Shown here one piece after another: positions 1-64,000 of a stretch of DNA of 64,000 nucleotides (the first letter of the stretch is position 1; the number at the start of each line of letters is the position of its first letter). Under the pieces are notes generated by a model, which searched no databases, was not told where the DNA came from, and saw only the letters and a program-made list of their open reading frames with translations. A program made the translations under genes and the position numbers. Origin of the DNA: Candidatus Rokuibacteriota bacterium (GTDB lineage Bacteria; Methylomirabilota; Methylomirabilia; Rokubacteriales; CSP1-6); contig JAHFDK010000012.1 in assembly GCA_023249095.1 (NCBI GenBank), positions 91-64,090 of the forward strand, read 5' to 3'.

Positions 1-1411
1 TCTCGGGCGTGAAGTTGTGGTGCGCGACAAGGTGGAGACTCTCCCCATCGAACTGGAACACGGCTCCGATGTGGGCGCGACACAACCGGACCGCGCTCCG
101 TACGATCGTGTCGAACACGGGCTGCACGTCGGTGGGTGAACTGGAGATGACACGAAGGATCTCACTCGTCGCCATCTGCTGCTCAAGCGCCTCGCGGAGG
201 TCGCCGTTGCGCGCCTCCAGCTCCTTGAAGAGCCGCACGTTCTCGATGGCGATGACCGCCTGGTCGGCGAAGGTCTGCAGCAGGGCGACCTGCCGCTCGG
301 TGAAGAGTCCAGCCTCGGTGCGGCGGAGGACGATGTTGCCAATCGCGCCCCCTTCTCGCATCAAGGGGACGCTGAGTATCGACCGCCAGCCGTGGCGCCG
401 CGCGTTCACGCTACTCTCGGGAAACTCGTCGTCCTCGGTCTGCACGTCAGCGACGTGGACCGTCCGCGCGTCCAACATCGTTCGGCCGGCGACCGTCCCG
501 CGCACGATGGGGAGGGAGGTGGATTGGGGGATTGCACCATGATGGGCGACGGGGACGAGCTGGTCGTCGTCCCGGCGGAAGATGGTGGAGTCGTACGCCC
601 CGCACAGGCGGGCGGCGCTCTCCGCCACGGCGTCCATCACAGGCTGGAGATCGGTCGGCGAACTTGAGATCACGCGCAGGATCTCACTGGTCGCCGTCTG
701 CTGCTCGAGCGACTCTGTCACCTGGGCGTGAGCTTCTGTGAGCGCTTGGTTCTTTGCCTGTAATTCCGTGAAGAGGCGCACGTTCTCGATCGCGATGACG
801 GCCTGGTCGGCGAACGTCTGAAGCAGCGCAATCTCAGCAGGGGTAAAGTCACCCGGCTCGCGGCGATTAACACCGATCGCTCCGATCGGGTGCCCGTCCC
901 GCCGCATCGGCACCGCGAGCGTGCTTCGCACGCCGAGAGTGCGCGCCAGCGTGCGAGCCACTTCCGGAACGCTGACGTCCTCCATGTCGGCGATGTGAGC
1001 CAGCGTACCGGTCCGCAACGTCCCGGCGATCAAAGTTTCTGACGTGATAGGCATCGGAAACGCTGCCGCAAATTGTCTGGTGTTCATGATGTCGTCGGAA
1101 TAACAGGCGCGCAGATGGATCGATTCGTCTTCGATCAGGTACACCGCGCTGAACACCGCGTCGGTGAGCGCCGTCACACGCTCCGCGATGATGTCGAATA
1201 TCGGTTGGAGGTCGCTCGGTGAACTGCCGATGACGCGCAGGATCTCGCTCGTGGCCGTCTGCTGCTCCTGCGCGTCGGTCAGGGCTCGCTGCAGGTCCTC
1301 CTGCGACGGCGTCAGCGGGCCGCTCTCGTTTGTGCCGTTGAACGGCGCCCCACACTCCAGGCAGAACTTGGCGTGCGAGGGGTTGTCCTGCTGGCACCGG
1401 GGACACTGCAT
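1..1411 (-). CDS. Zinc-ribbon plus tandem GAF-domain signalling protein (3' end runs off the window; not in supplied ORF track)
   Basis: Hand translation from ATG (complement of 1409-1411) stays open to position 2 (470 codons). It starts MQCPRCQQDNPSHAKFCLECGAPF (CxxC..CxxC ribbon). Repeated modules then open with ATSEILRVI(G/S)SSP(S/T)D(L/V)QP at aa 53, 240 and 413, and close with LLQTFADQAVIAIENVRLF. Confidence 0.8.
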   Translation of the reverse strand, partial: MQCPRCQQDNPSHAKFCLECGAPFNGTNESGPLTPSQEDLQRALTDAQEQQTATSEILRVIGSSPSDLQPIFDIIAERVTALTDAVFSAVYLIEDESIHLRACYSDDIMNTRQFAAAFPMPITSETLIAGTLRTGTLAHIADMEDVSVPEVARTLARTLGVRSTLAVPMRRDGHPIGAIGVNRREPGDFTPAEIALLQTFADQAVIAIENVRLFTELQAKNQALTEAHAQVTESLEQQTATSEILRVISSSPTDLQPVMDAVAESAARLCGAYDSTIFRRDDDQLVPVAHHGAIPQSTSLPIVRGTVAGRTMLDARTVHVADVQTEDDEFPESSVNARRHGWRSILSVPLMREGGAIGNIVLRRTEAGLFTERQVALLQTFADQAVIAIENVRLFKELEARNGDLREALEQQMATSEILRVISSSPTDVQPVFDTIVRSAVRLCRAHIGAVFQFDGESLHLVAHHNFTPE

Positions 1412-1698
1412 GCCGCCCTCCGGAGTCTGGGCCAGTGAAGGTCAGAACCGTGGGCCGAGACTAGATTGTCACTAGCCGGTGGTCAACTGGGTGATCGCGA
1501 AGGGCCGGCCGCGACCTCCCCATGTTAGCTGAACCACCCCGCGCGCCGGATCTCGCTCCTCAGCGCCCCGGACCTCGCGGCACGCCTCGTCGTCGGGGGT
1601 GTTCTCCACGACATCGACGATATCGAACGCCACAATAAGGGAGAAGTTGTTGGGTGACGGAACCCCCTTCGCCGTATGGTGATCAGAGGGGATGCTGC

Positions 1699-2253
1699 AT
1701 GCGCGCGAGGATCCATCGCGGGGCTGCTGAGGTCGGGGGCAACTGCGTCGAAGTGAAGGCCGGCGGAAAGCGCGTTGTGCTGGATGTGGGCTGGCCGTTA
1801 ACCGCCGTTGACGGTGAGGATGTCGCGCTTCCTCGTGTCGCCGGGCTGGCGGACGGCCATGACCCGAGCCTGCTCGGCGTCGTCATCAGCCATCCACACG
1901 CGGATCACTACGGCCTGCTCCCGAAGGTCGGCGCGTCTGTTCCGGTGTACATCGGCGAATCAGCGTCGCGAATCCTCAGCGAGGCCGCGTTCTTCAGCCC
2001 GCTTGGCATCAGCCGGCAGCCGTCCGGCTACCTGCGGCACCGACAGGCCTTCGATCTCGGCCCCTTCCGGGTCACCCCGTTCCTGAACGACCACTGCGCC
2101 TTCGACGCGTACTCCCTGCTCATCGAAGCCGGCGGCCGGCGACTCTTCTACACGGGCGACATCCGGGCCCACGGCCGGAAGGGAGCGCGCCCTGCACGAC
2201 CCGGGCCTCCGTCGGGCCGGTCCATTCGTTGCGATAGACCTCGCGGGCCGTGA
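1699..2253 (+). pseudogene. Truncated MBL-fold metallo-hydrolase (N-terminal ~160 aa only)
   Basis: MRARIHRGAAEVGGNCVEVKAGGKRVVLDVGWPL...VISHPHADHYG (HxHxDH motif)...LFYTGDIRAHGRKG. After about nt 2185 the frame becomes Arg/Pro-rich junk and stops at 2253. The C-terminal half of the fold is absent. Confidence 0.6.
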
Positions 2254-2386
2254 ACGGGCTGACCAGCCGCCCGCGGGTGAGCTTGGTCGCCAGCAGCACG
2301 GCCGCCACGCGCGCCGAGTCGGTCACGGTCGCATAGAGCCGGGTTAGGGCCGGCGGACGAACCCTGCGAAGGGGACGGTCAAGACA
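2183..2386 (-). pseudogene. Orphan gene fragment of unknown function (possibly from a mobile-element protein)
   Basis: The frame open from a stop at 2387-2389 reads LYATVTDSARVAAVLLATKLTRGRLVSPFTAREVYRNEWTGPTEARVVQGAL. It then degenerates where it meets the truncated MBL gene at about 2185. There is no plausible full-length ORF. From memory the ..FTAREVYRNEWTG.. stretch resembles C-terminal regions of phage/plasmid DUF3987-type proteins (weak). Confidence 0.3.
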
Positions 2387-2432
2387 TCACAGACGGTCAC
2401 GTGCCCAGCGGCGCGCGCTCCCCCCGATGGTA

Positions 2433-3941
2433 TCAGTCGATCTCGTCCGGCCGGCTACCGGGACGCGCGGACACGGGCTTCGTGCCGCCATCGCCGGGAT
2501 GCCCGTTGCCGTTGCCGAACGTGAGCGGCGGCTTGACCTCGAACTGCCTTTCGAGGCGGTTGCGCCGCTCCTTCCACCCTTCCTGGTACTCGAGCTCGTC
2601 CTCGTGTAGCGTCGCCGGCTGCTTGATGCCGTGCGCGTGGCGGAACTGGATGGCGAGCTTCGAAGCCGTGCGACGCACCTCGTCCCAGGGCGTGCCCAGC
2701 GCGAACTGATCCGAGATGGCTCCGATCCGGCCCGTATGGATATTGCAGGAGAGCGTGATGGCCGACAGGATCGGGCCCGACCAGTACGAGGTCTGCGAGT
2801 TGATCGGCATCGGCAGGATGTGCAGGTTGTGGCTGCCGCGGCAATCGCCGGCCACCATGGGGGCGGTCGCCCACGGCGAGGTGATCTCACCGGGTGCCGG
2901 CCAGTCGCCCTGGGCGAAGGCGAGGAGCACCGGGTCGTCCTTTCCGCCGTACGAGAATCCCTTCTTGGTCTTGATGTTGTGCAGCCGCTCGGCCGAGCAG
3001 ATGTAGCCGAGCTGGTCCTTCTCGCCCTTGTCGCCTCGGGTCCAGACGCGAGCGATCACGAAGCGTGAGGAGCGCGTCAGCCCCTCGATGTCGTAGAGAT
3101 CTTCGGGCGCCCCCAGCGTGATCACCTTCTCCTGCAACCCCTTGGCGACCTCTTCCATTTTTGCGTCGAGCGCCCGCTGGTCTCGCGGGTGGGCACCCGC
3201 TTCGACCGCCTGCGCCTTGGTGTCGAGGTCCACGATCTCGAAGAGGTAGCCGCGCTTCATCTTGGAGGCGGCGATGACGAGACCGGTGTTGAAGCGGGGC
3301 AGCATGTAGGCGCCGGTCGCGTAGTGGTTGAACGCCATGGGCTCCGTCTTGTCCGCGAAGGAGACGAGTACGGTCTGCGAGGGGTTGTCCTTCCGCACCG
3401 GGAACGGCAAGGCCACCGTGGCCGGGCCCGCGCCCCGGAGATTGCCGGTGAAGGCGTCGGCCAGCAGGTCCTGGCCGGGGCCGTACAGGCCGAGCTCGGC
3501 GGCCTTGGTTGCGCCTTCCTGGAGCGCGTCCCACATGAGCTCGTCGACCACCGACATGTCCACGGTCTCGGCCATGATCCCGGTGACGGCGCAGTCGTCG
3601 CCGGTGTGGGTCACGATGAGCGAGGTGAAGATGGGCTCGCCGCGGTAGCTGTTGTTGTCGAGGACGTACTTGGCGATGATCGACTTCACCTCGTCGGCGG
3701 CGACGACGTGACCCCCGACCCCGCCGACGTCCGCCTTGGTGGCCTTGATGTACCGTTGCACGAGGGCCGGGTTCTTCGCGAAGATGTACGACTTGTACGA
3801 GAAGATGTTCGGCGTGTTGGTGACCGGGATCTTCTCGGTGACGGTCACCGGCAGTCCCGCGAGCTCGTCCTTCGACTGGTGGTACTCCGTGAACTTGAGA
3901 GGGGGCTGACCGTCCTGAGGGCCATAGCGACGCGCAGACAT
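2433..3941 (-). CDS. fbp: Fructose-1,6-bisphosphate aldolase/phosphatase (class V, archaeal-type FBPase) with N- and C-terminal extensions
   Basis: 502 aa. Family hallmarks are present: IKATKADVGGVGGH, GLYGPGQDLL, FADKTEPMAFN, GGKDDPVLL, RGSHNLHILPMP. A strong AAGGAGG SD lies 5 nt before the ATG at 3941. Confidence 0.85.
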   Translation of the reverse strand: MSARRYGPQDGQPPLKFTEYHQSKDELAGLPVTVTEKIPVTNTPNIFSYKSYIFAKNPALVQRYIKATKADVGGVGGHVVAADEVKSIIAKYVLDNNSYRGEPIFTSLIVTHTGDDCAVTGIMAETVDMSVVDELMWDALQEGATKAAELGLYGPGQDLLADAFTGNLRGAGPATVALPFPVRKDNPSQTVLVSFADKTEPMAFNHYATGAYMLPRFNTGLVIAASKMKRGYLFEIVDLDTKAQAVEAGAHPRDQRALDAKMEEVAKGLQEKVITLGAPEDLYDIEGLTRSSRFVIARVWTRGDKGEKDQLGYICSAERLHNIKTKKGFSYGGKDDPVLLAFAQGDWPAPGEITSPWATAPMVAGDCRGSHNLHILPMPINSQTSYWSGPILSAITLSCNIHTGRIGAISDQFALGTPWDEVRRTASKLAIQFRHAHGIKQPATLHEDELEYQEGWKERRNRLERQFEVKPPLTFGNGNGHPGDGGTKPVSARPGSRPDEID

Positions 3942-3980
3942 GCACGCCTCCTTGCGTGGGGTGAAAATTGGGTGCGTTCG

Positions 3981-4010
3981 AGCATAACGAGGTACACTCG
4001 GTCACGTCAA
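3981..4010 (-). promoter_or_regulatory. Candidate sigma70-type promoter for fbp
   Basis: Minus strand reads TTGACG (compl. 4005-4010), an 18-nt spacer, then TATGCT (compl. 3981-3986), about 40 nt upstream of the fbp ATG. It sits in an AT-richer 117-bp divergent spacer. Confidence 0.45.
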
Positions 4011-4014
4011 GCAA

Positions 4015-4037
4015 GAAATTTACGGAAGTGAAATTTA
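4015..4037. promoter_or_regulatory. Two 8-bp direct repeats GAAATTTA (15-bp period), candidate SorC/CggR-type operator
   Basis: GAAATTTA occurs at 4015-4022 and 4030-4037. This is just upstream of the fbp -35 on one strand and 22-44 nt before the sorC-like ATG on the other. Confidence 0.35.
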
Positions 4038-4058
4038 TTTCTGGAGGGTGACGCCGGC

Positions 4059-5054
4059 ATGAAATCGGTCTCCCTCGCCTCACGCGAGCTCCGCCAGACG
4101 GTCCACTGCCTCGAGTTGTACTACCGCCAGGGACGGAGCCAGAAGGACATCGCCCGGGCCCTCGGCGTCTCGGCGGCGACGGTCTCGCGTCTGCTCAAGC
4201 GCGCGTTCGACGAGGGCCTGGTCCGTGTCGAGCTGGATCTCCCCCGCCGCGAGCAGCTGGAAGCCGGGCTGGTGGAGCGGTTCGGTCTGCGCGACGCGGT
4301 CGTCGTCGCGGCCGGAGGGCGGGGCGACGTCAAGGAAGAGCTGGGGACCGCGGCGGCGACCTACTTCGAGAAGATCGCCGCCAACGGCCTCCGCGTGGGA
4401 CTCTCGTGTGGGTTCACGCTCTATCAGACGATTCGCCAGCTCCACGAGCGTCGCTTTCGCGACCTGGCCCTCTACCCGCTGTCCGGCGAGAGCACCCTCA
4501 AGCTCGTCGACCTGTTCCCCAATACACTGGTGGGAATGATGGCGGCCAAGTATCGGCCCCACGTGAACGCCTATGCCCTGCCCGTGCAGCATCTCGTGTC
4601 CCTGCGGGAGATCGAACGAGCGCGCCGGCGGCTCCTGCGCGATCCCGAGATTCGTATGATTTACGAGGCCGCGCAGGACGTGGACATCGCCCTGGTCGGC
4701 ATCGGGTTCATCGGCGAGCAGACGCCGGGGTTCTGCTCCCTGGCCGAGTCCTACGGCGTGAGCGTCAAGCGTCTGCGCCAGCTCGGGGTGGTGGGCGAGA
4801 TCAACTACCAGCCGTTCGACCACGAGGGCCGCATCGTGGACCGTCCGGAGCTGCGCGCGCTCATGGGGCGCGTGCTCTCGGTGGAGGGTGACCGGCTCCA
4901 GGCCCTCTCGCGCCGTGACGACCGTTACGTCGTGGCGATCGCCGGGGGCCGAGCCAAGCTCGAGGCGGTGCGCGGCGCGGTGGCCGGAAAATTCATGAAC
5001 GTGCTCGTCACCGACGAGGACGTGGCCGCCGCCCTCCTGCGGCGTGCCGCCTGA
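4059..5054 (+). CDS. SorC/CggR-family sugar-binding transcriptional regulator
   Basis: 331 aa. N-terminal HTH (RSQKDIARALGVSAATVSRLLKRAFDEGLVRVEL) plus a SorC-type sugar-phosphate-binding domain. GGAGGG SD. Divergent from fbp. Confidence 0.8.
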   Translation: MKSVSLASRELRQTVHCLELYYRQGRSQKDIARALGVSAATVSRLLKRAFDEGLVRVELDLPRREQLEAGLVERFGLRDAVVVAAGGRGDVKEELGTAAATYFEKIAANGLRVGLSCGFTLYQTIRQLHERRFRDLALYPLSGESTLKLVDLFPNTLVGMMAAKYRPHVNAYALPVQHLVSLREIERARRRLLRDPEIRMIYEAAQDVDIALVGIGFIGEQTPGFCSLAESYGVSVKRLRQLGVVGEINYQPFDHEGRIVDRPELRALMGRVLSVEGDRLQALSRRDDRYVVAIAGGRAKLEAVRGAVAGKFMNVLVTDEDVAAALLRRAA

Positions 5055-5063
5055 TCGGGTGCG

Positions 5064-6035
5064 CTATGCCCTGGCGCCCGGCACGGACGCTTCCTCGAAC
5101 GCGCCGATCCGTCTGAACTTCTCGTAGCGCTCGGCGACGAGTTCGTCGGGCGACATCGACGCGAGCGGCCGCAAGTGCTCGCGCAGCGCCTCCCGGAGGT
5201 GGCCGGCGGCGCCGTCCCAGTCGCGGTGGGCGCCGCCGACGGGCTCGGGGACGATCGCGTCGATCACGCGGAGCCGCAGGAGGTCGGGCGCGGTGATCCG
5301 CATCGACTCGGCCGCCTCGGGAGCCTTGGCGGCGTTGCCCCACAGGATCGCGGCGCATCCTTCCGGCGAGATCACGGAGTAGATCGCGTATTCGAGCATC
5401 AGCACCCGGTTGCCCATGCCGATCGCGAGCGCGCCGCCGCTGCCGCCCTCGCCCGTCACGACCGACAGGATCGGCGTGCGGAGGGCGGCCATCTCCCGGA
5501 GGTTACGCGCGATCGCCTCGGCCTGGCCGCGCTCTTCGGCGCCGAGCCCGGGGTAGGCGCCGGGCGTGTCGATGAACGTGACGACGGGCTTGGCGAACTT
5601 CTGGGCGAGGTGCATGAGCCGCAGCGCCTTGCGATAGCCCTCGGGGTGCGGCATCCCGAAGTTGCGGGCGATCTTCTCGCGCGTGTCACGGCCCTTCTGG
5701 TGGCCGATCACGACGATCCCCTGCCCTTCGAACCGGGCCAGACCGCCGACGACCGCGGCATCGTCGCCGTAGAGGCGGTCGCCGTGCAGCTCGATGAAGT
5801 CCTCGAGGAGGAGCTTCAAGAAGTCGCGCGTGTGGGGACGCTTCGGATGACGCGCGAGCTGCGTGCGCTGCCAGGCCGACAGGCTGGCGTAGGTCTTCTG
5901 GCGCAAGCGGGCGAGCCGGTCCTCGAGCTTCGCGATCTCGTCACGCGTCCTCGGCAGGTTCTCCTCGGACTGGAGGGCCGCGATCCGAGTTTCCAGCTCG
6001 AGCAGCGGCTGCTCGAAGTCAAGCGCGTCGGGCAT
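5064..6035 (-). CDS. accA: Acetyl-CoA carboxylase carboxyltransferase subunit alpha
   Basis: The conserved sequence starts at [21 protein letters not shown] (ATG compl. 6033-6035). The 66 upstream codons in the track ORF overlap the dnaE 3' end and look spurious. dnaE-accA synteny is conserved. Confidence 0.9.
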
Positions 6036-9000
6036 AGTCCACGCTGATCGCGCCGCGGCCGAGAACCGTCTCGCCCTCGGCAACAAGCTCCTGGCTGCCG
6101 TCCACGGAGAGACCCCGCGCGCGGACGACCACTTCCTGGGCGCCGAGCACCAGGTGGAGGAACACGGGGACCCGCCCGGGATGCTCGCCGCAGAGTTGCC
6201 GCACGGCGGCGAGCGCGCCGCGCGGGTCTTCACCCGGTGTCACGCGGATCCGGCAAGCGCTTGGCTCGCCGGCGGTGGCGCTGTTGCGCGGGCGCCCACC
6301 GGACTCCGCCAGCGCCTGCTCGAGGAGGCGGACGTCCTCCGCGAGCACGACCCGGCCCTTGTCACCGTCGTCCACGCGCCCCCGGACGAGCACGGCCTCG
6401 CCCGAGCGCAGACAGGCGGCCGCCGCCTTGAACGGCTCCGGAAATACCGTCACCTCGACGGCGCCGTCCATGTCCTCGAGGGTGAAGAACGCCATGCGAT
6501 TGCCGCCCTTCGTGGACGTCTCCTTGAGCCCGACGGCGTGGCCGAAGAGGACGACGCGCGCGCCGTGCCCTTTGGCGGCGAGGTCAGCGGACGTCGTGAT
6601 GCCGAGCGGCTCGACGACTTCGCGGTATCGGGCAAGGGGATGGCCAGAGATGTAGAAGCCGAGCACCTCTTTCTCAAACGCGAGGCGCTGATCCGCTTCC
6701 CATTCCGGCGTGACCGCGGCCGGCGCGCTCGCCCGGCCCGGCGCCACCGGCAAGAGCTCGAAGAAGGACGCCTGGCCCTCGGCCCGGTCCCGCTGCTGGC
6801 GCCCTCCGCTCTCGAGCGCCGCGTCGGTGGTGGCCAGGAGATGCGCGCGGGTAAGGCCGAGCGAGTCGAACGCCCCCGCCTTGACGAGGCTCTCCACGAC
6901 GCGGCGGTTCACGAGCCTGAGATCGACGCGCGCGCAGAAATCCTCGAGCGTGTGGAACAGACCCTGGTCGCTCCGCGATCTCAAGATCGACTGCATCGCC
7001 GCTTCACCGACGTTCTTGATCGCGGCCAGACCGAAGCGCACCGTGTCGCCGGCGACGCTGAACTGCACGGCCGATACGTTGACGTCGGGCGGCTCGACCC
7101 GAAGCCCCATCGCGCGGCATTCTTCGATGTACTTCACGATCTTGTCGGTGTCGCCCATCTCCGAGGTCAGCAGCGCGGCCATGAACTCGACCGGATAGTT
7201 GGCCTTGAAGTACGCCGTTTGATAGGCGACGAGCCCGTACGCCGCGGCGTGGGAGTTGTGGGCGGCGATGCCGTTCGCGATGAAGCTCCGAGCGCCCGGA
7301 ACCTCGAAGTCGTACGTCGGCTCGACGCCATCCAGGACGAACCGTTTCGGCCTCGACCAGCCCATTGACGGATCGACCAGGGCGTGCAGCGCCGGCGACT
7401 CGAGGCGTTCCGCCAGATATTCCAAGGTGTCTCGACGGATCCCCCTCTTGCGGCGATCCCTCGCGACGAGCCGGTAGGCGAGCCCCAGCGCTCTGCAGCC
7501 TGCCGTCAAAGTGGAGAAGCGCTTGAGAATCGCTTCGCGCAAGGGCTCTCGGTAGAGATCCGCCGGGACGACATCGACGGTCCCCCGCGCGAGGAGGGTT
7601 CGGGTGCTCGCATATGAGGCTCTGAGCGCGGCGAGGGCCGCCCGCTTTTCTCCCACCAGATGGCAACCGACGAGCTCGTCGAAGCGCACATGGGTCCGTC
7701 GCCCACCAATGAGATTCACCGTGTAGCCGACGCGGCGCCCGCCACGGTACGCGAAGGTCTTTCGATGGATCGTGCACGGAATGGCGAGCTTCAGGAGCAA
7801 GCGGCGAACGTCATTGGCCAGTCCCTCGGAGGATGTCGCGTAGTAGACCGACAGCGTCTTGCGATGAACGCAGCCATCCCCCTGGAACAGCTTTCCGACG
7901 AGGACCGAGATGGCATCTCGATCCCAACCGTCGACGATCACCGGGATCCGCTTGTTGACAGCGATCTTTCCTTGGAGACTACAGTCTCGGAAGAGAAAAT
8001 CGACGGCCTCCGAAGGAGTCGTCCGATCGATGCGGACGGGACGGACCGACGAAGCCTTGGGCCTCGGGCGATGCTCGATGCGTGCAACCGTGTTGGCGAA
8101 CGCCGAGACGATCAGGCTCATGTCCTCGAGTTCGTCCGAGACCGTCGAGTACAGATAGAAGTGGCTGTCGTATCCGAGGCTTCCTTCCGATAGGGCGTAG
8201 CCGAGCAGCGCGGGCAGATGCTCGGGCACCGTCGTCGCTCCGCAGGGGAGCTCACGAGCGACGGCGACAAAGTCGTGGGGAGTGACGTCCTCCGCGTTCA
8301 CCCACCCTCGTTGGGTGAAGATCGGGTGATCGGGCGTGCACCGAAGAGTCATCCCGTTGGCCAGTGTCAGGCGACCGACCTGGCGCCTGCCGCTCGGCCG
8401 GACTCCGAGCGCTCGGAATGCGCCGTCCTTCGTGAGTACGAGGTCCCCGGTCCGCACCTCGGTGATCGGCTTCAGGCTGCCGTCGGCCATCTCGATCGAG
8501 GCGTCCGAACTGAGGCATTTGTTGAAGCCGTATCCCGCGAACTTCTCCATCAGCTCCCAGACGCGCTCGGCCTTCGCGGCGGCGGTGCCGCGCTCGCGGC
8601 AGCCGCCAACGAACTTCTCGCGCTGCTTGGCCATCAGCTCGCGGTCCTTCTTGCCCATGGCGCGGCGCAGGATGTCCGCCTCGCCCATGGTGAACCCCCC
8701 CATCTCCGAGGCGATCTGCATGATCTGTTCCTGGTACACCATGATCCCGTACGTCTCCCGGGTGAACTTCTCCATCGCCGGGTGCTCGTAGGTGATCCTG
8801 GACCGGCCGTGCTTGCGCTGGATGAAGTCGGGGATGAGCTCCATCGGCCCGGGCCGGTAGAGCGAGACCATGGCGATCAGATCTTCGAGCCGCTCGGGCC
8901 GAAGACCGCGGAGCGCGTCCCGCATGCCGGACGACTCGAGCTGGAACACGCCGAACGTCTTCGCCTCGGAGAGCATCTCGTACGTCTTGGGGTCGCCCAG

Positions 9001-10764
9001 CGGCAGCGTGTCCAGGTCGACATCGATGCCCCGGGACTCCTTGATCAGCGCCACCGTGTTGGCGAGGACGGTGAGCGTCCGGAGCCCGAGGAAATCCATC
9101 TTGAGCAGCCCAAGCTTCTCGATCGGGCCCATCGCGTAGCCGGTGATGAGCTCCGGACGCTTGGGGTCCTTGTAGAGCGGGATGTGCTCCTCGAGGGGCT
9201 CGTCGGAGATCACCACGGCGGAGGCGTGCACCGAGGCGTGGCGGGTGCAACCCTCGAGGGTGCGGGCGATGTCCCACAGCTCGCGCACCGACGCCTGGCT
9301 CCGCACCATCTCGGCCAGCGGCAGCGACTTCTGGTGGGCGTCGTCGAGCGTGATGTTCAGCGGGAAATTCGGCACCAGCTTTGCGATCCGGTCGACGTCG
9401 CCGTACGGCATGCCGAGGACGCGCCCGACGTCGCGGATCGCCGCCTTCGCGCCGAGTGTCCCGAACGTGATGATGTGAGCGACCCGGTCGCGCCCGTAGC
9501 GCTCCGCCACATAGCGGATGACCTCGTCGCGCCGATCGTCTGAAAAATCGATGTCCATGTCCGGCATCGAGATGCGTTCCGGGTTCAGGAATCGCTCGAA
9601 CAGCAGCCCGTAGCGCATCGGATCGATGTTCGTGATGGCCAGACAGTACGCGGTCAGCGAGCCCGCGGACGAGCCGCGACCGGGTCCCACCGCGATGCCC
9701 TGCTCGCGCGCGTAGCGGATGAAGTCCCAGACGACGAGGAAGTAGCCCGCGAATCCCATCTTCTCGATGACGGCCAGCTCCTGGGCGAGCCGCGCCTCGA
9801 TGGCGTCGCCCGGACTGGGCCCGTACCGCCGCCGGAGCCCATCATGCGCCAGCTCGTGGAGATAGCTGTCGAGCGTGTGCTCGTCGGGGACGACGTAGCG
9901 CGGCAGGTGGAACTCGCCGAAGTCGAGCGTCAGGTTGCACCGCTCGGCGACCGCCAGCGTGTTACGGCACGCCTCGGGGAGGTCGGCGAAGACGCGCGCC
10001 ATCTCCTCGGCGGACTTGATGTAGAACTCCTGCGTCGAGAAGCGGAAGCGGCTCGGATCGTGGAGATTCGTGCCGGTCTGGATGCAGAGGAGCGCTTCGT
10101 GGGCCCGGGCGTGGCCGGCCTCGAGGTAGTGCGAGTCGTTCGTGCCGACGACCGGCGCTCCGATGGCGGTGGCGATCCGGAGCGTCTCGGCCATGACTCG
10201 CGCCTGCTCGTCGAGCCCGTGGGCCTGGACCTCCATGAAGTAGTGGTCCTTGCCGAAGACCTCCCGATACCAGCCGGCGGTTTCTCTGGCCCGCAGGGCG
10301 TCGCCGGCGCTCAAGAGTCTCGAGACCTCGGAGTTCAGGCACCCGGAGAGGACGAGCAGCCCCTCGGCATGCTGCGCAAGGAGCTCCCGATCCACCCGGG
10401 GCTTGTAATAGAACCCCTCCAGGTACGCCTTCGACACGAGCTTGACGAGGTTCTTGTACCCGGTGCGGTTTCGTACGAGGACCGTCAGGTGGTTGGCACC
10501 CTCGTAGCCGCCGTCCTGCGAGCCGCGTTCGCGACGGCTCCCGGGCGCCACGTAGAGCTCGCACCCGAGGATCGGCTTGACGCCGGCCTTCTGGGCGGCG
10601 AGGTAGAAATCGATCGCGCCGAAGAGGTTGCCATGGTCGGTGAGCGCGATCGCCGGGAACCGGAGCTCCCTCGCCTTCGCGACGAGCTTTTCGAGCTGGG
10701 CCGCACCGTCGAGCAGGCTGTACTCGGAGTGGACGTGCAGATGGACGAAGTCGCTATGCTGCAT
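6019..10764 (-). CDS. dnaE: DNA polymerase III subunit alpha, interrupted by a 421-aa intein
   Basis: 1581 aa. PHP domain start ([13 protein letters not shown]), then the palm/fingers motif GYGFNK...SHAAAY, which is split by the insert. The protein is 1160 aa once the intein is removed. Confidence 0.95.
7255..8517 (-). mobile_element. DnaE intein with LAGLIDADG homing-endonuclease domain (aa 750-1170)
   Basis: Junctions are GYGFNK|[13 protein letters not shown] and ...[11 protein letters not shown]|SHAAAY. Block B is [18 protein letters not shown] motifs are [12 protein letters not shown] and [12 protein letters not shown]. Cys1 codon is compl. 8515-8517 and the terminal Asn codon is compl. 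7255-7257. Confidence 0.9.
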
Positions 10765-10818
10765 GAGCTATTTTCGAGCCATTGAAGCGTCGGCTCACCC
10801 GTCGAACGGGTTCACCTC

Positions 10819-12363
10819 CTACTCCCATTCAATCGTCGACGGCGGTTTCGACGAGATGTCGAACACCACCCGATTGACACCTTTCACCTCGTTGATGATC
10901 CGGTTGCTGATCGTGCCCAGCAGATCGTACGGCAGTCGCGCCCAGTCCGCGGTCATCGCGTCCTGGCTCATGACGGCCCGCAGGGCGACGACGTGCGCGT
11001 AGGTGCGGAAGTCGCCCATGACGCCTACCGTCCTGATCGGCAGCAGCACCGCGAACGCCTGCCACACCTGCCGCTCGTAGCCGGCGGCGCGCACCTCCTC
11101 CTGCACGACGGCGTCGGCCTCCCGCAGCACATCGAGCCGCTCCGTCGTCACCTCGCCGAGGACGCGGATGGCGAGACCGGGCCCCGGAAATGGCTGGCGC
11201 CAGACGATCTCGGGAGGCAGCCCCAGGAGCTCCCCGAGCCGGCGGACCTCGTCCTTGAAGAGCTCCCGGAGCGGCTCGACGAGCTTGAACGGCATCTTCA
11301 GCGGGAGGCCGCCGACATTGTGATGGGTCTTGATGGTGGCCGACGGCCCTCGGGAGGACACCGACTCGATGACGTCCGGATAGAGGGTGCCCTGGGCGAG
11401 CCACGGGATGTCACCGAGCTTGCGCGCCTCGTCCTCGAAGACCGCGATGAATTCGGCGCCGATCCGTTTTCGCTTGAGCTCCGGGTCCGTCACGCCGCGT
11501 ATCGCATCAAGAAATCGCCGAGATGCGTCCACGTGAATCAGGCTCATCTTGAAGGTGTCGCGGAAGGTGTGGACGACCGATTGAGCCTCACCCTTGCGCA
11601 GGAGCCCGTTATCCACGAACACGCAGGTGAGCCCGTCACCGATGGCGCGGTGGACGAGCACGGCAACCACCGCCGAGTCCACGCCGCCGGAGAGGGCGCA
11701 GAGCACGCGCTGTCCGCTCACCTCGACGCGGATCGCGTCCACCATGGTGTCGATGAAGCCCTGCATCGACCACGTCCGGGCCACGCCGCACTCGGAGAGG
11801 AAGTTGTCCAGGATCTTCTGCCCCTGCGGTGTGTGGACGACCTCCGGGTGGAACTGAACGGCGTAGAGCCGGCGGTCCTCGTCCGCCATCGCCGCGACCG
11901 GGCAGTTCGTGGTCTGAGCGAGCGCGGTGAAGCCCTTGGGCGGGCGGAGCACCGTGTCGCCGTGGCTCATCCAGACCGTGACGCGACCGCTGCTCTCGGG
12001 CTCGACGCCCCGGAGAAGGCGGCTCGATCCCTGGAGCACGATCTCGGCCTTGCCGTATTCCCGCCGGTCGGCGGGCACCACATGGCCGCCCAGAAGGTAG
12101 CCCATCGCCTGCATCCCGTAGCAGATCCCGAGGACGGGGATGCCCGACTCGAAGAGCGCCTTCGGCGGCAGTGGCGCGCCGTCCTCGTAGACGCTTGAGG
12201 GGCCCCCTGATAGCACCACTCCCTTGTAGCCACCGGCGAGGATCGCCTGGAGCGGCTGGGTGGGGGGGAGGATCTCCGAGAACACGGACATCTCCCGGAT
12301 GCGGCGAGCGATCAGCTGCGTGTATTGCGATCCGAAGTCCAGGACCGCGATCTTGTCGGCCAC
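10819..12363 (-). CDS. guaA: GMP synthase (glutamine-hydrolysing)
   Basis: 514 aa. Starts [24 protein letters not shown], has the ATP-PPase SGGVDS motif and the C-terminal ..PPSTIEWE. Confidence 0.95.
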
Positions 12364-12369
12364 GACGTC

Positions 12370-13530
12370 CTAGCGGGGACGGCCCAGCTTCTGAGCCTGC
12401 TGGAACACCTTTCCCTCGGTCTTGATGGTCGGGGCGATGATTAACTCTGTCTGCTGTAGCTCCCGGATGGTCCGCGCCCCGACCGAGCCCATACAGGTGC
12501 GGATCGCGCCCACGAGGTTGAGGGTGCCGTCCTCCGTGAACGCCGGTCCGAACAGGATCTGCTCGAGTGAGCCGGCGATACCGACGCGGATCCGCGTGCC
12601 CCGCGGCAGGTTGGCGTGGGGCGTCGCCATGCCCCAGTGATAGCCGCTCCCGGGCGCCTCGATGGCGCGCGCGAACGCGGACCCGATCATGACCGCGTCG
12701 GCGCCCGAGGCGAATGCCTTGCACACGTCACCGCCGGTCGACATGCCACCGTCGGTGATGATCGGCACGTAGCGACCGGTCTGCTTCCAGTGGAAGTCGC
12801 GCGCAGCCGACGCGTCGGCGGTGGCCGTCACCTGGGGCACGCCGAGCCCCAACACTTCACGGCTCGTGCAGGCCGCGCCCGGGCCCACGCCGATCAGCAG
12901 GGCGTCGGCGCCGACGTCCATGAGCTCGAGGCACGCCTCATAGGTCACGACGTTGCCGATGACCAGCGGGATAGCGAGCTGCTTTTTCAGCTTGCGGAGA
13001 TCGACCGGCATGTACTCGGTGGCGATGTGACGGGCCGTGGTGACGGTCGACTGGACCACGAAGATGTCAGCGCCGGCTTCCTGGGCGATCTGCGCGAACC
13101 GCTCGGCGCGCTGCGGGATCGAGGAGACGACGGCCGGTCCCCCGCCCTTCTTGATCGCCTGGATCCGCTGGTGGATCAACTCCTCCTTGATCGGCTCCCC
13201 GTAGATCGACTGGATGATCTTGGTCGCCTCTTCCTGGCTGGCCGAGACGATCCGTTCGAGGACCTCATCGGGATTCGCGTAACGGGAGAAGATGCCCTCG
13301 AGGTTGAGCACCGCGAGGCCACCGTGGCGCCCCATCTCGACGGCGAGCCGGGGTCCGACGACGCCGTCCATGGCGGCGGCGATGATCGGCAGCTCGAAGC
13401 GATGGCCGCAGAGCTCCCAGGAGATGTCGACCTCGTTCGGGTTGACGGTCACGGTCCCGGGAACGAGCGCGATGTCGTCGAACCCGTACGCCACCCTGGC
13501 CTTGCGCCCTCGCCCGACCCACATCCCCAT
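12370..13530 (-). CDS. GuaB3-type IMP dehydrogenase-related protein (no CBS pair)
   Basis: 386 aa. N-terminus GRGRKARVAYGFDDIALVPG...ELPIIAAAMDGVV..GGLAVLNLEG is typical of the IMPDH-related GuaB3 family. GGGAGGG SD. Confidence 0.8.
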   Translation of the reverse strand: MGMWVGRGRKARVAYGFDDIALVPGTVTVNPNEVDISWELCGHRFELPIIAAAMDGVVGPRLAVEMGRHGGLAVLNLEGIFSRYANPDEVLERIVSASQEEATKIIQSIYGEPIKEELIHQRIQAIKKGGGPAVVSSIPQRAERFAQIAQEAGADIFVVQSTVTTARHIATEYMPVDLRKLKKQLAIPLVIGNVVTYEACLELMDVGADALLIGVGPGAACTSREVLGLGVPQVTATADASAARDFHWKQTGRYVPIITDGGMSTGGDVCKAFASGADAVMIGSAFARAIEAPGSGYHWGMATPHANLPRGTRIRVGIAGSLEQILFGPAFTEDGTLNLVGAIRTCMGSVGARTIRELQQTELIIAPTIKTEGKVFQQAQKLGRPR

Positions 13531-13620
13531 CGGTCACCCTCCCGTCGGCTCGTGCACTGGGTTTCGGCCCGGGTCCCGTATATAGGGATCGCCCCGCGTC
13601 CGACCTACTAGATTTCGTGG

Positions 13621-13649
13621 ATTATAACGGCCGGGATCCGGGATGTCAA
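13621..13649 (-). promoter_or_regulatory. Perfect-consensus sigma70 promoter upstream of guaB3-guaA
   Basis: Minus strand reads TTGACA (compl. 13644-13649), a 17-nt spacer, then TATAAT (compl. 13621-13626). The -35 overlaps the coaX stop codon. The predicted leader to the ATG at 13530 is roughly 80-85 nt. Confidence 0.6.
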
Positions 13650-14428
13650 CGTTGCGGGTCCACGGGATGGGCCTCCTCGTAGAGCATGCGCAGTCCCTCG
13701 AGCCTCAAGTGCTCGTCGACGCGTTCGACGCAGCGCGCGGCGTCCGCGACGAGCCCGGCATTGCCGCCGGTGGCGATCACCTGTGCCGTCCCGCCCATCT
13801 CGGCTCGCATCCGGCCGACGAGGCCGTCCACCAGACCGGCATAGCCGTAGATCGCGCCCGATTGGAGATTGGTCGTGGTGCTGCGGCCGATCGCCTCTTT
13901 CGGCCGCGCCAGCTCGACCCGGGCGAGGCGAGCCGCGCGGTTCACGAGGGCCTCCACCGAGGTGGCGATCCCGGGGGCGATGGCGCCGCCGATGAACTCG
14001 CCGCGGTCGTTCACGCAGTTGAAGGTCGTGGCCGTACCGAAGTCGATCACGATCAGCGGCGGCCCGTACTTCGCGGTCGCCGCGAAGGCGTCCACGTAGC
14101 GGTCGGCGCCGACCTCACGGGGGGCCTCGACGAGGAGGGGCATGCGCGTGTTCACGCCGGGCTCGATGAAGAACGGCGACCGTCCGAAGTACTGGTCACA
14201 CATCCATTCGAGCGTCTGGTGGACCGGCGGCACCACGTTCGAAATGGCGACGCCGTGGATGGCGGCGGGCCGGATGCCGCGCGTCTGCAGGAGCATCTCG
14301 ATGAACAACCCGTATTCGTCGGCGGTTTGCTCCCGCCGGCTCGTCAGGCGCCACGAGACGAGCAGGCGCTGCCCGTCGAACACGCCGATCTTCGTGTTGG
14401 TGTTGCCGACGTCAGCGACGAGCAGCAT
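13646..14428 (-). CDS. coaX: Type III pantothenate kinase
   Basis: 260 aa. Starts MLLVADVGNTNTKIGVF, with an ASKHA fold. birA-coaX adjacency is typical. Confidence 0.9.
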   Translation of the reverse strand: MLLVADVGNTNTKIGVFDGQRLLVSWRLTSRREQTADEYGLFIEMLLQTRGIRPAAIHGVAISNVVPPVHQTLEWMCDQYFGRSPFFIEPGVNTRMPLLVEAPREVGADRYVDAFAATAKYGPPLIVIDFGTATTFNCVNDRGEFIGGAIAPGIATSVEALVNRAARLARVELARPKEAIGRSTTTNLQSGAIYGYAGLVDGLVGRMRAEMGGTAQVIATGGNAGLVADAARCVERVDEHLRLEGLRMLYEEAHPVDPQR

Positions 14429-14443
14429 GAATCTCTCTTCCTT

Positions 14444-15196
14444 TCATCGGCCTCGGGCGCGCGAGCCGGCGGCCGCCTCGTCCCAGGCGATCTCTCCGGC
14501 GATCACGCGCCTGACCGTGCCCCCGGCGTCGATCAGGAGCGCTCCGTCGACGTCGAGGTCCACGGCGATGCCGGTGACGCCGTCCAGCGTGACGTGCCGG
14601 CCGAGGGTGTCGCTGAGCATTCGCCATTGTTCGCGGACGGCGCCGAAGCCCTCCCGCTCGAGGCGCACGCGCCACGCGTCGAATTCCTCGAGCAAGGCCG
14701 CGAGCATCGTCTCGCGGTCGGGCGCGCGTCCGGTCTCGAGCGCGACCGAGGTGGCATGCCCCGCCAGCTCCAGCGGGAACTCGCGCTGACCGAGGTTAAC
14801 GCCGATGCCGATGATGATCACGGGGGCGCGAGATTCGAGGAGGATTCCGGCGATCTTCTTGCCCCCGACGAGGACGTCGTTCGGCCACTTGACCCGTGCC
14901 GCAACCGGGGCGACGCGCCGGAGCGCCTCCGCCGTGGCGACCGCGGTCATCGGCGAGAAGGTCGGCAGGAGCGCCTGTGGAAGCCGGGGGCGGACGATGA
15001 TGGAGGCGAGGAGACTCGTTCCGGCCGGCGCTTGCCAGACGCGTCCGCGCCGGCCCCTGCCCGACAATTGCTGATCGGCGACCACCACGGTGCGGTCCGC
15101 CGCGCCGCGCTCTGCGAGCCCGAAGGCGACCGACTGGGTGGAATCGACGGTATCGAGGCGGACGATCGCGGCCGGGGCGCTATCGCGAGCCATCAT
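14444..15196 (-). CDS. birA: Biotin--[acetyl-CoA-carboxylase] ligase (group I, no HTH)
   Basis: The conserved region starts at MMARDSAPAAIVRLDTVDSTQS and includes GRGRRGRVWQAP. The upstream part of the track ORF overlaps the valS 3' end and was trimmed. Confidence 0.85.
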   Translation of the reverse strand: MMARDSAPAAIVRLDTVDSTQSVAFGLAERGAADRTVVVADQQLSGRGRRGRVWQAPAGTSLLASIIVRPRLPQALLPTFSPMTAVATAEALRRVAPVAARVKWPNDVLVGGKKIAGILLESRAPVIIIGIGVNLGQREFPLELAGHATSVALETGRAPDRETMLAALLEEFDAWRVRLEREGFGAVREQWRMLSDTLGRHVTLDGVTGIAVDLDVDGALLIDAGGTVRRVIAGEIAWDEAAAGSRARGR

Positions 15197-17816
15197 CGAC
15201 CCAGGCGAGGCTCGCCAGGAGCTTGGCGCGAAGCGCTTCTTGCTCGATGAGCCGCTCCCGCTCTCGGGCCACGATCTCGGCGGGCGCCCGCTCGGCGAAC
15301 TCGGGCCGCGCCAGCTTGCCCTTGAGGAATTCGACGCTCTCGGCGGCACGCGTGATCTCCTTCTCGAGACGCTGGCGCTCGGCGGCGAGGTCGACGACGC
15401 CCGCCAGATCCACGTAGAGCTCCGAGCCGTCGATGACCGCCATCGCCGAGTTTCGCGGCCGCGTCGCCCGAGGATCGACGGCGAACCGGGCGCGCGCCAG
15501 CGTGTCGATGAGGGCGCCGTTCGCGGTGAAGAGCTCGCCTCCGTCCCGGCTCGGGCGGAGCGTCGCCGCGAGCGTGACGCCGGGCGCGATCCGCATCTCG
15601 CCGCGGATGTTGCGCACCGCGGTGACGAGGTCCATGACCGCGGTCATCTGTCGCTCGGCGTCGGCGTTGCGCTGTTTCCTCGCCACCCGCGGATACGGCG
15701 CGATCATGATCGACTCGCCCTTGTGCGGCAGCCGCTGCCAGAGCTCTTCGGTGATGAACGGCATGAACGGGTGCAGGAGCCGGAGCGTTGCCTCGAGGAC
15801 CCGAACGAGCGTCGCCTGGGTGCGCGCGCGCCGCGCCGGGCTCTCGGCGCGGTAGAGCGACAGCTTGGCGATCTCGAGGTACCAGTCGCAGAACTCGTGC
15901 CAGAGGAACTGGTACACGGACGAGGCGGCGTCGCTGAACCGGTACCGCCGCATCGCGGTGCGGACCTCCGCGATGGTGGCCGCCAGCCGGCTCTCGATCC
16001 ACACGTCGGCGAGCGCCGGCGGCGTGTTCTTGGCCAGCGCCGCGTCGAAGCCATCCAGGTTCGACAGGACGAGGCGCGCCGCATTCCAGATCTTGTTGGC
16101 GAAGTTTCGGTAGCCCTCGATGCGGTCTTCGGAGATCCGGATGTCCCGGCCCTGCGCCAGCGCCGCGAGCGTGAAGCGGAAGGCGTCGGTGCCGTACTTC
16201 CCCATCACCTCCAGCGGGTCGGCGACGTTGCCTTTGGACTTCGACATCTTCTGTCCTTCGGCGTCGCGCACGATCGCGTGGAGGTACACGTCGCGGAAGG
16301 GCACGTGGTGCGTGAAGTGGATGCCGAGCATGGCCATTCGGGCGACCCAGAAGAACAGGATGTCCGGTGCCGTGACGAGCACCGAGGTCGGATAGTAGGT
16401 TCTGAGCTCGAGTGTGTCGTCGGGCCAGCCGAGCGTCGAGAACGGCCAGAGTCCCGAGGAGAACCAGGTGTCGAGCGTATCGGGGTCCTGCCGGAGCGGC
16501 CCGCCGCACTGGGGACACGCCTGGAGGTCGTCGCGCGACACGTGCACGGAACCGTCGGCGTCGCAGTGCCACGCGGGAATCCGATGGCCCCACCAGAGCT
16601 GGCGCGAGATGCACCAGGGGCGGATGTTCTCCATCCAGTGGTAATAGGTCTTCGTCCAGGTGCGCGGGACGATCTTGATCCGCCCCTCGCGCACGGCCTT
16701 GATCGCCGCCTCGGCGAGCGGCTTCGTCTGCACGTACCACTGCTTGGAGACGAGCGGCTCGACCACCGTCTTGCAGCGATGGCAGACGCCGACCGCGTGC
16801 CGGTAGGGCTCGATCCGCTCGATCAGGCCGAGCGCCTTCAGGTCCTCGACGATCCGCTTGCGGCACTCGAAGCGGTCCAGGCCGGCGTAGCGTCCGGCCT
16901 CGGCGGTCATCCGACCGTCGAAGCCGATGACGGTCTTGACGGGAAGGTTGTGGCGCCGGCCGATCTCGAAGTCCACCGGGTCGTGCCCCGGCGTCACCTT
17001 GATGACGCCGGTGCCGAACTTCGGATCGACGGCGTCGTCCGCGACCACCTTCACCGAGATGGTGCCGTCCACCGATGGGACCTCGAGCGTCGTGCCCACG
17101 AGATGCTTGTAGCGCTTGTCCTTGGGGTGCACGGCCAGACCCGTGTCGCCGAGCTTCGTCTCCGGCCGCACCGTCCCGACGGTGACCGGACCGTACTTGA
17201 TGTAGACGAACTCCGCGTCGCGCTCCTCCCGCTCGACCTCGAGGTCGGACAGCACCGTCTGGCAGCGCGGGCACCAGTTGACGATGTAATCGTCACGGTA
17301 GATCAGCCCCTCTTGCCAGAGGCGGACGAACGACTCCCGGACCGCGCGCGACAGCCCGGGATCCATCGTGAAGCGCTCGCGCGACCAGTCGCACGAGGCG
17401 CCCAGACGTCTGAGCTGTCGGACGATCGTGCCCCCGGTCTCTTCCTTCCATCGCCAGGCGCGGGCGAGGAAACCGTCGCGGCCGAGGTCTTCCTTCGTCT
17501 TTCCCTCGGACGCGAGCTGGCGTTCGAGGACCACGTGAACGGCGATCGCCGCATGGTCGGTCCCGGGGAGCCAGAGGGTATTGAAGCCGTCCATCCGCTT
17601 CATCCGCGTCAGCGTGTCCTGCAGCGTCATGGTCAGCGCATGACCCCAGTGGAGCGATCCGGTGACGTTGGGCGGCGGCATCGCGATCGAGAACGGCTTG
17701 CCGGTGGCCGCGGCATCGGCGCGGAAGTAACCCCGTTCCTCCCAGCGCGGATACCAGCGCTCCTCGACGGCCGAGGGATCGTACCGGTCGGAGATCTCGC
17801 TCGTCGGCGCGCTCAT
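15180..17816 (-). CDS. valS: Valine--tRNA ligase
   Basis: 878 aa. Has the HIGH-type motif PPPNVTGSLHWGH, KMSKS, and a C-terminal coiled coil. Confidence 0.95.
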   Translation of the reverse strand: MSAPTSEISDRYDPSAVEERWYPRWEERGYFRADAAATGKPFSIAMPPPNVTGSLHWGHALTMTLQDTLTRMKRMDGFNTLWLPGTDHAAIAVHVVLERQLASEGKTKEDLGRDGFLARAWRWKEETGGTIVRQLRRLGASCDWSRERFTMDPGLSRAVRESFVRLWQEGLIYRDDYIVNWCPRCQTVLSDLEVEREERDAEFVYIKYGPVTVGTVRPETKLGDTGLAVHPKDKRYKHLVGTTLEVPSVDGTISVKVVADDAVDPKFGTGVIKVTPGHDPVDFEIGRRHNLPVKTVIGFDGRMTAEAGRYAGLDRFECRKRIVEDLKALGLIERIEPYRHAVGVCHRCKTVVEPLVSKQWYVQTKPLAEAAIKAVREGRIKIVPRTWTKTYYHWMENIRPWCISRQLWWGHRIPAWHCDADGSVHVSRDDLQACPQCGGPLRQDPDTLDTWFSSGLWPFSTLGWPDDTLELRTYYPTSVLVTAPDILFFWVARMAMLGIHFTHHVPFRDVYLHAIVRDAEGQKMSKSKGNVADPLEVMGKYGTDAFRFTLAALAQGRDIRISEDRIEGYRNFANKIWNAARLVLSNLDGFDAALAKNTPPALADVWIESRLAATIAEVRTAMRRYRFSDAASSVYQFLWHEFCDWYLEIAKLSLYRAESPARRARTQATLVRVLEATLRLLHPFMPFITEELWQRLPHKGESIMIAPYPRVARKQRNADAERQMTAVMDLVTAVRNIRGEMRIAPGVTLAATLRPSRDGGELFTANGALIDTLARARFAVDPRATRPRNSAMAVIDGSELYVDLAGVVDLAAERQRLEKEITRAAESVEFLKGKLARPEFAERAPAEIVARERERLIEQEALRAKLLASLAWVDDGSR

Positions 17817-17826
17817 CGGCGAGACG

Positions 17827-18897
17827 TCACTCGAGCACCGGCGCGGCGGCCGCGAGACGCCACCGGGCGCCGCCGCGCTGGAAGATCAGCGCCCAAGGCG
17901 TGTGCTCTGCAGTCGCGGCGACCGACACCGTCTGGGGGTTGGCGGTGCCGTCGGCAGCGTCGCACGCGGCCTCGGGGCGCAACGTGGCCGGAAGCCGCCG
18001 GCGGATCTGGACGTCGGGCACCAGCTTCGCCAGGCTGCTCTCGTCTCTCGACTCGAGCGCGTCGAAGAGCTGGGCGACCGTCGTGCGTAGCTCGCGGTGC
18101 CAGCCGTTGAGCTGGCGTCCGGCCTTCCGGACGAGCGCCCCGCTCTCGTGCGAGGATCGGAACACGTCCTCGGCTTCGGTCTGTCCGTCGCACCCCGGCG
18201 TCCAGCCCGGATAGTGGAGCTCGTAGCGCACTCGGATCTCCTCTCCGCGCACCGAATATGCGCGCGCCATCAGGCGGTCGGGGAACAGGTCGGTCGTGGA
18301 CCAGACGACACGAACGCCGTCGCCCTGCTGGCGGATGAGGTCGAGCCGGAGCGGGCGGATCCCTTGTCCCGTCGCTGGACCTTCCCAGGCGGCGACAAAC
18401 TGGGAGGCGCCGCTCGGCGCCGGAGACCACGGGTACACGGTCGGGCGGCCCTCGCGGAAGAGCGTCGTCAGCAACGCGGCCTCCCCGCCGAGTCGCCCGT
18501 ACACCCGCACGGAGTTGACGCCGGGCGCATCGCTCATCTGGAACGCGCCCACCACGAGCCGCCCGACGCGGAGGACGTCGACTGCGGCAGCGCCCCACGC
18601 TTCGCCGAACGCGTCGAGCCTATCCTGGAGGAAGCCGGCCGACGCGTAGAGACCGCCGGCACCGAGACTCTCGACGATTTCCTCGTCGAGGAGCGCGTAC
18701 ATGTCGCGATAGGCGTCGGGCGACTCGGCCGCGTCGCCGTGCCCGAGCAAGGCGTGCGAACGCGCGAGCTGGCGGAACTGGTCGAGGCGGTCGACCGGAT
18801 CGGCGGCGTCGGGCCGCTCGGGCACGAGCGCTGCGGCGCCGAGCATCGCGAGGCCGACGAGCAGTGTCCGCGTCGGGCACCCCGATAGACGACTCAC
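17827..18897 (-). CDS. Hypothetical secreted protein
   Basis: The coding-like frame runs to a stop at 17827. The likely start is GTG (compl. 18895-18897), giving VSRLSGCPTRTLLVGLAMLGAAALVP (signal-like). I recognise no family. The start is uncertain. Confidence 0.5.
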   Translation of the reverse strand: MSRLSGCPTRTLLVGLAMLGAAALVPERPDAADPVDRLDQFRQLARSHALLGHGDAAESPDAYRDMYALLDEEIVESLGAGGLYASAGFLQDRLDAFGEAWGAAAVDVLRVGRLVVGAFQMSDAPGVNSVRVYGRLGGEAALLTTLFREGRPTVYPWSPAPSGASQFVAAWEGPATGQGIRPLRLDLIRQQGDGVRVVWSTTDLFPDRLMARAYSVRGEEIRVRYELHYPGWTPGCDGQTEAEDVFRSSHESGALVRKAGRQLNGWHRELRTTVAQLFDALESRDESSLAKLVPDVQIRRRLPATLRPEAACDAADGTANPQTVSVAATAEHTPWALIFQRGGARWRLAAAAPVLE

Positions 18898-18919
18898 GCG
18901 CCTATGGTACAACAGACCC

Positions 18920-21271
18920 GTGCGGCTTCTCGTTCTCGATCGGTACATCGTGCGCGAGCTCGTCTCACCGCTCGCGTTCGGCTGCGCGCTCCTCACGTTT
19001 TTCCTCGTCATTGACCGGATCTACCAGCTGACCGACCTCGTCATCACGAAAGGTGTGCCCTTCTATCTCGTCGTCCAGCTCCTCGTCTTCATGCTGCCGT
19101 CGTTCCTGGCTCACACGCTCCCGATGGCCCTCTTGTCCGCGGTGCTCCTCGCCGGAGGCCGGCTGGCGAGCGACTTCGAGATCGTCGCCTTCCGGGCCGC
19201 CGGGGTTAGCGCGCTGCGGCTCTTCCGTCCAGTCCTGCTGGCCTCGATCGTCGTCGCGCTGGCCACCGCCGGGCTCACGCTTGCCCTGAACCCCGTGGCG
19301 AACCTCGAGTTCCAACGCCAGCTCTTCCGGATCCTCCAGGCGCGAGCGGCGAGCGGCCTCCAGGAGCGCGTGTTCCTCGGGGTGTTCGGTGACCTGACGA
19401 TCTACGTCGAGGACGTCAGCACCTCTCAGGTCGCGCTGCACGGGCTCATCGTTTCCGACGAGCGCGACGCGACGCTCTCGCGGATCATCACCGCGCGCGA
19501 AGGCCGCCTGCTCACCGACGAGGTGAACCAGCGGATCACGCTCCGCCTGGTGAAGGGCGCCGTGAATGAGGCTGACGTCGTGCCTGTCGACGCGTCGAGG
19601 GACCAGCCATCGCCGACGGCGCGGGCGAGCGGCGCGTCCCGCTATCGATATACGCGCTTCGATATCTACGATATGAGCCTGTCCATGACGTCGCCGGTGA
19701 AGGGCGCGCCGCGGGTCGAGAAGCCGGAAAAGGACCTCACCCTGCGCGAGCTCGATCGGAAGATCGCCGAGTATCGACACGATCCGACCAGCCGACGGCC
19801 ATTTCAGGTCGAGCGCCACAAGCGCTACGCGCTGCCGCTCGCGGCGCTCGTCTTCGGTCTCATCGGGTTTCCGCTCGCCGTCCGCTCCCACCGTGGCGGC
19901 CGGAGTATCGCGTTCATCGGCAGCCTGGTGATCCTGGTCACCTACTATCTGGTGATGACGTCGCTCGAGGGGGCTGCCCTCCGCGGGCAGATTCCCCCGG
20001 CCGTCGCGATCTGGACGCCGAACGTCCTGTTCGGCGTCGTCGGCCTCGGGTTCCTCGTGGCGACCGCGCGCGAGTGGAAGTGGCCTGCGATGCCGCTCGT
20101 GTGGCGCGCGCTTGAGGCCCTGAGGCGCGCCGTCCCCGCGCGCGGCGTGAGGCGCGTCCGGGGGCCTGGACCAGGGGCGGCGCGCGACTCGACGCACATC
20201 ATCGACCGCTACCTCGTGCGCGAGTACCTGGCGTTCATGGGGGTCGGACTCGCGGTGGCGGCGACCCTGTTCATCATGATCGATCTCCTGCAGACCCTGG
20301 ACAGGTACCTCCGGGTGAAGCCGCCTCTCGTGTACATCTTGGAGCACTTCGTCTACCGGCTGCCGGCGGGGCTACATACCTACCTGCCGGTCGTCATGCT
20401 CGTCGCGACGATCTTCCGCTTCCTGACGCTCAGCCGTAATCACGAGCTGACCGCGCTCAAGGCCGCCGGCATCAGCCTCTACCGGGTGAGCGCGCCGATC
20501 CTGGGCCTCGGGCTGGCCGTCGCCATCGGGGCCGGGCTCTTTCAAGAGCTCGCGCTGCCCGCCCTCAACGAGCGGGGGGACGAAGTTGACCGGGTCAAGA
20601 TCCGTGGCCTCGCCCCCCGTCATCTCCAGTCGCGCCAGCGCCTCTGGGTGCGCAGCTCAGACTCGCGCTTCTACCGCGTCGAGCTGCTCCACCCGGGGAC
20701 GAACGACATGTTCGGGGTGACCATTCTCGAAGTGGACCACGACTTCCGGCTCGTCGGTCGGCTGGACGCGCGGCGCGCGCACTGGACGCCGGCCGGCTGG
20801 GAGCTGAGCGACGGCGCGTACCGGGAGATCGGCGCCGATGGCACGGTGCAGACGGTGCCATTTCTCCGGACGGCGCTGGACCTGACGGAGGACATGGAGG
20901 ACTTCATCCGCATCCAGAAGCCTGTCAATGCGATGAGCTTCCGGGAGCTCAAGGACTACATCGCCCGGCTCGAGGCGGCCGGCTTCAAGGTCCGCAAACA
21001 TCTCGTCGAGCTCTACGCCAAGCTGTCGTTCCCGCTCGTCAATCTGGTCATGGTGCTCGTCGCCATCCCCTTCGCGCTCCAGTCGCCGCGCGGGGGTCGT
21101 CTCTACGGGATCGGTCTCGCGCTTGCCATCATGGCGGGCTATCTGGTCGTCCACTACGTCGCGCTCGCGTTCGCACGGGCCGACTTCCTACCGCCCCTGA
21201 TTGCCGCGTGGACGGCGAACGTCATCTTCATGGGGATCGGCGTTTCCCTCCTGCTCCGCGCGCGCACCTGA
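18920..21271 (+). CDS. lptFG: Fused LptF-LptG LPS export permease (two YjgP/YjgQ domains in one ORF)
   Basis: 783 aa with a GTG start. Domain 1 begins MRLLVLDRYIVRELVSPLAFG. Domain 2 begins ..STHIIDRYLVREYLAFMG at about aa 425. There is no stop between them. The Arg-rich linker is at about nt 20075-20191. Confidence 0.8.
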   Translation: MRLLVLDRYIVRELVSPLAFGCALLTFFLVIDRIYQLTDLVITKGVPFYLVVQLLVFMLPSFLAHTLPMALLSAVLLAGGRLASDFEIVAFRAAGVSALRLFRPVLLASIVVALATAGLTLALNPVANLEFQRQLFRILQARAASGLQERVFLGVFGDLTIYVEDVSTSQVALHGLIVSDERDATLSRIITAREGRLLTDEVNQRITLRLVKGAVNEADVVPVDASRDQPSPTARASGASRYRYTRFDIYDMSLSMTSPVKGAPRVEKPEKDLTLRELDRKIAEYRHDPTSRRPFQVERHKRYALPLAALVFGLIGFPLAVRSHRGGRSIAFIGSLVILVTYYLVMTSLEGAALRGQIPPAVAIWTPNVLFGVVGLGFLVATAREWKWPAMPLVWRALEALRRAVPARGVRRVRGPGPGAARDSTHIIDRYLVREYLAFMGVGLAVAATLFIMIDLLQTLDRYLRVKPPLVYILEHFVYRLPAGLHTYLPVVMLVATIFRFLTLSRNHELTALKAAGISLYRVSAPILGLGLAVAIGAGLFQELALPALNERGDEVDRVKIRGLAPRHLQSRQRLWVRSSDSRFYRVELLHPGTNDMFGVTILEVDHDFRLVGRLDARRAHWTPAGWELSDGAYREIGADGTVQTVPFLRTALDLTEDMEDFIRIQKPVNAMSFRELKDYIARLEAAGFKVRKHLVELYAKLSFPLVNLVMVLVAIPFALQSPRGGRLYGIGLALAIMAGYLVVHYVALAFARADFLPPLIAAWTANVIFMGIGVSLLLRART

Positions 21272-21439
21272 GTGACGGCGTTCACGCGATCCACGCGAGC
21301 GGATCCTCGTCGCGGCTCGGCACGTGACCCTCGATGAGCGGCGGCTCGGTGTATCATCCCGTCAGGGAGGTCCCGTGGACGGCAACAGTCATCGCAGCCC
21401 CGCGGAGGACTCCCGCGATTTCACCTTTGCCAACGCCTC

Positions 21440-22126
21440 GTGGCCGCGAAAAGGGAACGTCCCATATCACTGCGCGCGCTGATCCAGCGGCCGATGCCCG
21501 TGACGGCGCCGCTGGTCCTCAATCCGTTGATGGCCCGCATGGCCGAGGCGGCGGGCTTCCCGGCGGGCTATCTCGGCGGCGGCTCGACCGGCTACCAGAA
21601 GGTCGCGCTCGAGGCGAATCTGAACGTGACCGAGATGATGGCGGCCAAGGTGAAAGAGGCCGTGGCAGCCCGGCGTAACCCGGATTTCCTGATCGTCGCG
21701 CGCACGAACGCGATTCGGGCGAGCAGCATGGACGATGCCTTGCGCCGCGGCGACGCGTACCGCAAGGCCGGCGCCGACCCGCTGCTGCTCTCGATGGCGC
21801 ACAAGCCGGAGCAGCTGCGGGCGATCGGCGAGCGGCTCGGCGGACCGTTGATGTACCTCGCTGGGCGCGGTGGGCTCGCGGGCCTGGGCCTCACGCTGGC
21901 GGATCTCGGCAGCCTCGGTTACAAGATCGTCGCCGATCCCTCCACCCCGCTGCTGGCCGCGTATGTGGCGTGGAAAAAGGTCTACGCGGAGCTGGCCGAC
22001 GGGTTCGGCGCCAACGTGAGGACGAAACCGGACTGGAGCCCGGTGGAGAAGGACATGTTGGCCGTCATCGATCTCGAGAAACTCCTGGCGATCGAGCGCG
22101 CGACCGTCGAGGACGGCACGCGATGA
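21440..22126 (+). CDS. Isocitrate lyase/PEP mutase-family protein lacking the catalytic core (possible pseudo-enzyme)
   Basis: 228 aa. The flanks match the family (AGFPAGYLGGGSTGY; NPDFLIVARTNA; YRKAGADPLLL). The DxDxG metal site, the EDQ motif and the catalytic loop are absent. Confidence 0.6.
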   Translation: MAAKRERPISLRALIQRPMPVTAPLVLNPLMARMAEAAGFPAGYLGGGSTGYQKVALEANLNVTEMMAAKVKEAVAARRNPDFLIVARTNAIRASSMDDALRRGDAYRKAGADPLLLSMAHKPEQLRAIGERLGGPLMYLAGRGGLAGLGLTLADLGSLGYKIVADPSTPLLAAYVAWKKVYAELADGFGANVRTKPDWSPVEKDMLAVIDLEKLLAIERATVEDGTR

Positions 22127-22156
22127 CGGCTGTGAGGACGACGAGGGGGTAAGGCG

Positions 22157-23464
22157 ATGCTCTCGAGAGAAGACAACGAGCTCATGTGCCGCGTGGGACG
22201 CGGCACGCCCATGGGTGAGCTGCTGCGCCAGTACTGGCTGCCGTGTCTGCCCTCGAGGGAGCTGCCGGCGCTCGATGGCCCGCCGAAGAAGGTCCGTCTG
22301 CTCGGCGAAGACCTCGTCGCCTTTCGCGACACGCAGGGCCAGGTCGGGCTGCTCTCGGCCAACTGCCCTCATCGCGGCGCCTCGCTCTTCTTCGGCCGGA
22401 ACGAGGCGTGCGGGCTCCGCTGTGTATACCACGGCTGGAAGTTCGACGTGACGGGCCGGTGCGTCGACATGCCGAACGAGCCGGACGCGAGCCCCTTCAA
22501 GGACAAGGTGCGCGCCCGCGCCTACCCTTGCCGAGACGTGAACGGCGTGATCTGGACCTACATGGGCCCGCGCCCGGCGGCGCCGCCGTTCCCAGCGTTC
22601 GAGATCAACACGCTGCCGCCCGAGCACGTCTACCCGCCGCTGGTCATGCTGGAGGAGTGCAACTGGGTGCAAGCGCTCGAGGGCGACATCGACTCCTCCC
22701 ACATCGACTACGTCCACGCCAAGCTCCGGCTCGACGGTAAGCAACGCGGCACCTTCCACCGGGACAAGCGGCCGCGGCTCGAGCTGCTGCCGACGGACTA
22801 CGGCGCCTGCTACTCGGCCCGGCGGCGCTGGGACGTCGACGGCCTCTACTGGCATCGGATCACCCAGTTCATCGTGCCCTTCTTCTCGATGATCGCCGCC
22901 AGCGACCCCAATCTCGTCTCGGCGCGCGCGTGGGTCCCCTTGGACGACCACTACAATCTCCAGATCATGATGCGCGGGCGGCTGGACCGGCCGGTGACGG
23001 AGCAGGAGCGGGAGCAGGTGCGCAACCCGTTCGCCGCCTGGGGCGGATACCTCGAGCCGACCAGCGATGCGCTCACGCGTCACTACACGAAGGCGAATAT
23101 CCACAACGACTACCTGGTCGACCACCGGCTCGCGAAGAGCGAGCTCATGATCGGCATTCCCTTCCTGGTCAATCTCCAAGATCGGGCGATGACGGAGACG
23201 ATGGGCCCGATCTACGACCGGACCCAGGAGCACCTCGGGACGACCGACGCGATGGTCATCTACGTGCGGCAGCGGCTGATCGACGCGGCCAGGGCGCTCC
23301 GCGACGAGAGCGTGGTGCCGGCGAACGTCGACGACCCGACCCTGTGCCGCGTGCGTCCGGCCTCCATCTTGCTGCCCGAGGGCGACAGCTGGATCACGGC
23401 GACGGAGAAGGCGCGCCAGTCGGACGCGGGCGTGCCCATCGCCTGGGTGCCGTTCGCCCCGTGA
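22157..23464 (+). CDS. Rieske [2Fe-2S] aromatic-ring-hydroxylating oxygenase, alpha subunit (phthalate-family type)
   Basis: 435 aa. Rieske motif CPHRGASL...CVYHGWKF and mononuclear Fe motif EGDIDSSHIDYVHA. Confidence 0.85.
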   Translation: MLSREDNELMCRVGRGTPMGELLRQYWLPCLPSRELPALDGPPKKVRLLGEDLVAFRDTQGQVGLLSANCPHRGASLFFGRNEACGLRCVYHGWKFDVTGRCVDMPNEPDASPFKDKVRARAYPCRDVNGVIWTYMGPRPAAPPFPAFEINTLPPEHVYPPLVMLEECNWVQALEGDIDSSHIDYVHAKLRLDGKQRGTFHRDKRPRLELLPTDYGACYSARRRWDVDGLYWHRITQFIVPFFSMIAASDPNLVSARAWVPLDDHYNLQIMMRGRLDRPVTEQEREQVRNPFAAWGGYLEPTSDALTRHYTKANIHNDYLVDHRLAKSELMIGIPFLVNLQDRAMTETMGPIYDRTQEHLGTTDAMVIYVRQRLIDAARALRDESVVPANVDDPTLCRVRPASILLPEGDSWITATEKARQSDAGVPIAWVPFAP

Positions 23465-23733
23465 GCGCGGTGCCGCCCGCCCCCGCCCCGGGCCTCGCGT
23501 ATTACGAGGCCGTGCCCTATCTGCTCGTGGTCGAGTCGGTCGAGCGCGGCGGTGAGTGGCTGCGGCGCGCGTCGTATCCGGAGCTACCCGGCTGCGTCGC
23601 CGAGGCAGCCTCGGCCGTGGAGGCCATGGAGAAGCTTGAGCAGGCGCGGCTCCGCCTGCTGCGGCAGTTGTGGGACCGCGGCGCGCCGATCCCCGTCCCC
23701 CGCCCGCCGCTGCGGGGCGCGGTGACGGGCTAG
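23461..23733 (+). CDS. HicB-like (UPF0150/antitoxin-fold) small protein
   Basis: GTG at 23461 overlaps the Rieske stop (GTGA). 90 aa: ..YEAVPYLLVVESVERGGEWLRRASYPELPGCVAEAASAVEAMEKLEQARLRLL...GAPIPVP. It has no DNA-binding C-terminal domain, and no hicA gene is nearby. Confidence 0.55.
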   Translation: MSAVPPAPAPGLAYYEAVPYLLVVESVERGGEWLRRASYPELPGCVAEAASAVEAMEKLEQARLRLLRQLWDRGAPIPVPRPPLRGAVTG

Positions 23734-24731
23734 TATCCCTGCGCGCGGTCCACCAGGTTCAGGAGCGGCGCGCCGTCCAGGTACCGCCGCAGGTTCTCGA
23801 CGAAGAGGGTGCAGCAGTCGTCGTCGTAGCTCGCGACGAAGCCCGAGACGTGCGGTGAGACGATGACGTTGTCGACCTTGTACAGCGGGTGCCCGGCCGG
23901 CGGCGGCTCCTGCGCGAAGACGTCGACCGCCGCGCCGGCGATGCGCCGCTCCGCCAGCGCCTGCGCGAGCGCCATCTCGTCGACGCTGGCGCCGCGCCCC
24001 ACGTTGATGAAGTAGGCCGTCGGCTTCATGGCACGAAGCTCGCGCGCGCCGATCATATGGTGCGTCTCGCGCGTGAGCGGCGCGCACATCACGACGACGT
24101 CTGATCGGGCGAGCAGCTCCGACACGCGCTCGGGCGAAAACCACTCGTCCGGCAGGACGCCTTCAGGATCGCCCGTGCCGGGCGGGCAGTATCCGGGATC
24201 GGCGCGGCGCGCGGGCTCCCGCTTGCACGCCAGCACGCTCATCGCAAAGGCGGTCCTGGCGATGCGGGCGAGCTCGCGTCCGATGCTGCCGTAGCCGATC
24301 ACGCCGAGAGTCGCGCCCCGCACCGCCGTCGGCACGAACAGCGGCCACCGCTGCTCGTCGGGCGGCCAGGTGCCCCTCCCCCGCCATTCCACCATCCGCG
24401 GCAGGCGATGCGCCAGCCCCAGGAGGGCCGTGATCGCGTACTCGGCGACCGTCGCCGCGTGCACGCCGCTCGCGGTGGTGAGCGCGATCGCGCTGTTCGC
24501 GTAGATCGGGTGATCGTAGAGCGCGTTCACGCCCGCCATGTGCACCTGCACCCACTTGAGATTGGGCGCGCGGGACGGATCGCGCGGGAGACTTCCCGCG
24601 TAGAGAACGTCCGTGGGCGCGTAGTCGGCGGTCTCCGGATCGCCTTGCGTCACGGTGAGGCGTGACGAGACCTGGCGCAGCCGGTCCAGCTGAGCCTCAT
24701 CGAAGGGCGTCGTCACAAGCACGTTTGGCAT
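23730..24731 (-). CDS. D-2-hydroxyacid dehydrogenase family (NAD-binding)
   Basis: 333 aa. Has GVIGYGSIGRELARIA (Rossmann) and a conserved ..SPHVSG.. catalytic His region. Confidence 0.85.
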   Translation of the reverse strand: MPNVLVTTPFDEAQLDRLRQVSSRLTVTQGDPETADYAPTDVLYAGSLPRDPSRAPNLKWVQVHMAGVNALYDHPIYANSAIALTTASGVHAATVAEYAITALLGLAHRLPRMVEWRGRGTWPPDEQRWPLFVPTAVRGATLGVIGYGSIGRELARIARTAFAMSVLACKREPARRADPGYCPPGTGDPEGVLPDEWFSPERVSELLARSDVVVMCAPLTRETHHMIGARELRAMKPTAYFINVGRGASVDEMALAQALAERRIAGAAVDVFAQEPPPAGHPLYKVDNVIVSPHVSGFVASYDDDCCTLFVENLRRYLDGAPLLNLVDRAQGY

Positions 24732-24867
24732 AAGGTCGCGGCCGCGCGCCGTCGCGCGATGCTCGCCCCGCTAGGGTTGGTCGAAGAGCTTGACCGCCAG
24801 CGCCCCGTGCGTCACGGCCGGGCGTGGCGGTGGACGCCGAGGCAGGACGGGCACTCTGTCCAGTCCT

Positions 24868-27573
24868 TCACTTCGACTGCGTGAGGGCGCGGAGCGCCTC
24901 TTCGAGGCGCTTCTGCTCGGTTCCGTAGGCCGCCCAGTCGCTGCGGCGTAGCGCGTCCTGCGCTCGCGTCCAGCTCTCCCAGGCGCGCTGGACGAGCTGT
25001 CTCACGCCGGTGGCGCCGTCGCTCGGCGCCCCGGCCGCCGACGGCGCGGCGGCAGTCACGCTTGGGCGGCCGCCGAAGATGCGGGAGAGCGATTGCTCGA
25101 GCGTCGGCTCCATCGCGATCTGGTTGCCGTACGCGACGATCACCCGCCGCAGCTCGGGCAGCGCCCCCTGCTCGGAGGCGGCGAGGTACAGGGGCTGGAC
25201 GTAGATCAGCGACTGGTCGATGGGGATCGCCAGCAGCGAGCCGCGGATCACCGTCGAGCCGCGCTGGCCCCAGAGCGCGAGCTGCTGGGCGATGATGGGA
25301 TCCTGGTCGATCCGGGCGTCGATCTGCCGCGGTCCGTAGACGAGCTTCTGCTTGGGAAAGTTGAAGACGATCAGGCTGCCGTAGTTCGGCGGATCGGAGC
25401 GGGCGGCCATCCACGCGATCATGTTGTCGCGTCGCGCCGGATTGAAGAGCGTGAGCAGGATGAACTCCTCCTTCTGCTCACCCGGCGGCCGCATGATCGT
25501 GTAGTAGGGCTCCATGTCGCGGTCGCGACCCTCGATCGCCCGTCGCGGCACGGCCCAGAGGTCTTCCTTGTTGTAGAAGACCTGGGGATCGAGCATGTGG
25601 TAGGTCGCGTACTTCCGCGCCTGGATGGCGAAGAAGTCCTCGGGGTAGCGGATGTGGCGCCGGAGCCCCTCGGGCATCTTGTCCAGCGGCTTGAGGAGCC
25701 CGGGAAAGGCGCTGCCGTACGCGCGGACGATGGGGTCGGTCTCGTCGGCACGATAGAAGATCACCGTGCCGTCGTAGGCGTCGATCGTGACCTTCACCGA
25801 GTTCCGGATGTAGTTGCCGACGCCGGGGACGGGATCCGAGTAGGGATACCGGCTGGTCGTCGTGTAGCCGTCCAGCATCCAGATCAGGCGTCCGTCGTCG
25901 TCGACGACCATGTACGGGTCGCGGTCAAATCTGAAAAACGGGGCGATCTGCCGAACGCGCTGGACGACCGTCCGGTGGATCATGATCCGGCTCTGGTCGG
26001 TGAGGTCGTTGGACAGGAGCATCTTGATCTCACCGAACCGCACGGCGAACAGGACCTTGCGGAGGAACGACGAGAGCGGGATGCCGCCGGCGCCGGTGTA
26101 GGTCGTGTAGACGTTCTGGTCGCCCGAGGGATAGTCGAGCTCCTGCGACTTCGTTTTCACCAGGACGTACTCGTTCGAGACCTCTCCGTAGTAGATCTGC
26201 GGTCGCGTGATCTTCGGGAAGCCACCCGTCGACTGGGGCGGGATGTCCTTGACCAGGAACTCCGGCAACCCTTCGGCGGTGATGCGGTTGACGGGCCCGA
26301 CCACGGCGCCGTAGCCGTGGGTGAACGTCAGGTGCTCGTTGATCCAGATCCGGGACTGGAGGTGCTGGTACGAGAGCTCGCGCGGCGACAGCATGAGCTG
26401 GCGGTACTCGCCGTTCACGACGTAGCGGTCGTTGTCCACGTCCATGAACTTGTAGTAGGTCCGGATCTCCTGGAGCTGCGCGAACGTACGCAGAAGGGGG
26501 CGGTAGTCCCACAGGCGGATGTTCTTGATCGTCGCCGAGTTGCGCTCGAGCGCCCGCGCGTCCAGGGTCTCGTCGGCGGGGAATTCGCGCTCGACGATGC
26601 GGTCGAGCCCGTACGCCTGGCGGGTCATGCGGATGTTGTGTTCGATGAACGGGCGCTCGGCCGCGAGCTCGTTGGGCGTGACCCGCAGGCGCTGCAGCAA
26701 CGCCGGGTAGACGCCGAGGCCCACCACCCACACCAGGACCAGGGCGATCAGGCCGCCGGCGACCAGCCGCAGGCCCGACCGGGCGATCTGGGCGACGCAC
26801 GCGACGGCGCAGAGCACCGCGAACACGGCGAGGGCCCCGAGCACGGGCAGCGACGCGTAGATGTCGGTGTACGCGGCCCCAAACACGATGCCGCGCGGCG
26901 AGAAGACCAGCTCGAACCGATCGAGCCAGAACCCGACGGCTTTGAGGGCGAGTGCCAGGGCCCCGAGGAGGAGGAGGTGCGTGCGCGCACCGGCCGCCAG
27001 CCGTGGGCCGCGGCTCGTCAGCACGAGGCTCCGCTGGAGCACGTCGACGGCGAGCGTCAGCACGATCGTGCTGGTGACGAGGGTGATGGCCCAACCGTAC
27101 ACGAGCTGCCAGAGCGGCAGGACGAAGACGAAGAAGCTGAGGTCGCGGCCGAAGAGCGGATCGGTGACGCCGAACGGCGTCGCGTTGAAGTAGCCCAGCA
27201 CCGTCTCCCAGTGGACGGTGGCCCGCATTCCGGAGGCCAGCGCGATCAGCACCAGCACGATCGGCAGGAAGCGGCGGATCAGCGGCTCGATGATCACGCG
27301 GCTGGGCAGCCCGAGCTGGTCTTCGAGCTCCCAGATGACGTCAGGCGCCGCCGTGCGGGCCGCGAACGTCAGGTTGGCGTAGAGGAAGACGAGCACGGCG
27401 ATGGCCAGCGCGGCGAAGAGCGATCCGCGGATCGAGAGCGTCTTCACGAAGACGTCCCTGTAGCCGACCTCGCCGAACCAGAGCCAGTCGGTGTACAGCG
27501 GCACGACCTGGGCGACCAGGCCGAGCACCAGGAGCACGAGGAGCAGCAGCACGACGGGCGGCGGGCGGTTCAC
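24868..27573 (-). CDS. UPF0182 family membrane protein
   Basis: 901 aa. Multi-TM N-terminus with YTDWLWFGEVGY and a large extracytoplasmic C-terminal region, typical of UPF0182. Confidence 0.8.
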   Translation of the reverse strand: MNRPPPVVLLLLVLLVLGLVAQVVPLYTDWLWFGEVGYRDVFVKTLSIRGSLFAALAIAVLVFLYANLTFAARTAAPDVIWELEDQLGLPSRVIIEPLIRRFLPIVLVLIALASGMRATVHWETVLGYFNATPFGVTDPLFGRDLSFFVFVLPLWQLVYGWAITLVTSTIVLTLAVDVLQRSLVLTSRGPRLAAGARTHLLLLGALALALKAVGFWLDRFELVFSPRGIVFGAAYTDIYASLPVLGALAVFAVLCAVACVAQIARSGLRLVAGGLIALVLVWVVGLGVYPALLQRLRVTPNELAAERPFIEHNIRMTRQAYGLDRIVEREFPADETLDARALERNSATIKNIRLWDYRPLLRTFAQLQEIRTYYKFMDVDNDRYVVNGEYRQLMLSPRELSYQHLQSRIWINEHLTFTHGYGAVVGPVNRITAEGLPEFLVKDIPPQSTGGFPKITRPQIYYGEVSNEYVLVKTKSQELDYPSGDQNVYTTYTGAGGIPLSSFLRKVLFAVRFGEIKMLLSNDLTDQSRIMIHRTVVQRVRQIAPFFRFDRDPYMVVDDDGRLIWMLDGYTTTSRYPYSDPVPGVGNYIRNSVKVTIDAYDGTVIFYRADETDPIVRAYGSAFPGLLKPLDKMPEGLRRHIRYPEDFFAIQARKYATYHMLDPQVFYNKEDLWAVPRRAIEGRDRDMEPYYTIMRPPGEQKEEFILLTLFNPARRDNMIAWMAARSDPPNYGSLIVFNFPKQKLVYGPRQIDARIDQDPIIAQQLALWGQRGSTVIRGSLLAIPIDQSLIYVQPLYLAASEQGALPELRRVIVAYGNQIAMEPTLEQSLSRIFGGRPSVTAAAPSAAGAPSDGATGVRQLVQRAWESWTRAQDALRRSDWAAYGTEQKRLEEALRALTQSK

Positions 27574-27591
27574 GATGTCGGCGGGGCGCGG

Positions 27592-31200
<3,609 letters not shown>

Positions 31201-31204
<4 letters not shown>

Positions 31205-33297
31205 CGGCGGGCCAGCGTCAGCGTCGCGACGAGCTCGCGCTCGTCGTCGGCGCCCACGTCGAGACGCCAGACGAGCAGAAGCGCAGTGCCTTGATAGATC
31301 CGCTCGAACCCGGCTTCGGAGACTGACACCGTTTCGACTGGACCCCAGGCGAGCTCGGCCGCGGGGCTCCACCGAAGCGTGGCTTCGACGCCCGCCCACT
31401 CGTCCACCAGCGCCACGGCGGAGAGGGCCTCCACGCGACCGGAGCTGCCGAGCGAGGGACGGTTGGCGAGGTCGAGATACCGGTCCGGCGCATTCCCCGC
31501 TGTGAGCGCCAGGTTCCACTGCACCGCCCAGCGTCCGGTGAGCCGCCCCCCCGAGACGGGCCGCAGGCGGTAGCCGACCTCGATCGTCGCATCGCGGATC
31601 GTCACCCGCTTCTCGACGGCGAGGGGCGCCTCCGGCGTGGGCGCGCGCGCGAGCACGACGGCGACACCGTCGGCCACCGCCTGCACGACACAGTCCAACC
31701 TCTCGCCGCCGACCACGGCGCGGGCGAGCGCCCAGGGGGCGACGGGATCGAGCGGCGTGGTGTCGTCCTCGAAGAACCCTTCGATCAGCGACCCACGCCG
31801 GAGCTCGTCGTAGGCAAGCAGGGCGTCGAGCCCGGCTTCCTTGGCCGTGGCGGCTTCGTGGATCGTCCTCGCCGAGGCTGATGGGCCCGCGACGGCGCGC
31901 GCCCGCACCTGATCGTGATACGTCTCGAAGCGGCGCGCCAGGACATCGGCGATGTCGAGTCCTGCTGGAAAATAGCCGAGCTCGGTGATCATGCCCCCGG
32001 CGTCGGGCTCCAGCGTGACGGCGAGCGCGCTCGTCCGAACGTACACTTCCGCGCGTCCGTCGCCGTTGCCGTCCTCGCGCGTCCAGCTGAGCCCGGGCGC
32101 GACGCCCGCCTCGATCAGCGACCGCTCGGCTTCCAGCAGAGCCGTCTTCACCGCTCGGCGCAGGTGCGGAAGGTAGCAGCCGCCGAACACGCCGTGCCAG
32201 TACGCGTCGTTGGCCTGCCCGCGCCAGAGCGCGACCTGGCCCCGGGCGAGCCGCGCGTCATCGGGGCGTTGAGCGAGGCCGGCGCGGATCGCCCGCGAGA
32301 GGCGGAGCATCTTCCAGTGCGTGTCGGCGACTTCGGGGTATTTGACGAGGAAGCTCCGCCAGAAGCCGCCGCGGAGCAGGCCCGCCAGCCGCTCGCCGTC
32401 GGCGAGGCCGCGGATCTCGTCCCGGGCCGCCGCGAGCGCGCGCGCAGCCTCGGCCGGCAGCGCCCAGTCCCCCATCTCCCGGTACGAGGCGGTCGGCAGC
32501 GAGACACGCCCGCTCGCCGGAAGGCGCTCGACGACGTCGGCGAGCGTCGTCAGCTCGAGCCAGCTCGTGGACAGGAGGCGGTCGAAGAAGCGATCGAGCC
32601 ATCCCCCGGTGTATACGCGGGCGTGGGTGCCGGGCCAGACTCCGAACTTCTCTCCGTCGTCGACCATGGTGAGCGCCGACACAGTCGCCCGACGTCGGTC
32701 CAGGTAGTCGAGGGTCTTGTCCACATCGGCGAACGGGATCAGGTACCGCAGCGGCTGGCTGATCGGGAAGACGCGGAGGCTGGCGCCTTGCTCGTCCGTC
32801 AGGTAGTACCCACCCAGAGCATCCGCGTCCAGACCGGCGAGAGCGAAGTGGTGGTCGTCGAGAAGCACGTACTCGACCCCGGCCTCACTCAGCACGCGCG
32901 GCAGGTGCGGTTCCCAGACGCGCTCGGCCAGCCACATCCCGCGGGGGCGTACACCGAAGTGCGCCTTGAGGAACTCCGTCAGCCGTTCGATCTGACCGAC
33001 CTTGTCATGGTCGGGCAGCACGGCGAGGATCGGCTCGTAGAATCCGCCCGTCAAGAGTTCCACCTGCCCGCGTGCGGCGATGGTGCCGAGGAGGTCGAAG
33101 GTGCGGGGCGCCGAGTCGCGCAGCCACTCCAGGAGGCCGCCCGTACAATGGATGCTCATCCGGACCTCGGGGCGCGCGTCGAGCCGCTCGAGGAACGGTC
33201 GGTAGGCGCGTTCCGTCGCCTCGACGAGGACGTGGTCGAAGTTGCCGATCGGCTGGTGGTTGTGGACGCCGAAGCAGAACGCCAGCCGGTCCATCAC
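31201..33297 (-). CDS. Glycoside hydrolase family 57 alpha-amylase/4-alpha-glucanotransferase-like protein
   Basis: 698 aa. N-terminus [20 protein letters not shown], with ..WLAERVWEP.. and the DDGEKFG motif typical of GH57. Confidence 0.85.
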
Positions 33298-33310
33298 ACC
33301 CGCACGGCTC

Positions 33311-34180
33311 TCACTCCCGCTGGAGGTCGCGGTGCACGACGGTCGGCGTGTAGCCGATGCCGCTGAGGAACCGCTTGAGCTCCTCCGCGATGGTCACGGA
33401 CCGGTGGTGGCCGCCGGTACAGCCGATCGCGACCGTCAGATACGCCTTCCCCTCCCGCTCGTAGCAGGGCAGGACGAACCTCAGGAAGTCCTCGAGGCGG
33501 CGGAGCAGCTCCTTGCTCTCCGGGTGGTTCAGCACGAAGGTGCGCACGCGCTCGTCACGACCGTCCAGCGCGCGCAGGGCATCCACGAAGTGGGGGTTGG
33601 GCAGGAAGCGGACGTCGAACACGAGGTCGGCGTCGAACGGGACCCCGTGCTTGAAGCCGAACGACACCAACGAGGGCGCGAGCCCGGGCCGAGCCTTCGG
33701 CGCGACGTAGAGCTCGACGAGCCGGTCCTTGAGCTGGTGGACGGTCAGCGCGGAGGTATCGACGATCCGGTCGGCGACTTCGCGGAGGTCGGACAGCGCC
33801 TTGCGCTCGGCACGGATCCCGTCGAGCGCGTTACCGTCGCCGGCCAGCGGATGGCGCCGTCGCGTCTCGTGATAGCGGCGCACCAGGGCCTCCTCGCTCG
33901 CCTCCAGGAAGAGGACCTCGACGGCGTGGCCGCGCGTCCTGAGCTCACGGATGATGTCGAGCAGACGCGAGAGGTACGCGCCCTCGCGAACGTCGACGCC
34001 GAGCGCCACGCGGTGGATGGGCTGCTCGGAGCGCATGATCAGGTCGGCGAAGGTCGGAATGAGCGTCGTGGGCAGGTTGTCGACGCAGAAAAACCCCATG
34101 TCCTCGAAGCACTTGATCGCGAAGCTCTTGCCCGCTCCGCTCAGCCCCGTGATGACCACGAACGACAGGGGCGCCGGCAT
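33311..34180 (-). CDS. rapZ: RNase adapter protein RapZ
   Basis: 289 aa. Has the P-loop ITGLSGAGKS, CVDNLP, and C-terminal GCTGGHHRSV. Confidence 0.9.
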   Translation of the reverse strand: MPAPLSFVVITGLSGAGKSFAIKCFEDMGFFCVDNLPTTLIPTFADLIMRSEQPIHRVALGVDVREGAYLSRLLDIIRELRTRGHAVEVLFLEASEEALVRRYHETRRRHPLAGDGNALDGIRAERKALSDLREVADRIVDTSALTVHQLKDRLVELYVAPKARPGLAPSLVSFGFKHGVPFDADLVFDVRFLPNPHFVDALRALDGRDERVRTFVLNHPESKELLRRLEDFLRFVLPCYEREGKAYLTVAIGCTGGHHRSVTIAEELKRFLSGIGYTPTVVHRDLQRE

Positions 34181-34184
34181 CGCG

Positions 34185-34511
34185 CTAGGCTCCGGACGTG
34201 ATCGCGCCCGCCGGGCGGCGGGATCGCGCGCGCCGCCGGCGCGTCCGCGCCTCGCACATCTGTCGGCAGAGGCTGTCGATGGCGCCCTCCACGGCTGTCA
34301 GCAGATGGTCGGCGCTCGCCGCGCTCGAGAAGCTGCGCTGGCGCGTGCGCGCGACGAGCCGTGCCGTCCGCTGGAACCGCTCCGAGCCGCAGGTGACCCG
34401 CAGCTCGAGCGTCGACGACCCGACCCGCGCGAGCTTCTCGACCTTCCGCCCGACCAGGGCCTTGAACGCCGTCGTCAGCACCACCCCGCGCCCGCTGATG
34501 ATGAGCTGCAT
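34185..34511 (-). CDS. hpf: Ribosome hibernation-promoting factor / sigma-54 modulation protein (short form)
   Basis: 108 aa from MQLIISGRGVVLTTAFKALVGRKVEKL (ATG compl. 34509-34511). It lies directly after rpoN. The upstream part of the track ORF overlaps rpoN. Confidence 0.75.
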   Translation of the reverse strand: MQLIISGRGVVLTTAFKALVGRKVEKLARVGSSTLELRVTCGSERFQRTARLVARTRQRSFSSAASADHLLTAVEGAIDSLCRQMCEARTRRRRARSRRPAGAITSGA

Positions 34512-34545
34512 GGGGGCTCTCTCCTCGTGGCCCGCGGCTGGCGCC

Positions 34546-36006
34546 TCACCGCTTCCGCGGCGTGAGACGCCGCTGGTGCGAGGGCAGGATGCCGAGCTCC
34601 TCGCGGTACTTGGCGACCGTGCGGCGCGCGATCGTGAGACCACGCTTCTGGAGCGCATGCGCGACTTCCTGGTCGGACTGCGGCTTTGCCGAGTCTTCGG
34701 CGGCCAGGATGTCCTGGATCATCTTCTTGACCGAGACCGACGACACCATCTCCCCGTCGCCCGACGCGATGCCGCTGTGGAAGAAGAACTTCAGCTCGAA
34801 CAACCCCTGCGGGGTTTCGACGTACTTGTTCGTCGTCACGCGGCTGATCGTCGACTCGTGCATCCCGATGTCCTCGCCGACGTCGCGCAGCGATAGCGGG
34901 CGGAGGTGGGGCAACCCCCGGTCCAGGAACTCGCGCTGAAATTTGACGATCGACTGCGTCACCTTACGCAGGGTCCGCTGGCGCTGGTCCACGCTCTTGA
35001 TCAGCCACAGCGCGGAGCGCAGCTTTTGCTCGACGTACTGCTTCGCCTCGTCCCCGGAACCGGCGCCCCGGAGGAGCGATCGATAGAGCGAATTGACCCG
35101 GAGGCGTGGGATGCCGTCCTCGTTGAGGACGATGGTGTAGTCGTTGCCGAGCTTGTACACGAAGACGTCGGGCACGATGTAGCGCGAGTCGTTGCCGCCG
35201 AATCGGCGGCCGGGCTTGGGTTCGAGGCCCATGATTTCCTCGACCGACTCCATGATCCGATCGACGGGAAGTTTCATGGCCCGCGCGATGTCCTGGTAGC
35301 GCCGGCGACTCAGGTCGTCGAAGTACGCCTCGATGATCTCGACCGAGACCGGGTCGGGGAGCGGGTCGCGCTTCAGCTGGAGCAGGAGGCACTCCTGGAT
35401 CGATCGCGCCGCCACGCCGGGAGGGTCGAAGCCCTGCACGAGCTCGAGGACCCGGGCCACCTCCTCGGCGGTGGCCCCGCACCGCTGGGCGATGTCCTCG
35501 AGCTCGGCCCGGAGGTAGCCGTCCTCGTCGAGGTTGCCGATGATCTGCGCGCCGATCCGCCGAACGGCGGCGTCCTCCGACGCGTAGCGCAGCTGTTCCT
35601 CGAGATGGTCGGCCAGCGAGAGGTGGGTGCGGACGACGTTCTCGAACGGTAGGTCTTCGCGATCCTCCTGCGAGACCAGCGAGCGCTCCTCGTGGTCATC
35701 ATCGGCCGACATGACCGCGTTGAAATCGAACGGGAGCTCGTCCGTCTGGCGTTCGGTGGTCGGCGGCGCCTCCGTGACCTGCTCGACCGTCGGCGCCGGC
35801 GGCGAATCGGGAGTCACGGGCGCGTCGGTGGGCTCCGGCGTGTCCGGCGTGACCTCTTCGAGCAGCGGATTCTCGAGCAGCTCCTTCTGGACGACGTCCT
35901 GGAGCTCGAGCGTGGAGAGCTGCAGAAGCTGGATCGCCTGCTGCAGGAGCGGCGTCATGACGACACGCTGGCTCTGCCGTAACGAGAGGCGCGCCTCCAT
36001 GGCCAT
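34546..36006 (-). CDS. rpoN: RNA polymerase sigma-54 factor
   Basis: 486 aa. Starts MAMEARLSLRQSQRVVMTPLLQQAIQLLQLS and has the RpoN box ARRTVAKYREELGI. Confidence 0.95.
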   Translation of the reverse strand: MAMEARLSLRQSQRVVMTPLLQQAIQLLQLSTLELQDVVQKELLENPLLEEVTPDTPEPTDAPVTPDSPPAPTVEQVTEAPPTTERQTDELPFDFNAVMSADDDHEERSLVSQEDREDLPFENVVRTHLSLADHLEEQLRYASEDAAVRRIGAQIIGNLDEDGYLRAELEDIAQRCGATAEEVARVLELVQGFDPPGVAARSIQECLLLQLKRDPLPDPVSVEIIEAYFDDLSRRRYQDIARAMKLPVDRIMESVEEIMGLEPKPGRRFGGNDSRYIVPDVFVYKLGNDYTIVLNEDGIPRLRVNSLYRSLLRGAGSGDEAKQYVEQKLRSALWLIKSVDQRQRTLRKVTQSIVKFQREFLDRGLPHLRPLSLRDVGEDIGMHESTISRVTTNKYVETPQGLFELKFFFHSGIASGDGEMVSSVSVKKMIQDILAAEDSAKPQSDQEVAHALQKRGLTIARRTVAKYREELGILPSHQRRLTPRKR

Positions 36007-36026
36007 GAGGGTTCTCTCGCCTCCCC

Positions 36027-36749
36027 CTAAAGCGCGAACCGGTCGCCGAGATAGATCTCACGGGCGACGGAGTTGTTGGCGATCTCGGTCGCGGTGCCGG
36101 CGACCAGGATCTTGCCGTCATAGAGAATGTAGGCGCGGTCGGTGATGGCGAGGGTCTCACGCACATTGTGGTCCGTGATGAGAATGCCGATGCCGCGCTC
36201 CCGAAGCCGGCCGACGATCTGCTGGATGTCGCCGATCGCGATGGGATCGATGCCCGTGAACGGCTCGTCCAGCAGGAGGTATTGGGGCGAGGTCACGAGC
36301 GCGCGCGTGATCTCGAGGCGGCGGCGCTCGCCTCCGGAGAGCGTGTAGGCAGGGTAGCGGGCGAGCGCGCTGAGGTCCAGCTCGCCCAGGAGCTCGCGCG
36401 CGCGCTCCCGGCGCTCAGCGCTCGACAGGTCGAGCGTCTCGAGGATTGCGAGCAGATTTTCCTCGACCGTCAGCTTCCTGAACACGGACGATTCCTGCGG
36501 CAGATAGCCGACGCCCATCCGGCACCGCTGGTACATCGGCAACGACGTGATCTCGTTGCCCTCGAGAAAGATCCGACCACCGTCTGCCGGAAGCAGGCCG
36601 ACCATCATGTAGAACGACGTCGTCTTTCCCGCGCCGTTCGGGCCGAGCAAGCCGACGATCTCGCCCCGCTGGATGTCGAGCGAGACAGCGTCGACGACCT
36701 TCCGGCTCTTGAACCATTTCATGAGCCCCTGCGCCACGAGACCTTCCAT
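36027..36749 (-). CDS. lptB: LPS export ABC transporter ATP-binding protein
   Basis: 240 aa. Walker A GPNGAGKTT, signature LSGGERRRLE, Walker B LLLDEPF. Confidence 0.95.
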   Translation of the reverse strand: MEGLVAQGLMKWFKSRKVVDAVSLDIQRGEIVGLLGPNGAGKTTSFYMMVGLLPADGGRIFLEGNEITSLPMYQRCRMGVGYLPQESSVFRKLTVEENLLAILETLDLSSAERRERARELLGELDLSALARYPAYTLSGGERRRLEITRALVTSPQYLLLDEPFTGIDPIAIGDIQQIVGRLRERGIGILITDHNVRETLAITDRAYILYDGKILVAGTATEIANNSVAREIYLGDRFAL

Positions 36750-36752
36750 GGG

Positions 36753-37310
36753 TCAGTTCCGGCAGGGCTCCGCCGACCGACGCCGGACGGCCTGGCCGTC
36801 CCGCTTGTCCTCGTCGCGGGAATAGAAGACCGCCTTGACCCGTTCCTGCTTGCCGCCCTGGACGATGGACCGGTCCTGAGAGATGAAGAGCGTGATCGTG
36901 TCGCCGGACACGACGTTGTCCTCTTCCCAGACCCGGGCGTTGCCGATGAGCATCACCCGTTGCTCGAGGTCGAAGTACTCCGCGCGCTGCGCCGTCCCGG
37001 TCCGGCAGTCTTTGGTGATGATCCGGACGCTTCCGGTCGAGACCGTTCGCAGAATCCGGTCTCCCTTCTCGTCGAGGTAGACCTCGACCCGGTCGGCGTA
37101 CTGGACGGAGTTGTCCCGGCGTGCCACGACGTTGCCGCTGAAGATGACGAGGTTCTCCTTGCCGAACCGTTCCATCCGGTCGGCGTCCACGGTGAGCGGC
37201 TGGGCCTTCTCGTCCTTCGCCTTCGCCCCGCCCGCCGCAGGCAGTTGGCCCGCCGCGAGCGCGGGCGCCAGGACGATGAGAACCGTCCCGAGGAGCGCCT
37301 GCCCTGTCAT
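36753..37310 (-). CDS. lptA: LPS transport periplasmic protein LptA (OstA-like)
   Basis: 185 aa from MTGQALLGTVLIVLAPALAAG (signal peptide). OstA-like repeats follow (FSGNVVARRDNSVQYADRVEVY...). ATGA overlap with the lptC stop. Confidence 0.75.
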   Translation of the reverse strand: MTGQALLGTVLIVLAPALAAGQLPAAGGAKAKDEKAQPLTVDADRMERFGKENLVIFSGNVVARRDNSVQYADRVEVYLDEKGDRILRTVSTGSVRIITKDCRTGTAQRAEYFDLEQRVMLIGNARVWEEDNVVSGDTITLFISQDRSIVQGGKQERVKAVFYSRDEDKRDGQAVRRRSAEPCRN

Positions 37311-37861
37311 TTGCCCGGGCCGTTGAAGATCGTACGGACGCGCCCGGCCAGTATCGTGGAGCCATCGGCCATCCTCACGTCGAGCGCCGTGCCGTCGGCG
37401 ATCGCGCCGTCGCGCGAGAGGCGCACTGGCGCGTCCGTCCAGAGTCGTCGCTCCGCGGCCTGCCAACGGAGCACGCTGGTTTCGAGCCGCAGGCCGTCGC
37501 TCGAGGTGACCACGACGTTGTTCCGGATTTCGATATTCCGGGTCGCGTGAAACAGGTCGCCTTCCTCACCCACGATCGTCCACGATCGGTCGTGCTCGAA
37601 CACCTTGACCGAGATTCTCCGAAGCGCCGTGCGTCCCTCGGCGTCGAAGATCAAGACCTGCTCGGCCGTGAGCCCCCAGCGCACGCCGCCGGCCTCCTCT
37701 TCGATCTGGGCATCCTTGATGCGGAGGTCGGCGCTCGAGACGGCTGGGCCGGTCGGTTCCACGGGCGCCGTTCGGCTCTTGGCGATCAGCGTGCCTGCCA
37801 CCAGGAGCACGAAGGCGAAGACCGTTCCGAGAATTCCGGCAGCCAGGCGATGTGTCTTCAT
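37307..37861 (-). CDS. lptC: LPS export system protein LptC
   Basis: 184 aa from MKTHRLAAGILGTVFAFVLLVAG (single N-terminal TM), followed by a beta-rich periplasmic domain. It sits in the conserved position between kdsD and lptA. Confidence 0.7.
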   Translation of the reverse strand: MKTHRLAAGILGTVFAFVLLVAGTLIAKSRTAPVEPTGPAVSSADLRIKDAQIEEEAGGVRWGLTAEQVLIFDAEGRTALRRISVKVFEHDRSWTIVGEEGDLFHATRNIEIRNNVVVTSSDGLRLETSVLRWQAAERRLWTDAPVRLSRDGAIADGTALDVRMADGSTILAGRVRTIFNGPGK

Positions 37862-37958
37862 CACTGTGTCGATTCTAAGGGGAAGTCCATGCGGAATGCA
37901 ATTTTGGTACCACGAAAGAACGACGCGGAGGGACGTAAAAGCGGAAACACCGTGAAAA

Positions 37959-38939
37959 CTATACGATCTTCGCCCGGAGGATGTCGTGCAGGTGGATGAT
38001 ACCAACGGGCCGGCGAGCCTGGTCGCAGATCACCAGGCTGGTGATCTGCCAGGTCTCCATCACCTCCAGCGCCTTCGCGGCCAGAGCGTCGGCGCAGATC
38101 ATCTTCGGGTCGCGACTGGCCACCTGGCCAGCCGTGAGGTCATCGATCGACCCACCTCGCAGGTAGAGCCGCCGGAGGTCGCCGTCGGTGATCACGCCCG
38201 CGAGCCGACCTTCCCCGTCGATGACGGTCGTCATGCCCTTGCGCTTCTGCGTCATCTCGATGATGACCTTCCGCAGGGGCGTCGTCTCGGGGACGATCGG
38301 CACAGCGTCCCCCATGAGCATCAGGTCCGCCACGCGGAACAGCGCCCGCCAGCCGAGCGTGCCGCGCGGGTGCAGCGCCGCGTAGTCCTCCGGGCGAAGG
38401 CCGCGCAGCTCGAGCAGCGCCAGGGCGAGTGCATCCCCGGCCGCGAGTGCGGCGGTCGTGCTCGATGTGGGCGCCAGATTCATCGGGCACGCCTCCTCCG
38501 GCACGCTCACATCCAGGACGACCTCGCACTGGCGGGCGAGCGAGGAGGTTGGATTTCCGGTGAGCAGGGCGATGGGCACCCCCAGCCGCTTGAGCGGCGG
38601 AAGAATCGCGAGCACCTCGTCAGTCTCGCCAGAGTTCGACAGCGCGAGCACTACGTCGCCGCGCGCCACCATGCCGAGGTCCCCGTGCACCCCTTCGGCG
38701 GGGTGCAGGAAGTACGCCGGTGTTCCCGTCGACGCGAGCGTCGCCGCGATCTTGCGTCCGATCAGCCCCGACTTACCCATGCCGGTCACGATGACCCGCC
38801 CGCTGCAGCCGCGGAGCAGCTCGACCGCGCGCTCGAAGCGCTCATCGAGCTTCGGGATCAGGCCGAGGATCGCCTCGGCCTCGAGCCGGAACACGCGCTC
38901 CGCGATCTTCCGCACGTCGGGCGTCCGCTCGGTGCTCAC
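37959..38939 (-). CDS. kdsD: Arabinose-5-phosphate isomerase (KpsF/GutQ family)
   Basis: 326 aa. SIS domain (VIVTGMGKSG) plus a C-terminal CBS pair. Confidence 0.9.
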   Translation of the reverse strand: MSTERTPDVRKIAERVFRLEAEAILGLIPKLDERFERAVELLRGCSGRVIVTGMGKSGLIGRKIAATLASTGTPAYFLHPAEGVHGDLGMVARGDVVLALSNSGETDEVLAILPPLKRLGVPIALLTGNPTSSLARQCEVVLDVSVPEEACPMNLAPTSSTTAALAAGDALALALLELRGLRPEDYAALHPRGTLGWRALFRVADLMLMGDAVPIVPETTPLRKVIIEMTQKRKGMTTVIDGEGRLAGVITDGDLRRLYLRGGSIDDLTAGQVASRDPKMICADALAAKALEVMETWQITSLVICDQARRPVGIIHLHDILRAKIV

Positions 38940-39817
38940 GGCTGGACCGCCGCCTCGATGGCTTGAAGTTGCCGCAGGAGCCGTGGCAGGTCGTCGATGC
39001 GCAGCATGTTCGGGCCATCGGAGAGCGGGCGGCCGTCCGGCAGCGTGCGGTCGGGATCCTCGTGCATCTCCATGAAGAGCGCGTCGACGCCGAACGCCAC
39101 CGCCGCGCGCGCGAGCGCAGGAACATACTTGCGCTCGCCGCCCGACCGGTCACCGGCGCCGCCCGGCAGCTGAACCGAGTGGGTCGCGTCAAAGACGACG
39201 GGGAAGCCGAGTGCCTGCATGTCCGCCAGGCCGCGCAGGTCGACCACCAGATTGTGGTACCCGAACGAGGTGCCACGCTCGGTGAGGAGGATCGAGCGAT
39301 TTCCCACCGAGAGGATCTTGTCGACGACGTTTTTCATGTCGCCCGCCGCGAGGAACTGCCCCTTCTTGACGTTCACCGGCTTCCCCGTCTGTGCCACGGC
39401 CAGGACGAGGTCCGTTTGCCGGCAGAGGAATGCGGGAATCTGCAGCACGTCGAGGACCTCCGCCGCCGGCGCCACCTCGGACACCTGGTGAACGTCGGAG
39501 AGCACGGGGACGCTGAGCGTGTCGCGCACCTTGCGGAGGATGCGGAGCCCCTCCCGAAGCCCCGGCCCGCGGTAGCCGTTGATCGACGACCGGTTGGCCT
39601 TGTCGTACGACGACTTGTACACGAACGGGACGCGGCGGTCGGCCGCGATCGTGGCCAACCGCTCGGCCGTCATCAAAGCGTGCTTCTCGTTCTCGATCGC
39701 GCACGGGCCGCCGATCAGCGCCAGCGGCGCGCCGCCACCGATCGTGAGGGCACCGATCCGGACGGCCTCGGTCGTGGGCTGGCCGCTCACGGCCTCACCT
39801 CGCACGGCCCCTGGCAT
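38936..39817 (-). CDS. kdsA: 3-deoxy-8-phosphooctulonate (KDO-8-P) synthase
   Basis: Contains ..IGGPCAIENEKHAL...FVYKSSYDKANRSS...KKGQF...FDATHSVQ. The ATG is at 39817. An alternative GTG at 39790 has a better SD (AGGTGAGG). The upstream 227 codons of the track ORF are a shadow over pyrG. Confidence 0.9.
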   Translation of the reverse strand: MPGAVRGEAVSGQPTTEAVRIGALTIGGGAPLALIGGPCAIENEKHALMTAERLATIAADRRVPFVYKSSYDKANRSSINGYRGPGLREGLRILRKVRDTLSVPVLSDVHQVSEVAPAAEVLDVLQIPAFLCRQTDLVLAVAQTGKPVNVKKGQFLAAGDMKNVVDKILSVGNRSILLTERGTSFGYHNLVVDLRGLADMQALGFPVVFDATHSVQLPGGAGDRSGGERKYVPALARAAVAFGVDALFMEMHEDPDRTLPDGRPLSDGPNMLRIDDLPRLLRQLQAIEAAVQP

Positions 39818-39855
39818 CTCGGATTTGAAGGGCTCGGCTCGGCCGTCGAACGGCC

Positions 39856-39870
<15 letters not shown>
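39789..39870. repeat. 21-bp perfect direct repeat flanking the pyrG-kdsA junction
   Basis: ACGGCCTCACCTCGCACGGCC occurs at 39789-39809 and 39850-39870. One copy covers the pyrG stop codon and the other lies inside the kdsA start region, in a different frame. Confidence 0.8.
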
Positions 39871-41475
<1,605 letters not shown>

Positions 41476-41476
41476 C

Positions 41477-43129
41477 TCATCCTCCTCTCGCTAACCATTG
41501 TCTGACGTGCTCCTCTTCCATGGCCCGGCTCGCCAGGGTCCCGTCGAGGCGTGCGTCCCTCACTTCGGCGAGCACGTGAGCCACCGCGGGGCCGCGCGGA
41601 ACACCGAGCGCGACGACGTCGTCACCGTTCAGGGACACCACGCGCGGGTCGAGGCCCACGAACCAGTCGAGCGCTTCGCGGAGGTCGCGCGCGCCCGTCA
41701 GCCAGAGCCAGGCGAGCTCCACCGGGGCGCACGCGCGGAGCTGGCGCGCGCGCGCGCTGTGCGCCGTGGCCCGGGCGAGCCGCGAGGCGAGCGCTCCGCC
41801 GGTCGCGAGCGCCCGCTCCAGGATGGCCAGCGGCCCGCCCGAGAACCCGAGTCGGGCGAGCGCCGCAGCGGCGACCGCCGACGGCTGGCCGCCGGCGATC
41901 GCGAGCGCGGCGAGTCCGACGGCGTCGACCTCGAGGGCGCGCCCGCGCGCCCAGGCCAGCGCTCGGGGAAGCTCGCCCAGACGGCGTCCGTTCGCCGCGG
42001 TGAACCGGTAGCCGGGATCGAGCAGGCGGAAGGCCCCGGAGCGCCCGAGCCCGGCGAGGATGTGCCCGGCCTGAGCCTCGTCCAGGACGCGCACGAGCTC
42101 GGCGGCGATCCGCCGGCCCGACAGCGCGGGATACGGGGCGAGGCGCAGCGCGAGCGTCTGCGCCCGGGCCGTAGACGGGTCGTGAGCGAGGCCGAGGCGG
42201 GCGGCGTACCTCGCGGCCCGGAAGATGCGAGTCGGATCCTCGACGTAGGAGAGCGGGTGGAGAGCGCACAGACGGCGCCGCGCCAGGTCGAGGCGCCCGC
42301 CGAGCGGATCGATCAGGTCGAACGCCCCCGACGATAGCTCGATGGCCATGGCGTTGACCGTGAAATCCCGCCGCCGCAGATCCTCGCCGATCCCCGCTGG
42401 CATCACGCGCGGGAGCGCCCCTGGAGACTCGTAGCGCTCCGACCGCGACGTCGTCACGTCGATCCGCCCGAACGCACTCGTTGCGATCGACGCCGTCAGG
42501 AACCGTCGGTGCTCCACGACTGAGCCGCCGACCGTGCGCGCGAGGCGGCGAGCCACGGCGACGCCATCGCCCTCGATGACGATGTCGAGGTCGCGCCGCA
42601 CGATCGGTGTGCCGCGCCACAGGTCCCGGACGAGCCCTCCCACGAGGAACGCGCGGCCGTCGTGTTCCTCCGCGATCCGGCCGATCGTCGTGAGAAGTTC
42701 CCGCACGTCCACCGGGAGGCCTTGATTCACTCGGCCGGCGGCCGATGCGTCGGCCAGCCCGGGGCCAGCGAGTCGGCCACTGACCGCACCGCCCGGACCC
42801 TTCGGGCTGCGCACCGCGACGAACGGAGCACCCGCGACGAGCAGGCGGCGCACGGTCGCCTCGCCGGCGCCTGGTTCGACGGCGGGAAGCGAGCGCGCGA
42901 TCTCCGCCGCGCGGAGCCCACCCAGCCCGAGCGACGCTCCCCGGACCAGGTCGTCGCGCAGCACGTACGCCGCACCCGCCGCGAGCAGGCCAGTGTTCCG
43001 CTTGCGCACGAGCGCCAGCGCGTCGGCCACCGTGATTCCTGCTGGAGCCACCGCGACTGCGACGTCAACGAGGTCGGCCGCTTCGAGGTTGACTTGCGGA
43101 TACACGTGCGCCCGCTTCGCCACGCTCAC
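41477..43129 (-). CDS. Poly(A) polymerase/tRNA nucleotidyltransferase (CCA-adding) family protein with N-terminal CBS-like region
   Basis: GTG start (compl. 43127-43129, GTGA overlap with the xerD stop). Nucleotidyltransferase motif [23 protein letters not shown] and RRDFTVNAM. Confidence 0.75.
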
Positions 43130-44010
43130 GCCCGTGGGTGGAACCGTCGATACATTTGCAGCACGGCCGTCGATGGCAGGTGCGTGTAGATTTGCGTTGT
43201 CGCGATGTCGACGTGGCCGAGCATGACCTGGATCGAGCGGAGATCGGCGCCGCCCTCGAGGAGGTGGCTCGCGAACGAGTGCCGGAGCACGTGGGGCGAG
43301 ACGCGATGGCGGAGGCCGGCTCGGGTCGCGGCCTGTCGCACGATCGTCCACAGGGACTGCCGCGAGAGGCGCCCGCCGCGGGGGTTCACGAACAGTCGGC
43401 CACTGTCGCGTGTGCGCGTATACGTCGGACGGATCTCACGGAGGTAGCGCCTCACCCACTGCACGGCTTCCCCGCCGACGGGGACGAGACGCTGCTTCCG
43501 CCCCTTGCCGGTGCAGACCACATAGCCCGCGGTGAGGTTGACGTCGTCGAGCGTGAGGCCGAGGCATTCGGAGGCGCGCATGCCCGTGGCGTAGAGGAGC
43601 TCAAGCACCGTCCGGTCGCGGACGCCCCGCGGCTGCGTCACGTCCGGCGATTCGACGAGCGCGGCGGCCGCCTCCCGCGAAAGCGTCCGCGGCAGCGCCC
43701 GCGGCCGGCGCGGCGCTTCGAGATGCTCGGTGGGATCGCGCCGGAGTGCGCCCTCGCGGACCAAGTGCTTGTAGAGGCCGCGGAGCGCCGAGACGTGGCG
43801 CGCGACGCTGGAGGGCCCGAGGCCGCGGGTCCGCAGGCGCTCGAGGTAGTCGACGATGTCGTCCGGACCGGCCCGACCGAGGCTCCGACGGTGATCGTCC
43901 AGGAACTGGGTGAAGTCGGTGAGATCGCGGCGGTAGGCGTCGAGAGTATTCCGGGTCGCCCCCCGCTCAGCCTGGAGGGCGCCGAGATACTCGACGACCA
44001 CATTGGTCAT
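43126..44010 (-). CDS. xerD: Site-specific tyrosine recombinase XerD
   Basis: Starts MTNVVVEYLGALQAERGATRNTLDAYRRDL and ends with ...HVLRHSFASHLLEGGADLRSIQVMLGHVDIATTQIYTH. There is no flanking cargo or att-like repeats. Confidence 0.85.
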   Translation of the reverse strand: MTNVVVEYLGALQAERGATRNTLDAYRRDLTDFTQFLDDHRRSLGRAGPDDIVDYLERLRTRGLGPSSVARHVSALRGLYKHLVREGALRRDPTEHLEAPRRPRALPRTLSREAAAALVESPDVTQPRGVRDRTVLELLYATGMRASECLGLTLDDVNLTAGYVVCTGKGRKQRLVPVGGEAVQWVRRYLREIRPTYTRTRDSGRLFVNPRGGRLSRQSLWTIVRQAATRAGLRHRVSPHVLRHSFASHLLEGGADLRSIQVMLGHVDIATTQIYTHLPSTAVLQMYRRFHPRA

Positions 44011-44079
44011 AGAGTGACCACGTCGGATTCTATCACGACGCTCGGGAATCAAGAAGGACGCCCGTCGCCGCGCGCTTCC

Positions 44080-45684
44080 TCATGCCTCCGCGATACCACC
44101 GCGCCCGCGTCGTGAATAGAGCCGCAGCAGCACGGTGCGTTCGGACAAGCCGAGCGCGACGCTCGCGACCCCGAAGAGCCCCCCGCCGACCACGATCGTG
44201 ACCGCGAGCCAGGCGACGTCGAGCGGGAGCGCCGGCCGCGCCGGCCACAGCGCGAGCGCGAGCCAGCACGAACCCACGAGCGGCAGCGACGCGAGCGCCG
44301 TTCGACACGCGGTGCTCACGAGCGTGCGTCCGCCGAGCCGGCCGAGCCGCCGGCGCGCGACCACCAGGAGTGCCAGCAGATTGACGTACGCCCCGATGGA
44401 CGAGGCGCCGGCGAGGCCCGCGTGCCCGAGGGGCCCCATCATGGCGGCGGCCGCCGCCACGTTCGCGACGACCGAAACGATTCCCCACTTCACGGCCGTG
44501 CCGGCTTCACCCAGCGCGTAGAAAGCTTGCGCGGCGATGCGCGAGCCCGCGAACGCGGCCAGGCCGATCGCGTACCACGCGAGCGCGTCCGCCGTGGCCG
44601 CGGTCTCCGCGGGGCCGAACCGGCCGCGCTCGAACAGCACCCGCACGATGGGCGTCCGGAGCATCACGAGGCCGAGCGTGGCCGGCACCGACACGTAGAG
44701 CGCCAGGCGCAAGGCGAAGGTGAGCGTGCCGGCCAGCGCGCGATGGTCCCGCGCCGCGGCCTGGCGCGACATGACGGGCAGCGATGCCGAGGCGAGCGCG
44801 ATCCCGAAGACGCCGAGTGGGAACTCCATGACCCGGTCGGCGTAGTAGAGGTACGAGATCGAGCCCAGCGGCAGAAGCGATGCGAGCAGCGTGTTGAAGA
44901 ACACCATCACCTGCACCGCCGCCAGACCGAAGACGGCCGGCAGCAGGAGCCGCGTGATCCGTGCGATCGCGGGGTGGCGGAGGTCGCTCGACGGAGCCAC
45001 GAGCAACCCGCACGCCGAGAGACCGGGGATCTGGACGAGCAGCTGCCCGATCCCTCCGACGAGCACGCCGATCGCCAGGGAGAGGATCGGTGGCTCCAGG
45101 TGGCGCGCCAGCAGCACCACGGCGCCGATCATCCCGACGTTGAGCACGGCCGGGCCGATCGCGCCCGCGAAGAACCTCTCCTGGGAATTCAGCACGCCGG
45201 TGGCCATCGCCGCGAGGCCGACGAGTAGCAGGTACGGGAACATGACCCGGGTCAGGAACGCCGCGAGCGCTGCCTGTGATGGGTCACTCGCGAAGCCCGG
45301 CGCGATCACTCTCACGAGATAGGGCGCGCCGAGGATGCCCACGGCCGTGGTCACCGTCAGCGCGAGGAGGGCCAAACCGAGCACGGCGCGAAGCATCCGG
45401 TGGAGGTCAGGCCGCTCCCGGGTCGAGGCGTACTCGGTGAAGACCGGGATCATCGCGGTGGACAAGGCACCTTCGGCCAAGAGGCGCCGCAGGATGTTGG
45501 GGATGCGGAACGCGACGAAGAACGCGTCGGTGACGGGCCCCGCCCCGAACGCCCGCGCCACGATCATGTCACGCACGAAGCCGAGCAGACGGCTCAGCAG
45601 CGTCGCAGGGGCGATCCCGCCGAACGCCCGGACAACCTGCCCCTCGCTTTCGCTCACCTTGAAATTCCCTCGCCCCTGCGGCAT
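44080..45684 (-). CDS. murJ: Lipid II flippase MurJ (MviN)
   Basis: 534 aa from MPQGRGNFKVSESEG.. (ATG compl. 45682-45684). Contains LSRLLGFVRDMIVARAFGAG..TDAFFVAFRIPN and is multi-TM. Confidence 0.9.
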   Translation of the reverse strand: MPQGRGNFKVSESEGQVVRAFGGIAPATLLSRLLGFVRDMIVARAFGAGPVTDAFFVAFRIPNILRRLLAEGALSTAMIPVFTEYASTRERPDLHRMLRAVLGLALLALTVTTAVGILGAPYLVRVIAPGFASDPSQAALAAFLTRVMFPYLLLVGLAAMATGVLNSQERFFAGAIGPAVLNVGMIGAVVLLARHLEPPILSLAIGVLVGGIGQLLVQIPGLSACGLLVAPSSDLRHPAIARITRLLLPAVFGLAAVQVMVFFNTLLASLLPLGSISYLYYADRVMEFPLGVFGIALASASLPVMSRQAAARDHRALAGTLTFALRLALYVSVPATLGLVMLRTPIVRVLFERGRFGPAETAATADALAWYAIGLAAFAGSRIAAQAFYALGEAGTAVKWGIVSVVANVAAAAAMMGPLGHAGLAGASSIGAYVNLLALLVVARRRLGRLGGRTLVSTACRTALASLPLVGSCWLALALWPARPALPLDVAWLAVTIVVGGGLFGVASVALGLSERTVLLRLYSRRGRGGIAEA

Positions 45685-45722
45685 GATGCACCGCGGACCC
45701 GACAGCGACTCGACCGATTCCG

Positions 45723-45900
45723 TAGTGCGCGCCGCAGGCCGTCGCGGGGCTGGGGCTCCGCCGGCCGAGGCGCGGCTACAAAGTCTAGTGCGCGCCGCAG
45801 GCCGTCGCGGGGTGGCAGTGCGAGCTGGAGCACGGCCGGGGGCTGGGGCCCCCGCGTGCGAGGCGAGTGAGATGGACATTGCCCCGCCGGCCGAGGCGCG
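45723..45900. repeat. Interrupted direct repeat in the murJ / rpsT divergent spacer
   Basis: TAGTGCGCGCCGCAGGCCGTCGCGGGG occurs at 45723-45749 and 45786-45812. GCTGGGGC and CCGCCGGCCGAGGCGCG also recur: they are contiguous in copy 1 and split by two insertions in copy 2. Confidence 0.75.
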
Positions 45901-45923
45901 ACCATACAGCAAGGAGCGTTCAC

Positions 45924-46175
45924 GTGGCGAACACGAAGTCGGCGATCAAGCGCATTCGACAGAACGAGCGACGACGCCTGCGAAACCGGGCGATGCGCTC
46001 GAAGATCCGCGGCACGGTCAAAGCGGCGCGCGCGGCCGAGGGCACCGCGCGAGCCGCGGTCGTCCTCGAGGCGATCCGCCTTCTCGACAAGGCCGTCAGC
46101 AAGGGCGTGCTCCACCGCAACACCGCCGCGCGCAAGAAATCCGCGCTCGCCCGGCGTCTCGTCGCCGCGCCATAG
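45924..46175 (+). CDS. rpsT: 30S ribosomal protein S20
   Basis: GTG at 45924 preceded by AAGGAG (45911-45916). The product reads VANTKSAIKRIRQNERRRLRNRAMRSKIR.... Confidence 0.9.
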   Translation: MANTKSAIKRIRQNERRRLRNRAMRSKIRGTVKAARAAEGTARAAVVLEAIRLLDKAVSKGVLHRNTAARKKSALARRLVAAP

Positions 46176-46210
46176 CCCACACCCCTCTCACGCCTCGCGT
46201 CGCCCGGCCC

Positions 46211-47581
46211 TCACCGTGTCCCCGAGCCGGAATCACAGAGGGGTGACGGACGCGTCAGCGGCCGCGGGCGCTCGCCCAGCCGGTAGAGCAACTCGATGGC
46301 CGCGTCGGTGAGGCACGCGCCCGCGTCGGGCCCGTAGAGCGTGGCGCAGGCAACGTACCCCTTGCCCCGGGTATCCTCGAGCCTCATGAAGTACCCGAGA
46401 TAGTCGTTCGAGAGCCCGGCCAGGAACACCGATGCGAAGAGCCCGCGCGCCTCGCCCTTGATGGCTTGCCCGAACGAGGTCTGCAGCTCGCCGGGAATCG
46501 TGACCCAGGCTGTGTCTCCGACCGCGGCGGCGAGGAGCTCGGTCTCGGCGGGCAGGTCGAACCCGAGCGGGATGGCGAGGAAGCCGGGCACCCAGCGACC
46601 GACGCAGCGCTTCAGCGACACGGCGGGCCGGGGTAGCGCAACCGTGCGCCGCGCGACGCGCAGGGTGGTGACCGGCACGGGCTTGGCCTGCGCCCAGCCG
46701 GCCTCGACGGTGGCCGCGAGCGCCCCGGCTGTGGCGCGTAGCGCGGCCACCCCGTGGGCGGCCGGGCTTACGTCGGCGACCGCTCCGTTGACGAAGAGGG
46801 CCGGCGCCCCGAGCCTCTGCTCGAGCAGCGCGGAGGTAGCCCCCATCACGTCGCCCGACAGGTGAAGATTTCTCGCGGGGAGCATTGTCCCGTGGATGGC
46901 GAAGTTCCACACTAGCGCGAGCGGCTCCCCTGCGGCGCTCGTGACCTTGACGACGACGATCTCGGAATCGAGCGGCTTTCCGAGCCGGCTGACCGTGACC
47001 GCGGGGGCGGTGACCCTCGTCGCCGCGACGAGCGCCGGGGCACGCGCGCCATCGGCCCGCCGGACTGCCGTCACGACGCCCTCCACGAGCGCGTCCCGCA
47101 CCACCGGGTCGAGACGGTCCACCGCGACCAGGCCCCGGAGCTCGGAATCCATGAAGGCGCCAGGGCCCGAGTGGGTGTGGGAGGCCGAGACGATGAGCGT
47201 CGCCGCCGGGACGCCGGCGCGCGCCAGGCGACCCTGAACGGCCCGGGTGAAGGAACCGTCGACTGCGATGAGGTCGAGCGTGACCCATACCAGCCGCGCG
47301 GCCCGGCTCTCCAGCACGAGCGCTCGCGAGGCCACCGGGTCGTGCTCGCCGACCGACGGCCTGAACCAGAACGCATGGGCGTACCGGTCGAAGACGTCGG
47401 GAAACACCAGCCGTCGCTGCATGCCGCCATAACCAGCGAGCGGTGTTCCGGGCGGCACGCGCAACGCGACGTACGAGGCACCGGCGGTCACGCAATTGGT
47501 GCAGCGCGCGGCGGCGTCTGCGATCCCGACGATGCTCGCCCCCCCGAGGAGGAGGCCGAGGACGATCGAGCAGCCGATCAC
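46211..47581 (-). CDS. Neutral/alkaline ceramidase-like N-terminal-domain hydrolase (secreted)
   Basis: GTG start (GTGA overlap with the holA stop). Signal-like VIGCSIVLGLLLGGASIVG and the motif VSASHTHSGPGAF. Confidence 0.65.
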   Translation of the reverse strand: MIGCSIVLGLLLGGASIVGIADAAARCTNCVTAGASYVALRVPPGTPLAGYGGMQRRLVFPDVFDRYAHAFWFRPSVGEHDPVASRALVLESRAARLVWVTLDLIAVDGSFTRAVQGRLARAGVPAATLIVSASHTHSGPGAFMDSELRGLVAVDRLDPVVRDALVEGVVTAVRRADGARAPALVAATRVTAPAVTVSRLGKPLDSEIVVVKVTSAAGEPLALVWNFAIHGTMLPARNLHLSGDVMGATSALLEQRLGAPALFVNGAVADVSPAAHGVAALRATAGALAATVEAGWAQAKPVPVTTLRVARRTVALPRPAVSLKRCVGRWVPGFLAIPLGFDLPAETELLAAAVGDTAWVTIPGELQTSFGQAIKGEARGLFASVFLAGLSNDYLGYFMRLEDTRGKGYVACATLYGPDAGACLTDAAIELLYRLGERPRPLTRPSPLCDSGSGTR

Positions 47582-48588
47582 CTCTCCGCGCACAGATCGG
47601 CCACCAGGGCGGCCATCTCCGCGCGCGGCTCGCCGCTGCTCTTGAGTCGGCGGTCCGCGTCCCAGCATCGTCGGAGCCTCCACGCAAAGAGGGCCTCGGA
47701 GCCGCTCGTGGGGCCAGTGAGTGCCTCGATGACCGCGGGTGGCCGGCGGAGCGTACGGGCGATTTCCTCGACCGGCCGGCCCCGACGCCGCCACGCGAGC
47801 GCTGTCCACGCCGTCCTCACGTCGCGCGCCAGGACCGCGAGCAAGAGGGGCGCGTCCTCGGTGGCGAGGAGTCGGTCGAGCGTTTTGAGCGCGCCGGCGA
47901 GATCGCGGCGCTCGACGGCGCGTGTCAGGTCGAAGATCGCATCCAGCCGACGCTCGCCCACGATCGCGCCGACGTCCTTGACACCGACGGCGCGGTTATC
48001 GGGTCCACCTGCGAGCGCGGCCTTGCGCGCCTCGCCCAGCAGTGTGGCGGTGTCCTCCCCCGTCAGCTCGACGAGGAGCCGCGCAGCCTCGTCGGTGACG
48101 GTCAGCCCTTCGAGCGCGGCGCGCTGGCGGAGCCAGCCCGCGAGCTCGCGTGATCCCCGGGTCGGAAGCTCGACGATCGCGGTGGCCGGCAGGCCGGCGA
48201 GCAGCCAGTGGTCGACCCGGCGCTCGCGCGAGGCGCGCAGCGGCTCGTCGGCCAGCAGCAAGAGACAGGTCGCGGGATTCGGGCTTGCGGCGTAGACGTT
48301 GAGCGCGTCCGCGCCCTTCGCGGTCAGGGCCTGGGCGCGCCGGACGGCGACCAGTCGCCGGCCGGATCCGAGCGGCAGGGTCATGGCCGACCGCACGATC
48401 TCGTCGACGCCGCGCTCGCGCCCATCGAATACCTCACGGCCCCAGGCCGCCAGCGCGCGATCCGGAAAGAGCCCGCGGGTCGCCGCGTCGAGCGCGTCGT
48501 CGAGGAGCTGGCTGTCACCGCCGTGCAGGAGGGCGATCGGCGGGGCCTCGCCGCGCGCGACCTGGCGCAGGAATGCTGGATAGTCCAT
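47578..48588 (-). CDS. holA: DNA polymerase III subunit delta
   Basis: 336 aa. Starts MDYPAFLRQVARGEAPPIALLHGGDSQLLDDAL. leuS-lptE-holA synteny is conserved. Confidence 0.85.
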   Translation of the reverse strand: MDYPAFLRQVARGEAPPIALLHGGDSQLLDDALDAATRGLFPDRALAAWGREVFDGRERGVDEIVRSAMTLPLGSGRRLVAVRRAQALTAKGADALNVYAASPNPATCLLLLADEPLRASRERRVDHWLLAGLPATAIVELPTRGSRELAGWLRQRAALEGLTVTDEAARLLVELTGEDTATLLGEARKAALAGGPDNRAVGVKDVGAIVGERRLDAIFDLTRAVERRDLAGALKTLDRLLATEDAPLLLAVLARDVRTAWTALAWRRRGRPVEEIARTLRRPPAVIEALTGPTSGSEALFAWRLRRCWDADRRLKSSGEPRAEMAALVADLCAER

Positions 48589-48636
48589 TTATCGAGGGCT
48601 GGGAGATCGGGGCGACCGCGGGTGGCCTGCTGTAGG

Positions 48637-48700
48637 TGCTGGTGGCGCCGCTCGCCCGATCAACCCTGTTGCTGCTGGTGGCGCCGCTCGCCCGATCAAC
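48637..48700. repeat. 36-bp-period tandem repeat in the lptE-holA spacer
   Basis: TGCTGGTGGCGCCGCTCGCCCGATCAAC occurs at 48637-48664 and 48673-48700, with a degenerate third copy (..GGCTCGCCCGGTCAGC..) at about 48712-48737. Confidence 0.8.
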
Positions 48701-48740
48701 GCGGTCGGTGTGGCGGGCTCGGCTCGCCCGGTCAGCGTGC

Positions 48741-49256
48741 TCAAAAGCGGTTGACGGTCAGGCTCACGATCGCCCGCGCGATGTCGATCGCGGCCGAGCG
48801 TACGGCCGACTCCTCACGTGAAATGGTCTGCGATACGGCATTCAAGACCCGGAAGTCGGCCTTCTCCCTGAGGCGTTGCTCCTCGAACAGCACCGTGTTC
48901 CGACGCACGTCGCGGAATCGGAGATTCATCGTCACTACCAGCCGATACTGGCGCACGTTGGCCTGCGAATCGTACGCGATCGATTCGAGGGAGTAGCTGA
49001 TCACTTCTCCCTCGAGGATAGCATCCGCGTCTTCCCGCTGGACCACGCGGAGCCGGCCATTGGTGGAGAAGGCTTCCACGACCGCGCTCGTGAGGAAGTT
49101 CTCGACGGCCGGCTCCCCGGTCTTGTTCGCGAAGACCGGTATCGCCACCGTCTGGATGTGGTCCGGGAGGTTTCCGCGGAACGAATAGCCGCAGCCCGCG
49201 AGCACGGCGGCGAGCAGGACGAGGCCGAGCGCGAGCGGGCGGACCGGCCTCGTCAC
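48741..49256 (-). CDS. lptE: LPS-assembly lipoprotein LptE
   Basis: 171 aa from GTG (GTGA overlap with the leuS stop). Lipobox LLAAVLAGCGYSFRG. Conserved position between leuS and holA. Confidence 0.8.
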   Translation of the reverse strand: MTRPVRPLALGLVLLAAVLAGCGYSFRGNLPDHIQTVAIPVFANKTGEPAVENFLTSAVVEAFSTNGRLRVVQREDADAILEGEVISYSLESIAYDSQANVRQYRLVVTMNLRFRDVRRNTVLFEEQRLREKADFRVLNAVSQTISREESAVRSAAIDIARAIVSLTVNRF

Positions 49257-51781
49257 GCGCGCGTCACGATGTTGACCAAACGGTTCGGGACGACGACCAC
49301 CTTCTCGATGTGGCGCTGCCCGACCCACGGCTTGACGCGGTCGTCGCCGAGGGCCAGCTGCCGCATCTGGTCGTCCGCGGTGTCGACGTCGACGAGCAGG
49401 CGTCCGCGCACCTTGCCGTCGACCTGCACGACGACCGTGACTTCCGTCTTCTGGAGCGCCCCCGGGTCCGCGACCGGCCAGCGCTGCTTGAAAAGACTCT
49501 CCGTGTGGCCGAGAAGCGACCAGAGCTCCTCGGTCACGTGCGGGCAAAAGGGACCGAGCAGGAGCAGCGTCGTCTCGACGGCTTCGCGTAGAAGCGCGGC
49601 GCGCTCCGGGGCGGCGCCAGCGCCCGTGCCGTCGCCGGCGGCGGCCGCGAAGGCCTGGAGCGCGTTGACGAGCTCCATGATCGCGGCGATCGCGGTGTTG
49701 AAGTGGAACTCGCGCTCGATGTCGTCGGTCACGCGGCGGATGGTCTCGTGGATGGCCCGGCGGAAGGCGCGCCCGGCCTCCGTCGTTGGAAGCGTCGCAG
49801 CTCTCACGCGATCCGGGGGGGCACTCGGGGGGGGCGTCTCGCCCCCCCCGAGCTCGGTCAGATGTCCGACGACGAAGCGCCAGACGCGGTTCAAGAAGCG
49901 CGAGGCGCCCTCGATGCCCTGGTCGTTCCACTCCAAATCTTTTTCCGGCGGCGCCGCGAAAAGCTCGAACAGGCGCCCGGCGTCGGCGCCGTACTTCTCG
50001 CGGACGAAGTCGTCGGAGACCACGTTGCCCTTCGACTTCGACATCTTCGCGCCGTCCTTGATGACCATGCCCTGGCTGAGCAGCGCCATGAACGGCTCGT
50101 CGATTTTGGTGAGGCCAAGGTCGCGGAGCACCTTCGTATAGAACCGCGCGTAGAGGAGATGGAGCACCGCGTGCTCGATGCCGCCGATGTACTGGTCGAC
50201 CGGCATCCAGTAGTCCGCCGCGCCCCGCTCGAACATCCCGCTGTCGTAGCCGGGCGAACAATAGCGCAGGAAGTACCACGACGATTCCACGAAGGTGTCC
50301 ATCGTGTCCGTCTCGCGCCGCGCGGGCCCGCCGCATCGAGGACAGATGGCGTTGACGAAGCTCGCGACGTTCGCCAGCGGCGAGCCGCCCTTGCCGGAGA
50401 GCTGCACGTCCCGTGGCAGCGTGACCGGCAGGTTCTGCGCGGCCTCGGGCACCATACCGCAGGCGTCGCAGTAGAGCACCGGGATCGGCGCGCCCCAGTA
50501 CCGCTGGCGGCTGATGCCCCAGTCACGGAGACGGTAGTTGACCTTCGCGGCGCCGAGGCCGCGCGAGACCAGCCAGTCGGTCGCCCGACGCTTCGCCTCG
50601 GCGACCGTGAGGCCGTCGAGGAACCCGGAGTTGACCTTGACGCCGTCGCCGGTGTAGGCCTTCCCGGTCCATCCGTCAGGACGTTTGACCGTCTCGATGA
50701 TCGGCAGGCCGTGCTGCTCGGCGAATTCCCAGTCGCGCTCGTCCTCGCCGGGGACCGCCATGATGGCGCCGGTACCGTAGCCCATGACGACGTAGTCGGC
50801 GAGGAACAGCGGGACGGCGGCCTCGTTGAATGGATTCAGGACGCGGGCCGACAGGCGGAGCCCCCGCTTGGGCCGGTCCGCGGCCGTCCGCTCGATCTCT
50901 GACTGGCGCGCGACCTCGGCGCGGAATCGCGCGACGGCCGCGCGCTCGACGGGGTCGGTCACGACCTGGTCGACAAGCGGGTGCTCGGGGGCCAGCACCG
51001 CGTACGTCATGCCGAAGACGGTGTCCGGCCGCGTCGTGAAGACGCGGATCGAGAGACCCGGGTGTCCCGCCACCGGCAGATCGAACTCGGCGCCCTCGCT
51101 CTTGCCGATCCAGTTGCGCTGCATCGTCAGCACGCGTTCGGGCCAGCCGGGCAGCCGGTCACACCAGGCGAGAAGCTCGTCCGCGTAACTGGTGATCTTG
51201 AAGAACCAGCCGTCGATCTCGCGCGGCGCCACCTCGGAGTCGCACCGCCAGCACCGGCCGTCCTCCACCTGCTCGTTCGCGAGAACCGTCTGGCAGGACG
51301 GGCACCAGTTCACCGTCGAGCGCTTCCGGTAGGCGAGGCCCCGCTCGAGCATCTTGATGAAGATGAGCTGCTCCCATTTGTAATAGGCCGGGTCGCAGGT
51401 GGTGACCTCCCGGTCCCAGTCGTAGGAGATCCCCATCTTCATGAGCTGCGTGCGCATGTAGTCGATGTTCTCGTAGGTCCAGATGACGGGGTGCACGCCG
51501 TGCTCGATGGCGGCGTTTTCGGCCGGCAGCCCGAAGGCGTCCCAGCCCATCGGGTGCAGCACGTTGTACCCGCGCATCCACTTGTAGCGGGCGAGGAGAT
51601 CGCCGATCGCGTAGACGCGCACGTGACCCATGTGGATCCGGCCGGACGGGTACGGGAACATCTCGAGGCAGTAGAACTTCGGCCGGCTGGGATCTTCGTG
51701 GACTCGGAACTGCTTCGTCGCTTCCCAGATCCCCTGCCACTTGGCTTCGATCTCGCGGAACGGATACCGGTCGGTCGACAT
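49253..51781 (-). CDS. leuS: Leucine--tRNA ligase
   Basis: 842 aa. Has the HIGH-type motif PYPSGRIHMGH and KMSKSKGN. Confidence 0.95.
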   Translation of the reverse strand: MSTDRYPFREIEAKWQGIWEATKQFRVHEDPSRPKFYCLEMFPYPSGRIHMGHVRVYAIGDLLARYKWMRGYNVLHPMGWDAFGLPAENAAIEHGVHPVIWTYENIDYMRTQLMKMGISYDWDREVTTCDPAYYKWEQLIFIKMLERGLAYRKRSTVNWCPSCQTVLANEQVEDGRCWRCDSEVAPREIDGWFFKITSYADELLAWCDRLPGWPERVLTMQRNWIGKSEGAEFDLPVAGHPGLSIRVFTTRPDTVFGMTYAVLAPEHPLVDQVVTDPVERAAVARFRAEVARQSEIERTAADRPKRGLRLSARVLNPFNEAAVPLFLADYVVMGYGTGAIMAVPGEDERDWEFAEQHGLPIIETVKRPDGWTGKAYTGDGVKVNSGFLDGLTVAEAKRRATDWLVSRGLGAAKVNYRLRDWGISRQRYWGAPIPVLYCDACGMVPEAAQNLPVTLPRDVQLSGKGGSPLANVASFVNAICPRCGGPARRETDTMDTFVESSWYFLRYCSPGYDSGMFERGAADYWMPVDQYIGGIEHAVLHLLYARFYTKVLRDLGLTKIDEPFMALLSQGMVIKDGAKMSKSKGNVVSDDFVREKYGADAGRLFELFAAPPEKDLEWNDQGIEGASRFLNRVWRFVVGHLTELGGGETPPPSAPPDRVRAATLPTTEAGRAFRRAIHETIRRVTDDIEREFHFNTAIAAIMELVNALQAFAAAAGDGTGAGAAPERAALLREAVETTLLLLGPFCPHVTEELWSLLGHTESLFKQRWPVADPGALQKTEVTVVVQVDGKVRGRLLVDVDTADDQMRQLALGDDRVKPWVGQRHIEKVVVVPNRLVNIVTRA

Positions 51782-51867
51782 GATTCGGTTAAATTTTTAA
51801 CATCCTTGGCAGGCAGGGGCAAGAAAGTGCTGGGAGGGTCGGTGCGGCGCTCTCCGACCCGGACTGC

Positions 51868-51904
51868 GGCGTGACGCGGCTCCTGGGATCTGCCGCGCCA
51901 CGCC
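51868..51904 (-). terminator. GC-rich hairpin downstream of the small secreted-protein gene
   Basis: A 13-bp stem (GGCGTGACGCGGC / GCCGCGCCACGCC, one G-U pair) with an 11-nt loop, 14 nt after the stop at 51918. There is no clear U-tract. Confidence 0.35.
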
Positions 51905-51917
51905 GAAACTTGTGCGA

Positions 51918-52172
51918 CTACTTCTTCACGCCGAGATCCGCCGCGGCCTCGTTGGCCAGCTTGAGCGAGTCCGCGTGCTTGCCCCCGTCGTGGAGCTTCT
52001 GCGCCTCGTCCAGCTTGGCGACCGCCGCCTTCACCTTCGGATCGTCCATCTTCATCTTGCCGGCCGCGTCCCGAGCCTCCTTGATGACCTTCGGGCAGGT
52101 GCTCGCGAACGCTCCACCCGCGGTGAAGGCCAGCGCGACCGCTACCGCCGTGACTGCCATGAGCTTCTTCAT
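51918..52172 (-). CDS. Small secreted helical protein, unknown function
   Basis: 84 aa: MKKLMAVTAVAVALAFTAGGAFA|STCPKVIKEARDAAGKMKMDDPKVKAAVAKLDEAQKLHDGGKH... It has a clear signal peptide and a Lys/Ala-rich mature part. ATGA overlap with the uvrC stop. Confidence 0.6.
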   Translation of the reverse strand: MKKLMAVTAVAVALAFTAGGAFASTCPKVIKEARDAAGKMKMDDPKVKAAVAKLDEAQKLHDGGKHADSLKLANEAAADLGVKK

Positions 52173-54046
52173 GAGACGTCACCTCCCCCTGAGCCTGGTT
52201 GGCTTCCGCCATTGTAACAGTCTGGCGTGGATCGTGGTTCCCCCGCCGGCGGCGGGTGGAAGTGGTCGAAGATCCGCTGGGCGAGCTTCGGGGTGACCTT
52301 CGGCACCGCCGCCAGCTCGGCGACCGAAGAGTCACGGACGCGGCGCGCGGAGCCGAGCGTCTTCAGGAGGCTCGTCCGGATCGTCGGCCCGACGCCGGGA
52401 ATCGCGTCGAGCACCGACTGGATCGTGCGCTTCGCCCGGAGCTTCTTGTGGTAGGTGATCGCGAAGCGGTGCGCCTCGTCCCGGATCCGCTGGAGCGTGT
52501 GGAGCGCGGGCGACGTCGGATCGAGGATGAGCGGGTGCAGGCTGTCGGCCTGGTACACCTCCTCGGCCTGCTTCGCGAGCCCGACGGCCGGGATGTAATC
52601 GAGCCCGAGATCCTGGAGCACCTTGAGCGCGACGTTGAGCTGGCCGCGGCCTCCGTCGATCAGGACGAGATCGGGCAGCACGCTCCCCTGCTCGAGCGCC
52701 TTCGCGAAGCGCCGCGTGAGCACCTCGCCCATCGAGGCGAAGTCGTCGGCGCCGGCGACGGTCCGGATGCGGAAGCGCTTGTAGTCGTCCTTCTTGAGGC
52801 CGCCATTCTCCCAGACGACCATCGAGCCGACCTGCTCGGTTCCCTGGATGTTGGAGATGTCGTACCCCTCGATGCGGTTCGGGAGGCCGGGCAAGCTCAG
52901 CGCGCGCTGGAGCTCCTCGAGAACGAGCTGCTGGCGGTTGTCGCGGGAGAGGAGGCGGTTCTGGAGCGCGATCACGGCGTTCGCCTCGGCCATCGCGACG
53001 AACTCCCGCTTGGTTCCCCGCTGAGGCGCGTGTAGCTGCACGCGGCGGCCGGCGAGCGTCGCGAGCCACTCGGTCGTGAGCTCCGCCTCGGGCAGCTCCT
53101 CGGACAGGAGGATCTCGGGCGCCGGCGGGACCGCCTTACCGTAGAACTGGCGCACGAACGCCGAGAGGATCTCGCCGTCACTCCAGCCGGCGACGCGATC
53201 GAAGAAGAAGGGCTCCTGACCGACGAGCCGGCCCTTGCGCACGAAGAACAGCTCCACGCACGCGTCGCCCCCCTCACGCACGACACCGACGACGTCCTGA
53301 TCCACGTCGTCCGTCGAGATGATCTTCTGGCGCTCGCGGACCTTGTTGAGGGACTGGATCTGGTCGCGGAGCAGGGAGGCGCGCTCGAATTTGAGCTCGC
53401 CGGCGGCCTCCTCCATCTCCTTGGTGAGGCGCCGCGCCAGCTCCTCGTCCCGTCCTTCCAGGAAGTGCACGACGTCCTGCACCGTCTTCGCATATCCCTC
53501 GCGGGTCTCCCAGCCCGTGCAGGGCGCGTTGCAGCGGTGGATCGCGTACTGGATGCACGGCCGCTCGAGCGAGCCGTCGATCGTGATCGAGCAGGTGCGC
53601 AGGGGGAAGAGCTGGCGCGTGAGCCGGAGGGTCTCGCGCATCGCGGTGGCTGGATAGAAGGGGCCGTAGTATTGCGCGCCGTCGCGCTGCACCCGCCGGG
53701 CCACCACCAGCCGCGGAAACTCCTCGTTCGTGGTGAGCCTCAGGAACGGATAGTGCTTGTCGTCGCGCAGGATGATGTTGTACCGGGGCCGGTGCTTCCG
53801 GACCAGATTGGCCTCGAGCATGAGGGCCTCGAGCTCGTTGTCGGTGACGATGTACTCGAGGTCGCGGACCTGGCGCACGAGCGCGTCCGTCTTGGGGTCG
53901 CGCGGACGAGACTCCTGGAAGTAGGATCGCACGCGGCTGCGCAGGGACGCGGCCTTGCCGACGTAGAGGACCTGCTGCTTGCCGTCCCGGTAGAGGTACA
54001 CGCCGGGCCGGTCGGGCACCCGGGCGACCTTGTCTTCCAGCGTCAC
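52169..54046 (-). CDS. uvrC: Excinuclease ABC subunit C
   Basis: 625 aa. GIY-YIG start (PGVYLYRDGKQQVLYVGKA) and a C-terminal HhH region. Confidence 0.95.
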   Translation of the reverse strand: MTLEDKVARVPDRPGVYLYRDGKQQVLYVGKAASLRSRVRSYFQESRPRDPKTDALVRQVRDLEYIVTDNELEALMLEANLVRKHRPRYNIILRDDKHYPFLRLTTNEEFPRLVVARRVQRDGAQYYGPFYPATAMRETLRLTRQLFPLRTCSITIDGSLERPCIQYAIHRCNAPCTGWETREGYAKTVQDVVHFLEGRDEELARRLTKEMEEAAGELKFERASLLRDQIQSLNKVRERQKIISTDDVDQDVVGVVREGGDACVELFFVRKGRLVGQEPFFFDRVAGWSDGEILSAFVRQFYGKAVPPAPEILLSEELPEAELTTEWLATLAGRRVQLHAPQRGTKREFVAMAEANAVIALQNRLLSRDNRQQLVLEELQRALSLPGLPNRIEGYDISNIQGTEQVGSMVVWENGGLKKDDYKRFRIRTVAGADDFASMGEVLTRRFAKALEQGSVLPDLVLIDGGRGQLNVALKVLQDLGLDYIPAVGLAKQAEEVYQADSLHPLILDPTSPALHTLQRIRDEAHRFAITYHKKLRAKRTIQSVLDAIPGVGPTIRTSLLKTLGSARRVRDSSVAELAAVPKVTPKLAQRIFDHFHPPPAGEPRSTPDCYNGGSQPGSGGGDVS

Positions 54047-54086
54047 AGGCTCGCCTCGCCTGCGGCTGCGGCTCGCACTGCCGGGC

Positions 54087-56069
54087 TCACTTGAGCTGCT
54101 GCTTGCGAAGCGACTTGAGCCTGTCCCGAAGCTCGGCCGCCTGCTCGAAGTCGAGGCGCTTGGCCGCTTCCTTCATCCGCGCCTCCAGTTCGAGGATACG
54201 CGACTGGAGCGCCGCCGGCGACTCGAAGGTCTCCGCCGCCGGTTCCTCCACCGGCACCGTGTAGTAGTCGCGCTCGTAGATCGTCTGGAGCAGTTCGCGG
54301 ATCGAGGACTTGATCGATTCCGGCGTGATCCCGTGCGCGTCGTTGTAGGCGCGCTGCAGTTCACGCCGACGCTCGGTCTCGCGGAGCGTGGCCGCCATCG
54401 AGGCCGTGACGTGGTCGGCGTACATGATGACCTCGCCGTTGACGTTGCGCGCCGCCCGCCCCGCCGTCTGGATGAGCGAGGTCGCCGAACGGAGGTAGCC
54501 TTCCTTGTCGGCGTCCAGGATCGCCACGAGCGACACTTCCGGGATGTCGAGCCCCTCGCGCAGGAGGTTGATCCCGATGAGACCGTCGAACTTGCCGAGT
54601 CGGAGGTCGCGGATGATCGCGACCCGGTCGAGCGTGTCGATGTCGGAGTGCAGATAGCGGACCCGGAGCCCGAGCTGCTGGTAGTACTCGGTCAGGTCCT
54701 CGGCCATCCGCTTGGTCAGCGTCGTCACCAGGACACGCTCGTCGCGCTCGGCCCGGGCCCGGAGCTCGCCGAGCAGGTCGTCGACCTGGTCCTTCGCGGG
54801 CCGGACGGTGATGCGTGGCTCCATGAGCCCCGTCGGGCGAATCACCTGCTCGGCGAGCGTGGCGGCCGCGAGATCGAGCTCGTAGGGGCCCGGCGTCGCG
54901 GAGACGTAGATCGTCTGGCCCGTGAGCCGCGTGAACTCGTCGAACGTGAGCGGCCGGTTGTCGAACGCCGAGGGCAGCCGGAACCCGTATTCGACGAGCG
55001 CCTCCTTGCGCGACCGGTCCCCGTAGTACATGCCGCGGACCTGCGGCACGGCGACGTGGCTCTCGTCGATGACGACCAGCGCGTCCTTCGGCAGGTAATC
55101 GATCAGCGTCGGCGGGGCTTCCCCCGGCCGGTGTCCGGTCAGGTGACGCGAGTAGTTCTCGATCCCGTGGCAATAGCCGAGCTCGCGCAGCATCTCGATG
55201 TCGAAGAGGGTCCGCTGCTCGAGCCGCTGCGCCTCGAGCAGGCGGTTGCGCTGGCGGAGGAACGCGAGCCGGTCCGCGAGCTCCTCCTGGATGGTCTCGA
55301 ACGCGCGCGCGAGCTGGTTCGCCTCGGTGACGTAGTGGCTCGCCGGGTAGATGTGGACCCGGTCGACGCGCTCGCGGACCGCGCCCCGGAGCGGGTCGAT
55401 CCGCGAGATCGCGTCGACGACGTCGCCGAAGAGCTCGATCCGGAGCGCGATCGAGTCCTCGTTCGCCGGGAAGACTTCGACCACGTCGCCCCGCACGCGG
55501 AACGTGCCGCGGTGGAAGTCGTAGTCGTTCCGCTCGTACTGGACCGCGATGAGCCGCCGGATGATCTCGTCCCGGTCGATCCGGTCGCCCTCGCTGAGCT
55601 CGAGGTGCAGCCCCTGGTAGGTGTCGGGCTCGCCGATGCCGTAGATACACGAGACGGAGGCGACGACGATGACGTCGCGCCGCTCCAGGAGGGACTTGGT
55701 CGCCGAGTGGCGCATCCGGTCGATCTCGTCGTTGATGAGGGCGTCCTTCTCGATGTACGTGTCCGACTGCGGAATGTAGGCCTCGGGCTGGTAATAGTCG
55801 TAGTACGAGACGAAGTATTCGACCGCGTTCGACGGGAAGAACGCCCGGAACTCGCTGAAGAGCTGGGCGGCCAGCGTCTTGTTCGGCGAGATGACGAGCG
55901 TCGGCCGGTCCACGTTCGCCACGACGTTGGCGATCGAGTAGGTCTTGCCCGAGCCGGTCACCCCGCGCAGCACCATGTGGCGGCGGCCCTCGCGGACGAA
56001 GTTCGTGAGCGCGGCGATCGCCTGGGGCTGGTCGCCACTCGGCGAATACTCGGAGGACAACCGGAACAC
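54087..56069 (-). CDS. uvrB: Excinuclease ABC subunit B
   Basis: 660 aa. Contains [15 protein letters not shown], and the C-terminal UVR domain [22 protein letters not shown]. Confidence 0.95.
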
Positions 56070-56082
56070 GTGTCGGGCTACT

Positions 56083-56613
56083 TCAGGAGAGCGTCGGGAC
56101 GGCGAGAAGATACTTGCGCCACGAGTCGAGGAGCGAGTGCGCGTGTGGGTGTCGCAGCATGTGCGTCGAGAACACGAACTTCGGATGCACCGGCTCGCGG
56201 ATGAGTCGCATCCCGACCTCGGCGGGCAGGCGATTGCCTTTCCGCAGATTGCACCGTAGACAGGCCGCGACCACGTTCACCCAAGTCGTCTCGCCCCCGC
56301 GCGAGCGGGGCACGACGTGGTCGACGGTCAGCCGCTCGCCGCGGCGATTGCAGTACTGGCAGGTGTAGCCATCCCGTCGCAGGATGTTCTTCTTGTTGAA
56401 GGCCACGCGGTCGAGGAACGGCTTGCGGATGTACATGGCCAGCCGGATCACGGCGGGCAGGGCGAACGTCACCGAGGGCGACCGCACCACGCGCGGGGAG
56501 GCTTCGACGGCCTCCGCCTTGCCGGCCAGCAGCAACGTGATCGCGCGGCGTGCGTTGGTGAAATGCAGCGGCTCAAAGGTGAAGTTGAGCACCAGTACCG
56601 CAATTTCGTCCAT
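56083..56613 (-). CDS. HNH endonuclease
   Basis: 176 aa. Contains ..[48 protein letters not shown]. Confidence 0.85.
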
Positions 56614-56628
56614 GCTTATCGCGTTAGT

Positions 56629-57597
56629 CTAGTCGGCGCCTCTCGGAGTGTCAAATCGCGGCCGAGATCCGTAGCGTCGCTCGATCGCGTCCACCAAGAC
56701 GCCCTCGCGCAGCCCGTACTCGCTGACCCGTAGCGTCTCGAGCCCAAGCTGGTCCAGGGTCGCCATCACGATCGCGATGCCGGGGATGATGAGGTCGGCG
56801 CGGCCTGGCTCGAGGCACGGGAGCCCCGCGCGCTCGCCGACCGTGAGCCCACCCACCCGGGCCGAGAGCCGAGCGATGGTCGGACGGTTCAGGAGGTGCC
56901 CTTGCACCCGTTCGGGATCGTAGTGCCTGAGGCCGAGGTCGAGCGCCGCGAGCGTCGTCACCGTGCCGGCCGTGCCCACGAGGTGGGCGACGTGGGCGGT
57001 GCGGATCGTCGCCGGCAGCTCGCGGTCGAGGCGGGTACGCACCTCACCATAAAGCTCGCGGTAGCGTGGCTCGTCCACGGGGCCCGGAAACGGGAACCGC
57101 TCCGCGAGCGGGACGACGCCGAGCCGCAGGCTCACCATCGACCGGATCGCGTCGCCTTCGGCCAGCACGTACTCCGTGCTGCCGCCGCCGATATCGAACA
57201 CGAGGACAGGGCCCGCCAGCGCGCCGAGGCCGTACCGTACGCCACGGAGCGTGAGGCGGGCCTCGGCTTCGCCGCTCACGACGTCGACCCGCCGACCGGT
57301 CGCCTGTTCGACCGCCGACGCGAAGGCGCGGCCGTTGGACGCCTCGCGCACGGCACTGGTCGCCACGATGTGGATGTCACGCGCGCCGAGCCGGGCGCCG
57401 CGCTCGACGTAGCCGCTCACGACAGCGAGCGTTCGAGCCATCGATGCCTGACCGAGCGCTCCCGAGTGGGCGAGGCCCTCGCCGAGGCGGGTGATCGTCT
57501 GGTCCTGGTCGATGACCTGCCAGGTCGCCCTGCCGAGCACGTCGGCGACGAGCAGCCGGACCGTGTTGCTGCCGATATCGATCGTGGAGAGGCGCAT
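56629..57597 (-). CDS. ppx: Ppx/GppA-family phosphatase (exopolyphosphatase)
   Basis: 322 aa. Starts MRLSTIDIGSNTVRLLVADV and contains FDIGGGSTE. Confidence 0.85.
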   Translation of the reverse strand: MRLSTIDIGSNTVRLLVADVLGRATWQVIDQDQTITRLGEGLAHSGALGQASMARTLAVVSGYVERGARLGARDIHIVATSAVREASNGRAFASAVEQATGRRVDVVSGEAEARLTLRGVRYGLGALAGPVLVFDIGGGSTEYVLAEGDAIRSMVSLRLGVVPLAERFPFPGPVDEPRYRELYGEVRTRLDRELPATIRTAHVAHLVGTAGTVTTLAALDLGLRHYDPERVQGHLLNRPTIARLSARVGGLTVGERAGLPCLEPGRADLIIPGIAIVMATLDQLGLETLRVSEYGLREGVLVDAIERRYGSRPRFDTPRGAD

Positions 57598-57609
57598 TGG
57601 CGGAGAGCG

Positions 57610-57639
57610 AAAACGCCCCGCCGGAGTCCCGGCGGGGCG
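57610..57639 (-). terminator. Rho-independent terminator after the cytochrome c gene
   Basis: Perfect 11-bp stem CGCCCCGCCGG / CCGGCGGGGCG with a 4-nt loop, followed on the minus strand by TTTT. It lies 24 nt after the stop at 57663. Confidence 0.7.
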
Positions 57640-57662
57640 CGGTGACCGTGACGCCGTGCTGG

Positions 57663-58064
57663 TTACGTTCCCTTCAGAGTTCTGATGTAGTTCACGATCT
57701 CCCAGCGCTCTTGCTCCGGCAGGTGCTTCCAGGGCGGCATGGCGCCGCGGCCGTTCGAGATCTTCCAGAAGAGCTCACCGTCGGTTTCCTTCTGGATCGC
57801 CGCCGACGTCCAGTTCGCGGGCTTCGGCGGAGGCAGCGCGGCGGCGGCCGGGCCGTCGCCCTTTCCCATGGGGCCGTGACACGACACGCAGTTCGTCTCG
57901 ACAGCCTTCTTCGCGTTCCCGACGCCCTTCACCGGGTTCTTCATGGCCTTGGCGTCGGCCGGCGCCACCCATGGTCCTTGGGCGGAGACCACCGCCACGC
58001 CGATCCAGACGACGAGCGTGATCGCGGCGACGGCGATGCTCAGCGACCTCCCGAACGCGCTCAT
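57663..58064 (-). CDS. Class I c-type cytochrome (mono-haem, secreted)
   Basis: 133 aa from MSAFGRSLSIAVAAITLVVWIGVAVVSA (GAGGAGG SD). Haem site CVSCHG and a distal ..GAMPPW... Confidence 0.8.
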   Translation of the reverse strand: MSAFGRSLSIAVAAITLVVWIGVAVVSAQGPWVAPADAKAMKNPVKGVGNAKKAVETNCVSCHGPMGKGDGPAAAALPPPKPANWTSAAIQKETDGELFWKISNGRGAMPPWKHLPEQERWEIVNYIRTLKGT

Positions 58065-58157
58065 GGCGCCTCCTCTCGTGAAACTCGTACAGGCACGAAC
58101 GATCGTGATGATGTTCACAAAAACGAGATCCATTTAACACTCCTGGGACGAACGAGG

Positions 58158-59555
58158 TCAAGCAGATATTCGACGCGCGCGCATCGCGGCGAGCCAGCAG
58201 AGCGCGGCCAGACCCCCGTAGGCGCCGGCGAGGCGCCCCGACATCGGCGAGGGTGCGGCCCACGGCCAGAAGAGTGCGCCGCTCGGCAGGGGCGAGTGGA
58301 TCACGCCGAAGAGCGTGGCGAGGCTCGCGACCACGAAGACGAGCCCGGCGAGCACCAATCGGTGGTCGATGATCGCCGCAAGCGCCCATCCCCAGAGGAC
58401 GGCGGTCAGGATGAATCCATTCCCCAGGACGAGCAGCGCCTGGTAGCCGAGCGCGGCGTCGCCCTGGAGCGCGGCCGGCGAGGTGCCGAGCGCCGAGAAG
58501 AGGCTTCCCGATTCGATGAGCACCACCGCCGCGGCCACCGGCACGAACGTGAGGGCGACCGCGGCGCCGTACCGCGGCGGCGTCGCCAGGAACCCCTGCG
58601 CGGTGATCTCGAGCCCGATGAAGACGAGGATCGGCGCGATCGCGGCTTCCGGCAGCACGGCGACGAGGAGCGAGAGCGCCCCGGCCGCCGCGCCTACGCC
58701 GATCACGAGCCCGGTCGCCAACGTGTACCCGGCGCGCGCGCCCATCGCCTTGTACGCCGGGTGGCCGATGTAGGGCGTGTTCTGGATGACGCCGCCGCAG
58801 CATCCGGCCAGGACGGTCGCCGCGGCTTCGGTCAGGAGGATGTCGCGCGCGCGGTATTCGTCACCCGCCGCCGCCGCGCTCTCCGTGTTGTCGATCCCGC
58901 CGATGATCGTCACGAGCGCGAACGGGAGCGCGATCGACAGATACGGCAGCGTGTCGGGCAGCGCGTCGAGCCAGCCGAGCGTGGGCCAGGGCAGCGCCAG
59001 GCGGAGCGGCCCGACGGCGATCGCGCTGCCGGGGCCGAGGTCGAGCCAGGCGCGGCCCCAGAAGATCAGCGTGCCCGCGAGCACCGACGCGAACGCACCC
59101 GGGAGCCCGAACGGCATGCGTACTCGGCCGAAGAGAGCCAGCAGCAGGAGGAGCAGCGCGACCAACCCGACCAGCGGGTCGCGCAGGATCTTGAGCATCG
59201 GGAGGAAGGCGATCAACAGAATCGACACGGCCGCGATCGACCCGAGGAGCGCCGCGCGGGGCACGACCCGCCGCGCCCAGTCGCCACCGAAGGCGAGTCC
59301 AAGCTTGACGAGGCCGATCGCGATCGTCGCCGCCATGCCCACCTTCCACGCGAGCACAGGGTCGCCGGTCGCGAGCATCACGGGTCCGAGCACGCCGAAG
59401 ACCATCGCGACCAGAGTCGGGGTGTCGATGCCGAACGGCATCGCGGTGACGTCCTCCCGCCCGGTGCGGCGCATGAGCTTCAGGGCCAGCCACGTGTAGG
59501 CGAGGTCGCCGGCAAGAACGCCGAGCGCGGTCCCCGGCACCATGCGCTGGAGCAC
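58158..59555 (-). CDS. NCS2-type (xanthine/uracil/nucleobase) permease; 5' end unresolved
   Basis: Multi-TM protein with ..AMPFGIDTP.. and ..GGIDNTESAAAAGDEY... The conserved N-terminal sequence (RWIRAGDLNGFLGLALDNVTQLV..) continues upstream in frame to about 59672. No ATG, GTG or TTG occurs there. Confidence 0.7.
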   Translation of the reverse strand: MLQRMVPGTALGVLAGDLAYTWLALKLMRRTGREDVTAMPFGIDTPTLVAMVFGVLGPVMLATGDPVLAWKVGMAATIAIGLVKLGLAFGGDWARRVVPRAALLGSIAAVSILLIAFLPMLKILRDPLVGLVALLLLLLALFGRVRMPFGLPGAFASVLAGTLIFWGRAWLDLGPGSAIAVGPLRLALPWPTLGWLDALPDTLPYLSIALPFALVTIIGGIDNTESAAAAGDEYRARDILLTEAAATVLAGCCGGVIQNTPYIGHPAYKAMGARAGYTLATGLVIGVGAAAGALSLLVAVLPEAAIAPILVFIGLEITAQGFLATPPRYGAAVALTFVPVAAAVVLIESGSLFSALGTSPAALQGDAALGYQALLVLGNGFILTAVLWGWALAAIIDHRLVLAGLVFVVASLATLFGVIHSPLPSGALFWPWAAPSPMSGRLAGAYGGLAALCWLAAMRARRISA

Positions 59556-59682
59556 GAGGTCGGCCGGGAACTTGAAGACGCCGATCAGCAGTGAGGAGAG
59601 GATGACGAGCTGCGTGACGTTGTCGAGGGCGAGGCCGAGGAAGCCGTTCAGGTCCCCCGCCCGGATCCAGCGCGGGTGGGTC

Positions 59683-59988
59683 CTAGCGAGGCCGGGCGTC
59701 GGCCACCCCCTGGTCGGCGATCACCTCACGGGCCAGGCTCTTTATGCGCTCGGCCAGGCTGGTGCACCAGGCGAGACTACCGCGGTTGTCGGCGACTTCG
59801 CGGAAATCGAACTCGATGGCCGGGCCGACGCGTTGAGCGAGCCTCAATCGGGCGAGGTATGACTTCCCCGCCCGCTCGTCGTCCTCCTCGAGGACGACCT
59901 CAACGCGCGGATCGACCCGCTTGGCATGAGACGTCAGAAAGTTCCAGAGCCAGCGTTTGACTTCGTGATACGTCCCACCCGAAAACAC
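59683..59988 (-). CDS. Hypothetical protein (101 aa)
   Basis: GTG start. The product reads VFSGGTYHEVKRWLWNFLTSHAKRVDPRVEVVLEEDDERAGKSYLARLRL.... I recognise no family. It contains several codons that are otherwise rare here (TTT, TAT, AAA, TCA, TTG, ATA). Confidence 0.4.
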   Translation of the reverse strand: MFSGGTYHEVKRWLWNFLTSHAKRVDPRVEVVLEEDDERAGKSYLARLRLAQRVGPAIEFDFREVADNRGSLAWCTSLAERIKSLAREVIADQGVADARPR

Positions 59989-60038
59989 GCCGGCATTCTA
60001 GCACCGAGAGATTGGATGGATCGCCATCCCGGAGGCAA

Positions 60039-60065
60039 CGAGGGGACCAGCGACTGGTCCCCTCG
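60039..60065 (-). terminator. Strong hairpin downstream of nrdJ
   Basis: Perfect 12-bp inverted repeat CGAGGGGACCAG-cga-CTGGTCCCCTCG, 20 nt after the nrdJ stop. Only a weak T-run follows. A second 6-bp hairpin is at 60014-60029. Confidence 0.55.
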
Positions 60066-60085
60066 TGAAGGTCAATGCGCCCGGC

Positions 60086-63000
60086 TCAGCATTCGTTGAA
60101 GCCGCAGGACAGGCACTTCTTGCAACCCTCCTCATAGATGAACGTGGCTTGCCCGCACTCCTTGCAGAGGTCGCCGATCTGCTTTCGCGCCTCGACGGTA
60201 ACGGCCGGCGTCTCGAGCCCGGGCTTTACCTCTCCGATATGCTCCGCCAGCGTCCGCGACAGCGCGTCTGGCAGTGAGAGGATCTTCGTGGGCCCAAAGC
60301 CCGTGGGCTGGCCCCCGCCGATTCGAGAAAGCTGGCTGATAACCTCCTCGAGTCGCCGCTGAGCCGACAGCGGCGATGGCAGCCTCAGGATGAGCGAAAT
60401 CAGGCGTCCGAGAGCTTCTGCGACGGCCATGGTATCGGAGCCGCCCTTGCCGACCTGAACGAAGACCTCGAAGGGCTCGTGCTCGTCGGTTTCGGTAATG
60501 GTGATCCACGCGGTCCCGATCGGGGTCTGGGTGCGGTAGGTCGACCCCTTGAGGCTACGCGGGCGGGGCTTGATGACGGCCTGGCCCGCTGTCGCGGCGA
60601 AGCCGGCGCTCTTGCTCTTCTTCGCCGAGACGCCGACGTTCAGGACTTGCTCGCCTTTGCACCCGTCGCGGAAGACCGTGATGCCGAGGCAGCCGAGCTC
60701 CCACGCGAGCCGGTACGCGCGCGCCACGTCCTCCTCGCTCGCGCTGTTCGGCAGGTTGATGGTCTTCGAGACGCCATTGTCGGTGGAGCGCTGGAAGGCG
60801 GCCTGGTGCCGCACGTGCCATTCGAAGCCGATCTCGTGGGAGGTCTTGAAGACTTCGGACGCACGCTCCGGGAGACCGCGGATCCCGTGGAGCGAGCCCC
60901 GCTTGACGATCTCCTGCATGAGCGCGTCCGAGTAGAACCCCTGCTCCTTGGCGATGCGCTCGAACGTCTCGTTCACGAACGTCAGGACGCGCTCGCCGTC
61001 GGGCTGCTTCACGCGGTGCTCGAAGGCGAGCGCGAAGATCGGCTCGACCCCGGAGGAGCACCCGGCGATCATCGAGATCGTACCGGTGGGCGCGATCGTC
61101 GTGACGGTCGAATTACGCATCGGCCGCTGGTTCTTATAGATCGAATGGTCCCAGTTGGGGAACGGGCCGCGCTCCTCGGCAAGCTTCGCCGACTGATCGT
61201 GGGACTTCTCCCTGATGAAGGCCATCAGTTGGTCGCCGAGGTCGGTCGCTTCCTGGCTGTCGTACGGGATGCCCATCGTGAAAAGCAGGTCGGCCCAGCC
61301 CATGATGCCCAGGCCGATGCGGCGGTTGGCCTTGACGGTGGCATCGATCTGCGGGAGTGGGTAGGGGTTCATCTCGATGACGTCGTCGAGGAATCGAACA
61401 GCGAGCCGCACCACCCGCTCCATCTCGTCCCAGTCGACCGACCACTCACCCTCGTCGTTTCGCCGCGCGAACTTCGAGACGTTGAGCGAACCCAGGTTGC
61501 ACGCCTCATTGGGCAGCAGGGGTTGCTCTCCACATTGATGGATCACGAATCCGTTGGCGATCATTGAGTGGCTTTGCGGCTCCGTGAGGTCGTACACGCG
61601 GTGTACCCCGGCGGGGTCGACGGCCACGACGACGTCGCTGAACTTCTGCCGGTAGAAGCCTCGATACCTCACGTTCTCGAGTCGGCGCTGTTTGACGCCC
61701 AGGAAGCCGACGTCCCGCCGGAACACCTCACGTGACTTCCCGAAGATGCCGAGCTCGAAGAGGACGCCGTCGGACCCGTAGGAACGCTCGCCGTCGGCGG
61801 TGACGTGCCGCGGAAAGAGTGCGACCCGAGGCGCGCGCGAACGATTCATGATGTTGCTCTTGATGCCGAGTTGCAGCAGAAGGAGCTGGACGCCGCGGAG
61901 CAACTCCCGGCTCTTGGACGTCAGCGCGATCCATGAGCTGTTGGACCGCGGGTTGTCGCGGACGGTCCCGTCCGCCGTAAAGAGCGCCTGGAGGAAACCG
62001 ACGACCGCCTCAGGCGGAGCGGCGAACAGGGTCTCGGGAACGCACTTATCCTCGGCGCGCACCGGCCGGACTCCAAGCGCGCGGAAGAAGTCGACGAAGT
62101 ACTTGCTGTGATACGAAAGATGTTGCACGCTCCGCGCCCGCATCACGGGCCGGATGGGCCGACCGTACCAGAGATCCACGATCGCCTTGATCCGCTCGAG
62201 CAGCCCCGCGTCGTCAGCTCCGAACGTGAAACCGAGCCGGCAGTTCTTGTCGCCGGCCCGCAGCCAGCCATCTCCTACGAGCCACCCGAGCACCAGGCCA
62301 AGGTCGTGGCTCCAAGCGTCCGGCAGGTCGTGTCGGTACGCGCGCCCGTTTCGGCCGCGGAACTCGCGAGCGACCTCGAACGGAAGCTTCGAATCCGAGT
62401 TGAAGGAACCCGGATCGCTCTGGATCAGAACCCGATCGGCACCCGGCTTCAGCTCGCCGGCCGGGACCCAGCCGCGCTCGGTCATGAATCGGTGGTCGGG
62501 CGTGCATGTGAGCTCGAAGCCGGCTTTCGTTCGCACCGTCACAGTCTCCCGCTCGCCAGTACAGAACGCCCGGTTGATCGGCAGACAGCCACGGTCATAC
62601 GACGAGAGCGGCACGTCGTTCGTCCCCTCCCACACCATCAACCGGCTCGGCATGAGACGTTGATCGACCTGAACGGCGACGCCGCCCGCGGCATACCGGC
62701 CCACCACGTCCTCCATCCTGAGAAGGCCGCGATCGGACGCGATGAGGGTGTTCCCGGTGATGCACGGATTGGTCGCTTCCACCACGCCGATCTCCGGCGT
62801 CGGGTTGGCGGGGCTCGCGTTGATCCGGTCGATGAACACCATGCCCGGGTCGCCCGTCCGCCACGCGGCACGGACGATCCGGTCGAAAACCTCCTTGGCC
62901 GACAGGCGGTCCGTCACCGCGCCGGTGTGGGGGTTGATCAGGTCATACTCGCCGCCCGAGGCCAGGGCGTCCATGAACCGGTCCGTGGCCGCCACGGAGA

Positions 63001-63610
63001 TGTTGAAGTTGGTGATGCCCCCGTCGAGCTTGCAGTCAATGAACTCGAGGATATCGGGGTGATCGACCCTCAGGATCCCCATGTTAGCCCCGCGACGCGT
63101 GCCGCCCTGTTTCACGGCCTCGGTCGCGCTGTTGAAGACACGGAGGAAGGAGACCGGGCCGGATGCGCGGCCGCCGGTCGATGCGACGAGGTCGTCCTTG
63201 GGGCGGAGACGCGAGAACGCAAAACCCGTGCCGCCCCCTGATTTGTGGATGATCGCGGCCGCCTTGACGGAGTCGAAGATCTCCTCCATCGAGTCGCCCA
63301 CGGGCAGCACGTAACAGGCCGAGTACTGCAGGCCGTTGTCCTTCCCGGCATTCATGAGGGTCGGCGAGTTCGGGAGGAAGTCGCCCTCGATCATGATGTC
63401 GTAGAACGCTGCTGCGACCTCCCTGACCGCGGCCTCGCTCCGCCCGTACCGCGCCTCGCCCGATGCGATCGTCAGCGCCACCCGCCAGCACATCTCCTCC
63501 GGGGTCTCGACGACCTCGCCCCCCTGCCGCATGAGGTAGCGCTCCCGGAGCACCCGCAAGGCAGGCTCGGTCCATTTGCCGACTTTCGCTGGGCGAGTCT
63601 CAGACAGCAT
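60086..63610 (-). CDS. nrdJ: Class II (adenosylcobalamin-dependent) ribonucleotide reductase, interrupted by a 410-aa intein
   Basis: 1174 aa. Contains [27 protein letters not shown] and the finger-loop motif EATNP|..|[16 protein letters not shown]. C-terminal zinc ribbon [13 protein letters not shown]. The protein is 764 aa without the insert. Confidence 0.95.
   Translation of the reverse strand: [1174 protein letters not shown]
61535..62764 (-). mobile_element. NrdJ intein with LAGLIDADG domain and C-terminal Gln (aa 283-692)
   Basis: Junctions are [18 protein letters not shown] and ...[18 protein letters not shown]. Block B is [19 protein letters not shown] motifs are [10 protein letters not shown] and [11 protein letters not shown]. 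Cys1 codon is compl. 62762-62764 and the terminal CAA (Gln) is compl. 61535-61537. Confidence 0.9.
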
Positions 63611-63626
63611 TCCGCTCCTCCTGCTC

Positions 63627-63681
63627 GTACTATATCTTGTGGTGTGGGCGAATCTAGCACGCTGAATCTAGCGTTCGTCAA
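63627..63681 (-). promoter_or_regulatory. Candidate nrdJ promoter with two NrdR-box-like palindromes
   Basis: Minus strand reads TTGACG (compl. 63676-63681), 18 nt, then CTAGAT (compl. 63652-63657). Box 2 (63659-63674, ACGCTGAATCTAGCGT) lies in the spacer. Box 1 (63627-63642, minus-strand CCACAAGATATAGTAC) lies downstream. Centre-to-centre spacing is 32 bp. The core pattern CwAnATnTwG is matched 10/10 by box 1 and 9/10 by box 2. Confidence 0.5.
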
Positions 63682-63703
63682 GAAAAAAGCAAGGAACAAG
63701 GTA

Positions 63704-63732
63704 TCCACCGCGCGTCCACCGTCTGTCCACCG
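63704..63732. promoter_or_regulatory. Three phased direct repeats TCCACCG (11-bp period)
   Basis: TCCACCG occurs at 63704-63710, 63715-63721 and 63726-63732, separated by 4-nt spacers, in the nrdJ / tolC-like divergent spacer about 60-85 nt upstream of the ATG at 63791. Confidence 0.45.
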
Positions 63733-63790
63733 CTCGCACCCGCAAGCTCTTCAGGGCCCTCGCACGCTGCGTGGTATTCTCTTGTGCGCT

Positions 63791-64000
63791 ATGGCGCCTT
63801 CTCGAGTGATCGTGCTGGTTGTGCTAGTCGCTAGCTTGTTTTCAATCGACGCTCCGCGAGCGCAGGCGCCGCCGCCTCCGCCCGCTCCTCAAGTCGCCGG
63901 GCGGGTGCTGACACTCGAGGAGTGCATCGCCATCGCGCTCGACGCCCAGCCGCGGGTCCAGGCGACGCTGGCCGACTATGCCGCGGCGCGCTATCGGGTG
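63791..64000 (+). CDS. TolC-family outer-membrane efflux protein (N-terminal 70 aa; continues past window; not in ORF track)
   Basis: Hand translation gives MAPSRVIVLVVLVASLFSIDAPRAQAPPPPPAPQVAGRVLTLEECIAIALDAQPRVQATLADYAAARYRV. This is a signal peptide followed by the typical TolC-family opening (..LTLEECIAIAL..QP.V.A). Confidence 0.6.
   Translation, partial: MAPSRVIVLVVLVASLFSIDAPRAQAPPPPPAPQVAGRVLTLEECIAIALDAQPRVQATLADYAAARYRV

Follow-up and report, generated by a model that had tools for sequence, protein, structure and literature searches.

The window analysed here is a stretch of 64,000 nucleotides in which the gene for a class II ribonucleotide reductase (RNR), nrdJ, is interrupted in its catalytic loop by an insert that resembles an intein and ends in Gln, in place of the canonical Asn. 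The locus raises the question of whether the insert is a functional intein and, if so, by which chemistry it would leave the host protein. The comparisons described below indicate that it is likely a functional, vertically maintained class 1 homing intein, located at the commonest intein site of RNRs, where it immediately precedes the NrdJ cysteine that carries the thiyl radical. The host gene and its parts are located as follows:

60086..63610, minus strand: nrdJ precursor ORF, 1174 aa, class II (adenosylcobalamin) RNR with a single intein
62765..63610, minus strand: N-extein, residues 1-282, with the C-terminal end ...VVEATNP
61535..62764, minus strand: intein, 1230 nt, 410 aa, protein residues 283-692, consisting of a HINT splicing domain and a nested LAGLIDADG endonuclease domain
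60086..61534, minus strand: C-extein, residues 693-1174 and the stop codon
61532..61534, minus strand: Cys+1 (TGT), the C-extein nucleophile and thiyl-radical Cys of the TNPCGE finger loop, aligned to T. maritima Cys322

Direct reading of the DNA showed that the 1174 codons of the nrdJ ORF are uninterrupted. The precursor contains the domains PF02867, PF00317 and PF12637, a TSCPD domain and a Cys-rich C-terminal tail (CKECG...CKKCLSCGFNEC). It matched the NCBIfam family of B12-dependent RNRs, NF006417, with 1008 bits (cut-off 961) and TIGR02504 with 678 bits (cut-off 400). The match of the whole protein above the curated cut-off, the catalytic TNPCGE loop and the redox Cys pair identify the host as a class II NrdJ. 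An exact-sequence look-up of the 1174-aa protein returned no record. Searches of the 64-kb window by tblastn with class I and class II queries gave no second RNR, and the complete dependence of dNTP synthesis on atypical splicing that the first-pass annotation proposed holds for this NrdJ only. The same tblastn searches brought up a DnaE intein in the window. Across the whole window, no Rfam family reached the gathering score, and there was thus no sign of a riboswitch upstream of nrdJ.

The motif TNPCGE had been described as split by a 410-residue insert at 61535-62764, which was confirmed both by reading of the DNA and by alignment to the solved NrdJ of T. maritima. Removal of the 410 residues in silico resulted in a gap-free alignment across TNPCGE (PDB 1xje, E 1.5e-121), in which Cys+1 corresponds to Cys322 and the positions of Cys134 and Cys333 are aligned too. 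This correspondence supports the earlier equation of the +1 nucleophile with the thiyl-radical Cys. On the minus strand, the N-terminal junction reads GAA GCG ACC AAT CCG / TGC ATC ACC GGG AAC (EATNP/CITGN, the slash marking the junction) and the C-terminal junction reads ATC CAT CAA / TGT GGA GAG CAA (IHQ/CGEQ). At the sequence level, both junctions are fixed by the alignment of the exteins to intein-free NrdJ, and they lie where they had been placed, with no shift to another Asn. Within the intein, the following elements were recognized:

62762..62764, minus strand: Cys1 (TGC), the N-terminal splicing nucleophile, in block A (CITGNTL); invariant in alignment A1
62492..62503, minus strand: block B T-x-x-H (TPDH; T88, H91) within TCTPDH; T and H invariant in alignment A1
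62261..62290, minus strand: LAGLIDADG motif 1 (LGWLVGDGWL), with the acidic D165 at 62272..62270; D and G invariant in A1; aligned to the motif of the TliVMA intein
61967..61993, minus strand: LAGLIDADG motif 2 (LQALFTADG), with the acidic D265 at 61972..61970; in A1, D in at least 90% and G invariant
61535..61597, minus strand: blocks F and G (VYDLTEPQSHSMIANGFVIHQ), the intein C-terminal region of TIGR01443
61591..61589, minus strand: D392 (block F, VYDL), from direct reading of the DNA
61570..61568, minus strand: block-F His399 (SHSM), from direct reading of the DNA
61564..61562, minus strand: Met401, two residues after the block-F His (His+2), from direct reading of the DNA and the covariation tables
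61540..61538, minus strand: penultimate His409 (CAT; NGFVIHQ), from direct reading of the DNA
61537..61535, minus strand: terminal Gln410 (CAA), from direct reading of the DNA

All splicing blocks reported by the first-pass annotation (Cys1 in CITGNTL, TCTPDH, SMIANG and the penultimate His) were recovered from the DNA, as was the last intein residue, Gln (CAA at 61537..61535), giving HQ/C. Cys1, the Thr-x-x-His of block B, the Asp and His of block F and Cys+1 are the residues of a class 1 intein. The pair of penultimate His and terminal Asn that completes this class is represented by His409 and Gln410, and a last residue of Gln at the extein-aligned junction makes the insert a C-terminal-Gln intein. 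Class 3 was also considered and is ruled out by Cys1, by Asp rather than Cys at position 4 of block F, and by the lack of a WCT triplet. Searches against NCBIfam yielded 32.6 bits for the intein N-terminal region TIGR01445 (cut-off 24.5) and, despite the Gln end, 18.4 bits for the C-terminal region TIGR01443 (cut-off 15.6); the Pfam Intein_splicing match of 31.0 bits lies below the curated cut-off of 35.8. Residues 535-590 matched PF14528 (LAGLIDADG_3) with 57 bits, above the Pfam cut-off. The two LAGLIDADG motifs with their catalytic acidic residues (D165 in LVGDG, D265 in FTADG) had been noticed before, and both Pfam and the predicted fold, with its alpha-beta-beta-alpha-beta-beta-alpha core, agree with a LAGLIDADG endonuclease.

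The AF2 model of the intein (pLDDT 87.7, pTM 0.89) was compared with solved structures using Foldseek. The best matches were full-length inteins with LAGLIDADG domains, namely the TliVMA and PhoVMA inteins, PI-PfuI, PI-TkoII and PI-SceI, and the endonuclease fold in the model resembles PI-PfuI, PI-SceI and I-DmoI. The TliVMA and PhoVMA inteins (PDB 7qsu, 7qss, 7qst) are the closest solved structures, with a sequence E-value of 3e-14, a Foldseek E-value of 7e-25 and TM scores of 0.59-0.67. They share the HINT domain and the nested LAGLIDADG endonuclease with the NrdJ intein, but differ from it in sequence (18-21% identity), host (V-ATPase subunit A) and their canonical Asn end. Searches of the PDB with the full intein and with a constructed mini-intein did not recover the Gln-ended PolII inteins. 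The last two strands of the model (residues 400-403 and 406-409) flank an Asn-Gly turn. Should they pair in a hairpin like that of solved inteins, which the secondary-structure string of the model suggests, His399, Met401 and Gln410 would share one face.

The intein is under purifying selection. Relative to 8 relatives, where computable, the intein had a dN/dS of 0.17-0.28, close to that of the exteins (0.12-0.27 in 7 of the 8 relatives), and its endonuclease part one of 0.15-0.33, these values being rough because dS is near saturation (about 1). For the relative L003, dS was saturated in the intein regions and yielded no dN/dS, and the N-extein of L010 (dN/dS 0.53) was left out because a second intein disturbs the alignment. 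The endonuclease domain of the close relative L081 is frameshifted, with three frame changes, and decay therefore occurs in the lineage unless these are assembly errors.

Insertion directly before the thiyl-radical Cys is the most frequent site of contiguous inteins in class I and class II RNRs (PMC2677866). The insertion point of the Thermococcales NrdJ inteins and of the split NrdA inteins of Dassa et al. (2009) is identical, but the characterised ones end in His-Asn and the present intein in His-Gln. A homologous intein is located at the same site in Thermococcus NrdJ (P0160), and the Pyrococcus-type NrdJ profile NF006207 matches the NrdJ intein with an E-value of 6.6e-39. The precedents for a terminal Gln named in the first-pass annotation, the inteins of Pyrococcus abyssi DNA polymerase II (PolII) and Chilo iridescent virus (CIV) RNR, do end in Gln and splice, and Gln-ended Pyrococcus PolII and CIV RNR inteins have been shown to do so (PMC4031507, PMC8229266, PMC8175363). 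The CIV RNR intein resembles the NrdJ intein in its RNR large-subunit host and its last residue, with which it splices better than with Asn (PMC4031507), whereas its host is a class I RNR of a eukaryotic virus and not a bacterial class II enzyme. The PolII inteins of P. abyssi/P. horikoshii and Methanoculleus marisnigri share Cys1, Cys+1, the penultimate His and the terminal Gln with the NrdJ intein, but are hyperthermophilic mini-inteins of 166-185 aa in a different host protein and lack an endonuclease. For the PolII inteins, the third step is accepted to be cyclisation of the Gln, with the block-F His near it (PMC4031507, PMC8229266, PMC8175363). Both the insertion point and the Gln ending are thus already known, and the insertion point of the NrdJ intein is not special. 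A single case adds little to intein biology, the site and the Gln chemistry being documented, and the surrounding survey is more useful.

The best relative of the intein comes from a Rokuibacteriota MAG (85% intein identity), and the closest relatives, from Rokubacteria/Methylomirabilota MAGs with identities of up to 85%, all end in HQ/CGE. The inteins in the best 80 species-representative genomes ended in Gln (29), Asp (27) and Asn (24), and Gln made up approximately 20% of the class-II-hosted relatives counted as 50%-identity cluster representatives, both Gln frequencies being skewed upwards because the homologue samples were seeded with, and biased towards, the Gln-ended query. Thus, the earlier statement that a C-terminal Gln is known but rare is correct in its first part, whereas rarity does not hold at this site. 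The intein region contained no stop codon at any of the 80 best genome loci, and the Gln codon was CAA at 22 and CAG at 7 of the 29 Gln-ended loci. From these sequences, the terminal Gln is selected and is not a sequencing error. Among the 25 class-I-hosted relatives retrieved, none ended in Gln.

Asn, Gln, Asp and even Glu ends were observed in the allelic family, and Ala, Gly or Lys ends never occurred at confirmed junctions among the retrieved allelic inteins. Elsewhere in the multi-intein proteins that had been retrieved, a regular-expression search for Gln-, Asp- and Glu-ended inteins gave only false positives inside domains. The block-F His was kept in 56 of 57 Gln-enders and the penultimate His in 44 of 57, whereas Leu replaces both residues in the Asp-enders. 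A large sister group at the exact site of the NrdJ intein ends in ...SLD/CGE, a group to which the published Carboxydothermus hydrogenoformans RIR1 intein presumably belongs. That intein, with its terminal Asp, was reported to splice (cited in PMC4031507), and like the NrdJ intein it is an RNR intein with an atypical end, Asp versus Gln. At this RNR site, inteins ending in Gln or Asp are abundant in both bacteria and archaea, and the pattern of active-site residues differs between the two ends. Among cultured organisms, the Gln end is carried by Thermoanaerobacterium thermosulfurigenes DSM 2229, whose ORF of 1184 aa is intact, and by Carboxydochorda subterranea.

The intact ORF, the purifying selection and the conservation in cultured organisms suggest that the intein would excise itself autocatalytically with ligation of the exteins. 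By analogy with the CIV RNR and Pyrococcus PolII inteins, splicing would be expected to occur with Gln cyclisation as the third step. After translation, Cys1 would attack the preceding Pro-Cys peptide bond in an N-S acyl shift helped by Thr88 and His91 of block B. Transfer of the N-extein to the Cys+1 thiol would then produce a branched thioester. Gln410 would cyclise onto its own backbone carbonyl, assisted by His399 and His409, and the intein would be freed with an aminoglutarimide end instead of the usual aminosuccinimide. Finally, an S-N shift would restore the TNPCGE loop, and only then would the active site of NrdJ be intact. The nested LAGLIDADG domain (D165, D265) may represent a present or past homing endonuclease that has spread the element. 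Efficient splicing cannot be assumed, because Gln is the slower variant in Pyrococcus PolII inteins (PMC4031507).

It would be very surprising if the insert were dead and nrdJ a pseudogene, or if CAA were a misread AAY codon or the real junction lay at another Asn. The three frame changes in L081 would fit decay, but the ORF studied here is uninterrupted over its 1174 codons and dN/dS is well below 1 throughout the parts of the intein. A codon error is contradicted by Gln, encoded by CAA or CAG, in 29 independent genomes. Asn404, six residues upstream of the intein end, was examined as a candidate junction and rejected, since it is the conserved first residue of block G family-wide and is followed by Gly, which is no nucleophile; moreover, it is the removal of exactly 410 residues that gives the gap-free TNPCGE alignment. 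It is also improbable that C-terminal cleavage proceeds without Gln cyclisation, for example by direct attack or hydrolysis at the scissile bond with assistance from the two His residues. A review states that "other mechanisms are possible" for Glu, Gln and Asp ends (PMC4031507), and the range of Asn, Gln, Asp or Glu ends in the allelic family suggests some tolerance of chemistry. However, the His residues that assist cyclisation are those kept by the Gln-enders and lost in the Asp-enders, and every terminal residue seen at the confirmed junctions is capable of cyclisation.

Somewhat less improbable, but still unlikely, is that the Gln end slows the third step or makes it conditional, in which case the intein would control NrdJ activation after translation, as a brake or sensor. 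One way would be a disulfide between Cys1 and Cys+1 in an oxidising environment, as known from P. abyssi PolII. Such a role would be an addition that leaves the main anatomy unchanged. In the P. abyssi PolII intein, C-terminal cleavage is approximately 20-fold and splicing approximately 3-fold slower with Gln than with Asn (PMC4031507), and its Cys1-Cys+1 disulfide needs to be reduced before splicing (PMC8175363); the NrdJ intein likewise has Cys1 and Cys+1, and Gln has long been retained in many lineages. However, Gln is the better residue for splicing of the CIV RNR intein, which shows that Gln is not always slow (PMC4031507), the sequence displays no sign of regulation, and the retention of Gln is explained equally well by the two nucleotides that separate CAR from AAY codons, combined with compensating changes. 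We retain the reading of a functional class 1 homing intein, and for the purpose of annotation nrdJ can be treated as a normal, probably functional gene whose product must be spliced. The Gln end is not the mark of a pseudogene, and there is nothing to "correct".

The residue at the His+2 position covaries with the intein end. It was Met, Ile or Val in all 41 Gln-enders, compared to Phe or Tyr in 91 and an aliphatic residue in 21 of 112 Asn-enders (aliphatic in Gln- versus Asn-enders, Fisher p = 6e-22, uncorrected for phylogeny). The covariation may be new, and it is partly phylogenetic. In a crude NJ tree, the Asn-enders nearest to the Gln clades also have an aliphatic residue at His+2, and the substitution thus looks permissive rather than sufficient. 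Because the trees are simple NJ trees on Kimura distances, the 16 all-Gln clades should be taken as a maximum rather than as the number of events. The aliphatic residue, here Met401, probably makes room for the longer side chain of Gln.

A broader reading, which we put forward tentatively, is that a non-Asn end at the RNR thiyl-radical-Cys site is a common, stable alternative with a structural signature, and not a rare, crippled variant. The signature would be that Gln ends occur only with an aliphatic His+2, as a permissive second-site change, and that with Asp ends both of the assisting His residues are lost. Asn (AAY), Asp (GAY), Glu (GAR) and Gln (CAR) possibly form a chain of single-nucleotide steps in which each intermediate is able to cyclise, which would explain how lineages could get from Asn to Gln while avoiding a dead Lys or His stage. 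Should this reading hold, the third-step chemistry of inteins could be predicted or engineered from a rule based on sequence, and a validated His+2 rule would aid the choice and engineering of inteins with slower or tunable C-terminal cleavage. The chemistry could be examined in cultured carriers, namely T. thermosulfurigenes and C. subterranea.

The nrdJ gene, encoding a B12-dependent (class II) ribonucleotide reductase, is interrupted by an in-frame intein, and the splicing residues at both junctions were read directly from the DNA.

60086..63610, minus strand: nrdJ, a single uninterrupted open frame of 1174 codons
61535..62764, minus strand: intein, 1230 nt or 410 aa, protein residues 283-692
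62764..62762, minus strand: Cys1 (TGC)
61540..61538, minus strand: penultimate His (CAT)
61537..61535, minus strand: terminal Gln (CAA)
61534..61532, minus strand: Cys+1 (TGT)

The N-terminal junction reads GTG GAA GCG ACC AAT CCG / TGC ATC ACC GGG AAC (VEATNP|CITGN) and the C-terminal junction GTG ATC CAT CAA / TGT GGA GAG CAA CCC (VIHQ|CGEQP). The coordinates, motifs and terminal CAA codon of the first-pass annotation, which had placed a Gln-ended intein directly before the NPCGE cysteine, were all correct. When the 410 residues were removed in silico, the remaining NrdJ aligned without gaps across the junction to the intein-free enzyme of T. maritima (PDB 1xje, E 1.5e-121), which confirms the junctions. 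Cys+1 falls on Cys322 in STNPCGE of that protein, the established thiyl-radical residue of the enzyme, and the flanking Cys134 and Cys333 positions are also aligned. The product matches NCBIfam NF006417 (1008 bits versus a cut-off of 961) and TIGR02504 NrdJ_Z (678 bits), and its Pfam domains are the RNR barrel and all-alpha domains, TSCPD and LAGLIDADG_3. No second RNR was found in the 64-kb window.

The leader of nrdJ (63611..63720, minus strand) contains two copies of the direct repeat GCTAGATTC, 14 nt apart, followed downstream by CACAAGATATAGTAC immediately before the Shine-Dalgarno sequence GGAGGAG. The repeats may represent an NrdR-box-like operator. An Rfam scan of the whole window gave no match.

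Within the insert, N- and C-terminal splicing regions were detected with NCBIfam models, and Pfam Intein_splicing scored only 31.0 bits, under its curated cut-off of 35.8. The motifs are as follows.

Block B: TPDH (T88, H91)
Block F: VYDL...SHS (D392, H399)
Block G: NGFVIHQ, the C-terminal end
LAGLIDADG motif 1: LVGDG, acidic residue D165
LAGLIDADG motif 2: FTADG, acidic residue D265

When 12 diverse inteins from the same insertion point (allelic inteins) were aligned, Cys1, the residues of blocks B, F and G and those of the LAGLIDADG motifs proved invariant or nearly so. The AlphaFold2 model is confident (pLDDT 87.7, pTM 0.89), and among PDB entries it most resembles full-length inteins that carry a nested LAGLIDADG endonuclease (TliVMA, PhoVMA, PI-PfuI, PI-TkoII and PI-SceI); further matches are I-DmoI, to the middle domain, and mini-inteins, to the splicing domain. 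A sequence search of the PDB was consistent with these matches. A class 3 intein was ruled out, since Cys1 is present and position 4 of block F is Asp.

Relatives were sought among 5.8 billion proteins and, by exhaustive HMMER search, among 1.84 billion cluster representatives, of which 5978 matched at E<=1e-3; hundreds of relatives were returned. All 97 matches from the word-indexed search were at most 717 aa, mostly contig-end fragments, and full-length intein-bearing NrdJ proteins (~1200-2400 aa) came only from the exhaustive representative search. We parsed the last intein residue at 160 C-terminal junctions of the same nrdJ/RNR site.

Terminal Asn: 112/160 junctions
Terminal Gln: 34/160 junctions
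Terminal Asp: 13/160 junctions
Terminal Glu: 1/160 junctions

Hosts of class I type, with CSE after the junction, had Asn in 25 of 25 cases, and the cluster representatives of class II type comprised 61 Asn, 18 Gln, 9 Asp and 1 Glu. All closest relatives, which by annotation belong to Rokubacteria, NC10 or Methylomirabilota, end in HQ|CGE. A GTDB scan with one genome per species turned up relatives at no fewer than 550 loci; in the best 80, the insertion point was always TNP|C(G/A)E, no stop codon occurred within the intein, and the ends were Gln in 29 (22 CAA, 7 CAG), Asp in 27 and Asn in 24. A terminal Gln is not rare at this site, although both samples are skewed towards the query and the frequencies are not population estimates. 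The use of both synonymous Gln codons is the hallmark of selection at the amino-acid level. CAA predominates even in genomes of 68-72% G+C (L004-L008, L010, L031; window 68.6%), where CAG would be expected.

Gln-ended inteins were found in Methylomirabilota, Chloroflexota, Bacillota, Nitrospirota, Omnitrophota, Planctomycetota, CPR bacteria and several archaeal phyla, including two cultured species, Carboxydochorda subterranea (P0150) and Thermoanaerobacterium thermosulfurigenes DSM 2229, the latter with an intact 1184-aa nrdJ frame and one HQ-ended intein. The NrdJ of Thermococcus (P0160) carries a homologous intein at the same insertion point that ends in Asn, whereas that of the window ends in Gln. 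The earlier interpretation is supported but its significance was overstated: both the insertion point and the Gln end were already known, and metagenome-derived genomes commonly combine the two.

Purifying selection clearly acts on all parts of the intein.

dN/dS (Nei-Gojobori) of the window gene against eight relatives; values are rough because dS is near 1, and the intein regions of L003, where dS is saturated, give no ratio
Whole intein: 0.17-0.28
Endonuclease part: 0.15-0.33
C-terminal splicing part: 0.10-0.17
Exteins: 0.12-0.27, leaving out the L010 N-extein (0.53), whose alignment is disturbed by a second intein

Among the Methylomirabilota relatives, intein divergence is similar to extein divergence, which fits long vertical inheritance rather than a recent invasion. 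Several relatives carry one or more extra inteins in the same gene, namely L010 (1899-aa frame), the closest relative, with its additional intein in the N-extein, L003 (1720 aa) and L019 (1601 aa). In another close relative, L081 (ENA ERZ25039492 contig_22978, 4001..7507), nrdJ was called as two genes; three successive +1 frame changes lie in the endonuclease domain, and the frame is regained ahead of HQ|CGE. These represent either long-read indel errors or a decaying endonuclease or pseudogene.

By analogy with characterised Gln-ended inteins, the intein would most likely splice by the standard class 1 route, with cyclisation of Gln as the third step. Terminal Gln or Asp can cyclise, and the precedents named in the first-pass annotation do splice; in PolII of P. 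abyssi and M. marisnigri, splicing is slow with Gln and faster with Asn, but for the RNR intein of Chilo iridescent virus the native Gln works better than Asn (Mills, Johnson and Perler, PMC4031507). In the Pho and Pab PolII structures the block-F His adjoins the terminal Gln; that work also describes an aminoglutarimide product and a Cys1-Cys+1 disulfide that prevents splicing until reduced (PMC8229266; PMC8175363). RNR ranks second among bacterial proteins in intein richness (PMC4760082), and the point directly before the thiyl-radical Cys has been described as the site where contiguous RNR inteins occur most often (PMC2677866).

Tabulation of blocks F and G (229 distinct tails; 190 distinct full-length allelic inteins) associated the terminal residue with the residue two positions after the block-F His, Met401 here. 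This residue is aliphatic in 41 of 41 Gln-ended inteins (Met 27, Ile 8, Val 6), whereas 91 of 112 Asn-ended ones have Phe or Tyr (Fisher p = 6e-22, uncorrected for phylogeny), and it is aromatic in 35 of 36 Asp-ended inteins. The link between an aliphatic residue and Gln ends, seen in sequence comparison, may be new. Asn-ended inteins nearest the Gln clades are aliphatic too (L056, AN, Met; P0137, HN, Leu; P0167, AN, Ile), so the change looks permissive, not sufficient. The last two strands of the model, residues 400-403 and 406-409, flank an Asn-Gly turn; judging from the model's secondary-structure string, His399, Met401 and Gln410 would lie on one face if these strands pair as in known intein hairpins.

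Asp-ended inteins have lost the block-F His (Leu in 32/37) and the penultimate His (Leu in 31/37). A large allelic sister group ends in S-L-D|CGE, with Leu replacing the two His residues and Ser occupying the preceding position (L020, L023, L028, L030 and others; P0010, P0018, P0101, P0103, P0105, P0111); a Glu end is rare there (P0217, VE|CGE). In the order Asn (AAY), Asp (GAY), Glu (GAR), Gln (CAR), each of the ends observed is one nucleotide away from the next, and LN, ID, VE and PQ ends occur together in one small clade of the tree, which is suggestive of such a path between terminal residues.

A second intein, of 421 aa, lies at 8517..7255 (minus strand) in the 1581-aa frame of DnaE, the DNA polymerase III alpha subunit (6019..10764, minus strand). 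It starts at GYGFNK|CLSSDAS, has LAGLIDADG-like motifs and a canonical His-Asn end with Ser+1 (C-extein SHAAAYG), so that an Asn-ended and a Gln-ended intein occur together in this genome.
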